Shown here piece by piece: positions 1 through 64,000 of a stretch of DNA of 64,000 nucleotides. The position numbers and the translations under genes were made by a program. Within the stretch, counting starts at the first letter, position 1. The number at the start of each line of letters is the position of its first letter. The notes below the pieces were generated by a model. The model made no database searches and was not told where the DNA came from. It saw only the letters and a program-made list of their open reading frames with translations. This stretch comes from Felis catus. Lineage: Eukaryota. The stretch covers positions 4,898,001 through 4,962,000 of the forward strand of contig NC_058368.1 of NCBI RefSeq assembly GCF_018350175.1, written 5' to 3'.

Positions 1-375
1 TCGAGAGAGAGCGAGCATCTCCCACCCCTCCCCCCAGTCCTGCGACAACCAAGACCAAAACAGCTCCAGACATTGCCAAAAGTCCCCGGGGGGAGCGGGA
101 ACGTGCAAGCCCACCCCAGATGTGCACCATCGCGTTAGACTGTGAACAATTTGAGGAGCGTTTTCGACTTCGGGTTCCTGGTGACTCCTGCAAAACTGGT
201 ACATAGTATCTGATAAACGCTCCAGCGATTCGCCTGGAGACCGTACCGGGAGCTGTGGGTAAAGCAAAGTAAAAAAGAAAATAAACATACAGAAGGCAGC
301 ACTGGGTGATGGTCAAGTGGTGACAAGGGCATATAAGCTATTCTTGAGAATAGGGCTTTTACAAAGATCTTTCTA

Positions 376-590
376 GGGGCGCCTGGGTGGCTCAGCAACC
401 GACTTCGGCTCAGGTCATGATCTCCCGGTTTGGGGGTTCGAGCCCTGCGCCGGGCTCTGTGCTGACAGCTCAGAGCCTGGAACCTGCTTCCCAATCTGTG
501 TCTCCCCCTCTCTCTGCCCCTCCCCTGCTCATGCTCTGTCTCTCAACAATAAATAAATGTTAAAAAAAAAATTAAAAAAAAATCTTTCTA
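376..590 (+). mobile_element. CAN-SINE (SINEC) with TSD
   Basis: GGGGCGCCTGGGTGGCTCAG head, CT-rich tract, A tail, ATCTTTCTA duplicated. Confidence 0.9.
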
Positions 591-1192
591 ACTGATCTGG
601 TTTATTATTATAAATAAGTAGAACTTATTAACTGAATTTATAAGCTACAATTTTTAAATTATGTTGTGTACAAGAAGTTGATTTTATATCTTATATGAAA
701 TTTTTATATTTTCTATAAAATGTGTGCATGACTGGTATTTGACTTCACTATTATTGCTCTCAGTTATTCAAATTTGAATTAAGTCAATTCTGCTTGGTCT
801 GTGATATATTCAAATATCATAATAGTCACTTCTTCAGCGATCTCAATTATTTAAAACAGAATTGAATACCAGAGTGTTATAAGAACAAGGCCTCAAGCAG
901 TCCATATAAGTAATACAAAGACCCTGAATTCATTTCTCCAGGAACAATGGATATACCCTCACTCAGAACTGAGTTACTCTTACTTTGCATATAGTTCTAA
1001 CAAGGTTGGTGAGCTATTTCTTTCTCATTAAAAACCAAGTTAAGGCAGGGAGCGCGGCAGAGAATGCCAGAAACGAACACACTAGAAGAAGCAAGAAGTA
1101 ATACTTGGTAGTCAGATAGCAAGAAACAGGTAAAAAGCAACATAAACACTCGACAGAAACAACACCAGCAGCAACAATAAAAACCAAACCTA

Positions 1193-1444
1193 GGGGCGCC
1201 TGGGTGGCTCAGTCAGTTGAGCGTCCGGCTTCGGCTCAGGTCACGATCTCACTGTCCGTGATTTCAAGCCCCGCGTCGGGCTCTGTGCTGACGACTCAGA
1301 ACCTGGAGCCTGTTTCCGATTCTGTGTCTCCCTCTCTCTCTGCCCCTCCCCCGTTCATGCTCTGTCTCTCCCTGTCTCAAAAATAAATAAAACGTTAAAA
1401 TAAATAAATAAATAAGTAAATAAATAAATAAATACCAAACCTAG
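1193..1444 (+). mobile_element. CAN-SINE with TSD
   Basis: Canonical body, (TAAA)n tail, ACCAAACCTAG duplicated. Confidence 0.9.
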
Positions 1445-1779
1445 TGTGTGATGTAGTTATTAAATGCACTTCATATCCTTTAAATATTCTAACTAACGGT
1501 CATTAATTCATTAACCAGAACAGAGAATAAAAGGCACATAGCAAATATTTGTGGAATAAATGTCCGTGACAATATGTCTCCGCCATTAGGAAAAAATGTA
1601 GTTGTGTTCATTATATTATGATTATAGGGGCATAAAAGCCAGCAAAACAATTTAAAAATATTCTCACTGCACCCAAAAAAAGGATTAGAGAAACGTTTTG
1701 TTCTTAGGGTGATAATAAACCTTATTTATATGGAAACCTCCTTTTTCTAGGACTGTTGTTAACACGAAAGATTATTGGG

Positions 1780-2560
1780 GCTTATTCTAGAAATAAGAAG
1801 TTGGTTTAACATTTGAAAATCAGTGTAATTCATTATATTAACAGAAATAAATGAGAAAAGTCATATATCCATATATGCTAAAAAAGCATTTCATAAAATT
1901 TGAGACCCAGTCATAAAAAACACTCAGGAGGGTCTCCTGGGTGGTTCAGTTGGTTAAGTATCTGACTCTTGGTTTCAACTCAGGTCATGATCTCATGGTC
2001 GTTGTGAGATTAAGCCTCTCGTCAGGGCTCCACGCTTGAAGCTGAGCTGCTTAAGATATTCTCTCTCTCTGTCTCTCTGTCTCTCTCTCTCAGAACCTAG
2101 TTGGCTCAGTCAGTTAAGCCTCCGACTTCAGCTCAAGTCACGATCTCACAGTTTGTGAGTTCAAGCCCTGCGTCAGGCTCTGTGCCGACAGCTCAGAGCC
2201 TAGAGCCTGCTTCAGCTGCTGCGTCTCCCTCTCTCTCCCCCTCCCCTGCTTGTGCTCTCTGTCTCTCTTTTTCTGAAAAATAAATAAAAAAACATTTTTT
2301 AAAAAAATTAAAAGATTCTCGCTCCCTCTCTATCCCTCTGTCCTCCTCTCCCTCTTCCTCTGCCCCTCCCCCATTGGTGTGTGCGCACGCTCTCTCTCTC
2401 TCTCTCCCTCCCCCCTCGCCCCCAAAACACTCAGGAAACTAGAAATAAAATATATTTAACAAAAAACCTAGGATATCACACTTAATGATGAAATATTAAA
2501 TGCTTTCCTTATCAATTAAACAAGAAAAAGATATCCATTTTTATTCACATTGGTACCCCA
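1780..2560 (+). mobile_element. Degenerate L1 ORF2 fragment split by nested SINEs
   Basis: A-rich L1-like sequence (GGTTTAACATTTGAAAATCA; AAAAGCATTT) on both sides of the SINEs at 1928-2425. Confidence 0.55.
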
Positions 2561-4479
2561 CATTGGGTGTAGAGATTACTTGAAAATAAAATACTAAAAC
2601 AAAAAAAAATGCCCAATACTAATAAGTCACTTTTCTTAATAAAAATCAGGAAATTGGCCTCAAAAGAATTCCACCTCCTGTTCCACCTGTTAGGATTATA
2701 GGAACATTCATTTCGGGGAGGATAGACCAAATATATTTCGTGGAATCTCAGGATACTTAAGGATCTAGAAAGAGTGACATTTGAACTACACCCAGGGAAT
2801 TGTAAACATTTTTAAATGCTTCAAGGTATTTTTATATCTCTTTCTAAACAATATTCTAAAAACATAAGCTTTTCTTTAAAGATTTTATTTTTAAGTAATT
2901 CCACACACAAAGTGGGGCTCAAACTCACAACCCTGAGATCAAGAGTCACATGCTCCACTGGCTGAGCCAGCCGGGTGCCCCAAAAGATAAGCTTTTAAAG
3001 CAGAATATCATATATAATCTATCCACGACCAAAGAGTTCTACAGCCAGGCTAGAGGTCACAGTCACTTAAATTGCATTTGATATATTTAGAACTAGCTAT
3101 AAAATTATTTGTTCAATAAGCATGCTGAACACTTACCATGTTCAAGGAACAACAACAGACACTGTGAGCGTAAGAGGTTTTGTAAGCCTTTGTCTTCTAC
3201 TCCAATGTCTTATAATCTATTTGGGGTGATGGAACACACAGGTAGACAGTGATAACAGTAATGAAAATAATAACTAGCTGGCATTTATCTAGCACTTCTT
3301 ATATGAGGGACATTTTCTATGTTATTTCACTTAACCTAGTCCCCAGACAACTCTAAGAGGTGGGTGCTCTTGTTTAACAGACGTAGAAACAAAACTCAAG
3401 GAGACCCCACTGCACCCCTAAAGTCACTCTGCCAGAGAAACCAGGACGGGAGGTGTTCTGTGTATTGCAAAAGCCCGACCTTTCAACCAGCAAGTAGGCC
3501 GTGGTGAAAAAAGAGCCAGGAGTCTGGCATCAGTTGGAAATGATTGGATTTTAGGGGAAAACGTGATCAGGTGGCCCAATAAAGAAAGGCTTTGGGTTGG
3601 AAACCCAGCAATGTTGAACGTATTCTCAGCAGGCAGAAATAAGTACACGGAGAAAGAATATCAACAATGCATGAAGGCAGAAAATTCCAAGGCTGGTTCA
3701 GGAGATAGAGTATCAGCAAATCACGGATTCATGCTTAGAGGGTGGGACGGGGTCAGGTTAGGGGGTAGCAGAAGTTAAAGCACGAGTTTGGAAATGATCA
3801 CGTAGGTGCTAATGAATTGAAGCTTTTCCGTGGGTATATATGAAGCAAGACTCCTTTACAGTCATAATCCAATATGCAAAATGGATTAAAGATGGGGAGA
3901 AACTGGTTAGCTGCTGGTCCTTAGTCCTAGCTGCATATTAGAAACACCTAAGCAGTTTTTTTTTTTTTTCTTTTTTAATGCCAATACTGGGGCCTCAGCC
4001 AGGTCCAGAATCTCTGAGGTTGGGACCAGACATAGAATGTTTTTAAAGCTCTTCTAGGTGATTCCAATGTGGTATCAGAGCTGAGAATCACTGAGATTAT
4101 TGCAGTCATGCAGTGTATGTTTTTGAGCTAGGGTGATAGCAGGAGAAATGATCGAATGCCACAGACATGATGGAGGCAGAGGAGGAAATAATATTTGGGG
4201 AGAAATTATTTTTTAATTCAACTTATTTAAACTAAAACAAAAACAGGGGCGCCTGGGTGGCTCAGTCGGTTGAGCATCTGACTTCGGCTCAGGTCATGAT
4301 CTCACGGTTTGTGGGTTCGAATCCCACATTGGGCTCTGTGCTGACAGCTCGGAGCCTGGAGCCTGCTTCGGATTCTGCGTCTCCCTCTCTCTCTGCCCCT
4401 CCCCTGCTTGCGGTCTGTCTCTCTCTCAAAAATAAATAAGCAGTAAGAAAACTTTTAAAAAATAAAAGCAAAAACAAAA

Positions 4480-6620
4480 ACAGTTCACCCATTTCTCTCA
4501 CCCTCAGTCCCCTGCCTCTGGTAACAACTAATCTGTTCTCTGTATCTATGGGTTTGGTTTGATTGATTGACTGACTGATTGATTGATTATTCCACATATA
4601 AGAGAGATCATACGGCATTTGTTTTTTTCTTCCTGACTTATTTCACTTAACATAATGTCCTCAGGTCCATTCATGTTGCCTGTCGTGAATAGCAGTATTT
4701 CCTTCTTTTTTATGGCTGAGTAATTTTCCACTGTATATATGCACCACATTTTCTTTATGTATTCATCTATTGTTGGACCCTTAGGTTGTTTGCATATCTT
4801 GTCTATCGTAAATAATGCTGTAGTGAACCTGAGGGTGCAGATATCTTTTCGAGTTAGTGTTTTGTTGTATCCGGATTAACTCCCAGAAGTGGAATTGCTG
4901 GATCGTATGGTAGTTCTAGTTTTAATCTTTTGAAGAACCTCCATACTCTTTTCCATAGTGGCTGTACCAGTCTCCATCCCCACCAACAGTGCCCAAGGGC
5001 TCCCTTTTCTCCACAGCCTTGCCAACCCTTGTTATGTTTTGCTTTTTTGACAATAACCATTCTAACAGTTATGATGGGATCTCATTATGGTTTTGATTTG
5101 CAGTTTCCTGATAATTAGTGATGTTGAGCATCTCCCTATGTACCTGTCGGCCACACGTATGTCTTCTTTGGAAGGATATCTATTTTTTCCCATTCCTTAG
5201 GTTGCCTTTTCATTTTGTTGATGGCTTCCTTGGCTATGCACTTCATTATGATTTTGATTACATTTCCTTCATCATCGGTGATGTTGAACATCTTTTCATG
5301 TGCTTATTGGCCATTTGCACACCTTCTTTGGAAAAATGTCTATTCAAATCTTCATTTTGACTTGTGTCTTTTATGTAACAAGTCCCTTTTAAGATACGAT
5401 TTGTGTATATTTTCTCCCATTCTATGGGTTACCTTTTTCCCCCTTCTTTTTTGGTGGCATCCTTTGAAGTACAAAAGTTTTTTCTTTTGATGAAGTTCAA
5501 TTTTTCTATTTTTTTTGTTTTTGTTTTTGTTTTTGTTGCTTGTGCTCCTGGTGTCATGGCTAAGAAACCATGACCTAATTCAAGTTAATGAAGCTTACTC
5601 TGGAGTTTTCTTTCTTACATTTAGGACGATGATACATTTTGAGTTAAGTTTGCATGTGGAGTGAGTAGAAGTCAAACTATTTTATTTTAATGCAAATATT
5701 CAGTTGTCCTGACACCATTTGTTGAAAAGACTGTTCTTTCCCTGTTAAATGGTCTTGGCACTATTTTCAAGAATTAATTGACCGTAAATGGAAGGGTGTA
5801 TCTCTGGGCTCTGAATTTAATTCCATTAACCTCTATGTCTATCTTATGTCAGTCTCATACTATCTTGATACTGGAACTTTAAAGTAAGTTTTGAAATTGG
5901 GAGGTGTGAGTTCTCCAACTTTATTCTTTTTCAAGATCGTTTTGGCTATTCTGAGTTCCTTGCATTTCCATATGAATGTTAGCACCAGTGTGTTAATTTC
6001 TGGCCACAAAAAAAAAAAAAAAAAAAGGTAGCTGGGATTTTGATAAAACTGTTAAATGTTAAATCTATGGATCCATTTGTGGTATATTGCCATTTTGACA
6101 ATACGAAGCCATTTGATCTATTAACATGGGATGTCTTCCCTCTTACTTAGTCTTCTTCAAATTTTTTCGACAATGTATCATCATTTTTTTTAGGGCACAA
6201 GTCTCACACTATTTTGTAAAGTGATCTTATATATTTTATTCTTGTCTTATGCGACTGTAATGGAATTGGGCTTTATTAATGTTTATATTTTTATTTTGAG
6301 AGAGAGAGAGAGAGAGAGCACGCGCGCACAAGCAGGGAAGGGGCAGGGGAAATCCCAAGCAGGCTCTGCACTGTCAGCACAAAGCCTGACATGGGGCTCG
6401 ATCTCATGAACTGTGAGATCACGACCTGAGCTGAAATCAAGAGTCAGATGCTTGAGCCACCCAGATGCCCCTGAAATTGTTTTCTTAATTTTATTTGCAG
6501 ATTTTTAACTGCTAGTAAACTGAAATACAACTGATTTTTGTGTATTCATTTTGCAACCCATACAGGTATATACACTTGTTGAGTCATTGAATCTTACGTG
6601 TAAGATACAATGCATTTTCC
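4480..6620 (-). mobile_element. Degenerate LINE-1 fragments (ORF2 C-terminus and 3' UTR), interrupted by a SINE
   Basis: Translations CWWGWRLVQPLWKRVWRFFKRLKLELPYDPAIPLLG and WCIYTVENYSAIKKKEIL. Confidence 0.85.
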
Positions 6621-9600
6621 TGCATAAAGCTTACCTCAGTAAAAAAATTTTAAGGTTTTAAAGAAAATAAACAGGACTGGTTATTTTTAGCATGAGATTG
6701 TTCTACTAACTGGAAATACTGAAGGTTTATATAATTGGACTGATTAAGGAGGGCTCATCCAATGGAGAGAAGGAGGTTGTGGTATTCTATAGAGCACAGC
6801 TAATGGCTGTTAATGGAAAAATAAAGTCATTCCATATTGATACTTCAGAGAGTTAAGACAACTCCGTAAATCAGTAACTATGGTGATAGAAGAAAGCGTA
6901 GGCTGTGACTCGCATTACCCTGGTACGTTCCTTGTCAGAGCAATCTCGCAAACAAAAAAGGCTTTTGTTTTCTCTGGTCATAATTGATGAGCACCCAAGT
7001 CCCAGAATCTCCGGGCCCCATGTTCTCTCCTGTCTTTTTGCATCTTGAGGCACCTTGAGAATGAATAGAACATCTCCACTGTCTCTTTAACCACATCATG
7101 AACACTGAGACTCAGCTGTATGGTAATCACCGAGAGAAGTTTCAGCCATCAATCAAGAAATAAGGCTCTTTTGGTGCAGATCTTGTGAAAATATAACACC
7201 TATTAGCAAGTGTGCTTAACTACTGGGGCCGGCAGATCCGTCTTGTGTAGTAGTAAATTTTATTTCTTCTCGAGAGTTCGTGCCCTGAGAAACCCTAGCG
7301 AACGCTTGGTACCTATGCCATGTTGCCCATGTTTCTAGAGTTTACAAGGAAAACTTCAAGACCAAAACCTCCTGGAGACATTGATCTTATATTTGAAATT
7401 AGAGGAATGAGGACCACAGGGGGTAAAATAGGCCTCAGGGGCCACATGTGTTTTGAATATTTCATTGTAGATATTTCAGGATAATTCATCTTCAAGGTTC
7501 TTAGGCCTCATCAGACTTAGGTCTTACACCAAGGTCTAAGAAAATACTGTGTGAAACTAGCCAACGTTCATTGAAGACTATCTGTTTCTCTTCAGTCTTC
7601 TAATGTGAGCTGCTGTCATGTAAATAATCTAGATATTCCTGAGATGATTACAAATAATCACCCTTCAAGTACACTCTATAAAAAATGGTATTAACATTTG
7701 TTGAGTGACTGTGTTCCATGCATTGTTCTGGTGCTTTTAAACCTGGTCCCAAGTTTAATGAAATTTGACAATAATGCAAACAAATTTAGTTTACCCGCCA
7801 GACTTATTCAATAAATTTGTGTTCATTAAGAAGACAAGTGAAACATCACTGATATATACATATTCCAATATTTTCTTTCTTAACATTGTTTTCAGCCTCC
7901 CTCACACTACCACGAAGACATCAAAACCCTACTATCGCAGTTCTGTCCTTCTGATTTTCCCACTGAAGGACAAGAGAAGAAAATTCCGTATCTGTCATCT
8001 AAAATCTATTAGTAACTACTTTGGCTAAGCCTCGAAACTAAGATGCCGCGGATCGATTACACAGGAATGAGCTGACATTTGCTTCCTGCCAGGAGGCAAT
8101 CCAGACAGATACAGAGAATTGGTTTTCTGAATGTAGTTACAGAGAGCACAATATTTACCTTTGTAAGGATCTGAGACTTAGGGAGCTAGTACGAAAAGCT
8201 GTATGTTGAAAATAAGGACTTAGGTTTTGGGGAATCACGGAAGGCCCACTATGTTTCTTCCATACTATCCTTTTGGCCAGCTTATTTGAATATGCCGAAA
8301 CAAAAAGAACGTTCTCTCTTACTTCTGGCCGAGTTGCACAGAAGGAAGGGGAGGAGCTAAATCCTCAACCCTCTCCCAGAACCTCCAGAAGAGGAAATAT
8401 TGAAATGTGAAAGCTGAAAGAGCCCTTAGAAGCCACACCAGCCACAGCCCTTATTTTATAGACAAAGAAATGGAGGCAAAGGTTGAATGCGACTTTTTTT
8501 AAAGCTTTTAGACCCTTTATCGTCCCTTCTGCCTGTGTGCCACTTACAGAATACATCGAGAAGTTTCGCTGGTGGGACTGGGATTCAGGTCCTCTGCGAT
8601 AGAGTTGAAACAATTGTAAAAATGATTTTTCTTAGATGTATGATAACAAAATATCACAGAGTGCACACAGGACTGTGGACAGCAAGAGTCAGCATATTCC
8701 GTTTTCAGAGAACGACTATCTGTCTCCACCATGGCCCTCTAAGGAATTTCAGGTACATTCAGATGAACTGTCTTTCATCCCAAAGGCAATTTCCACCACT
8801 CGGGGCAATCTACTAAGGTAAGGTGCCCTGTGCCTCACGGTTAGCTCTGGGATTTGCCAGCTACAAACAGCTAGCCATAGGCTGGCTTGCTTTTAAGAAT
8901 AACACTTGGCTTGGGGCACTTGGGTGGCTCAGTCAGTTAAGCGTCCAACTCTTGGTTTTGGCTCAGGTAATGATCTCACGGTTCGTGGGTTCAAGCCCTG
9001 TGGCAGTCTCTGTGCTGAGGGTGTGGAGTCTGCTTGGGATTCTATCTGCCTCCTTCTCTGTCTCTCTCTGCCCCTCTCCCCCCTCAAATAAATAAACTTA
9101 AAAAAAATACCGCTTGGCCCAAGGACAGACCTCTAAGGCAACATCCATCTACAGTCTTAGTATAAAATGAAATTACACTTTGAAGAACTTTTCCTACGAC
9201 GTGAATTGTGATCTATTTCTATATACCAGAGATTCATGGCAGATATATAACTCTTAAATAAGAAAAATATGCTAAGCTATAAATATATACGCTTACAAAG
9301 TACATGCATATACAGACACTTATTTTGGAAGCTCTGCATTTCTTTTGGAATAATAATTAGGTTTATACTTCAGCCTGCTTATTTTAACAAAAAGAGCATA
9401 TGCCTTTCTAGGAATATACTTAACTCTTAACCTGTCACTAAAGCAACTAAGTTCAATCTTCTGTTGTCCAGAAAAAAGACCAGTTTACTTTCTGAGACAC
9501 CCAAAATACTGCACGTCCCTTTTACCAAAAGTCTGTATTACATAGGAGAATTCCAAAATTTCAGTTTTTCAGATCTTATAGCAAAAGCAAGTGTCCAAGC

Positions 9601-9902
9601 AAAAGATAGTGCTCCTGGTTGAAGCAATGAATTTCAACAGTATTCACCACGTTTATTTTCTGCAAATTGGGACACAAACACACAGCCCTCGGATTAGAGG
9701 TTGCAGGGAAAGTGGACTTTATCTCTCTTATTTTACGAGTGAATAAGATTGAATGAATGACTCATCCTGTTATGACTGTAGCACATTTAGTGAATATTTT
9801 CACTGGTAATGAGTCATAACACAGGTTCCAACACGAGGAGTGTGGCTGCTCACGCACGATGTGCATGTTCTGGAGTCTGAGACTCTGTGGCGCTACTGTC
9901 TT

Positions 9903-9922
9903 AGTGCTGCCATCTACTGGAG
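9903..9922 (-). promoter_or_regulatory. Candidate CTCF site
   Basis: CCAGTAGATGGCAGCA fits the CTCF core CCASYAGRKGGCRS. Confidence 0.5.
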
Positions 9923-10889
9923 ACTCCTGTCTCTGCAATGTTGACCAGATGGTTTTAAAACTCAGATGGCCTCCGAATAATTAACCTCACTTCTCGAAAA
10001 AGCCGGTGTTGCTACTTTGGTTGTTCCCGGTGTGTTTGCAGCGGAGAAAGCCTGGCTTTCCGATATATGAAAGGAAAATCACGAGGAATCAATCGTGGAG
10101 TGTTAGGCATCATTCCTGCTGTCTTGCACAATAGCTAATGGAAAGAGCCTCTCCTGATGTAAACACGCTATCCTGGCTTCTCCTTCCCTTCGGCCGTTTT
10201 ACTCTGAAACAGGATCAGAGTCCATGAAATCCTGCCTCAGCCCTCCCACCTGCCTCTGCTTCTCTCTCTGCGTCTAGCCTCTGAAGCCACCACTGTCCCC
10301 TTTCCTCGACTCCCGGATGCTGCCTGCCAGCCTGGCCCCAGTGAGTGGGCAGGTGCAGGTTCGGAGAGCGGCTCTCGGGATGTCAGCTTGCCTGATGAGG
10401 TTCTGTGGTCAAGGTCATGGGCACGCTCACCATCGGTGGTACTTCCCTCCCCCCTCCGTACAGGTTCCAGGCCATTTCAGGGGAGCTCACTGGGGAGGGC
10501 ACACTGTGGTCTGCTCCAGTGGCCGGCTCTGACCGCGTCCTCCCGTTCGGCCTGTCGTAACTCAGTGGCAACGTGGGAGACGTCCTCAGAGGCCCCGCTC
10601 GCAGTCACCAGCTCACCTTGTAAAGCCTCAGCTGTCACCAACCGCGGATCCTCCACCAAATGTAAATACTGGGTAAACATCCCATCATAGGAGGCTGCTC
10701 AAGAAAGGACTTGCCGTGGAAATAAGGAGAGGAAGTGCTTGTCGGTCAATCCAGGCACCGTCCTCAAGGTTCAGAAACTCAGTGACCTGCGTTCCAAGGA
10801 GAGACGTGTGTGGGATTGGTGGTTTATTTTTTATCCTCACTGCACCTCCTCATACAGCCTCATCTCACCCTTTCTCTATCCCTCAACTA

Positions 10890-11060
10890 CAGAAACACAC
10901 ACACAAATGCAAACACAAACACACAAATGCACATGCCAACACACACAGACACAGAAACACACGCAAATATACATATACATAACACATACAAACACACCAA
11001 ATGCGCACATACAAACACACAAATGCACACACGCACGCGCACGCACACACACACAGACAC
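10890..11060. repeat. Degenerate (CA)n low-complexity tract
   Basis: Visible directly. Confidence 0.9.
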
Positions 11061-12186
11061 TCCTCTCTCTCCTCTGCCTTGAAGCCAAATGCAGGAGTCC
11101 TTGAATGACACACAAAAGAAGTTTTTAACGGGGAACTGCAATCTTTGAAGAAGGGAGAAACCTAATAATACAAATTATTTGTGGAAGTTTAATAAGCTGG
11201 ATCAGCCAGAACGGAGACTGGACCAAGTAAATGTCTGCATCTTCCTTCTAGCCAGCATTCAGTTAACTGTGCCAGCTACTCAACTGGGTGCTGGGGATGA
11301 TTCAGACATTGCTCCCGCCTCTCCAGCGACTCACGTGTCACGAAGGCTTGCAGACTCTGGATTCTTTCTCACATCCTTTCTCCCAGCAAACATTGACTGG
11401 CTCACGCTGTTAATTGCCAAATGTGAACTAATTCTGAATGCACGAGCCTGAATTCTCCAGGCGATTTTGTTTCTAGAAAGGAAAATACAGATGCGAAAAG
11501 ACAAAGGAAAGAAGGCTTTACAGTGCACAAACACGAAACAGAGAAAGGATGGAATAAAAATGATCTATACTCACAAACCCAGATGACGAGGAGATGGGCA
11601 GGGGGCCCGTAATGGAAATAGAGAAGTCAGCAGGGCTAGTGTGAGGGGCAAGGTGACATGTGCACTTTGAGACGGAATGATGTGAAGTGACAGGGAGACA
11701 TGAGTGTCATTGATTGGCAGACCTTCAGATGCGAGGGGCGGGGCTTGGGTCAAGAGTGGATGGTCAGACTAGAGATGGTATTTGGGAACAATCTGTAGGA
11801 AGGGGAATTAAATTGGCGGGGCGTGAGATAAAAGAGGCACCATGATTTAATTAAGTAGAAAAGGTCATTTCCTCCAAACACCGTTGGTCCTCATCGAATA
11901 AGCCATGGGAAGGCTGTCCTGAGGCAAAACTCTGGGCCAAATCCTTCCTTCTGAGCAACGAAGGGGGAGAAGAGGGGCACGGTGTGAAAAGGCAGGGAGT
12001 GGGAGTTCTGGCCTTAACTGGGGTGTCACTACAGCTTCACACAGCTCGGGAGGGGCATGCTCTCCTGAGTGCCTCCATAGCCTGACGCGGTTTTGCTGCC
12101 TTGTGTTGGGGCGGCCCCCACGGAGCCTCAGTCCCGGGTCCTGAGGTGTTCAAGGCTCCGAAATCACTGAAAACACAGCATCAATG

Positions 12187-12866
12187 TGATGAGGGAGCGT
12201 AAAGCAAGCTGAGGGCAAAGCACAGCTCGCCACCCCTCACTCCCACCCGAGTGGGATGTAGGTGACATTCCTCGGCACTCCCGGCTGCCCAAGGGCAAAG
12301 GAAAGGGCAAAATCAACGGTTAACTGACAGAGATTCCAGACATGCGGGACGCGGGTCTCCATCAGTTAACAAATGTCTCAGTAAAACTACAAGAAAAAGG
12401 CAATCTTATCAATAGCCTAATCTTCAGAAACCTAGAGACTCACTTTCCTGGAGCCCCAACATCACCCTCTCCTCCGGAGTGCTGTAGGGAACAAGGACAA
12501 GAAGGAAATGGCGGGTAAAATTAAATTTCTTTATAACCTACAGCCCATCGACAAATACTTGAGGCAAAAAGAGTCTAACATTTCTCCAGGAACCCCCTAC
12601 CGCCTTAATAGTAATGCCTGACTGGTGGGAAAACAACCTTAGCCTGACAATAGCAAGGATCCTTTAGCATATGGAAGTCCTTCTGCCTCAACCTCCCCTA
12701 ACTGCACAGTGTATAACCGGTCACTCTTCACAACCCCGGTGCAGCTCTTTCTGCCCACGGGTCCTGCCTCCACGCTTTAATAAAATCGCCTTATTGCACC
12801 AAAGACGTCTCAAGCATTCTTTCTTGGCTGTCGGCTCTGGACCCCCACTGCTCCAAAACTCCATCA
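12187..12866 (+). mobile_element. Solo LTR (ERV1-type)
   Basis: TGATGA...CCATCA ends, AATG duplicated on both flanks, TATA-like GTATAA and AATAAA near 12779. Confidence 0.8.
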
Positions 12867-15043
12867 AATGGACAAAGAACTCAACCACACAAGACACGAG
12901 GTGCACACTAGCTGAAATCAAAAGAGCCTTTTGCCGTGCTCGTATTGCCAAATCAGGACTTTGGCGGATGAAGTTCATTTCCGTGCCCGTTGTCTTGCCG
13001 ATGCCCCAACTGACAGCCCCAGCTGCCTTCTGGAAAACCCGGCACCTCCATTCACACATGACACCGTTTCTCTCCTTTTCCTGAAGAGTCCGCAGCTCTC
13101 TGCTCCTGCTCCGCTCTTCTCCATCGCCGCAGGCTGACCTTCGTGCCCTTGTTACTGGCTCAGGCTTCGCAGTGTCTGGATCTCAATCCAGTGCAATCGG
13201 AGCGAGCCGAACGTCTGAGCCAGCTCAGCATGGGGGCTGTGACACCGGGCCTGCGTTCTATCGCCATCTCCATCAGCAAAACCCGTCATCGTCTCCATCG
13301 CCGCCTGCGTTCTCTGTCATAGAGGAGCTGTCAGCCCGCGGCCCCGCTTTGCCTCCACCTCCCCACGCACCGTGGAGCGGGTTTCTGGGAGCTGCTCGTT
13401 CTCCTTGATCAGCGTAGCTGCACGAAGCTCACCCCACTTCCTGCCATCTCCAAAGCAAGGCTGTGCACGGCCCCCCGCACCCCAGGGGGCATTTGTCCTT
13501 AAACCACCTGATGACGCTTCTTGGTCTCAATTACTTCTCAGGCAAGTTTTCCATTCTTGATTAAATGCGCCAGAGGAACTCCCCCAAACCCAAAACAAGT
13601 TTTAGGTCTGGGTTAATCCCTTTCAGGAAAGACTCTGTTCCTATAAATGCTGATGATCTCATTTCAGCAACATTTATTAGGTGCAACTTGTATGCCAAAC
13701 TAAGAAGGCCACAGGATAATGGGAATGTCTAGATATATATTTAGAAATCACAAAATAGATATTTTGCTATCCAAGTTATTCAGGGACACATTACTATAGC
13801 AGAAAGAGGCCCAAATTAGGGATTATTGGGGATTCTGATCCCCATTCTGCCAATCAAGGCTATGGGAACTTTCCATGCCTCTGCTTCTTCATCTGAAAAT
13901 ACAGGGGTTGGACCTGATTTCTTGCTAATGTTCCTTTACGTTTTACCATGCTGGGATTTTTCTTTTAATTGTTACCTTCTTATGTGATGTGGTTTAGCAA
14001 TTAGGAACTCCCAAGCTCCTATTTGACATCGGTGTTTGAGCTGTTAATAATGGAAACACTGATTCCCCTCAGATCAGCTTTGCAGATAATCTTGTGTTTT
14101 ATGGAGATGTCAAAGAAGGAAGCGCTTTGCCAGAACGTCTGCAGAAAGCTTCGTCTTTCTGCAAGGTCATGATGTTCTAGGTGCTCCTGTGGCCTCTTAT
14201 TTCACTCGGTAAGAATCTTATTTTTATTTATTAGCCAAAGGTGATGTGGTAAATTCCACAGTGGCTTATCCTCACTTCTGAGTTAGCATTTTTTTTTTTT
14301 TTTTTCAAATCTGTGCATCTTGTTTCCCGGGCAAATTCTCTAGGTAGAGTTTGAAAAAGCACTTTTAAGAAGAATACAAAGCAGGGGTGCCTCAGTGGCT
14401 CAGTTGGTTGAGCATCCAATTCTTGGTTTCGGCCCAGGTTATAATCTCACTGTTTGTGAGCTCAAGCCCCTAATCAGGCTCTGCCCTGGTAGCAGGGCCT
14501 GCTTGGGACTCTCTCTCTTCCTCTCTCTGCCCCTCCCTGCTCTGTCTCTCTCAAAATAAATAAATAAATGCACTAAAGAAAAAAAGGAAGTTTAAAAGGC
14601 AGTCCTCCAAGTGAATCCCAGACCCAGGGAAGGGGGTGTCTGCACTGACTCCCACAGTTCAGGGTCCCCAGCACTGCAGTGGGGGTGAGCCTGGCTCAAG
14701 AGCAGCAACTGGCCTGCGGGTGGGTCTGTGCCATGATGAGCCGCAACTTCTAGACCAGGTGTTGCCAACAGCTTGGGCGCATGCTTCCCCAGCAGCAGTT
14801 CAGCTTCCCAGGAAGGGTTCTCTGTTTCCCGGGCCAAACTCTGACACCCGAGAGCTTGCTCCAGACGGGCTCAGGCCTCAATCATCCTCTCCCTCTATTT
14901 CCCACGCGTTCCCCTATTTGGGGCAGGTTCTCCTGTCAGAACCACCCCCCCTCCCTGTGCAATGGAGACATTCATCCACCCCCAGGACCTTCTGAAGGCA
15001 CCTCCTTCTCTAGGTCAAGAAATAAAATCCACAGGCTTGACTT

Positions 15044-15647
15044 TGTGAGAAATAAACCCACTGCCCCAATCAAAGGAGGGACACAGAGACTCAGAGCACA
15101 GTGAAGCAAGGCTTTAATCAACGTTCTTGCAAGACCGGGTGTCTGATGAACAGACCCGCTCGGGCACTTGCAGCAGACAATGTATCTCCTAGTATGCAAG
15201 TCCCTCCCCCTAGTATGCTCAGCCTCATTGGCTGAGCACTACAGAGGCAAATCCCTCCCCTGATTCCTCATTGGCTGAGCACTACACAGGCAAATCCCTC
15301 CCCTGATTCCTCATTGGCTGAGCACTACAGGGGTTACAGCCTTACCCGGAAGTCACCTGTGCCCATGTAAGGCAAAAAGTAGTCTGATTGGAACAAATGT
15401 ACATTCCTTGAGGTGTGGCAGACACTTCAGTTCTTTGGCGCATGCTCATTGCAAAGCCCGCGAAAACTAAGCCCTCGAAATGAAGGGGCAGGGATTAGAA
15501 CCAGGAAGTGAAGTGTCTAAGCGTTTGGGACTCTGGTTGATGCATAGGTTGTAAGGTTGTAATAGGTTGTAAATCTATTGTAAATAGGTTAACTAGACAG
15601 CACAGCTTTTATTTGGTATTTGAAAATGAATCCTCTCACTTCTCACA
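15044..15647 (-). mobile_element. Solo LTR (boundaries approximate) with internal 43-bp tandem repeat
   Basis: TGTGAGAA...TTCTCACA inverted ends, minus-strand ATTAAA, CCAAT-containing repeats; no clean TSD. Confidence 0.6.
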
Positions 15648-16102
15648 ATTCCCACCTTTCACAAATAATTTCTAAATACTTGGGAGTTTTGGCACCAATA
15701 ATTCAACGCATGAGTAGGATTTGAAAAACCCATCAGCAAAACGCAACAAAGTACCTCGCAGGTCCTGTGGAAGGCTGTATCGTACTTCACCGATTCCTTT
15801 CTCTCTCTTCTTGTATTCATTATTTACTCAGCAGACATTTACCTGAGGCCTTCCTGGGTCTAAGGCACTGAGGTTTCAAAGACAGAGAAGAGTTGGTTAT
15901 GGTGGGAGGGACAGACATAAATACAGTAGACCACAACTGTTACTGGGCAGAAGTTGCAGCCATGGTCCCTGGGGACTGGATCCAGGTCTCCCCCCTGGCT
16001 CCCATTCTGTAATTCTGAAGGAGTTGTGGTTCTGCTTTACAGGGGAGAGAGCAGAGGCTCAAAAGGGTCACTCAATTCCTGCCTTCCAGGCAGAAGTGGT
16101 AA

Positions 16103-16493
16103 TGATGTGGAAATGTTAGGGTTTGCAGCCTACTCTTGAGATGCCTTCCGTGCAAAAAGGTAGTTTTATTAAAGCATGGGGACAGGACCCTTGGGCAGAA
16201 AGTGCTGCACTGGGATTGTGAGGGGTGACTGATTACATACTTGGGAACTGGGGGAAGTGAAGACGCGAAGTTTCCAAACGGACTTTCATATGCTAAAGAC
16301 TCACAGTATCCTGGAGGCCTAGCTATTGTCAGGCTAAGGTTGTTTTTCCCTCCAGCAAAGCATTGACTTTAAGACATTGGGAGTTCCCGGGGGAAGGTCC
16401 TACTCTGCCCGCCTCGAGTATTTGTCAGTGGGCTGTGGGTTATAAGGAAAGTTAATTCTATCTCTATTTCTTTTTGCCTCTGTTCCCACATCA
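16103..16493 (-). mobile_element. Solo LTR (related to the 12187 element)
   Basis: TGATGTGG...CCACATCA ends, GTAA TSD, minus-strand AATAAA; shares segments (antisense) with 12187-12866. Confidence 0.8.
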
Positions 16494-16581
16494 GTAACAT
16501 TAGCTTTGTCCTTTGGGCCACATCTAACACTGACGTCTCCTCTCTGAGATGCGGAAGTCTGCCCTGATCGTGGCATGCTGC

Positions 16582-17027
16582 TGTTAAAAAGAAATCCACA
16601 GGCTTTTCTTTTTCGAAAATGGGTGTTACTGAGACCAAGCTCCCAAACTAGGGCTTACCAGCTCAGCTGATGCAGTTTTTACCTCCCGCAGAGATGCGCT
16701 TTTAACCCCTCCGTCGGGAATTGTTTAGTCGAGGCTGGTGAGCCTGGTTCTGGGGCCTTCCCCATCCCCTGAAGGAAGGTGAGGTGACTGACTTGGTAAA
16801 ACCCCCACCTTTCCCCCTAAGGGAAAGGGGCTTGGCCTGGAACAATCCCTTTCTTTTGCTAATCACGTTCTTGCCACACCCTCCTTCTAAAAACCCTCCA
16901 GATTTTACAATTCCTCTGAGTTCCCCTCTCCTTGCCAGGTGGGATGCTGCCTGATTCTCGAATTCATTAATAAAGACAATTAGATCTTTAAAACGTCCTC
17001 AGTTGGGTTTTTGTTCGTTATTTAACA
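16582..17027 (+). mobile_element. Solo LTR
   Basis: TGTTAAA...TTTAACA ends, CTGC TSD, AATAAA near 16969. Confidence 0.8.
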
Positions 17028-20000
17028 CTGCTGAAGACCACAAGCCTGCTGGATCCCTTCCCCCCGTCGAAGGGTCAGAGAAGACAGAGGAACGCCGTGT
17101 ATGGGGGCTGGAACTCAGGGTCCCATGGCTCCTGCACCCTGCGCCAGTAACACCCCTTGGGCAATGGGTTGCTCAGAGAATCTGCCCCTTTCTTACATTA
17201 TTCAAAAAGTAAAACCAAGGGAAACCCCTGAAGCTCTTCTAATAAATTCACCCAGACTTTCATTCCGTGAACACTCATTCATTGGACACGGGCCTTGGGA
17301 ATACAGAGATTGATAAACTTGTCCACCATCAGCTGGAAGCCAACACAGACCACCTCTCAGTGCAGCGAGGAGACTGAGGAAGCTTGGCCAGCCCACACTC
17401 TTGTTCTGAGCCCAAAGGCAAGAGCCTGCTCCACTCACCAAGTCCTTCCAGGGCACCTGTGGGGGGGACCAGAGTCCTCCAGCGGCACTCCACTCTGCCA
17501 TGCCCTATGTCTCTCCAAGCCTTGGTCCCAGCATTCCTGGCAGATGAAGGAGACAGTCCCTTGAACTCGGCATCGTCACCATCAAGCTAACACTCGGAGG
17601 ACGTGATTGGAAGGGGGCTGGCGAGAGGGAGGCCCCCGGAGGTCCCGGCCATCTGAACGCGTCACAACACCCGGTGCAAACCAAGAATATCATCTCGGGG
17701 AAGATCAAGAAGACGAGCAGGAGGGGGAAGGGGACGTGTGCTCCCTGGGTCCTAGGGCTCCTCTTCTCCATTCCATGAGCTGAAGACATGGAGGTGACGG
17801 CTGGGAGAGGGCGGGCAAGACAATGAAGGGGCAGCGAGAGCAGCAGGGCCAGAGAGCCTTACCTGGATGGTTCCACACCGTGATGGGGGGCTGCCGAGCT
17901 CTCTGCCTTCCTGGAGTTCGAGCGATGCCTGTTTCATCTTCATGGAAGGGACTCTGATCGAAACACAGGTGTTGGGGTGCCCGGGTGGCTCAGTCGGTTG
18001 AGCGTCCGACTTCGGCTCAGGTCGTGATCTTGCAGTTTGGGAGTTGGAGCCCCGCACTGGGATCCTGCTTCGGATCCTGTGTCTCCCTCTCTCTCTGTCC
18101 CTCCCCCACTCGTGCTCTGTGTCTCTCTCAAAAATAAATACACATTTAAAAATTAAAACAAAACAAAATCCCACGGGGGTTGAAGGATGAATAGGAGCTC
18201 ATCAGAAGAGAAATAACAGGAAAGGCATTCCAGATACTGGAACAGCACATACAGAGGCATGAGCTGGTTCATAGCGTATAGAATGGTGAGAAGTTAGATA
18301 TAAAAGAGCATAAGATATGGGATGGGGACAGGAGGAAGGCGATATGGAAGGGTCTAAGTTTTCAGTGAGAAGCCAGAATTTATTTTTAGGAAAATCAATG
18401 TTCAAATGAACCCAAGAGGAGAGATTCTGGAGGCAGCCAATTGAGTTCATGGCTTCTGACCTGCTGAGAGGTGGTCTGGTAATGACACAGGATAAGAAGT
18501 CCGGTCAGTTTGGGGAACAAATCTGAGATACACTTGACACAGCTCGGAACAAGTTGAATAAGGAAGGTGAAGGGCGAAGGAGATGAGGGGTGTTTTTAGG
18601 AAGAAGGAAATGAGCTCCATTTTTAACATGTTCGATTTGAAACACCTAACGATGTCCCTCAGGAAGAGGAAATACGGGAATGTGACTGCAGCTCAATTTA
18701 GAATAAAAATAAAGCTTGAGGTATTGATTTTGGAGTTGCCGGGGTATACGGTGACAGTCGTAACTGTTTGAAGTAGGTCAGACGGCTCAGAAGGAGCATA
18801 TAAAGTAAGGAGAGAAAAGGACACTTTCCCAGGTAATAAATGAGAAGAGAGAGGTCAGTAAGGGGATGACAGTCCCCAGGTTGAGGAAGAGAATCAAGAA
18901 AAAAGGGGCCATGGAACTCTCAACCCAGCAGATAATAACACAGGGCGGGAGAGCTGTGCAGCCTTAGAGGGGGACCGCAGGGCTCCAGGGCCAGCTCCTC
19001 AAGGCATGGGAGGGCAGGCTGCAGGGTGCAGGGTGCAGGCACAGACACACACACACACACACACACCCCCAAACAGACACACACATAGACAGACACACAG
19101 CATCCAGCCACACGGCAAGGCCTCCCTGGACACTCCGAGGGGAGAGGTTCTATCCCACCCAGCCCAGTTTATCACAGCAGCAGATTGTGGCCCTTCACGA
19201 CCTAAAACCAAAATACTCTGCACGGAGCTGGTGCCCCACACGTTGGAAAGGTTGGAAGACACCTACCAGGCCGGTGTTGACAACAGGGAGGCGGACGGCA
19301 GGGGTCTTCATTCCCCTGGGTAGCACAGCTTTCCTTTCCCTACATGCAAATCTTCATTTTATCCACTCTGCAAGGCCCGTTCTTAAAATCTTTCTCTGAT
19401 CCCTCCAGCTTGATGGGATCTTTCCCCCCAAATCCCCAATCCCCTCAAATATTTATTGTCCTAATTTTCCTCTGACTCTCAGTGCTTGCTGATCAGGCTC
19501 TATCCCCCTCTATTATTACTAATACTTTATGTACTACTGTAATCCTCCAACTAGAATATATGCCCCTCCCACATTATATCTGCCACGTGCACACGTATAA
19601 ACTCAGTCGTGTGTCTAAATCGATGACTTTCCCGGGCATTTGGACATTCAGGAGCCTCTAGAAGTTTCCAGACTGAAGAGGGGGCCGGCGGCCTTTGAGA
19701 ATCAGGTCACTCACACCCAGCGTATTTCTGAAGCCTCTTCCCTCTCAGGGGGGCTTCAGGCCAAGAGTGACAGAAGCCCAGAGCAGTATGAGGATATCCG
19801 GGGCTCGGAAACTAGAATAGAGCACTTGCCTCGATTATGAGGGCATGACTGACTCAGCCATTCGCCATTCTTCACGGATTACGATCTTATTAGTACTCAA
19901 ACGTCCTGAGTGTGGCAGCAAAATTGGGAGACCACGTCACTTTTTAGTTTGATTCCCAGTAAAAGAAGGCACAGACAGAAAGGGAAGAGGGGGGACCGGC

Positions 20001-21152
20001 CATGAAGACCGTTCTCAGACCACCACACACGCCACACTCTACGACAGTGGTCCAAACCGTGGTTGTCATCTTGGCCTGAATCCTCACACTTGTATATATA
20101 TAAGTTATATATATATTTTTTACAAGGGTTCCTGCTGTGTGTGTTCTGCACACAGGAAGGGGGCTCGGTGCTGCCACAATTCTGCTGCCTTGGTAACAGC
20201 TCACAGTGTAGGGGCACAAGTCTTGCCCAGCTAAATTCCTTGTTTAACTATCTCCGTTAAAGCAGATACACGTTTAGGGTTCTTGCAAATAGCCCAGGGA
20301 GGCAAACTTGTGTTTCCTCTTAGCTCTGCAAAATTTTCAGTGGAAAGGATCAGAAATTCAATTAAATACAGGTAATTCAATTCAGACAGAGAGAATCAGG
20401 CTGATGGCACATCAGGACACTACCTTTATTATAGACAAAGCCACTCCTGGAGAATGTGGCTTCTGTCTGTGGGAGAGTGGGCTTCCTTACGCCTGACCCC
20501 CAATGGGGCAGCTGGCCCACCGGGTCCACGCCCCGGGCGGACGCTGGTAAACTTGCGGCACAAGGAACCGTGTGGAATGTGTTCTCCCACCAAGGAGCCG
20601 GGGCGTCGAGGGGAGGAGGAGAGGACTGGGCTGCGCCTTCCCACGCCCCCCATCAGGACACAAGGGCTGTTGAAGCTTGGACGAAGGTACCCTCCTGCAC
20701 GTGGAGACTGAGAACATGGAATGTGCAGGTTTGCTAAATGAGACAAGAGTTTCACCTACCGGCATACAGCTTCCCTTCTGTGTTCCACCAGCCCCTTTTG
20801 CTTTGGGGTAAAAGATGCACGGAGGGTCAGGTTCTAAGACACCAAATGACCAAGACTGCAGGGCTGCTCTGAACGAACAGTGGGTTGCTTTTAAGAGATA
20901 CGCAGCTTGTACTCATATGCCTTCCCCGAAATCGTCTGCATCCTGCTCCCTAAAAAGAAAGACAGGATTTGAGTGGTGGTGAGCATCCCAGAAACGCCAG
21001 CATGGGATGGGTGACGATGGGCCCCGGGACTTAGTGAGAGACAGAGGGGCTGAGAGGGAAAGCCGCTGGACCAGAGCAGCTGGGTTCTGACGCTGGCTGC
21101 GTGTGTGCATGTGTGTGCGTGTGTACGTGTGAAGTCCCTTAACCTCTGGAGC

Positions 21153-21320
21153 CACTGCTTCTCAAACTTGAGGGCACTTGTCACCTGGAGAACTTGTTAA
21201 AAATGCCAAGTGCTGAGTTCTACCACAGCGATTCTGACAAAGATCAGGGACCCAATTTTTAACCAAGTGCTCCCCGCGTGAGTCTGACGCGGGTGACCCG
21301 TGGACCAGCGTTGCAGAAGC
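21153..21320. mobile_element. MER5-like DNA transposon fossil
   Basis: CACTGCTTCTCAAACTT..CACCTGGAGAACTTGTTAAAAATGC pattern. Confidence 0.55.
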
Positions 21321-23236
21321 TGCATTTGGCCTCGCGTGGGGTAGCTCAGGGTGACGCCTTCCTGTGTCCCTGCCAGGGCCTCAGTGGGGATGAAGAGACA
21401 CCACTGACGTAAGCCCATGTAGTCAATTTAAAGTCCTGTACAACTGCAGCATCATTCTGTGAATAAAGCCTCTGTTGTTCCCCAGAAAACCTTTTGTGGC
21501 CCCCACTAACATGGTCTAGATTCTTCCCTAGGCATACAGAGTATGTGGCCACAGAGTCTTTTGTGATTTCTAAGTCGCACTCTGTATTCTAATGTCTGTT
21601 ACCTTCTTGATGTGTTTTTCTCCCTCTGTTTTCCCCAAAGTCTTCGCATGTTGGGTCTCACGTGCTATTTGTCAGCCACATCTCGAGTCACTTGCGTTTC
21701 TCTACAGCAGATTCTTTTTGAGCTCCCGCTCTGTCAGCCTCCTGGAGAAACCCGTCACTCAGAGACGGAGCGGGCAGTAGAGAGGTTTGCAATGGATTCG
21801 GGCCACCCCAGCCCTACGGAGTCCCCACTGGGACGTCTCCCGGGCCAGAGGACTTGTCCTACCTCGGTCGGTGGTGCTTTTGCTCCTGGCCCCCAGGGCC
21901 TCTGCACTCACTGCCCTTGAACTGTCTCTGGCCCTGGGTTGAGCTGACACGGTCCAGGGCCAGCCTCTCAACACGGGGCATGGGGTCACACCTTCAGTCT
22001 TTGCCGGTCCCCAGAGGAACGGGCTGGCAGGCAGAACATACCGGACCTCAATTCTGCGCTTCCCAAACTCCTCAACGGAAGACACACACATTGTCCGTGT
22101 TTAAGAGAATTCTCATCTCTTCCTCTTGTTCTGCCGTGAATCTACTATATTGCCTCCTCCCACGTGTCAGCCAGCTAACAGACTGAAATAAATGTTTGCC
22201 GAATGGACAAATCGGTGAATAAATGAACGGAACTGACAGGAGAGAGCCACTGATGTGATATCTAATCCCCGAGCTGTGTGGGGTCAGGGTGGGGATAGAG
22301 GCCACCATAAAAGTCCCCCGAGAGTGGCCTCGATCCTAGTGCAAAAGTAAATGCCACCGGGGGCTAATTACATCTGAGCCTTGGAGACTGTGTAACATTA
22401 CCACGCTTTAAGTTATTGTCATTTTCCCATTTTAAAAATACATATTCACAGATTCCTTTTTCTGTTAATAACACCCTTTTCTGTTACTTTGTGGCTGGGA
22501 TGTATTCAAGCCAACTTAACAGAGAAACCTGGCAGTTCCATTTTCCTGCGTTTGGGGGACGTTTGAGCCAAAAGAATTGTGACATCCTCATAAATACATA
22601 AGATATCTGTGGCTCGGGCGTCTTGGAACAGAAGTGTGGTGTGGGAGGTGGCCAAATTGCTCATGCAAGGTGGAAAGGCACTCACATCCTCCTCACGTTT
22701 GTCGAGGATTGACTCTGCACGGGGGATCTAACAGAGCGAGGGTGGTAGAAGTTCCAGCGAACAAGACGTCCTCGCCTTCATGAGATCATTGTCTCGAAAG
22801 AAAGGCAGACGGATCCACAGGCACATAGAATACCCTGTAACACCAGGTTCTGTTTTGTTGTGTTTAATCCGGGGGGAAAAAATGATTCTCCTCCCAGTGT
22901 CGTGAGACTCGAGGATGATTTTGAAAACTCTATTCATACTCGACACCTACTAGAACACTCCCACGGGAGGAGGTTCGTTCCTGAGTCACAGAAAACACGA
23001 AGAGGCAGATGGAACTAATAACAAAAGCTGGAAGATTCTATGGGTGCAGGGTCCGTCTTCCACAGCTGCCATGCAAGACAGCTGTGACATGGGAAGGCAG
23101 GGTATCTTCATATGGGCCAGACCTCAGGGCTAAAGGAGACTTCAAGTTTAAAAAGCAAGATTTGATATAAAGTTGGTTTGGAAGACGCTGTTGAAGCAAC
23201 ATACTGTTTAGCTCCGTCACTTCTCAAAGTGTTGCC

Positions 23237-24325
23237 TGGGGTGCCTGGATGGCTCAGTCGGTTAAGCGTCCAACTCTTGATTTCAGCTCAGGTCATGATC
23301 TCACGGTCATGGGATGGAGCCCTGAGTTGGGCTTTGTGCTGATACTGCAGAGCCTGCTTGGGATTCTCTTTCTCTCTCTGCTCCTCTCTCTCTCTCTCTC
23401 TCTCTCTCTCAAAAATAAATAAACTAAAAAAAAAAAAGGATGTGCAGAATCTCAGGTCCTATTCTAGATGCACAGAATAAGAATATGCATTTTTTTAATG
23501 TTTATTTATTTTTGAGAGAAAGAGAGAGAGAGAGAGACAGAGCACGAATTGAGGAGGGGCAGAGAGAGAGGGAGACACAGAATCCGAAGCAGGCTCCAGG
23601 CCCTGAGCTGTCAGCACAGAGCCCAATGCGGGGCTCGAACCCACAAACTGCGAGATCCTGACCCGAGCAGAAGTCGGAAGCTTAACCCACTGAGCTACCC
23701 AGGCGCCCCAGAATGTACATTTGTAGCAACATCTCCAGGTGATTCACGTGCTCGTAACAGCTTCTGCAGTGCTGGTCTAGATCCGAAAAGATAGAGCCCA
23801 AGATAGATTTGGAAAGTCTAGGTCTGGAAAGAAGCTATAATCTAGGACACAGCTGGAAAGAAGATAGAGGGTAGAGACAAGGGCTGGAGGAGACAGAACA
23901 TGTAAAGATTGCTATAAAGGACAGTCTGGAGGGTGAAGCCATCTCTTGTCTAGGAAACCTCTTCACTGCATTTTCTGAGACCCTGACAGTCTGAAATCAT
24001 CTGCCTTAACTGTAATAATAGCTATAACACTTATTAGTACCAGACACACTTCCAGGCAGTTTACGTGCAGCAACTAACTTCATCCCCACAACCCACAGAG
24101 TGGTGACTAATATTCTCCCATTGCACAGGTGAGAAAACTGAGGCATTGAGAGGAAGTGCCTCTCCCAAGCCCATACATCTAGCAAGCCCCAGAAATAGGC
24201 TTTATTATTTTTTTAAGTTTATTTCTTTACTTTGAGAGAGAGAGAGAGAGGGAGGGAGAGGGAGAGAGAGGTTGTGCTTGAATGTATGCGCAAGCAGGGG
24301 AGAGCAGAGAGAGGGGGGCGGGGGG

Positions 24326-24367
<42 letters not shown>

Positions 24368-25372
24368 ATCCCAAGCAGGCTCTGCACTGCCTTCATGGAG
24401 CCCGAGGGGGGGTTCAACTCACCAACTGCAAGATCATGACCTGGGCCGAAATCAGGAGTGGGAGGCTTAACCACTGAGCTGCCCGGGAGCCCCAGAACCA
24501 GGCTGTAAACCCAGGCGGTGCCACCCCTGCCTCTGTAGCTTTTTATGGCCTTGCTCTTATGCCTCGTAGGATCTTAAGCTGCTTCTATCAGCTTCTTGTT
24601 CTTACTGTTTCCCTTGGAGGGTTTTGTCTGTTTGTTTAAGATAACCATCCTGGGGTGCCCGGGTGTCTCAGTCGGTTTAGGACCAACCCTCGATATGACT
24701 CAGGTCATGATCTCACCCTTGTGAGATACAGCTCAGCCTCGGGCTCTGTGCTGACAGTGCAGAGCCTGCTGGGGACTCTCCCTTTCTCTCTGCCCCTCCC
24801 CTGCATGCATGTACTCTCTCTCTCTCTCTCTCTAAATAAATACATAAACTTTTTGAAAAAGAAAAAAAGGAGGCGCCTGGGTGGCTAAGTCAGTTAAGTG
24901 TCCGACTTCGGTTCAGATCATGATCTGAGGGTTTGTGAGTTCGAGCCCCAGGTCGGGCTCTGTGCTGACAGCTTGGAGCCTGAAGCCTGCTTCGGATTCT
25001 GTGTCTCCCTCTCTCTCTCTCTGCTCCTCCCCCATTCACACTCTGTCTCTCAAAAATAAATACAGGTAAAAAAATAAAAATAAATTTTTAAAGCTCACTA
25101 CCTAGAGATAAACTTTGCTAACATTCATTAATGGTTTTTTTGGGGGGGAAGGGGGGTTGCCTGGGTGGCTCAGTCGGTTGAGCATCCAACTTCGGCTCAG
25201 GTTATGATCTCACGGTTCATGGGTTCAAGCCCCGCGTCAGGTTCTGTGCTGACAGCTCGGAGCCTGGAGCCTGGAGCCTGCTTCAGATTCTGTGTCTCCT
25301 TCTCTCTCTGCCCCTCCCCCACTTGGGCTCTGTCTCTGTCTCTCTCAAAAATAAATAAAATGTAAAAAAAAA

Positions 25373-25408
<36 letters not shown>

Positions 25409-27720
25409 AAAGAAAAGAAAAGAAAAAAAGGATCACATCCTAACTCTGCTGTTCCAAGGAGGAATAAGGGGAAGACGCTGGTGCGTCCCGGGCCATTTCA
25501 TCCTCCGGCTTCGTGCCCTCCCACCTGTCACTGTCATGTACAAATTGGCAGGCTCCAGGCTGAATTCAGTGTGTTTTGCTTCACCATAAGTGTTTTAAAA
25601 CTCAGACATTTTCATACAAAAATCTGCATATTCACACTGCTCGCTCCAGATGGCCGCGGTACCCACGGCTCCCTGGCCTGCTTCATTTGTACACACTCAG
25701 TCTCCCCTTTTGTCCCCGCCTCCAAATGTGAGCGCCGTGAGAATGTGTGTCTCCATCAGGCATCTGGGTTGTTCCTTGAGCCTAGTGCCACGCATCGGGA
25801 TGGAGGAGCTGTCGTTGATGCTTCTCGGCCTGGGCACCTTGGGCAGGAGCCAAATGGAGAGGAGAGGGGAGCAGGGCTCCAGAGGAATGGCCGAGGAGGG
25901 GAGAGCAGAGGAATCAACGCGGGGAATCCTAGACTTCGCAGGGGAGGCTTTTGCGAAATGACTGCAGATCAGGGTGATTCAAACACAGATCCTTACTTAG
26001 GAGCAAGCTGTTGGGAAAGCCCTGTCGCCTTTGAGTCAAAGCCCATGCGGTCGTCTGTGGAAACGTGCCATGTTCTATCAAGGAGCTGATTTCTTAATAA
26101 GTGAATTCATCTTCTCCCGTAACATGCTCCCCTTCATTCACCATCTGTCCCTTCGAACGTGCGTTGGTGGATCCCTTCCAAGAGGTTCGCAGGTTTAGAA
26201 GCGGGATGAATGCGCGAGAAAACGCTTCACTGCCAGGAGGGCTGTTCTGTTCCCCACCCTCACCAGTGTGCCAGCGAACGTGTCCTTACCTGTCCTGTGC
26301 TGCTCAGAAGCATGAGTATTCATGACACGTGGGTGCAATACCACGGTCGACGTTTTAAGGGAATATGGCCGTGCTCTGTCTGCGTTACCAGGGAAGCCGA
26401 TTGCACCGTGACTCGCCGTTGGCCGGACCAAAGCCTCCGTATTTCCCACCTGTCAGTTGGGTTCTGGAATACAGTTGCAATAAGACAAGATTTAACAAGA
26501 TTGGTGACTCAGTTCACTGAGTTTTTGCCTAAGTTCAAAAAACAAATCCCCACGTTAACACAAGTGATTATTTCGGTCCGCTGGAGGGAATTCTGTAAGT
26601 ATATTAAATATGCCTACACCTTGCTTTTTCTACTGGGAAAATATCCAAAGGGAAAAAGTCAGAGTCAGGGTATCATTTCTGGAAGGAAGAAAACCGAACC
26701 TCCTGTATTTGGACACTTAGACTTTAACTGGGCCTTAAACTTGAAATCCTATCATTTCTCTTGGTCTCAGATTCTCCTTCTCTGTCTGCCTTTTGCGGTT
26801 CCCTCTCTCTTAAGCATATCTTTGAACTGTGTATTTGGTACCATTTATGCCACTTAGTTGCATCCTTTTAAAAAAAATTTTTTTGTAACGTTTATTCATT
26901 TTTGAGAAAGAGAAACAGAGCGCAAGGGGGGGGGGGCGGGGAGAGAGAGGAGGAGACACAGAATCCGAAGAAGCAGGCTCCAGGCTCCGAGCTGTCGGCG
27001 CAGAGCCCGACGCGGGGCTCGAACCCACCAACCGTGAGATCATGACCTGAGCTGAAGTCGGACACTTAACCGACTGAGCCCCCCAGGCGCCCCAAATCTT
27101 CATCTTCATACGCTCACTTGCACAGCACCTCCTGAGTATCTAAAAAGCTTTCGGACAGATGCTTAATCTCATGCGATCGTCTCAGAACCCTGTGAACCAG
27201 GAGCTACTATTTCCATTTCATGGGGAACCTGAGATGCAGCAAGAGAAAGAAACTTATATGGGACAAATGGCCAGTGGCAGAGCTGAGATTTAAAACTGAG
27301 CCCTCTTGGGGCACCTGGGTGACTCAGTTGGTTAAGCATCCGACTTCATCTGACTTCAGCCCAGGTCATGATCTCACAGTTCATGGGTTCGAGCCCCATG
27401 TCAGGCTCTGTGCTGACAGCTCAGAGCCTGGAGCCGGCTTCGGATTCTGTGTCTCCCTCTCTGTCTGCTCCTCCCCCACTTGCACTCTGTCTCTCAAAAA
27501 TGAATACATGTTAAAAAAATTAAAAAAAAAAAAAGCATCCAACTTCAACTCAGGTCGTGATCTCACGGTTTGTGAGTTCAAGCCCCATATCGGGCTCTGT
27601 ACTGACAACTCGGAGCCTGCTTGGGATTCCATCTCTCTCTCCCTCTCTCTCTGCCCCTTCCCCACTCTCACACACTCTCTCTTTCTCTCCAAATAAGCTT
27701 TAAAAAATAACATAAAAAAT
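23237..27720. mobile_element. Cluster of about nine CAN-SINEs in both orientations
   Basis: Copies at ~23237+, 23489-, 24205-, 24651+, 24870+, 25152+, 26865-, 27308+ and 27535+. Confidence 0.9.
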
Positions 27721-29659
27721 AAAACTAAAAATGAGATTTCCTGTGTGCTTTCTTGCATGTTAGAGTGTTTCAATGGATATAAGGACTTACCGATATATAA
27801 ATATCAAGAGATCTACACGCAGACTTCCTGGAGGTGAATCCTGGCCCTGCCATTTACCATCCAGGGAGCTTTGGACCCGTTACACAGCCTCTTTGTGCCT
27901 CCCTCTTCATCTGTAAAATGGAAGTAATAATGTCTACATCATAGAATCACCATAAGGATAAAATAAGCTAACACACGGAAAGCACGTATGAAAGTGTGGA
28001 CAGGACCCCGCACTCGCCTGTCACCGACCTAACACTGCTGGTGAAGGTTCAGCATAAAAGGCAGTATCCGCACCAGAATCGTATGATCGGGTGTCCATAG
28101 CTGAATGACCAGGAAGGAAGAAAACTCAGCAGGTTTTTTGGATATCAGTTTTCCTTAGCTCTCGTCAAAATGCCGTCCAGGCTAGAATTAGCAGAGGCCT
28201 GGGATTCAAATCTTTGAAAAGCTGGTGAGGGTGTCCTGTGAACTGCTCGTTTAAACAGCACATATAGTAGATGGAAAGAGGGTCCATTACTGCAGGCTCT
28301 TATCTCTTGCAAGGTTAAGAAGCTGTCTCTTCTAGAATCATCATTAGTCAGTGAAATAAAGGGTGACAATAGCTTACATTTCCACTTCAATCTTCTCACA
28401 CACACACAAAAAAAAAAACCACAAAAAACCAGTTTAATCTGATAAGGCAAAATGCTAACATCTTCCAAAGCTCCCATTACACAATTCAAAGAGAGTTTAG
28501 GAGTTTTCTTTATTTCTCTTAAATTATTCATAACATAAATCTTTGAAATATTTAAACTCCTTTCTCCAGTAGTCAAAGGAGAATGCTGATGGAAAGCTCT
28601 CTGTGCATGCCCAAAAGGGACAGATCGATGCTTGCCGATGGGGGAGGGGGCAGGGGGAGTGGCACCGCAGCCTGGAGCGGGAATGGCCTCCCCATAGAAC
28701 CTTCAAAGGCTTTCATTCTGCACGCTCTTGCTTTCTGGGACTGGGAATGCCTTCCTTTTGAGATCCAGGTTTTACCAAATGGGATTTACTTTTTCTAACG
28801 TTGTTCTCAAGGAAGAGCCTTTAACAAAACACAAGCAAAACGTGCGAAGAAGTGGGACCGTCCTCCTACAGCAAATGAAAAGTCGCTCATTAGCAAAACA
28901 CCGGGGTGCTACCATCCAGACGCCAGTGCAGCTGGCACCAATTCTGAGAGGAGAATGATTCATTACCATGGTTACTGATGCCCGAAATATTACCTTCTGC
29001 AATCAGCACACACAAAGATCCTTTAAAGAGAGTGTAAAAATTAGAGCACTGTAAACAATTAGTGAAAATTGCCAGCGGGCACGGAGGCTGAACTTACACA
29101 ATGCTGCTTTCAGGGCCGAAAACCAGAGGGGACCACGGCGGCACCAGCAAATCTTGCTCAAGGCAAAAAAAGACACTCCTGTTCAGGGAGCCAGCTGCAG
29201 GCCTCGCCCACAAACATTTCTGTACAAATCTGTTATCAGTCACCAGGACGGGTTAGGAACAGACCTATCTAGTTGGTAATATTTGTACGATCAGATTCTA
29301 GTTCATTAGACACATAATTTCATTTTTTCAAAATTTTTTTCACGTTTATTCACTTTTGAGAGACAGAGCACGAGCAGGGGAGGGGCAGAGAGAGAGGGAG
29401 ACACAGAATCCGAAGCAGGCTCCCGGCTCTGAGCTGTCAGCCCAGAGCCCGACGTGGGGCTCGAACCCACAAACCACGAGATCATGACCTGAGTGGAAGT
29501 CAGAGGCTCAGCCGACTGAGCCACTCAGGCGCCCCTAAACACATAGCTTTTTAAAGCTTTTTTTAAAAAAAAATTAATAAACCTTATTTAAAATTTTTTT
29601 TAATTTTTTAAGTGTTTATTTTTGAGACAGAGTCAATTTTTGAGAGACAGCGCCCCAAT

Positions 29660-30390
29660 AAACCTCATTTTTAACACCAGTTTTAAGTTCCCAACAAAAT
29701 TGAGCAGAAAGCACAGAGATTTCCTCCCCCCACATTTGTACAGCTATCAACATCCCCTGCCAGAGTGCTACATGTGTTGTAATTGATGCACCTATAAAAA
29801 CTGATGAACTTACACTCACACATCATTATCACCCAAAGTCCATGGTTCACATTAGTGTTCACTCTCGGTGTTGCACGTTCTACGGTTTGGGGCAAATGTA
29901 TAATGACACGTATGCACCATGATAGCACCCTGTGAGTATTTTCACTTCCCTAAAATCATGTGTGCTCTGCCTGTTCATCCCTCCCCACCCCCACTCTCCC
30001 ACCCCTGGCAATCACTGATCTTTTCACTGTCTCCACAGTTTTGTCTCTTTCAGCATCTCATATAGTTGTAATCATACAGCATGTAGCCTTTTCGGATCGG
30101 CTTCTTTCACTTAGTGATAGGCACTTAAGTTTCCTCCGTGTCTTTTCATGGCTCGATAGTCCATTCACCTCCTGAAGGACGTTTTAGTGGCTTCCGAGTT
30201 TTGGCAACTCTGCATAAGGCTGCCATAACAACCGTGCGCAAGGTTTTTGTGTGGACAGAAGTTTTTGACTCCTTTAGGTAAAAACCAAGGAGTGTGACTA
30301 CTGGATCGTACGGTAAGAGTATGTTTAGTTTTGTAAGAAACTTCCAAAGTGGCTGCACCATCTGTACTCCCATCAGCAATGAGTGAGAGG
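29660..30390 (-). mobile_element. Old LINE-1 3' end
   Basis: VQPLWKFLTKLNILLPYDPVVTLLG plus L1M-type 3' UTR. Confidence 0.8.
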
Positions 30391-33300
30391 CCCTCAAGGT
30401 CGGTGTTTGCAAAGCATCTTGGAAAATGCTCTGTGTCCTAACATTAATATTACAGTCCAGTGCTGTTGCTTCTTAGTAATAAGATAGGGATGCGAAAGTG
30501 GGAGGAAAGGAAGCGTGGTTGTTAAATGGCAGAAGTTTGCCTTTCAAACTGCAGTGGACTCTCTTCCAAGTCTTTAAATAGGAAACTAGATTAACTTCCA
30601 TAAAAAAAGCTTTCACTGAGTGGATGAGTCATTCCCGTACATATCTTCTTCTATTTAAAGAATGTCAACACCTTGAGGCAATCTGTGCTTTCCCAAAATC
30701 TGGTCCAAACTCAGCAAATCCCAAAGCCCCACCCTGCTCTGCTGAAAATGGCGGCAGTAAAAACTCGGTCATTCAAATCTCTGATTTACTGAAATGTACC
30801 TTCCACCGTGTAATTTCTTCACAAAGAGGTGGCTAAATCAATTGGTAGTATAAACAAGATAATAACCTATAAGGAGCAGGCACTTTTGCATTTTGCAATG
30901 TAATTTGCAAAGTCAGTTAAAACGTTGATGTTTGGGGCACCTGGGTGGTTCAGTTGGTTGGGCGTCTGACTTCAGCTCAGGTCATGATCCCACAATCCAT
31001 GAATTCGAGCCCCGTGTCGGGCTCTGTGCTGACAGCTCCGAGCCTGGAGCCTGCTTCTGATTCTGTGTCTCCCTCTCTCTCTGTCCCTCCCCCCTCTTGT
31101 GCTCTCTCTCGAAGTAAACATTAAAAAAATTAAAATAAAAAACATTGATGTTTATCATCTATTCTTTAAAGAACAGTGATTCATCAGTGCTTTATTAGTC
31201 ACCAGTATGGTCTCAAGTGGATGAGATTTGATAAATACATGCATATATGCATTCTGTATATACATATACAGAAATACAGATAGAGATATAATGTGATTGC
31301 CACATGAGCAAGGTTTTTTGTTTTTTGCTTTTTTTTTTTTTGTTTATATTGTCCATTGTTTTATCCCATATTGTCCATTGTTTTATCCCAAGCACCTGGA
31401 AAAGTTGTAGCACATAGAAGACCATATACAAATGTTTATACGTATTTGTATATGGTCTTCTATTATCTACATTGCCTTCAAATACACACGCATGTTGGCA
31501 TACATGAATGAATGAATGTGAAGGCTCTCTCTCCTCTTTTGAATTCAAAGAGTTGTTGACAGATTTTTGTGAGTTTTCTTTTTCTGAGTGCATGAGCTCT
31601 GTAAGGCTCCATGAAGGCTGGAACAGGGTCTCATAGTTCTGTGTATTTTTAGTCTCATCAGATTCTTGCTCTCAGCTTCGCCAATTTCTTTCTGGTCCAC
31701 TGGGTCCTGGCCTGGCCCTGTGGGCTCCTTCTGCCTCACCCCGGATCTTGTGTCTCCAAACCCAGTTGGAAAGGGCCCTGGTTTCTTCTTTGCTTCTCTT
31801 CGATGTGCTTCTTTTAACCTCCAAAGAGTAACTAAAGGTGATATAACTAGCTTTTCCACAGTGCCAGTGGTTGATGTGCAATTATATGCAACTAACAGCT
31901 GACAGGGAACAAGGTCAGCTGTTAGGAAATATCCGTTGTACGCCAAGGCATGGTCAATGAAAGCAAACTGGCCAAAAGGCTGGGAACTGGCGAAATCGAT
32001 GGGCTTATCCTTATGTAGCTCCCCAAACCGATTTCACCTGAGGGGACTGATCTAGCTGTCCCTACCCCTGATTTTTTTCTCTTTAGAAGAATTACGTAGG
32101 TACCTGAGATTCACGGGGCATGAGTTCAGTCGTGTGTCTGCCGGGACTTCAGGGCAGAGGCGTTAAGGACAGGTGTAAGAATTACAAGAAACTTCACCGA
32201 TACAGGCTGATGGGGGCCTGCCCCGTTTCCCACAAAGTGAGGCTGGGGCTTGGCAGGTGTGGAGCTCCTGTAGGGACCCTCGTGTCGGTGCCTCAGTATC
32301 CAGGACACCTCTGCCTAGGGAAGAAATCGAAGAACAAAGGAAATTTCCAGTCCTACTCTTCTTCCTCAGCATGATGGCGTAGACAAGGGCGCCGGCTTGC
32401 AGCCCATCCCAGATGGATTAACATCTCTGCTCGCTACTTACCACTGCATCATTTCAGGAAAGTTGCGTAACCTCTGAGCTTGAGTTCCTGTAACTGTTAA
32501 ATGACAAAAGTAATCGCCTGCCTCATAAGGTTGTGACAAGGATCGGCTGCCAGTGAGTATAGTGCGTGGGGTCCACCGGAAGCCCCTGGTGATTCTGTCT
32601 CAACTATTCTCCTGATGTGTTCTAACATGCTCTCCTATAAGATGTTACCGTCGTAACAGCGACTGGATGGACCGGCCCCGCGTGGGCTGCCTCCGTTCAC
32701 TCCTCTTACCCACCCTGAGCGGTCTAGACCTTAGCACTCTGACCCGTCTCCGGTGGCTGACCCGACTCCACGATGCAATAATGTGAAACATACATATTTC
32801 ATTAGAGATTTTATGAGGATTCAGTGCAGACGTCTCAGCACCCAACGCACAGCAGAAACAGTAGAATTTCCCCATTAAACACCCCAGTTCTTTCTTCGAA
32901 AGCTTCCCTGGACTGTAATCAACCTCACCTCTTCTCTTGAAACACAGATTCTAAAGACTTTGTCTGATGCCGGGAGCGAGCCAACCCCACCCTCGGCTTT
33001 ATGCCCCACATCTCCCAACACGGGGCTGCGGTCGGCAAATCCCTGCCTGGCCCAGCGGCTGGTGTGGTTCCGGAGCCCCACAACTGTGGCCTAGTCACGT
33101 CTCTCTCCTCCTCTCTCCTGTCCTCCGGGAAGGAAGAAACACAAGGCAAACCTAGTGTGAGAAATGACATTCATTCGCAGTGTTTCTGGGGCTGCTCAAG
33201 TTTGCATGGCCAAGGGGTTCAGGGCTGCCCACGTCGGCCCCTGATTCTAAAGCCTTAACTTTCCGCTCTCTATGTTTCCCTTGGGCTTCGAGCAGACAAC

Positions 33301-33933
33301 TGGTTTTTCTGTCCCATCCTGCTCTGGTGCATTTTAAGGAGAATATTGGAGATGTCCAAATCGACTCCCTCCATCAGTCATGACGTGAAGTGAACCAGAG
33401 TTCGAGGCCCTTGACTTCCTAAGAGTAATTGAACAAAAGGGATAGTTTCTCGGCAGACCAGACCCTCTCTCCCTTTCAGCCTCCTCCCCGGCGGGACTGG
33501 ATGACACCTGATACCCTTCTGTGTGGTGGTAGGAGGTACGCTGTAAGCTTTACCATCCTTACTGCTCAGAGTTTGAATCTTGAGTTCCCCAACTTGCCAC
33601 GGGGCACGTTAACTTAACCTCTGTGAGTCTCAGTCTCCCTACCTGTAGAACATGGATAGGATTACCTTCCTCAGAGGTTTATGGGTAAGATCCAATGCCT
33701 GGAACAGCACACATTCCCCACAGAGTGGCTATTGGTTCCTGATCTGGGCAGAGCTGGATTTGGGGATCCTGTGCCCATCCGACTGGCTTTGCGATGAGGG
33801 TCAGGTGGAGAGGTCGGCATGCCTTCCCCAGAGGCTGGCTCCGCCAGCACTGGGGCACATTCCTTTCTGCCTGGCTGGACATGGGATTTCATCCTTCACA
33901 CCCTTTGCTTTCCTCAGATAAGGAAGAACGGGC

Positions 33934-34155
33934 CAGTGGTTCTCAACTAGGGCAACCGTATTAAGTCCCGCACCCCTCACCCTCTGGAGGCATTTTTGGC
34001 TGTCTCAGCTGGGAGGGGGTGGGGTTACCCCCTGCACCTGGTGGCGGGTGAGACCAGGGATGACGCTAAGTATCACACAACGAACAACAGGACAGCCCCC
34101 ACAACAAGGAATTAGCCAACCCAAAATGTTGATCGCGCCGAGGTGGAAAACCCTG
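33934..34155. mobile_element. MER20-like hAT DNA transposon fossil
   Basis: CAGTGGTTCTCAAC...GTGGAAAACCCTG termini and internal AGGACAGCCCCCACAACAA. Confidence 0.7.
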
Positions 34156-34313
34156 GAAACAGACCCCGTGTCCAGAATGTATGCGCTCACAGATAAAATG
34201 CCATTCTTTATGGGGGGGGGGGGGAGCTGTTGGAGGCAACTACGTACAAAGTATGCTCGTGGACAAATTCTCTGAAAAGAAAAACAAGAATTACCACCGG
34301 GAGGGGATGATAT

Positions 34314-34837
34314 TGTTAGGAGCCAAGCTCCTAGGCCCTATGGAATGAGAGTTGGCGCAAAGAACCACACGGCACTCCGACGTCGGCAGAGAGTCTTTAC
34401 TGGTGCACCAGGGCTCCCCAGTGTTGGAAAGCGGGAGAGCCCCGATAAACGGGGTCACAGGTCTTTTATGCTATTTTGAGTCTTATTTGCATACAGGCTG
34501 GTGGTAGGCTCTCTGCTCGGTGATGGTTAGGGTTGTGGGTAGTTTCGTCCCGGGGAAGCTTGGGAAATGAAGTTTCTTTTGGCTGATGCAACTTGGAGCC
34601 CGGGCTGCGAAGCGGCTAGGGACCTTTCGGTTAGGGTTGGGCGCGTAAGCAAGATTACAGAAGCGAGAGGAAAGCGGTTATCTATGTAGCAGCCTGTACA
34701 GCTCCCCCGGTGTCCAGATGTCTAACCGCAGAAATCCTGTTTGTTAACTATTGGGAGTACAGGCTCTGCGAGTGAGGCGTTTACAAAGTTGAAGGTAGGG
34801 TGGGGGTGTTTTAGTAAGCTAGACCAGGGGTCTCTCA
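34314..34837 (-). repeat. 3' LTR (524 bp)
   Basis: Preceded on the minus strand by the PPT; starts TGAGAGACCCC and ends CCTAACA. Confidence 0.97.
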
Positions 34838-34854
34838 TTCCCCCATTTTCTTTT
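34838..34854 (-). promoter_or_regulatory. Polypurine tract
   Basis: AAAAGAAAATGGGGGAA directly abutting the 3' LTR. Confidence 0.9.
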
Positions 34855-34872
34855 GGCATCGAATGAAACCTT

Positions 34873-35365
34873 TCATTCAATTGTATCTGGCCTTTCTGCA
34901 TCAAATTGTCTTAGTTGGTGGTACTGTTGGGTTAGAACCAAGGCCTGGATGACAGAGAGTCTTTCTCTTATGAACTGTACCAAGTGGTTAAGGATGCGGG
35001 GTCCGAACATCAGTATTAATAGTAGGAGTATTAAGGGGCCCATGAGGGAGGAGACTAAAGTGGTAAACCAGGGGGATTTGTTATACTACCCCTCAAACCA
35101 GCCTTGCTGAGATTCGAACAGCTTTTGCCTTTGTTTGAGTCTCTCCCTCAGCTTGGCCATGCTATCCCTTATTATCCCTGTGTGATCAGCATAGAAGCAG
35201 CACTCTTCTTTGAGGGCAGCACATAACCCGCCTTCTTGTAAGATCAACAGGTCAAGTCAAGGTGTAAACCTGATGTGGGTTTCCCTCTTTGACAATTTTA
35301 GCTCCAATTCCCGCCCCCAAGCTTGTGAGGACCCACAGAAAGACCATTCCCGCTGGGGGTTTCAT
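34873..35365 (-). pseudogene. env: env remnant (signal peptide joined out of frame to the TM C-terminal part)
   Basis: ATG at 35365 gives [37 protein letters not shown] (stop 35252-35254). Another frame gives [26 protein letters not shown]...[15 protein letters not shown]...[18 protein letters not shown] with the CX6CC motif and membrane anchor. Confidence 0.93.
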
Positions 35366-35399
35366 TTTGGGTTCGTGCAGGGACAGGGTGGATTAGCAG

Positions 35400-38300
35400 T
35401 CAGACACGGGAGAGTCTTATCTTAAGAGGGTTCTCCGAACGGTGGAGCTTCCAGGTTTTGGGAGTTTCTGGTCCAGGGGTTTTTGGGGCTGCTTTGGCGT
35501 GCGATGCGTGAATCCAGGCGGCAATCCCGTCAACCTTTATGGCGGTGGGCGTGGTCAGCAGGACGATGTAAGGTCCCTTCCAACGAGGCTCCAATCCTTG
35601 AGAGCGGTGCCGCCGGACGTACACGGAGTCTCCTACCTGAAATGGGTGGCTAGTTTGTGGATGTCCTGGCCGATACAGTTCGGCCAGGGGTGTCCAGATT
35701 TGGGCCTGCACCGCTTGCAGCCCTTTTAGTCGGGCTTGTAAATCAGTCTTAGGATCGGAGGGGGAGAAGGAATTGAGCAAGGTTGACAAAGGGGGGGGTC
35801 CCCCATAAAGGATTTCATATGGGGTGAGCCCGAAACGGTTGGGTGTATTTCTGGCTCTTAACAAGGCCAGAGATAGGAGGCGTCTCCAATCTTTTAAGCC
35901 AGTCTCTAAGGTCAATTTAGTAAGGGTCTCTTTTATTGTTCTATTCATTCTTTTTACCTGTCCTGAGCTCTGGGGCCTATATGCACAGTGTAATTTCCAA
36001 TTAATCCCCAGTGTCCTGGCGAGCCCCTGACTTACCTGGGAAACGAAGGCCGGCCCGTTATCTGACCCGATTACCTTGGGAAGTCCAAATCTGGGGAAGA
36101 TTTCTTCTAAAATCTTCTTGGCTACCACGTGTGCCGTTTCTTGTCGGGTGGGGTAGGCTTCTACCCATCCTGAAAAGGTGTCTACAAACACTAATAGGTA
36201 CTTATACCCCGCATGGTGAGGCTTTACTTCAGTAAAGTCTATTTCCCAATAGACTCCTGGGCGGTTACCACGAGTCCGTTTTCCTTCCGGCACTCGGGTA
36301 GCCCCAGCGTTTACCTGTTGACAGACCTTACAGGCGGAGGTTACCTGTTCTATGAGGGTGCCTGCCTTAGGGATTAAGAAGTCAGTTTTTTTAATCAGTA
36401 ACTTCAGCTTCTGATTACTTAAATGTGTCCAGGCGTGCATTTGTTGGATCATTGCCAGGGCTTCCTTTCGGGGAAGGACTATCTTTCCTTCTTTTTCCCA
36501 GTCTTTAGTGTCCTGATTCAGTATAGCCCCTATGGCCTTTGCCTCTTCCTGGTCTTCTGGGGTGTAAGCATATTTGTTGGTCGTAAGATTGGTTTCTTCA
36601 AGTTTTGTGGTCAAAGTCAACGTTTCTGCCACAGCGACTTGCCTGGCTACTTGGTCTGCCTGTCTATTTCCTGTTGCAATTGGGTCTTGTCCTTTCTGAT
36701 GCCCGGGGCAATGAATTATGGCTACTTTTCGGGGAAGAAAAAGGGCCTTTAATAATGCAATGATTTCAGCTTTGTTTTTAATTTCTTTTCCTTCTGAGGT
36801 TAGTAGGCCCCTTCTTTCATAAATACTCCCATGTGTATGAGCCGTTGCAAAGGCATATCGGCTATCTGTGTATATGTTAGCCTTTTTCCCTTCGGATAAT
36901 TCTAGGGCCTTGGTGAGCGCTATCAGCTCGGCCTTTTGTGCAGACGTGCCAGGAGGTAGTGATTGTGCCCATATGATGTGGTGGCCATCTACTACCGCCG
37001 CTCCCGCCCTCCGGGTACCTGAGTCGATGTAACTGCTCCCGTCCGTATACCAAGAGTGATCCGCATCTGGGAGCTCTTGATCTTTAAGATCTTCCCGTGT
37101 CCCATGGGTCTCAGCCAGTACTTGCCGGCAATCGTGTGCGCTCTGTTGGTCTTCCGGTGCCGGTAGCAACGTGGCAGGGTTCAAGGTAACCGGAGGTCCA
37201 AATTGGATGCGGTCTGTGTCCAGTAGGAGGGCCTGGTAGTGAGTTAGGCGTGCGTTGGTTATCCATCGGTCCGGTGGCTGCCGCACTACGGCCTCTAAAG
37301 CATGCGGGGTGATAACAGTTAGTGGCTGTCCAAGGGTTAATTTGGCAGAGTCCTTGACCAGCATAGCAGTGGCTGCCATGATACGAAGACATGGGGGCCA
37401 CCCCGCTGCCACAGGGTCCAACTTTTTGGACAGGTATGCTACTGGTCTCTTCCAGGGCCCTAGTTTTTGGGTTAGAACTCCTTTGGCAATTCCTTGTTTC
37501 TCGTCTATGAAGAGGGTAAAGGGCTTGGAGGTGTCTGGCAACCCGAGAGCCGGGGCGGAAAGGAGGGCCTCTTTTAGGGCCTCAAAGGCTGACTGATGTT
37601 TTTCCTGCCAGGTGAAGGGTGCACTCTCTTTCGTGAGGGCATAGAGGGGGGCGGCTAGCTCAGCGAACCCAGGTATCCATAAGCGACAGAACCCAGCAGT
37701 TCCCAGGAATTCACGTACCTCTCTGGGGTTCTGGGGCGGCGGAATGCGAGCCACAGTTTCTATTCGCCCAGGGGTGAGCCATCTTTTCCCCTCACTCAGT
37801 ATGTACCCCAGGTAGGTTACCTTGGTTTGGCAAATCTGGGCCTTCTTGGCGGATGCCCGTTATCCTTTTTCTCCTAATTCCCGGAGCAGATGTCTGGTAC
37901 CTAGTATGCAGGCTTCTTTTGTGGGGGCGGCCAGAAGAAGGTCATCCACATATTGGAGTAGAGTTACTTCTGGATGTTGAGTCCGGAAGTCAGTTAGGTC
38001 CCTGTGAAGAGCCTCATCAAAGAGAGTGGGGGAGTTTTTAAACCCTTGGGGTAAGCGGGTCCAGGTTAATTGGCCTGAGATTCCTCTTTTAGGGTCCCTC
38101 CATTCGAAAGCAAACAGTTCCTGGCTCTGGGGGGCCAAGGGTAAGCAAAAGAATGCATCTTTTAGGTCCAGTACTGTGTACCAGGTACGGTCTGGGCTCA
38201 GGGTGCTGAGCAAGTTATAGGGATTGGGGACCGTAGGATGGATATCCATAGTCCTTTTGTTGACCTCCCTTAAGTCTTGGACAGGCCTGTAGTCCCGAGT

Positions 38301-38970
38301 ACCAGGTTTTTTCACTGGTAAGAGAGGGGTATTCCAAGGTGAGCGGCAAGGTCGCAGGACCCCAAGCTCTAGAAATCTGGTAATGTGTGGCTGAATGCCC
38401 ATATGAGCCTCCTTGCTCATGGGATACTGCCTGATAGATACAGGCATTGCCGTGGGCTTTAGGTCAATTATGATTGGGGCCTGGCATTTGGCTCGACCAA
38501 GCCCTCCCGTTTCGGCCCAGGCCTGGGGAAAGTCCTGCAGCCAGGCTTCGAGGAGGTTAGTGGTGACCGGGGTTTCAAAAAGTCTGTGTTCGTCTTGTAA
38601 GGACACAGTTAAGACTTGGATAGGCTGGCCATCCCGGTTTAGCACTTGGGCCCCCGCTTTGGAGAAGTGGATCTGAACTCCAAGCTTGGTTAGGAGGTCT
38701 CGTCCTAAAAGGGGGTATGGGCATTCGGGTACTACCAGAAAAGAGTGTGTCACTGTCCCTTGCCCTAAATCAACCGTACGGTAGTTAGTCCATTTGTGAA
38801 TTTTTCTTCCTGTCGCTCCTTGAACCCAAGAGGTACGAGAGGACAGAGGCCCGTTTGCCTTGGTTAGGACCGAGTGCTGAGCTCCTGTGTCCACCAGGAA
38901 GGTGGTGGGATGCCCCCCTACAGATAAAGTTAGCCGGGGCTCGGGGGGGGGCTCCAGAGCCCTGACGTCC
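35400..38970 (-). pseudogene. pol: pro-pol (PR, RT, RNase H, IN), disrupted
   Basis: [30 protein letters not shown] and WEIDF/SDNGPAF motifs. +1 frameshift in a C9 run (38943-38951), in-frame TAA at 37860-37862, and QVKRMN in place of QVERMN. Confidence 0.96.
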
Positions 38971-40540
38971 CTACTCGCTCTCTTCGCCCAAGGTGAGTAC
39001 GGGGGTAGATTTCTTTGAGTCTCTAGGGCGCTTAGGGCAGTCTTTGATCCAGTGCCCGCGCTCTTTGCAATAGGCACATTGGTCTTTTTCTATTTTGGGC
39101 CGCCTCTTCGTTTCCCCTGACTTTCCTGTTCTATTTTCTGTCACTACAGCTGCCAGGATTTTTGTTAGATGTTTATCTCTCTTTCGATCTCTTCGTTCCT
39201 CCCGTGCTTCCTGCTCTTTTGCTAGCCTAGCCTCCTTTTCTTCTGGAGTTTCCCTCTTGTTATATACCTTTTCTGCCTCCCTAACTAGTTCCTGCAACCC
39301 ATAGGTTTGAATCCCATCTAGCCGTTGGAGCTTTCCTTTTATATCAGATGCTGCCTGATCTATGAACGACATGGCCACGGTAGCCTTATGTTCTGGAGCC
39401 TCGGGGTTAAATGGAGTATACATCCGAAACCCCTCTAGAAGCCGTTCCATAAAGGCTGCGGGGCTTTCCTCTTTTCCTTGAATTATGGTCCTTACCTTGG
39501 CCAAATTGGTGGGCTGTTTCCCTGCCCCCTTGAGACCCGCCAACAGAGCCTGGCGATAGATTCGGAGACTCTCCCTACCTGGAGCCGTTTCATAGTCCCA
39601 GTCCGGGCGGGTGAGGGGAAACCCCTCATCTATTTCGTTGGGGAGCTGGGTTGGAAAGCCTCCAGGAGAACTTGTTGCCTTTCCTCTGTAGTCAAAAGGA
39701 CCTGTAGGAGCTGCTGGCAGTCGTCCCAGGTGGGCTGGTGTGTGAGGAGGATAGATTCTATCAGTGAGGTTAGGGCCTGGGGTTCTTGGGAAAAGGAAGG
39801 GTTATGAGTTTTCCAGTTGTAAAGATCAGATGCAGAAAATGGCCAATACTGGATAGTCCGGTTGACAGTCCGGAGAGGAAACAGGGAAGATTGCCAAGTG
39901 GGAGGGCCGTTCGGGTCGTCTGATCGCCGGAGACGGAGGCGGGGGAAGAAATTGGGGAGGGGGAGGAGGAACTGGAGGCAGGAGGGGAAGTAGGGGCCAC
40001 CGGGGTCAAGGCGGGGGCCAGGGGCGGATTATAGGGTGGAGGCAGTAAGAGGGGGTTGTGGGGCGGTGAAGTCTCTTCGGGGGCGTGGGGCGGCGAAGAC
40101 AAAGCGTCTAGGAGGAGGGGGTCCCTTTGGGACTCATCGGGAAAAACCGGTTTGGGCGGATCTGGAGTTTGGGTTGAGGCTCGGTTTTTGGAGGTTTTCA
40201 GGGGAAGGAGGGTAGACTGAGATAGGGGGCAGGAAGGGAGGAAGTGTTTCATCCATGCCGGAGGATTCCGAATGAGATCCTCCCAAGTGAGGATATAGGC
40301 TACTTGATCTGGATGACCTTGTGGTCCGGGATCCATTACCTTCGTCTTAACCTGTAATATAACAAAGAGGTCAAAAGTCCCGTCCCGGGGCCACCCTACA
40401 GATAGGGTGGGCCACTCCGATGAACAAAAAGTTCGCCATCGACCTTTTCGAACCTCAACGGATAGATTGCGAGCTCTTGCCTGGACGTCCGAGAAATGAG
40501 TCAGAGTCAAAGATAGAGGAGTAGTCAGTGTCTGTCCCAT
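38971..40540 (-). pseudogene. gag: gag, with two frameshifting deletions
   Basis: [13 protein letters not shown] start, PPPY late domain, CA ([26 protein letters not shown]), [19 protein letters not shown] at 38971-38973. Frame breaks at ~39940 and ~39660. Confidence 0.95.
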
Positions 40541-40747
40541 GGCTGTGTCGTCCTGTCCACGCGTCCACACACGCACACTTACACACACACACACGAATAT
40601 GACTACAATGTCGATACAGACCAGACAACACAGACTAGACAACAACCAAGGAGCCGCGGCCAGGTATTCAGATTCAGATGGCAGGGGAGGCCTGCCTTCG
40701 GATTTGGGGCGTCTGACGAACTTGTCAGTTCTCCTCTACAAGCACCA

Positions 40748-40836
40748 CCGAGGCGTCCCTCGGGGCCGGGGTGTGAAGGTTCAGGACACGTCTGTCCTCC
40801 TTCAACACTCCTACTGAGGTGGCCGGCCGGCCTCAG
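40748..40836 (-). promoter_or_regulatory. Gammaretroviral core packaging/dimerisation signal
   Basis: Two perfect GACG-tetraloop hairpins (AGGACA-GACG-TGTCCT, 40783-40798; CCGAGG-GACG-CCTCGG, 40748-40763), preceded by a stem carrying the GGCCGGCC palindrome (40814-40836). Confidence 0.85.
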
Positions 40837-40979
40837 AATTCACAGTTCAGAGACAAAACATAGAACACAATACCTGTGTGTAGACAAAGGCACAGAAGTC
40901 TGTCTTCAGTCAGTCCGTCAGTGGCCCGGGCCGGAGAGTCATCTACCGACGGGGCCGGGGTTCTCCTGCCTTCCCTCGC

Positions 40980-40997
40980 TTCCCGGCCAACGCACCA
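40980..40997 (-). promoter_or_regulatory. Primer binding site complementary to tRNA-Gly
   Basis: TGGTGCGTTGGCCGGGAA, 2 nt inside the 5' LTR; complementary to the tRNA-Gly(UCC) 3' end ...TTCCCGGCCAACGCA-CCA. Confidence 0.92.
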
Positions 40998-40999
40998 AA

Positions 41000-41523
41000 T
41001 GTTAGGAGCCAAGCTCCTAGGCCCTATGGAATGAGAGTTGGCGCAAAGAACCACACGGCACTCCGACGTCGGCAGAGAGTCTTTACTGGTGCACCAGGGC
41101 TCCCCAGTGTTGGAAAGCGGGAGAGCCCCGATAAACGGGGTCACAGGTCTTTTATGCTATTTTGAGTCTTATTTGCATACAGGCTGGTGGTAGGCTCTCT
41201 GCTCGGTGATGGTTAGGGTTGTGGGTAGTTTCGTCCCGGGGAAGCTTGGGAAATGAAGTTTCTTTTGGCTGATGCAACTTGGAGCCCGGGCTGCGAAGCG
41301 GCTAGGGACCTTTCGGTTAGGGTTGGGCGCGTAAGCAAGATTACAGAAGCGAGAGGAAAGCGGTTATCTATGTAGCAGCCTGTACAGCTCCCCCGGTGTC
41401 CAGATGTCTAACCGCAGAAATCCTGTTTGTTAACTATTGGGAGTACAGGCTCTGCGAGTGAGGCGTTTACAAAGTTGAAGGTAGGGTGGGGGTGTTTTAG
41501 TAAGCTAGACCAGGGGTCTCTCA
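41000..41523 (-). repeat. 5' LTR (524 bp)
   Basis: Direct repeat of 34314-34837 with no difference found by eye; followed on the minus strand by the PBS. Confidence 0.97.
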
Positions 41524-42882
41524 ATATCAGATGATCTCAGATGGTTCTCTTGCGTTTTAAATCTTCCTATCGTGTGGTTTGGGCCATAAGTAAAGGAAAG
41601 AAAAACGAATCGTCCCAGAGGGTGGCACAGGATTCGGCTACTAATTTAAACAAGATGACCAGCACTTGGAAATTCACTGACCCTCAGACTCTCTCCACTC
41701 ACCCAGTGGGCCAATTTGTCCCCACCCAACTCACTTTGCAAATGCACGAGATAGAATCACACCAAGAGAAATCAACATTTAGAGGGGCAAGAAAATCCAT
41801 CCATGCGAAAATAATGTCAGTAGGGTTTTTAATATTCATTTAAGTTGTACTTCATTGTTCACTAAACCAGAAAATGACAGCAATCGCCGTGACTGGTTAG
41901 GTCACTTGGGCCAAAAAAATTTCGGGTTGCCTGGCTTTTCCTTTTCAAATTTTTCTTTTTTCCTTTTTTCTTCCCAGAAACTGTTCTTAACTGCCAAGTC
42001 ATTAAAAACTGCCGAACCAATCTGTGCATAAAACACAACCGAAGCAGAACAGGTCAGAGGGAAAAAAAGGATGCACTGAAAACACCTTCTACATTATACG
42101 ACGGATGGTTTCCATAATAACAAAAGAAAAAAGAAAATCGGACATTTATAATGAAATGAAGTGGCTGAACATCAGAAGACAGTCTTAAACTGAGGTGGAA
42201 AAAGACTCCAACACATAAGACAAAAGGCCAATCAGGGCAAGACGTATAAAAGTCCTATTCACTGACGGCCAAAGAACGGCTTAGCTCCCAACATACTATT
42301 AAAGAACCACTCACACCCCACACTTCTCCTTAGCTGAGCGTGGGAGACACAATAACTGCTCTTAGTCACTGTCAGCACAGGGGGGGTAATTTGCATGTGA
42401 TTTCCATACAATCTTTTTGCAGGCAGATTATGGCATTCACAAGTCTGAACTTTTCATTTTATTTTTTTTCAAAGAGAAGGATCCATTGACCGGCAGTATG
42501 GACAGCTGTTGTTATTTCTGCCCCTAACTGCTGGATGTTTGCAAGCTCCCAAATGGTCCTTTTGATTTATGTTTTAACACTCTGATCAATGCAAGGAAAC
42601 GTGAAAACCTAACCTTTAATCTTTGAGATGGTTGAGATGGAATGAGCTTAGCTCTCCACGAGAAAATGCCAAAGTTACGAAATTATAAACTACATTATTT
42701 ATGGAAGAGGAGTATGTCTTGACAAAAATTAGCTTTAAGGCAGAATTCTGTAATGGGTACAGATTATTTGATCTGCCCATTCTATCCTGTCTAGTCTTGC
42801 TGTCTTGCTGTCATAATCTGTTTATTTATTCATTGATTCATTTATGCCACACTCCACAAATGCTTTCAGGAAGTGCACGCGT

Positions 42883-42920
<38 letters not shown>

Positions 42921-43286
42921 TACTTGAGGTGATAAAGCTGAGGAAAAAGAATGAAGCCAGGGAGAGATTAGAATATAGAATATACACCATGAAGTGTTGT
43001 GAGTTCCTATGGTGGGTAACAAATTTGGTGCCAGGCTTCTTAGTAACCAAAGCAAAAAGCACATTCCCATTATTACAATGTTCACAGAAAAAAGAATGGT
43101 TCAGTTGTTCAGTGTTTCTCAACTATGAAACCTAAGAGAAAATTCTCTATTGTGCCTTGTGATGGCAGTTTCTTGAGGGATTTGTTAAGTAATCTAACAG
43201 TCGTGTTTTCTGTTTCATTACTTTCTGCACTTACCTGTATTGTTTTCAAATAGGTAATAGAACACAATTTTGAAAAATCACTGCCC

Positions 43287-44340
43287 GGGGCGCCTGGGTG
43301 GCTCAGTCAGTTAAGTGTCTGACTTCAGCTCAGGTCACGATCTCGCAGTGTGTGAGTTCGAGCCCCACATCGGGCTCTGTGCTGATGGCTCAGAGCCTGG
43401 AGCCTGCTTCCGATTCTGTGTCTCTCTCTCTCTCTGCCCCTCCCCCGTTCATGCTCTGTCTCTCTCTGTCTCAAAAAATAAATAAACATTAAAAAAAAAA
43501 AGAATTTGACAATAAATTTCATATATTGAAAAAAAAAAAAGAAAAAGAAAAATCACTGCCCTAGAGCAACTCACATATGCGCACAAGGAAGCATGCGTGG
43601 GGGCACTGGTCATAGCACTGCCGGACAGAAACAAAATAAATGTTCATCATTAAAAGAATGGATAAAGTTTGGGGCACCTAGGTGGCTCAGTTGGTTGAGC
43701 ATCCAACTGTGGCCCGGGTCATGATCTCATGGTTCATGGGTTCAAACCCCACATCGGGCTCTGTGCTAGGCTCTGTGCTGACAGCTCGGAGCCTGGAGCC
43801 TGCTTTGGATTCTGTGTCTCCCTCTCTCTGCCTTTCCCCTCTTGCACTATGTTTGTCTCTCTCTCTCAATAATAAACATTTAAAAAAACTTTTTTAAGTT
43901 ATTTCTGTGGGGCGCCTGGGTGGCTCAGTCAGTTAAACGTCTGACTTTGGCTCAGGTCATGATCTCACAGTTTGTGACTTAGAGCCCTGAGTTGGGCTCC
44001 CTGCTGTCAGCACAGAGCCCGCTTCAGATCCTCTGTCTCCCTTTCTCACTGCTCGTCTCCCCTCTTGCTCTCTTTCTCTCTGTCTCAAAAATAAACATTT
44101 TTTAAAGAGTTATTTTGGGGGCACCTAGGTAGCTCAGTTGGTTAAGCATCTGACTTTGGCTCAGATCATGATCTCACAGTTCCTGGCTTCCATCCCCGTT
44201 GGGCTCTGTGCTGACAGCTCAGAGCCTGGAGCCTGTTTCAGATTCTGTGCATCCCTCTCTCTCTCTGCCCCTCCCCTGCTTGTGCTCTCTTACTCTCTCT
44301 CAAACATAAATAAACATTAAAAAAAAATTTTTTTTTAAAG
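43287..44340 (+). mobile_element. Four same-orientation CAN-SINEs inserted in an old L1 3' end
   Basis: Heads at 43287, 43671, 43909 and 44116; TSDs AAAATCACTGCCC and AAAGAATGGATAAA. Confidence 0.9.
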
Positions 44341-44697
44341 AATGGATAAATTTTGATATAGCCATACATGGGAATACAGTATAACCATTGAAATAAATAG
44401 ATGAATTAGATCGACATTACTAACATGGATAAATATCAAAAACATTGAATTTAAAAAGCAAGTTAGAAGGTGATATGTATAGTGTGATTTAATTAATACA
44501 GGAGTTTAAATCTCCTTGAATAATACTATATGGTGTCTACAGAAACCTATAATTAACGAAAACACATAAACATGGGTAACAATGATGCAGAACAACTTCA
44601 GGATAGTGATTCCTTCCGGGATGGTCATGACACTTTGAACTCTACACGGGCATGCAGGGTAGCTGGGAGCTTCCACTCTATCTGTAAGACTTTTCAT

Positions 44698-45924
44698 TTT
44701 TTTGGTAGATAGAAATAATTTTATTTTGTATTGAGGCACAGCAGGCATACAATCCGTATTACTTCCTCGAGTGTGCGATACATTAGTTATTCACATTATA
44801 AAATTAAGGACAGAAAGCCTTGTATGCAGGGGATATTAAAAATGTGTGTCTAATTTTGAATCTGTCTCTGATAGCACCCACGACCAGCTTTATAAATCTG
44901 AATGCATACGACACGAGACACATTTGGACAAAGTATTCATATGGGTCCACTCCAGATGCTAATTCACTCTACAGATAACTCACTCTTCACCTTGGTCATT
45001 GGCACTCCAGGGTCTGAGGCACCTGTGGATCTGAAAGACACTTCCGGAAGTACATTTATTACACTGGCCTTGTAAAGATTTCTGTTTCTTCTATTCTCCT
45101 TTAGAGCGAGGAGACCTTTTCTCTTTACAAGCAAGAAGACCTTCAAGCTTGTCTTTTGTTGGAAGAGTCTGAGCATAACAAGCTTCTTCTATGGCGAATC
45201 CTGTTACTAAATCAATCTCCATCCCTTGATTAATTGCTAATTTTGCCATTTTTATTGCAACAGGTCCCTGAGGTAAAAACTTTCCTGCCAGGTCCAAGGC
45301 CTTGCGTGGGCTGGGCAGCATTCCTGTCCTGGTTCTGTTCTAGAACGTGGCTGATCAAGCCCACTGCTTTGGCTTCTTGGCCATCGAGCACATGCGCAGA
45401 GAAGATGAAGTCTTTGATGAGGACCATCCCGATACCGCCTGGCAGTGGCTGTGACCCCCTGCCTCTGTTTCATTCATCACTGCTCTCATTTTGGAGACAA
45501 AAGGACCAACTTCACTGGGATTCACTTGGGCTCTCTTCTTAAGGTCAGCACCAGCACAGAATACTCCTGGGACTTCACTCCTGACTATTACCGTCCGCGC
45601 TTTTGAATCAGATTTGAAAGCATCCACAGCTTTTGAGAGCATTTTTATCAGCTTTTACTGCATGGGTTTTTGGCATCAGCTCTGTTTATTCCAAGCACCG
45701 CAGTTCCTCGGTTCTCCTCTTCCAGGTACCGAACAGGCTGCTGGTCCTCTGTCCTCACCTCAGAGCGGTACCCCTCCATGGTGCCGACCCCCTGGCTGAT
45801 GGCAGGCACCCAGCCCCACCCTAGATGCCTGGCCCACCCACGGGCCGTCAAGGAACCAGGAAGTGCCGCCCCCAACCTGTGGGGCCAATGCAGGTGCCCA
45901 AGGTCCCAGGTGCCCCCGAGGCCT
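44698..45924 (-). pseudogene. AUH: Processed pseudogene of AUH (AU-binding methylglutaconyl-CoA hydratase)
   Basis: Intronless, frameshifted fragments [87 protein letters not shown] (stop at 45091). 3' UTR with AATAAA (44720-44725), short A tail, and degenerate TSD (44681-44697 / 45925-45941). Confidence 0.93.
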
Positions 45925-46272
45925 TGTCTAAGACTTTCTTTACACAATGATATGAAACAGATATGGCAAACCAACGAACAGTCTAATTTTTCTTGTGGGC
46001 ACTTGGGTGTCTATCATCGTCTTCTCTGAACTTCTCTGTGTATTGAAATCTTTAATATTTAAACATAAAAATTTTAAATCATGAAAGGAAAGTTTGGGGA
46101 CAGAGCTTGAAGGATCTAGAATGCCATGCCTAGGGTTCTGAACTTTATTCTTTAGGCATTAAGAATGTTTGTGCAAACTTAATTAAAAAAAAAAAAGTGA
46201 GCAGAGGACAGACTGGTCAGAGCTGTGCTCTAGAAAGATTACTCAACCAGGCACATAAAACTTCACTCTCTT

Positions 46273-46520
46273 GGGGAGCCTGGGTGGCTCAGTCGGTTAA
46301 GCGTCGGACTTCGGCTCAGGTCACCACCTCGCGGTCCGGGAGTTCCGAGCCCCGCGTTGGGCTCTGGGCTGATGGCTCAGAGCCTGGAGCCTGCTTCCGA
46401 TTCCGTGTCTCCCTCTCTCTCTGCCCCTCCCCGTTCATGCTCTGTCTCTCTCTGTCTCAAAAATAAATAAAAACGTTAAAAAAAAATTTAAAAAACAAAA
46501 CAAAACAACTTCACTCTCTT
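46273..46520 (+). mobile_element. CAN-SINE with TSD
   Basis: AACTTCACTCTCTT duplicated on both sides. Confidence 0.9.
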
Positions 46521-47466
46521 GTTCTTCCCATGATACGTACTTAAGTCCATCCGTATCCTCTGATGTCTTCCCTGCCTAGTCTCGAAGTTGTCCCGCCACC
46601 AGGCCCAGTGTTTCTTGTCCCAGCTGCAGCTGTGTGGTGTGGAAGATTTTGGTATTGTAAGGAGTGAATGGGAAAAATTGAGACCGAGGGCGGGGATGAG
46701 TTCGGGAATCAAGAAACATCGCTCCTATTAAGAACACCCTAAGGGGAGCGACATAAAATTAAAACTCAAAGCAGATTCTGTGCAAATCCCATGCCAATTC
46801 CCTGGTGGCCCAGCTTTTTCAAGTCCTGGCTTAGCTACATGTGATTAAGGGGAGCACATCAAATCCAAAAAGGCACACATGTCACAGACCCTCACTCATT
46901 CCTCATTGGGGACCATTCCAAAGTATGTCATTACATTTTTCCCAGGAGTAAATTTGCCTGCGCAGGAGGCTGTGGGTCACGTCAGCTGCTCGACTGGGGA
47001 CTGCCTATGTCAGAAACGAGTGCCTTCATGGGTAAGTCGGAGGAATTTCCCACTCTGCACCCTGGCTATAACTCTGCTGTGGGTGTATCCCTCCCTTCCT
47101 TCCTTCCTTCCTTCCTTCCTTCCTTCCTTCCTTCTCTTTCTTTCTTTCCTTCCCTCCTTCCCTTTTTTCTTTCTTTCCTCCTTTCATTCCTTCCTTTCTT
47201 TCAGTTTATTTATTTTTGAGAGAGACAAGAGGAGCAGGGGAGGGACAGAGAGAGACAGGTAGGGACACAGAATCCAAAGCAGGCTCCAGGCTCTGAGCTG
47301 TCAGCACAGAGCCCGACGTGGGTGTGGAACCCGTGACCAACGAGATCATGACCTCAGCCGAAATCAAGAGTGGGAGGCTTAACCCACTGAGCCACCCAGG
47401 TGCCCCTGCGCGTGTATTTCTATCAACATTTCCTTATCCTCCAGGGCGGGCCAGGAGGTGCTTCTT

Positions 47467-47501
<35 letters not shown>

Positions 47502-49078
47502 AAGTTTCATAACGGTGCTGACGGACTCAACCAGTATTTGTGCTAACCTTGGGGCCCTCCTCACAATCCTTTTATTCGTATTTTGCTGTCTCCTCTCCTC
47601 GGTGCCGGCGGGGCTGTTTCAGACGGCCAGTCATCCGAAGTTCCTCCCTGGCTCGGGCAGCAGAAGGCTCCCCTTTCCACCTGACGAAGAACATAACGAG
47701 CCCTCCTCGTCCTAAACCAATGCCTGGGGTTGGCACTACACGTCCTTCCCTCCGCCTTCAGGGAAATTGGGTTAGAACCCGTCCCCGCACCGTCCGCAGG
47801 GCGGGCTCTTCGGCGCGCTGAAATCCCCCTGCTGCAGTGATTGGATCAGAGGCGATCACATGTCCTGGGGCCAGCCAATCAGAGTACTCCAAATCTGGGC
47901 CTTGGTGATTGGTTGGAGGATGAGTTTAAGGCCCAAATTGGTCTGGTCCAGCTCCTTGTCAGTGCGTGGGCACGCCCTCCTCCGGGAGGAAAACGACTCC
48001 TTTTTCCCTTGTCAGGGACTGGGCAGTGGTGTCCGAGAATTGGAGCCAACATTAGCAGAGGGGGGGAAAGAAACCAAGTTCTGCTGGCATTGTTTGAACT
48101 CCTAGGTGCCGCTCAGGCCTTGGACTTTTCACTACATGAACCAGGAGTTCCTTTTTCGTCCCAGGCAGTTTGAGCAAGGTTTTCTGTCACCTGCTGTTGG
48201 CCACGCGTGACAGCTCCAGTGTCCTTTCACACGCCCCAAAGCGGCCTCTGCAGTTCACCACACAGACCCTGTCACCGTCCTTCTCGCCATCAGCAGGTGG
48301 CCTGCCCCTCCTCCGCAGAGAAAGGGAAACCATCCTGCACAAAGTCCACACTTCTCTCTGAGTTCTCGTGCATCTTGACCACCATCTTTGTTGAACTGTC
48401 CTCGGAGGAGTACTTCCTCCTGTGCAGAGTGAGCTGGGCCCCCTCTGCTCCGGATCCTGTCCCTGCTGCCCTCCTCTGGGACTTAGCCTTATCAAGTACT
48501 CCTTCTTCCTTTTATCTTCAATCTCTCCTGCCCCAGTGGCTCTTTCTCTTGTGTCTATGAACTAAAAAAGAAAGAAAAGAAAAGAAGGAAATTAAAAGAA
48601 CTTTCCTTCTTCCTGAAAATCAGCCTATCATCCTTTTTCCTTCCTTTACTTCACAACGTGTTCGCTTCAAAAAATACTCGCTACTCCCTGTACTTTCTTA
48701 CCGTTCATTCACTTCTCAATTCACTGCTGCAATTAGAATTCTGCCCCTCTACTTCCCTGAACCTGCCAAGTGCAGTGGCCTAATTGCAACATTTCACTCC
48801 TCTGTAACAGTTGATTCTGCGGCTGTGTCCTCTTCTAAATGGCCCGTTGAGCACTTCCCTCATAGATTTTACTGCTTTTTTTCAGGGCTTCTTCCTCCAT
48901 TTCCTATCGCTTAAGCCAACAAACGTGTTGCCTTTTCTGGATTACAAAACCTGTTGAAAAATTGACGAGGCCTATTGTTTGTTTCCCTAGAAGCATGTAC
49001 TTTGCAGGGTATTGATCAAGGTTGTTAGCAACAAACTGAAAAATATACTCCAGCTGGTGGAATCAAAAGGGCTTGCCT

Positions 49079-49320
49079 GGGGCGCCTGGGTGGCGCAGTC
49101 GGTTAAGCGTCCAATTTCAGCCAGGTCACGATCTCGCGGTCTGTGAGTTCGAGCCCCGCGTCAGGCTCTGGGCTGATGGCTCAGAGCCTGGAGCCTGTTT
49201 CCGATTCTGTGTCTCCCTCTCTCTCTGCCCCTCCCCCGTTCATGCTCTGTCTCTCTCTGTCCCAAAAATAAATAAACGTTGAAAAAAAAAATTAAAAAAA
49301 AAAAAAAAAAGGGCTTGCCT
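49079..49320 (+). mobile_element. Young CAN-SINE with long A tail and TSD
   Basis: AAAAGGGCTTGCCT duplicated; CpGs retained. Confidence 0.92.
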
Positions 49321-49816
49321 AAGAGCACAGACAGTTCACATAAAGGTCGGGAGTGCGAAACTTCCAGGAACCCCGCACACGCAACGGAACTGCTCTGCCT
49401 CTGCCCAGTGAGAAGGCTCCTGAATCAAAGCCACCGCCACGCTGCTGGCACCAAGCAGCTCTAGCGGGAACTGTGCCGGCAACGCGGTGCCCCGCACCCT
49501 GTGCCTCTCTCCGCATGCAACTCTGTGCGGATCAAGTCCCTCATGAGGGCAAGTGTCCTCAGACGACCCGGTTTCCAATCAGGGTCTCTCCCAAGCTCAT
49601 CTTTCTGGCAGAGCCTCAGTCTCCTACAGAATCCTGGCTTCAAAGGAGGTGAGAGATGTGGCTTCCACCTTTCCTGCTCGGGGCACTGTAGAAAGAGGCT
49701 AAGCAGACAGCGTTGGGCTAATCAATCAGCTGTATCACCATGTATGCGTAAACGCAAACTTCAAACACTGAAGAAACACATTTTAAATGTTGATGTTCCT
49801 GAGTGCTTTAGTCATG

Positions 49817-49819
49817 ATT

Positions 49820-49876
<57 letters not shown>

Positions 49877-49918
49877 TTTCTTTCTTTCTTTCTTTCCTTT
49901 TTTTTTTTTTTTTTTTTT
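49817..49918. repeat. (TTTC)n microsatellite plus poly-T
   Basis: Visible directly. Confidence 0.95.
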
Positions 49919-52900
49919 GGTTACAAGTGTCAGATCACAATCGAAATTGCCTTTGTTATTATTTTTTTAATCTTTATTTTTGAGAGAGAGAGACAGAGTG
50001 CGAGTGGGGGGAGGAACAGAGAGAGAGGGAGACACAAAATCCGAAGCAGTCTCCAGGCTCCGAGCTGTCGGCACAGAGCCCGACGCGGGGCTTGAACTCA
50101 TCAACCGTGAGATCGTGACCTTAGCTGAAGTTGGATGCTTAACCAACTGAGCCACCCAGGCGCCCCTGAAATTGCCTTTCATAGGAGAAGGAATTTATTG
50201 GCTCAGACAAGAAGTGCAAGAACAGAGCTAGCTTTGTCAGAACATGTCCACTCAGGGTCTCTGTTATTGTCTTAGCTCTGTTCCCCACTGCTTCTCTCTC
50301 AGGCAAGATGCTCCTGCAGTGACTAGCTGGCCAACAGCAATTCCCTGTTCATATCCTACTTGTACAGCAACCCCAGCAGACAGAGAGCCTCCTTTCCCAA
50401 GTAGTTTTAGCAGAAGACCCAGAGTGACGTCTCCTTGGACTCGTGAGTCAGATGCTCCTCTTTGAATCAACCATCGTGACCAGGTTCGCAGCACTCTGAC
50501 GCACCACGTTTGAGTGATGTGTCCCATCTTAGGTCCAGAATGTGGGGCCATCCCTATATGAACACGTCGAACTGAGGGGTGGGAATGGAGCTGCTTTCCA
50601 GAGGAAATAGTGTGTTGTTACCCAGAGGAGGGAGAATGGATCCTGGAAAGGCGAATTGAAGAGCTGTCCCTTCCACCAGAATTCTGCATCCCGCCTTCTG
50701 TTCCAGATTCCCTCGGGATAATCTCAACTACTTCTGTGGTTTCAACTACTGTCTGATTTAGGACGCTCTTGTCTGGAATAAACCTTACTTTGATTTTTTT
50801 TCATCCAGTGAAATAGAAAATTCAACAACAGACATAGTGCATTTGAGGGGCACCTGGGTGACTCAGTTGTTAAGCATCTGACTTATCAGGTCTTGATCTC
50901 ACGGTTCGTGAGTTTGAGCCCTGCTTTGGGTGAGCCCTGCTTCTCTCTCTCTCTCTCCTTCTCTCTCCCCCCATCCGTCTGCCTCTTGTGGGATTCTCTC
51001 TCTCTCTCTCTCTCTCTCTCTGCCCCTCACGCACTTGTGCCCTCTCTCTCAAAACAAAACAAAACAAAAACAGTGCATTTGAAAGGAATTTTTTTAGAGG
51101 GATTTTTTAGGAGGAAGGGCACAGTCTTTTTTCCCCCTATTTAAAAACATGTTAAACGACATTCTGAAATGACTCACAGTGCTTCTGGTCCTCTACTAAA
51201 AATGGAACTGTTCGCTGTCAGATAATCCAGTTTATTTTGCCCAAATGGTGGACACAGACATTTTTGTCCACAAGGGGAATATTATTTTTTAATTTTTTTA
51301 AGTTTGTTCATTTTTTTGAGGGAGGGAGGGGCAGAGAGAGAGGGAGAGAGAATCCCAAGTGGGCTCCAGACTTGAACTCATGAACCATGAGATCACGACC
51401 TGAGCTGAAATCAAAAGTCGGTCACTTAACCAACTGAGCCACCCAGGGGCCCCCACAAAGCGAATATTTTTTAAAATATATTTATTCTTCTTCTTCAGGA
51501 ACAGGCCTCTTGATCCTTGGGATCTTCAATTGAGATATTTAATTATTCATTTATCTCATCTAAGGAAGGTTCAATGGTCATATCTAATCTCAGTTGTCTT
51601 AATTCCCAACAAGCATGATTTTGAGCAATTCTGTCAGGGTTGTATTTTCTCTTCCCTTAGAGTAGCTTATCTTCTGGGAAGGAGGCACACAGATCTGAGT
51701 AGGTGACTACCTTAACACCAATTTCTTTAAACGTGTTCCAGGGATAGATGAAAAAATGCATTATGACCTGGTGTTATCTGTCGGTATCCAAAGCAGGATC
51801 TCCACCCAGATCCAGGTTCTTTATTTCGTTTTAATGTTTTAATTTATTTTTGAGAGAGAGAGTGTGTGAGCAGGGGAGGGGCAGGAGAGAGGGAGACAGA
51901 GGATCCGAAGCAGGCTCCACGCTGATAGCAGCAAACTTGATGCAGGAATTGAACTCACAAACCGTGAGATCATGACCTGAGCCGAAGTCGGATGCTCAAC
52001 CGACTGAGCCACCCAGGTGCCCCTCCAATTTCCTATCTTTAAAGAGCATTTTTATCTCAAGGTCCTGAAAACATCACAACTCAACACACCTCGAATGAAC
52101 TCATCTTTAACGTTTGCTTTTTGTTCAATATTCCCTATTTCAAGTAATTACTAGCTATCTTTCAACAAATTAGAAATTTCTGAATTGTCTGTCATCTCTC
52201 TCTGCTTTCATATCCAATGGGTCATCAAGTATTGCTAGTTCCTCCTGAATCTGTCTTGAACCTGTATCTTTCCATCCTCCTCTGCACGAGCCTGAATGTT
52301 TTTAAGATTTTTTTAAACATTTATTTATTTTTTAGAGACAGAGAGAGACAGAGCATGAGCAGGGGAGGGGGAGAGAGAGGGAGACACAGAATCCAAAGCA
52401 GGCTCCAGGCTCCGAGGCATCAGCACAGAGCCTGACGTGGGGCTCGAACTCACAAACCGCGAGATCATGACCTGAGCCAAAGTCGGACACTTAACCCACT
52501 GAGCCACCCAGGCGCCCCTGCACAAGCCTTAATTAAGAACGCCCTTTTCAGGAATTGCGGGCGACTTACTTGGACATATAGCAAAAGCCTGAAATGCTCT
52601 TCTGCATTCCATCTATCACTGGAAAGGAGAACCAGACAAGGAGCTGACTTCATTCAGCTCTGGCTTTAAACCTGCCCCCTCCCTTACCACGTCATCTCGC
52701 TCACCAGGGGGAAATCACTTTTCCTCTTCGGACCTCAGTTTCCTCATTTGTGAAAGGAAGGGGTTAGACTACATAACCTCCAAGCCCTTCCAGCTCAACA
52801 GTTCTGGAATTCTAGTCCCGACAACCCTGTCCCTACCCCATTTATCTCACGGGGTTAGTGGGCAAATTAAAATGACTGTACTTTCAGTGCCTGTTGGAGG

Positions 52901-55302
52901 GAACACTGATGAATTCACACTAATTAATCCCATGCCTAGGGATTTAAAACCTAAGAAGTCAGGGGCTTCCAGGAGAGTCACACGCATTCAGCCCAGGGAG
53001 CAGAGCTACTGGACCCCTGTCCCGTCACTGGGGTGGGCTGGGGGACAGCTTCCATGCAGGCCTGGAGAGGTGGCTGCAATCACACAGGCAAGACCTTCAG
53101 AGAAGGTCATGGGCCCGAGTCATTATTAGCAGGATCGCCTGAGCAGTCTATGAAAGACTCCCCCCAACGCCCCCTTTCACTCCTTTGTTGTTTTCTCTCA
53201 ATTACTTAGGCAGCAAGGGTGGGGAAATTGTTTTAATAGCTGGCACCAGATTTCTATCAGGGAGACACCTGCTTAGGAAAACCCCTGAACCGGCCTATGG
53301 GGGGATAGTGGGAGAGCGTGTTCATCTAGGAGACGGGGAGAGAAGAGGAAAATGGGAGCTGGCAGGGGATAGAAAAAGAAACCCAAATGGCCAATGAATA
53401 TGGAAACAGCTGCCAGGTCTCCCAGCTAGTGGCTGCCTGGTGAGGAGCACAAAAACCCTGTTCGCCTCCAGGTGGGATAGACTTTGCAGTGAAGTATATT
53501 CTCCCTGCGGAACCAGGAGGAAGGAGCTTCCCCCAAACTACATCCTTGCTTAACTGGATCTCCCACCATTTGAAGGATGTTATTTAAACCCAGAGGACCA
53601 GGTAACCCCAGCGATCACTTACCTTACGTTAGTAACATAACACAACTGTACTTATTACCTTCTGAGTTTTTTAAATTAAAAATGTAGACGGGAGCCTGGG
53701 TGGCTCGGTCGGACAAGCATCCGACTTCGGCTCAGGTCTTGATCTCGCAGTCCGTGAGTTCAAGCCCCGTGAGCTCAAGCTGACGGCTCAGAGCCTGGAG
53801 CCTGCTTCGGATTCTGTGTCTCCCTCTCTCTGCCCCTCCCCTGCTCATGCTCTGTCTCTGTCTCTGTCTCTCTCAAAAACAAACATTACACATTTCTTAA
53901 ACTTTAAATTAAAAATGTATTAATCTTGTATTAAGCCTGTGTTTGCTACTACCTATCACACCAGAATCCACTGAGATTTATTATGTCAGTGCTCTTGTTG
54001 TGATTATCCAGCAGCTCTTGGGAAAGGAAACAATATACATAGATTTATCCTGATGTCAAGTAGGGAGGATAGTCGAAATTACTGGTCATGGTCCTGAGTT
54101 TCCGTAAAATACCAGTAAATCTCACACGAGTCTGGGGACTTCATGACCGTGTGAAGGGCAGGGGCCCCCAAGCTTTTCCTATCACAGCCTTCATAGAAAA
54201 CAATGATATTTATGCAGCACTGGGGGGCTAACCCGAGGGGAGCCAGGGACAACCCACTATATGGGGCTTGGTGAAAACATTACTTTTTGTTCATATCACA
54301 TCACACAGCTACGTCAAGAAAAATGAGATAGGAAGTATCAGAGAAGATATTTAAGACTGCCTTTCTGTAAGACTCTTCTGTTAAAGGACTTCACTGAGAG
54401 ATCAGAGCTCCCTCCCCGTGCACATGGCTTTCCTCTCAAGGTTTTAAGCCTTAGAGGGTCCCACCCTCCTTTTCTAACCCTTGATCGCCTCCATCCAGGA
54501 GGAAACATGTTCATCCAAATGGGTGATAAAAAATTGAAAACCGTTTTTGCAAACCTTTCAAACATTTATAACAGTTGGAATTAAGTTGAAAGGGTCTACC
54601 AGCTCCGAAGTTTTTGTGATCAGGGCACATGGACCTCAGACCCACCGGGACTTGGACCCGCCGACGGCCCCTCAAGTGGCAGCTGTCCCTGGCGGATCTC
54701 ACGTACGCGAGCAGTCCCTCGGAGGACACTGGGTCCGCTGAAAGTGCCCTTGGCCAGAAGCCTGCTAACTCGGGGGACAGAGATCGGGGCCCCGCCGAGC
54801 CCTGCCTGGCCTCACGCCGGGCTGCCCCTCGGCTGCGGAGCCCTGCTTCTTGCCCTTTTCCAACACAGACTCCCCCCACCCCTGCCCTCCACCCTTCGTC
54901 CATGGAGTGGGCAGCAGCGGCAGAGACGGGGTTCCAGGCGCTGGATCCCCCTGCTTGCATTCTCCAGCCCTGCAGGGAGTCCCAGGCTTTTCATCCGTTC
55001 GTGAATACCTCGGGATGATGTTAGGCTCTCTACCCCCTGCCCGAGCCACTCTGTGGATCCCCCAACCTGGGTATGGCCAGCCACTCTGGGCCCTACCGGA
55101 GATCAGCGCCACCAAGCATACCTCTGAGAATATCCAGTTAAAGCCACAAGCAGGGAGTGGAAAAGTAACTCTGAAGGTTCAGAGAAATAGCCTCATAAAA
55201 TAACAGAAACGAGGGTAGCTGGTAGATCCATTGGGCGTGTGTGTAAGTTGTGAGACTTTAACTCATAACTCGTATCAATTTATAGCTACTATAACAAAAA
55301 GT

Positions 55303-55992
55303 ATTTTTTTTTTAATTTTTTTTTCAACGTTTATTTATTTTGGGGACAGAGAAAGACAGAGCATGAACGGGGGAGGGGCAGAGAGAGAGGGAGACACAGA
55401 ATCGGAAACAGGCTCCAGGCTCTGAGCCATCAGCCCAGAGCCTGACGCGGGGCTCGAACTCACGGACCGCGAGATCGTGACCTGAGCCGAAGTCGGCCGC
55501 TTAACCGACTGAGCCACCCAGGCGCCCCACAAAAAGTATTTTTTAAAAAAATTTTTAATGTTTATTTATTTTTGAGAGACGGAGACAGATCACGAGTGGG
55601 GTGGGAGTGGGGGGCAGAGAGAGGAGACACAGAATCCGAAGCAGGCTCCAGACTCTGAGCTGTCAGCACAGAGCCCAACGGGGCTGGAACCCACAAACCA
55701 TGAGATCATGACCTGAGCCGAAGTTGGTCACTTCACCGAGTGAGCCACCCAGGTGCACCCAAAAAATAACTCTTGAAAAAATGTTTATTTTTGAGAGAGA
55801 CAGAGACAGAGAGAAAGACAGAGAGAGCAAGAGGGGCGAGGGGCAGAGAGAGGGAGACCCAGAATCCGAAGCAGGCTCCAGGCTCCAAGCTGTCAGTAGA
55901 GAGCCCGATATGGGGCTCGAAACCACGAACCATGAGATCATGACGTGGGCTGAAGTTGGACGCTTAACCGACTGAACCACCCAGGCACCCCC
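55303..55992 (-). mobile_element. Three stacked CAN-SINEs
   Basis: Heads at ~55528, ~55760 and ~55992; ACAAAAAGTATTTTTT duplicated around the first. Confidence 0.9.
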
Positions 55993-56059
55993 AAAAACAA
56001 CTTTTTAAAAGTGTTATTTGGGCCTGATAAAAATTAAGCCACCCCCCCCCCCTTGCATC

Positions 56060-56830
56060 CCTGCAATACTGCAGTCTAATTCTGATGCTAGTCACTTGGA
56101 GTCAGCAGAGATTCCACAGGTGAAGGGCATGGTCCCCAACTGTCCTCATTTCAGATGCCTGCTGCAAGTGTGGTCACCTGCACTTCTGACCAATTGGCTA
56201 CCAGTTTGGGGGGTTCCCAAGACCCCCTCAGGTTGGATAATTCATTAGAATGACTCCCAGAACCCAGGAAAGTACTGTACTTACAATTAGAGTTATTAAA
56301 AAAGGATACAAATCAGGACCAGCCAAGTGAAGAGTCACATAGGGCAAGATCTGGAGGGTCCTAGCACAGATCTCTGTGTCCTGCCTCATGGAATTGGGGT
56401 TGTCATCCCTTCCAGAACAATGATGTGTTTACCATCAGGAAGCTACCCTGAGAAGCCTCCATGTCCAGAGATTTTATTGGGGTTTCATTACATAGGCACG
56501 ACTGATTAAATCATTGGTTTCAAAGTTGAACTCAGTAAATCTCCAGTCTCCTTCCCCTCCCTGGAAGTGGCGGGGGTGGTGGGGGGGGGGGAGGGAGGGT
56601 GTCAGGCTGATGTCACAAGGTTTGGGGCCCAGGCTTCTAATCACATGGTTGGTCTCTCTGGCATAACAGGTCCCATCCTGAGTCACTTCCTTAGCATAAG
56701 CTTAGGTGTGGATAAGGGGCCCACCGCGAATAACAAAGACACTCCTATCATCCAGGAAATTCCAAAGATTTCGAGGTTATCTTTCAGGAAGCAAGAACAT
56801 ACATCAGACAAACCCTATTATAACCCCTAA
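56060..56830. mobile_element. Old LTR fragment, MER21-like
   Basis: Recalled motifs AAGGATACAAATCAGGA..CAGCCAA and ATAACAAAGACACTCCTATCA..CAGGAAATTCCAA. Confidence 0.5.
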
Positions 56831-58976
56831 CAACACTGGTTTATGGACACAAGACTCTCAGGATAAGCCTCCCGGACAAATCAGGTATTATATGGATTTT
56901 CCACTAAAGGAGGACAAACGAATTGTTGGAGATATAATTCTGAGCTACATGTCAATATGAGAGAAAGTTATTAGGAGAACAAAGAACAAAGGTGGCAGGA
57001 AGAAGGAAGGAGTAAGACCAAAATGTACAGTCCTAAGAGAAAGGATTAAAAAGACGCAAGTCCTTGGGGGTGGGGAAACTCTAGACCATCAGAAAAAAAT
57101 GGAGCCCAAGTAGGGTTTCGCCTCTTTATTATTTTTTTAAGTAGACTTGGTGCCCAGTGCAGAGCCCAATGTGGGGCCTGAATCCACGACCCTGAAATCA
57201 AGACCTGAGCTGAGATCAAAAGTCAGTTGCTTGACCGACTGAGCCACCCAGGCACCCAGGGTCTCACCTTTTATTCCTATTTAAGGCTGAGAGATGTCGC
57301 TGTCAGAAGACCAATATTCTCTTGAACACAGTGTGGGATTTGGACTTTGATGGGGCTCCCACTTAGAAGAAATCTCCCTCACACCCACCAGGCAGGCACA
57401 AATTGATGGGTATGGTCATGCATCAGACCTGGTGCATATGTGCCAGGCTAAGAAAACAAGATGTGACAAGAATCTTCTGCAACGCAGTCCCATGGGCAAA
57501 AGAAAGATTTAGAAGCTTGTTAAGAAAAACACATTGCCATCTGGAAGTAAGTGCAAGACATAGATCTAGGAGACATTGGTGTCTTCTGGGAAACACTGAG
57601 GTGCTAGCAGAGAAAGATCTTTTTAGATTATCCCCGTCTTCTCGCCTGCCCCCTTGGAGGGTCGGGTAAATGAAGGAAGGGCCAAAGATGTCAAATGTAC
57701 AGGCCTTCGTTTTCCTCAAAATGGGAGCCTTGAAAAATAACCCTGTGTGCATGTGAGGGGTTTTTTCATGTGCATTTCATGAAAAGTGTATAATTCTGTA
57801 CAAAAAGGAATATGCAATTTTCCTAAACACTGAGACCTTGCTTGGGTCTGTTTGATACATTCTTCACCAAATATTAGTATCTGTAGACTCAACATTTGGA
57901 TAACTGCCTTTTTTCACACAAACCTTCACTGATAAGTGAAGAATATTATTCTTAACACTTTTAATATATACATCAATATTTGATCCATTCTAGGATGCAT
58001 ATTTTCACACAATTTTCCATCTCTAAAGCTGGGTACATCTTTGAATCAGTGGTGTCTTACAATTATAATTGCCAGCATTGTTTTTTCCTTTATGATACAT
58101 AAGAGAATGTACATCTGTAGAACCTTAGATTCGATGAAATATGGACAATTGCTTAAAATGTTACTAGACAAAACGTTGAAAGTTTAAAGAACCCCCATTG
58201 TCCTGAGTAGCTTGAATCCTTTAAGAACATGACAGGAATTAAGTGTCCAAATTCTAGAATTGTTAAAGAACTTTAAAAAGTGCCTTCAGGCATGGGAATC
58301 TACGGCTTTCAGATATCATATGCTTCTTCTTTAATCTTTTAATGTGACAAGTTATAGTAATAGACTTTTTAAAAATGTTGAACCATATTTCCATTCCTGG
58401 AGTAAACCCAACTTGATATGATGAGTGTTGGTTTTACAGACTACCAGATTCAGTTTTCTTTTTCTAAGTTTCATTAAAGAGAAAGAAAGCACACACACAG
58501 AAAAGTGGGGGAGAGGGGCAGAGAGAGACAGAGAGACAGAGAGACAGAGAAAGACAGAGAGAGAATCTTAAGCAGACTCCACACTCAGCGTGGAGCCCAA
58601 CAGGGGGCTCTATCCCACCACCCTGGGATCATGCCTGAGCTGAAATCAAGAGTCGGATATTCAACCAATTGGGCCACCCAGGCACCCCTGGATGCAGTTT
58701 TCTGATCTAATATGGAAATGTTGAATTCCATGATAGAGATACATTTTTAATTTTCCTCAACGAATGGTTCTTCCTTCTCTTAAAGAGATTGTGTTAGGGA
58801 CACCTGGGTGGCTCAGTCAGTTGAACGTCCGACTCTTGTTTCAGCTCAGGTCACGACCCCAGGGTTGTGGGATTGAGCCCCACGTCAGACTCCATGCTGA
58901 GCACTGAGCGTGGAGCTTGCTAAAGATTCTCTCTCTCTCTCTGCCCCCTTCCCCGCTCACGCACACCCTCTCTACA

Positions 58977-59019
<43 letters not shown>

Positions 59020-59289
59020 CTTTTTTAAAAAAGAGAGAGAGGGGCGCCTGGGTGGCTCAGTCAGTTAAGCGTCTGACTTGGGCTCAGGTCATGATCTCGA
59101 GGTTTGTGAGTTCAAGCCCCGGGTCGGGCCCTATGCTGACAGCTCGGAGCCTGAAGCCTGCTTTGGATTCTGTGTCTCCCTCTCTCTCTGCCCCTTCCCT
59201 GCTCATGCTCTGTCTCTCTCACTCTCAAAAGTGGATAAATGTTTAAAAAAATAATCAAATCAAATCAAATCAAATCAAATCAAATAAAT

Positions 59290-60330
59290 AGAGAGAGATC
59301 GTGTCAGATTGAAGTTACCTGATCATTAGATGTTTGGTAGGACATTTTTACTGTTTTGTCTGGAGGGGGCGGGAGAGTTTTCACTGCCGATTCCCTTGTC
59401 TAACAGTTTTAGGACTTTTCATGTTATCTATTTCTTCCCAAGCCACTTTCGGCAATTTATATATTTTTTGGAATTTGTATGTATTGTCTAAATGTTGAAG
59501 TTATTGCCATAGCTTCATAGCACTTTTTCTCTTTTTATCGATGCCACAACTGAAATTATGCCCATCTTCCCATTCTGAATCTTTCTCTTTTTTCCTGATA
59601 AATACTATAAATGTTTTACAAAAAAAAAATCAATTTTTGTATTTGTTGGTCCACTTTAGAGTATCTTTGTTTCCAGTCTCGTTACTTTCTGCTAAGTTAT
59701 ATTACTTCTTACTTAGACTTTCTATGGGTTTATTCTGTTATTCTTTTTCCAGCTTCTTACATTAGATTAAAATGGATCCTTAACTCATTAATTCTCAGCC
59801 TTTTATCTTTTCTAATGTAAGCATGTTGGGCTGTAAAATTCCTTCTAAGTAATCTTTGGCTGTATTTCACGTTTTAATATATAATGTCTTCATGATTGTG
59901 CACTCCTAATTGTTTTCTAGTATCCATTGTCATTTATTCTTTGATCCACAAGGTATTGAAAGGCACATTTAAAATTTGTCCCAAATGTATGGAGTGGTTT
60001 TAGTTATCTTATCTCTGCTAATTTCTAGCATGCTTATAGTAAAAGAACATATTCTGCATGTAACCGATTTTTTTTTTTTTTTTTTGGAGAAGCTTTAAGA
60101 CTTACTTCATTGCTTAGGATGTAGCCAATTTTAATAAATGTTTTATTTGTATTTGAAAAGAATGTGGATTTTCCAATTGTTTGTTCCAGGATTACATGTG
60201 TCCAAAAGTCTTTCTCAAATCTTTATCCTTACTGATTTTGTGCCTGCTTGATCTTCCAATTACCAAAAAGTTCTACAAAACACCTCATCCACTCTGATTG
60301 TGGATTCAACTGCCTATTGTATGGTCCCCA
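59290..60330 (-). mobile_element. Old L1 fragment
   Basis: T-rich sequence resembling antisense L1 ORF2. Confidence 0.5.
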
Positions 60331-62489
60331 GTCCATTCTTAGGCCCTGGAACCGAAAGTTGAAAGTTCTAGGCCTCCAGGAATCAGTAGTAACATCCAGG
60401 GATTTCTGGCCTCCCTCCTTTGATAGCTCAATATGCATATAGAGAAATAAAAATAAACATTGGCATTTTTTAAGTGTTCTGTACAAGAAAATTTTAAAAC
60501 TCTAAATTTCTGTATTGCCAGAAACATGTAAGATCTCTAAGCCTCACTTTTTCATTGAAAAATGGAAATAATAGTATCTGAGGTTGAGATTCCCCAGGAA
60601 ATGACACCAAGACAGAGATTTGTACTCAGGGAGTTTGTCGGGAAGCTTTAAGTGGCCTTAGCAGAGAGTGTTATGTCTCACTCGTGTATACCCACCAAGC
60701 TGAGCACGGACCTAACACAGCAAGTAGTCGATGGCTGTTAACTAAACCAAATGACATGAATCTATTTTCTGATACATATAATGGATATAACTTTTGCATC
60801 AGAGGGAAGCTGCAGTTAGACTGTGGCATCAGACGTGGGACCACTGGAGGACCTGGCCAAGAGTTGTCCTTGAGCCTCCCAACAGAACCAGAATCCCCTA
60901 GTAAGTTCCTATGCCGCCTGGGCAACAAAGCCAACGCGGAGGCAGCTTCCGGCACCGAGAACAACCATCAAGGACTCTCAGTTATTTCTAAAAGGCCACT
61001 TTTATACAGGGTATAGGGAATCTAGAAATCTCAGGAGCTAAGAAGGAAATTAAGCTCTCAAATCTTAGACCTAGAAGCCAGAAAAGCATAAAATCTTAAA
61101 TGATCTAAAATGAGAACCCCCTCCCACCTGGGGGATAACTAGGAAAACGGAATGTGTCTGTAGCTTTGGGTCCTGGTCTTTGCCCAGAGTTCTATCCTTT
61201 CTCGGGAATATCCCTTTCCCCATGTGACTGCTGGCTCACGAGCACCTGCCATGTCCTGGAGGGTGCAGGAGTCTGTGAGCATAAAGCCTGGCGGGATAGA
61301 AAAATTCAAGGGCCGTTTTCCATTGCTTTGTTCTCTTTATGACATTGACCTCTTCCTTCTGAGACACAGGTTTTCACTCCCCTTTGGTTCAGTTGCTTCT
61401 TCGGGATTCTAAACCTTCAGGTTAAAGTTCTCCACGCGGTGAAAACAGCATGAAAGGCTGAAATCGTGTATGCTCTTAGAACTCTCCTGTGAAGGCCCGC
61501 ATTGGAGACTGACATCTATCAGTGAGTCTAGTGTGGCCAACTACTCCCTCTGCGTCAGAACAGATGGGTTTCTCTGAGCTTGGCTGCTCTGTCACATGAA
61601 AATGGCGCTATCATTAAATCCCAGAATCCCACATCCCACTCAGGGCAGAGCAATATCCACTCTATGAGAAGTATTCAGCAAGTGAGGCTGATTCAGTACA
61701 GGGGCCTTGCACGTCCGGGGCTTGAAATGGTAGAGGCAATTGCTCTCTGACTTAAATTATTTTCTCTCGAGCCCAGAGGGTTACATTTTTTTTTTTCCGT
61801 GTTAAACACATCAATGATTTCTCTCCGCTAAGCGGGTGTGTACTCAACCACCCAGCCACCTGCCTTCAATCATGGTTGCTCTCTCTCTCTCTTCTAGCCC
61901 CTTGTTTGGTATCTGGGGAGGGGCGGGGGGAAGCGCCTTTCTGATTTCAGCACCATCGTGTCTGTTCACTGCTGTTTTAGATGCCAACACTCCAACCAGC
62001 TCAGCTACTGTCCTTGATTTCTTCCACAAAGACTAGGCTTTCCCCCTTAGTCTCTCCTAATTATATGTAGGCTTTTGATTCCAGAATAACCTGTCCCAGA
62101 AGATCACGCTTCAGACCACCTCTACTCCCTTCTGTTTGCTTGTTTGTATATAAGCATCCTGCACCACTCCATACCTCATTCCCAATCCAAGAAATCCATA
62201 TTTATCTCTATGCACATAAAAGCAAGTTCTCTGTTCAACTCCAGCTCATGAAATTTTAATTTTTATAAATGCTTTTTTTAATGTTTATTTATTTTTGAAA
62301 GAGAGAGAGAGAGAAAGCACAAGCAGGGGAGGGGCAGAGAGAGAGAACGAGACACAGAATCCGAAGCGGGCTCCAGGCTCCGAGCTGTCAGCGCAGAGCC
62401 CGACGTGGAGCTGGAACGCACGAACCGTGAGATCATGACCTGAGCCGAAGTCGGACGCTTAACCGACTGAGCCACCCAGGCGCCCCTGA

Positions 62490-62681
62490 AAGAATCCTTT
62501 TTTATTTCTTTTACTAATAATAACTCTTTGCCCCACGATCCTTCCTATAAAAACCCTCTATTTTGTACAACTGCTCAGAGCGTCTCTCTACTTGCTGGGA
62601 GGGAGTGCTGCCTAATTCACGAATTGCTTAATGAAGCCAATTCGATCTTCAAATTCACTCCGTTGAATTTTGTTTTTTAAC
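62490..62681 (+). mobile_element. LTR 3' portion similar to the 16582-17027 family
   Basis: TATAAAA followed by sequence resembling 16870-17027 and ending TTTAACA; the left part is interrupted by a SINE. Confidence 0.55.
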
Positions 62682-63309
62682 ATCCCCCCCCCCTCCAAAA
62701 AACAGAACAAAATAAAAACCAGAAAACGACTCTTTAAAAGACTCCAGTCGTGGCGCCTGGGTGGCTCAGTCGGTTAAGCGTCTGACTTCAGCTCAGGTCA
62801 TGATCTCGCTGTTTGTGAGTTCAAGCCCAGCGTCAGGCTCTGCTCTGACAGCTCGGAGCCTGGAGCCCGCTTCCGATTCTGTGTCTCCCTCTCTCTCTGC
62901 CCCTCCCCTGCTCATGCTCTGTCTCTGTCTCAAAAATAAATAAAAACATTTTAAAAAAAGTTAAAAAAAAAAAAAAAAGACCCCAGTTGGTTGGTCCTAA
63001 CAGTCACAGCAGATTAGCCGGCCTCATGTGTGCTTATGAGAAATGGAGATTTTCTGAGCAAAAGGCTCAGAGATCAGATCCACATCAGAATAACAAGGCT
63101 TTCGAAAGGCAAACAACAGTTTTTCACTTGTTCACAAAGTGTGAAAAGAAATACGGGCCCACTGTTGGTTTTTTTCCACCAATTTCACGCACACGCACAC
63201 ACACACACACATCACACTGCCATCACCATCATTCGAATCAGTTCTAAAAACTGAAAAGGGTGGAAATAAGATTGATCCCGAAAAAATAACCTACAGAATT
63301 CACTTTAAA

Positions 63310-64000
63310 TGTAAAGGAGCAACAAAATTTATTGGCTGAATTGAACACAACAGTTAAAATGGCAGTGTTGTATTTTCATTTTAAGATGTTTGAATGAAAC
63401 AAGAAAAGTGCTATTAGTTCAAGCTTCTTACATTCATTAAAAGAGTGGCTATCAAAAACAGCAACATGCACAATGATACATATGCACAAAATGGAATTAT
63501 ATCAACAAATATACAAAATACCCAAAATAAAATATTTACAGGCTTAAAAATATAAACATTGGTTCATTTATCCCATTAAATCATTGGAGGAAGGAGAAAA
63601 GATCCTATTGCTATCTGGAATCCTCTTGTAAAACAAGTTTTAAAAACATAGAGTAGTTCTAGAAGACAATTTTTGATGTTTTGGGGGGGACTTAACATTC
63701 TATTATAAAAATAATATCTATAAACCTACTAACCATTTTCCTCCTGTGCACAAAAATAATACAGCCAAAAGCTTGTCCTCAAAGACATGCCTGACTTTCA
63801 GGAAAACTAATTATAGAGATGGAATTTCTCATTTGGGTCTTCTTTGTCATTATTTTCAAAGAACCTGCAATTCCCTATGGTACACTGAGATATTTCATAT
63901 AAATAACTTGGTCAAAACCTGAAGTTAGCAATGAGCCCGGCAGAGAGCTGGAGTCAAGTAAAAATGACAAAAATTTACTTTGCCTATAGCGTCAAAACCA
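63310..64000 (-). other. Probable distal 3' UTR and polyadenylation site of a minus-strand host gene (possibly PRICKLE2, from recall only)
   Basis: Repeat-free AU-rich sequence, minus-strand AATAAA at 63328-63333, Pumilio-type TGTAAATA at 63533-63540. Confidence 0.5.

Follow-up and report, generated by a model that had tools for sequence, protein, structure and literature searches.

A very recent, polymorphic provirus of the domestic cat belongs to a non-autonomous lineage of endogenous retroviruses

The provirus at 34314-41523 (minus strand) of a 64,000-nt stretch of Felis catus DNA (NC_058368.1; hereafter the window) raises the question of how an element with broken genes came to stand in the cat germline. 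Our analysis shows that it is a very recent, polymorphic insertion and a member of a non-autonomous lineage of endogenous retroviruses, a kind already known. Our main reading, to which we give a probability of about 0.85, is that a replication-defective derivative related to FcEV/ERV-DC (Repbase ERV1-3_FCa)/RD-114, mobilised by helper proteins, integrated recently into the germline. We refer to this helper-dependent lineage as A1. Infectious virus and recombinants, among them FeLV-D and RD-114, still arise from ERV-DC, FcEV, and RD-114-related sequences.

Architecture and coding capacity of the provirus

The provirus is gammaretroviral and 7,210 bp long. Its LTRs start with TG, end with CA, and are bordered on both sides by a 4-bp target site duplication (TSD), as in gammaretroviruses. 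The initial annotation had described two 524-bp LTRs without visible mismatch; alignment gave 0 mismatches, and the identity ended exactly at both LTR ends. The ATAT duplication, the 18-nt primer binding site (PBS), the polypurine tract (PPT), and the packaging hairpins described there were likewise found.

34310-34313, no strand: left copy of the TSD (ATAT), adjoining the 3' LTR; the unoccupied-site contig of run X3 has a single ATAT
34314-34837, minus: 3' LTR (sense orientation), 524 bp, identical to 41000-41523
34838-34854, minus: PPT, directly upstream of the 3' LTR
40748-40798, minus: two leader hairpins with GACG tetraloops, of packaging-signal type, inside a helper-like block
40980-40997, minus: PBS, 18 nt, complementary to the 3' end of tRNA-Gly(UCC)
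41000-41523, minus: 5' LTR (sense orientation), 524 bp, identical to 34314-34837
41524-41527, no strand: right copy of the TSD (ATAT), adjoining the 5' LTR

The PBS is exactly complementary to the final 15 nt of tRNA-Gly(TCC) genes of the same cat genome with CCA added, and the PPT was also found in 15 of the 18 copies compared below. GACG hairpins are gammaretroviral packaging elements; those of the provirus lie at about 40783-40798 and 40748-40763, with local folds of -14.9 and -15.7 kcal/mol. Judged from sequence, the LTR, PBS, packaging hairpins, and PPT all appear to have been kept. A 27-bp direct repeat of U3 is present once in the LTR of this provirus, versus twice in nine sister copies. 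By motif only, the LTR also contains a candidate TATA-like ATAAAA and the poly(A)-signal variant AGTAAA.

Pfam searches detected protease, RT, and RNase H, an integrase C-terminus of MLV type, a TLV_coat Env, and a gamma-type Gag with MA p15, p30 CA, and a single zinc knuckle. Each of these gag, pro, pol, and env domains was detectable, and each was broken or shortened.

38971-40540, minus: gag (MA, p12, CA, NC), split into three frames; Pfam on three pieces, compared with the unbroken 623-aa gag of copy L040
38971-38973, minus: gag stop, part of gag 38971-40540
Junction 39946/39945, minus: p12 deletion of 73 bp (plus 6 bp), a frameshift in gag
Junction 39658/39657, minus: CA deletion of 28 bp, a frameshift in gag; the junction string of the initial annotation lies at 39649-39668
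38943-38951, minus: C-run, 9 long, just past the gag stop, one base longer than in in-frame copies
37863-38970, minus: protease plus the initial part of RT, in a frame differing from gag (Pfam RVP, RVT_1)
37860-37862, minus: stop codon within the RT domain, private (1/18 copies)
35400-37859, minus: the latter part of pol, with RT connection, RNase H, and integrase, 819 codons (Pfam RNase_H, rve, zf-H2C2, MLVIN_C)
35952-35954, minus: K in place of the E of the integrase D,D-35-E, common only to this provirus and copy L031 (2/18)
Junction 35259/35258, minus: env deletion of 1,496 bp; the previously noted junction string lies at 35245-35260
34873-35258, minus: remnant of env comprising about 128 codons at the end of TM, not in frame with the start of env (match to Pfam TLV_coat at profile positions 521-560)
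35086-35088, minus: stop in the TM remnant, common to 7/18 copies

All seven lesions first noted (two gag deletions, a pro frameshift, an RT stop, the integrase E to K change, an env deletion, and a TM stop) are therefore present. About 36 codons are left of the env start, from the ATG at 35363-35365. The statement that every ORF is dead held in that no complete gag, pol, or env remains, but it went too far for the 256-codon MA-p12 frame, which stays open from the gag ATG. The extra base in the C-run accounts for the protease/RT frame differing from that of gag. In 11 of the 18 related copies, gag and pol share a single frame with one stop between them, which is not so in this provirus; the single frame is therefore the design of the family, and the provirus in the window is a broken copy. 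It is unable to make its own Gag, Pol, or Env.

Lesions shared between loci and the age of the insertion

We compared 18 copies from the same cat genome, comprising 16 defective copies with gag lesions and two full-length copies (L040 and L041). The initial annotation had suggested looking for other loci with the same gag and env junctions, and such loci were found in this genome. The 73-bp p12 deletion was present in 13/18 copies, the 28-bp CA deletion in 15/18, and the 1,496-bp env deletion, with the same junction, in 8/18 as well as in 8 of the best 40 genome matches. Among the best 40 gag matches scored genome-wide, 13 had the 73-bp deletion (12 of them together with the 28-bp deletion), 3 had the 28-bp deletion alone, and 24 had neither. 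The length of the C-run was 9 in 4 copies, 8 in 11, and 7 in 3; this run, at the protease frameshift, is slippage-prone, and its 9-long state recurs in unrelated copies.

A matching 4-bp TSD of their own, differing between loci, was found in 17 of the 18 copies. Their 36 flanks included no near-identical pair, the non-self matches being repeats at 82-88% and two matches of 23-26 bp at 96%. The LTR of the provirus had at least 40 genome matches (the best 40 of 165 candidates were scored), and these best 40 included nine LTR pairs about 6.69 kb apart, as in the window. With at least eight further solo LTRs, each with its own TSD, this LTR type comprises at least 10 proviruses and at least eight solo LTRs. 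LTR pairs differed at 0-4 positions and were identical in 10 of the 16 defective copies.

Thus, the same inactivating lesions occur in several independent integrations. Five of the seven are found at other loci with their own TSDs and therefore cannot have arisen at this locus; these five predate the integration of this provirus. These results support the earlier proposal of a genome that was defective before it integrated and depended on proteins in trans.

Occupied and empty states of the site were checked in four sequencing runs, of which X1 may be the assembly's own source sample. In contigs of runs X3 and X15, a single ATAT joins the left flank to the right flank, which is the empty site; therefore the insertion is polymorphic. 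The X1 contig crossed from flank to LTR without a mismatch, over just 30 nt of LTR, one short of the bridging threshold.

These contigs also bear on whether the LTR identity and the odd structure could be artefacts of assembly collapse or a mis-join. Repeats are known to cause errors in assemblies, and no specific sign of such an error was found at this locus. However, nine other loci of the assembly are built in the same way between flanks of their own, the X1 contig follows the flank-LTR junction without mismatch, and X3 and X15 show exactly the empty site predicted by the ATAT duplication. We regard the chance of an artefact as close to negligible.

Nine internal substitutions are private to the provirus, against 0 differences between its LTRs. 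Even with all nine placed after integration, the probability of 0 LTR differences is about 0.24 by simple arithmetic, and therefore the RT stop, the one truly private lesion, could be post-integration. Given also the recurrence of the C-run state in unrelated copies, as many as two lesions may postdate integration or have arisen independently. This divides the age argument of the initial annotation: the genome was defective before integration, as the lesions common to other loci show, but the contrast between the number of lesions and the LTR identity is not significant on its own. The private RT stop and the P of about 0.24 are also what favours integration of an intact virus in which all seven lesions arose afterwards at this locus. 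This account is refuted for the five lesions whose junctions or codons recur unchanged in 2 to 15 of the 18 copies, and it sits badly with a young insertion whose empty alleles still segregate; as a whole it is extremely improbable.

As a separate observation, the pol variants common to at least two defective copies were 18 non-synonymous to 35 synonymous. Mostly synonymous shared pol variants would not be expected of a neutrally evolving passenger; they may reflect recombination that brought in parts of pol from functional viruses, which we assume.

Mosaic structure and probable spread by helper proteins

We next considered the 280 diagnostic sites that separate six sister copies from the two full-length copies. 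The provirus was sister-like at 237/280 sites and of the full-length (FcEV/ERV-DC) type at 43/280, the latter in five blocks. The sites formed 11 runs, versus about 74 expected at random (z about -14, by arithmetic).

40400-40767 and 40044-40217, minus: main helper-like blocks (leader/packaging region, MA, p12), 30 diagnostic sites of full-length type
36524-36900, minus: second helper-like block (RNase H/integrase), 8 diagnostic sites
37729-37737, minus: small helper-like block, 2 diagnostic sites
40944-40980, minus: small helper-like block, 3 diagnostic sites

At provirus positions 688-1182, only 3/495 bases differed from L040, and the sisters differed by 3-9%. The patch at positions 688-1250 was 99% identical to 23 full-length-type copies, and no other A1 copy was among its best 40 matches. 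Outside the patches the closest copy was L031, with 17/5,831 differences. This mosaic fits, at the level of sequence, template switching with a co-packaged helper genome. ERV-DC, an RD-114-related virus, or FeLV had been named as possible helpers; the recombinant blocks match full-length FcEV/ERV-DC-type copies, and nothing points to FeLV. L040 and L041 have open gag and env and a broken pol, and at least 24 further gag-complete copies are present in the cat genome. Evidence for a complete helper comes from the literature, replication-competent ERV-DC loci having been reported in cats (PMC5923473, Table 1).

The high mosaicism of the copies could also be read as spread at the DNA level, by segmental duplication of a decayed provirus or by gene conversion between dispersed proviruses that copied the lesions and homogenised the LTRs. 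Duplication does not yield a separate 4-bp TSD and unrelated flanks for each copy. Gene conversion would need to have rewritten whole proviruses at no fewer than eight loci, including LTRs 16% divergent from the full-length type, and the blocks in this provirus are short and numerous, as expected of template switching. The empty alleles denote a true insertion. We consider DNA-level spread very improbable.

The A1 lineage has lost most of env and bears two frameshifting gag deletions; by sequence, it retains its LTRs, PBS, packaging hairpins, and PPT. The gag deletions leave it unable to make a capsid. Gammaretroviral Pol is made solely as a Gag-Pol readthrough product, and A1 therefore cannot make Pol either. 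We infer packaging in trans for A1, and likewise which elements helped: its RNA would be transcribed, then packaged and reverse-transcribed with the Gag and Gag-Pol of intact relatives in the same cell, and finally integrated, with Env possibly also supplied in trans. Repeated rounds of such integration would produce the family of copies. In the cycle or cycles leading to this provirus, the defective RNA was probably co-packaged with full-length ERV-DC-type RNA, and several template switches of RT would have introduced the helper-derived leader/MA region and pol patch.

The same lineage may instead have spread as an intracellular germline retrotransposon through helper Gag-Pol, without an extracellular, Env-dependent step. 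All 16 copies with gag lesions except L044 lack most of env, and in other ERV families env loss reportedly accompanies proliferation inside the cell (Magiorkinis et al. 2012). The copy number given above is modest, however, and the data do not separate the two routes; we hold the intracellular route to be a serious possibility, if not the expected one.

More tentatively, and with some doubt, the cat germline may harbour a swarm of helper-dependent ERV-DC/RD-114-related genomes, active now or until very recently. It would contain at least three structural types with lesions in different combinations and would, in each cycle, exchange segments of LTR, packaging signal, gag-pol, and env with replication-competent ERV-DC, the provirus in the window being a snapshot of one passenger-helper recombinant. 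Such a swarm would compete for helper particles in a defective-interfering manner and serve as a reservoir of segments for new infectious recombinants.

Recent germline activity of a helper-dependent offshoot would have needed a working helper, and passenger-helper recombination would be directly readable from the cat genome. If the offshoot is multi-copy and polymorphic, autonomous and passenger elements would be lumped together in any tally of "ERV-DC-like" loci. Insertions of ERV-DC, FcEV, and RD-114-related sequences are polymorphic and can change cat traits, an example being that of an ERV1-3_FCa LTR in Fgfr2 (bioRxiv 10.1101/2022.12.12.520105).

Comparison with known systems

The closest known system is ERV-DC/FcEV (Repbase ERV1-3_FCa). 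The gag-pol of the provirus is 96-97% nucleotide-identical to full-length 8.9-kb copies (96.6% to L040), and the link to named FcEV/ERV-DC goes via the Env of L040, which is 99% identical to Felis catus Env Q9XSY3 and 90% to I7HEG6. We take these to be FcEV and ERV-DC Env entries. The PBS type, PPT, 4-bp TSD, and young age are also the same. In contrast to ERV-DC, for which about 8.8 kb and 13 loci, some replication-competent and some insertionally polymorphic, are given in PMC5923473, the provirus measures 7.2 kb, its U3 diverges by about 16% from that of the full-length type, and it bears two frameshift deletions in gag as well as the 1.5-kb env deletion. No description of a deleted multi-copy ERV-DC-like family in cats was found in the accessible literature searched, with subscription papers and Repbase outside the search.

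RD-114-virus-related sequences (RDRS) of cats resemble the lineage in that L042-L044 also have the 73-bp deletion in gag, and their LTRs agree with it at 95% over R-U5. The env of L044 belongs to the RD-114/BaEV/simian type-D group (87% to BaEV p20E, 62% to SRV Env), whereas the TM remnant of the provirus is of gamma type (FcEV-like), and a BaEV-type env is lacking. Defective RDRS recombine into infectious virus (Shimode et al., PMC4313119); amplification of defective genomes is not described in the available text of that paper.

Outside the cat, VL30 is packaged and moved by gammaretroviral helpers and lacks retroviral coding homology. The label "VL30-type" given initially holds by analogy but not in structure, since the provirus has clear gag, pro, pol, and TM remnants by Pfam. 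ETn/MusD and IAP I-delta-1 of the mouse are non-autonomous, have kept their cis signals, multiply via the proteins of coding-competent relatives, and include recent polymorphic insertions, and the cat lineage is like them in being non-autonomous with cis signals kept and in its young polymorphic insertion. They are betaretrovirus-like and strictly intracellular, and ETn is nearly without coding sequence, whereas the cat provirus is a gammaretrovirus with most of gag-pol left. Belshaw et al. (2005) reportedly described complementation in trans of ERVs, deleted HERV-H (RTVL-H) with common lesions being said to outnumber or rival the intact form; HERV-H dates back tens of millions of years and is fixed, whereas the cat family is young enough to be polymorphic.

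In koalas, recKoRV is recently endogenised, and its defective or recombinant genomes spread beside competent ones. The same is reported for CrERV of mule deer and ERVK[2-1-LTR] of cattle (PMC8662619, PMC10924933). These are other hosts and viruses, and the cat provirus differs further in its apparently helper-derived patches, which would document co-packaging.

Structure and coding state of the provirus

The window corresponds to G000:C1:4898001-4962000 in an assembly of 2.43 Gb. Its nearest named proteins belong to Felis catus, so the host is a felid and most likely the domestic cat. The two LTRs of the window copy, 524 bp each, were aligned and showed no mismatch, and their identity stopped exactly at the LTR edges. 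ATAT was found on either side of the provirus. The polypurine tract adjoins the sense 3' LTR, and folding of the leader gave two stable hairpins with GACG tetraloops, which we take to be the gammaretroviral packaging motif. The initial annotation had described mismatch-free 524-bp LTRs, a perfect ATAT duplication and intact cis signals (18-nt PBS, polypurine tract and hairpins), and all of these were found at the sequence level. The features are as follows.

34314-41523, minus strand: provirus, 7,210 bp
40980-40997: PBS, 18 nt, just inside the sense 5' LTR, exact complement of the tRNA-Gly(TCC) 3' end plus CCA

The tRNA-Gly(TCC) genes matching this PBS come from the same genome. At G000:C42:63407345-63477833, a single strand carries ten exact 3' ends of the tRNA-Gly(TCC) type, nine of them about 5.87 kb apart, which suggests a tandem array of a tRNA-Gly-containing unit. 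Among the 18 proviruses compared, the PBS occurs in two forms one base apart, one exact to tRNA-Gly(TCC) genes and the other to tRNA-Gly(GCC/CCC) genes. This dimorphism could come from priming by different tRNAs or from a CpG transition. The G/A difference was dropped as proof of different tRNA-Gly primers, because a CpG transition produces the same change. A 27-bp direct repeat in U3 is present as one unit in the window copy and as two units in nine sisters. The solo LTR L027 (G000:C10:132513710-132514287; 578 bp) apparently carries three units.

Pfam searches of the window copy identified MA, a split p30 CA, the zinc knuckle, protease, RT, RNase H and integrase, and Env was matched over the last 40 profile positions only. 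In the rest of the window, 15 long frames between stop codons had no Pfam hit. Lesions were defined against L040 and L041, full-length relatives of 8.9 kb in the same genome, in which gag is unbroken over 623 codons and env over 671 codons. All seven inactivating lesions listed in the initial annotation were present. Its statement that every ORF is dead holds in that gag, pol and env are all incomplete, but a 256-codon MA-p12 frame is still open.

Table. Lesions of the window copy and their occurrence among the 18 copies
Lesion; description; copies
p12 of gag; 73-bp and 6-bp deletions; 73-bp deletion in 13/18, window copy included
CA of gag; 28-bp deletion; 15/18, window copy included
C-run directly after the gag stop; one base longer than in copies with gag-pol in frame; lengths 9, 8 and 7 in 4, 11 and 3 of 18
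RT; stop codon; 1/18, window copy alone
Integrase D,D-35-E; K at the E position, spacing countable in the sequence; 2/18, window copy and provirus L031
env; 1,496-bp deletion fusing about 36 codons of the env start, in a different frame, to the final 128 codons of TM; 8/18, window copy included
TM remnant; stop codon; 7/18, window copy included

Lesions shared by proviruses at other sites

The genome contains at least 40 matches to the LTR (40 of 165 candidates were scored). Nine pairs of LTRs, with 94-95% identity, show a spacing of about 6.69 kb like that of the window copy. The 18 copies comprise the window copy, L031-L039 from these LTR pairs, L040 and L041, and L042-L047 from a search with the gag junction region. 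Each of 17 copies has its own matching 4-bp duplication, different in every case, and the duplication of L040 is mismatched. Comparison of 36 flanks gave only repeat matches of 82-88% and two 23-26-bp matches at 96%. The LTR pairs differ at 0-4 positions per copy and are identical in 10 of the 16 defective copies. At least eight further solo LTRs of the type found in A1, the defective lineage of the window copy, have duplications of their own.

The initial annotation had proposed a search for the same junctions at other loci, and in this genome both gag junctions and the env junction were found elsewhere. Among 40 scored gag matches, 13 ran uninterrupted over the 73-bp junction, and 12 of these over the 28-bp junction as well; three had the 28-bp deletion alone and 24 had neither. 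The env junction was spanned by 8 of 40 scored matches. Since five of the seven lesions recur in proviruses at other sites, they are older than the integration of the window copy, which bears out the earlier reading that the RNA was already defective when it integrated. Genomes bearing these lesions went on integrating at new sites. Gammaretroviral Pol is made only by Gag-Pol readthrough. With gag frameshifted upstream, neither capsid nor enzymes would come from these genomes, so both would have been required in trans.

The initial annotation had reached the same reading by another argument, that so many lesions were unlikely to have accumulated while the LTRs stayed identical. This argument is weak and was discarded as evidence. 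The window copy has nine private substitutions in 6,162 internal bp, and if all nine were post-integration, identical LTRs would still be seen with a probability of (6162/7210)^9 (about 0.24), short of significance. The lesion count alone therefore proves nothing. One private LTR substitution is present in both LTRs, between which there are no differences, and therefore arose before integration. The private RT stop may be a post-integration change. The C-run is a slippage hotspot, with its three length states scattered over unrelated copies.

We also counted substitutions in pol; L044, having an open gag frame, was not placed among the defective copies. Private substitutions of the defective copies were 37 non-synonymous and 22 synonymous (63% non-synonymous, against 76% expected if uniform). 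Variants common to at least two defective copies were 18 and 35, respectively, and fixed differences separating the full-length group from the defective one were 3 and 16. The shared variants argue against simple neutral drift. Relaxed selection in pol was rejected as a test, since such counts do not tell trans-mobilisation from ordinary decay.

Mosaic structure and the wider set of defective types

We examined 280 diagnostic sites at which six sisters agree and differ from both full-length copies. The window copy sides with the sisters at 237 sites and with the full-length type at 43. These 43 sites form five blocks (provirus positions 544-580, 757-1124, 1307-1480, 3787-3795 and 4624-5000), and there are 11 runs along the 280 sites against about 74 expected at random. 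Across the 495 bases of positions 688-1182, 3 differences separate the window copy from L040, against 3-9% for its sisters. Over positions 688-1250, 23 full-length-type copies show 99% identity to the window copy, and the 40 scored matches to this patch include no other A1 copy. The packaging hairpins fall within a full-length-type block. In the sequence not covered by the blocks, the window copy is closest to L031 (17 differences in 5,831 positions), which has the same integrase change. The simplest reading of this pattern is co-packaging and template switching. Once the L031 lineage had branched off, the defective RNA would have shared a particle with a full-length ERV-DC-type RNA, and several template changes by reverse transcriptase would have given the mosaic window copy.

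Lesions were also found on other backbones. L045-L047 (C22:5.43 Mb, C13:137.72 Mb and C11:33.03 Mb) form another type of defective provirus, about 7.3 kb long, with full-length-type LTRs. Their gag has only the 28-bp CA deletion, without the 73-bp p12 deletion, their integrase has a common 1-bp frameshift, and their env has its own deletion of about 1.56 kb, different from the 1,496-bp one. This env deletion is also present in L036 and L039, despite the A1-type LTRs of these copies. L042-L044 have a U3 and polypurine tract unlike those of A1 copies. L042 (C16:63978800-63986800) and L043 (C17:190718200-190726100), on different chromosomes, are 6,757 bp each, with duplications GATG and ACAT, identical LTR pairs and only 1 and 3 private substitutions. 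A further 133 bp of gag is deleted in both, and both have lost 1.6 kb between the end of pol and a point within env. L044 (G000:C2:89006800-89016000) is 7.8 kb long, and its two 457-bp LTRs are identical. Its gag has the 73-bp deletion, lacks the 28-bp one and has a further 11-bp deletion; as its deletions sum to a multiple of three, the frame is open over 526 codons. These different combinations of lesions on different backbones indicate frequent recombination among co-packaged genomes, at a level that would make any one phylogeny misleading.

The env of L044 groups with RD-114, BaEV and simian type-D viruses (87% to BaEV p20E), and in this respect L044 is like the RD-114-related sequences of Shimode et al. 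(PMC4313119). Of the copies with a broken gag, L034 (G000:C37:31930237-31937876) retains 1,189 uninterrupted pro-pol codons in the same frame as the final part of gag. Because its gag is frameshifted upstream, this frame is not translatable by the usual readthrough.

Recency of the insertion and relation to known elements

Contigs of four coded runs were compared with 33714-34913. A 183-nt contig of run X3 covers 34232-34313 and continues for 101 letters into the right flank beyond the second ATAT, giving an empty site with a single ATAT. Run X15 showed the same pattern, with 16 loose letters. The insertion is therefore polymorphic. A 372-nt contig of run X1, possibly the assembly's own sample, matches 33972-34343 without mismatch and reaches 30 letters into the LTR, one letter below the bridging threshold. 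The flank contig of run X11 (organism B) ends at 34195, short of the junction. Substitution rates of 1.2e-8 and 2.2e-9 per site per year were used for dating, and the absence of differences in 524 bp gave upper bounds of about 0.24 and 1.3 million years, respectively.

At the G-run 34211-34226, about 90 bp from the insertion, the X15 contig is two letters longer and differs by three substitutions; this is probably a length-polymorphic homopolymer. X11 contigs at 34739-34913 contain an A1-type LTR and the LTR-internal junction with one mismatch, and the other PBS form. The A1 family therefore extends beyond organism A.

In two reports (PMC5923473; bioRxiv 10.1101/2024.05.09.593269), ERV-DC is described as a gammaretrovirus of about 8.8-9 kb with 13 reported loci, some replication-competent and some polymorphic. 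A copy number of 15-20 is given for FcEV in another (PMC4313119). Our literature search, which covered work other than the original ERV-DC/FcEV papers and Repbase, yielded no description in cats of an ERV-DC derivative that is deleted, multi-copy and helper-dependent. The principle of helper-dependent spread of defective elements is known from ETn/MusD, IAP I-delta-1, deleted HERV-H and recKoRV, and recent work in cattle and deer reportedly follows the same principle. We therefore class the family of the window copy as a further case of this already known principle of helper-dependent ERV spread.
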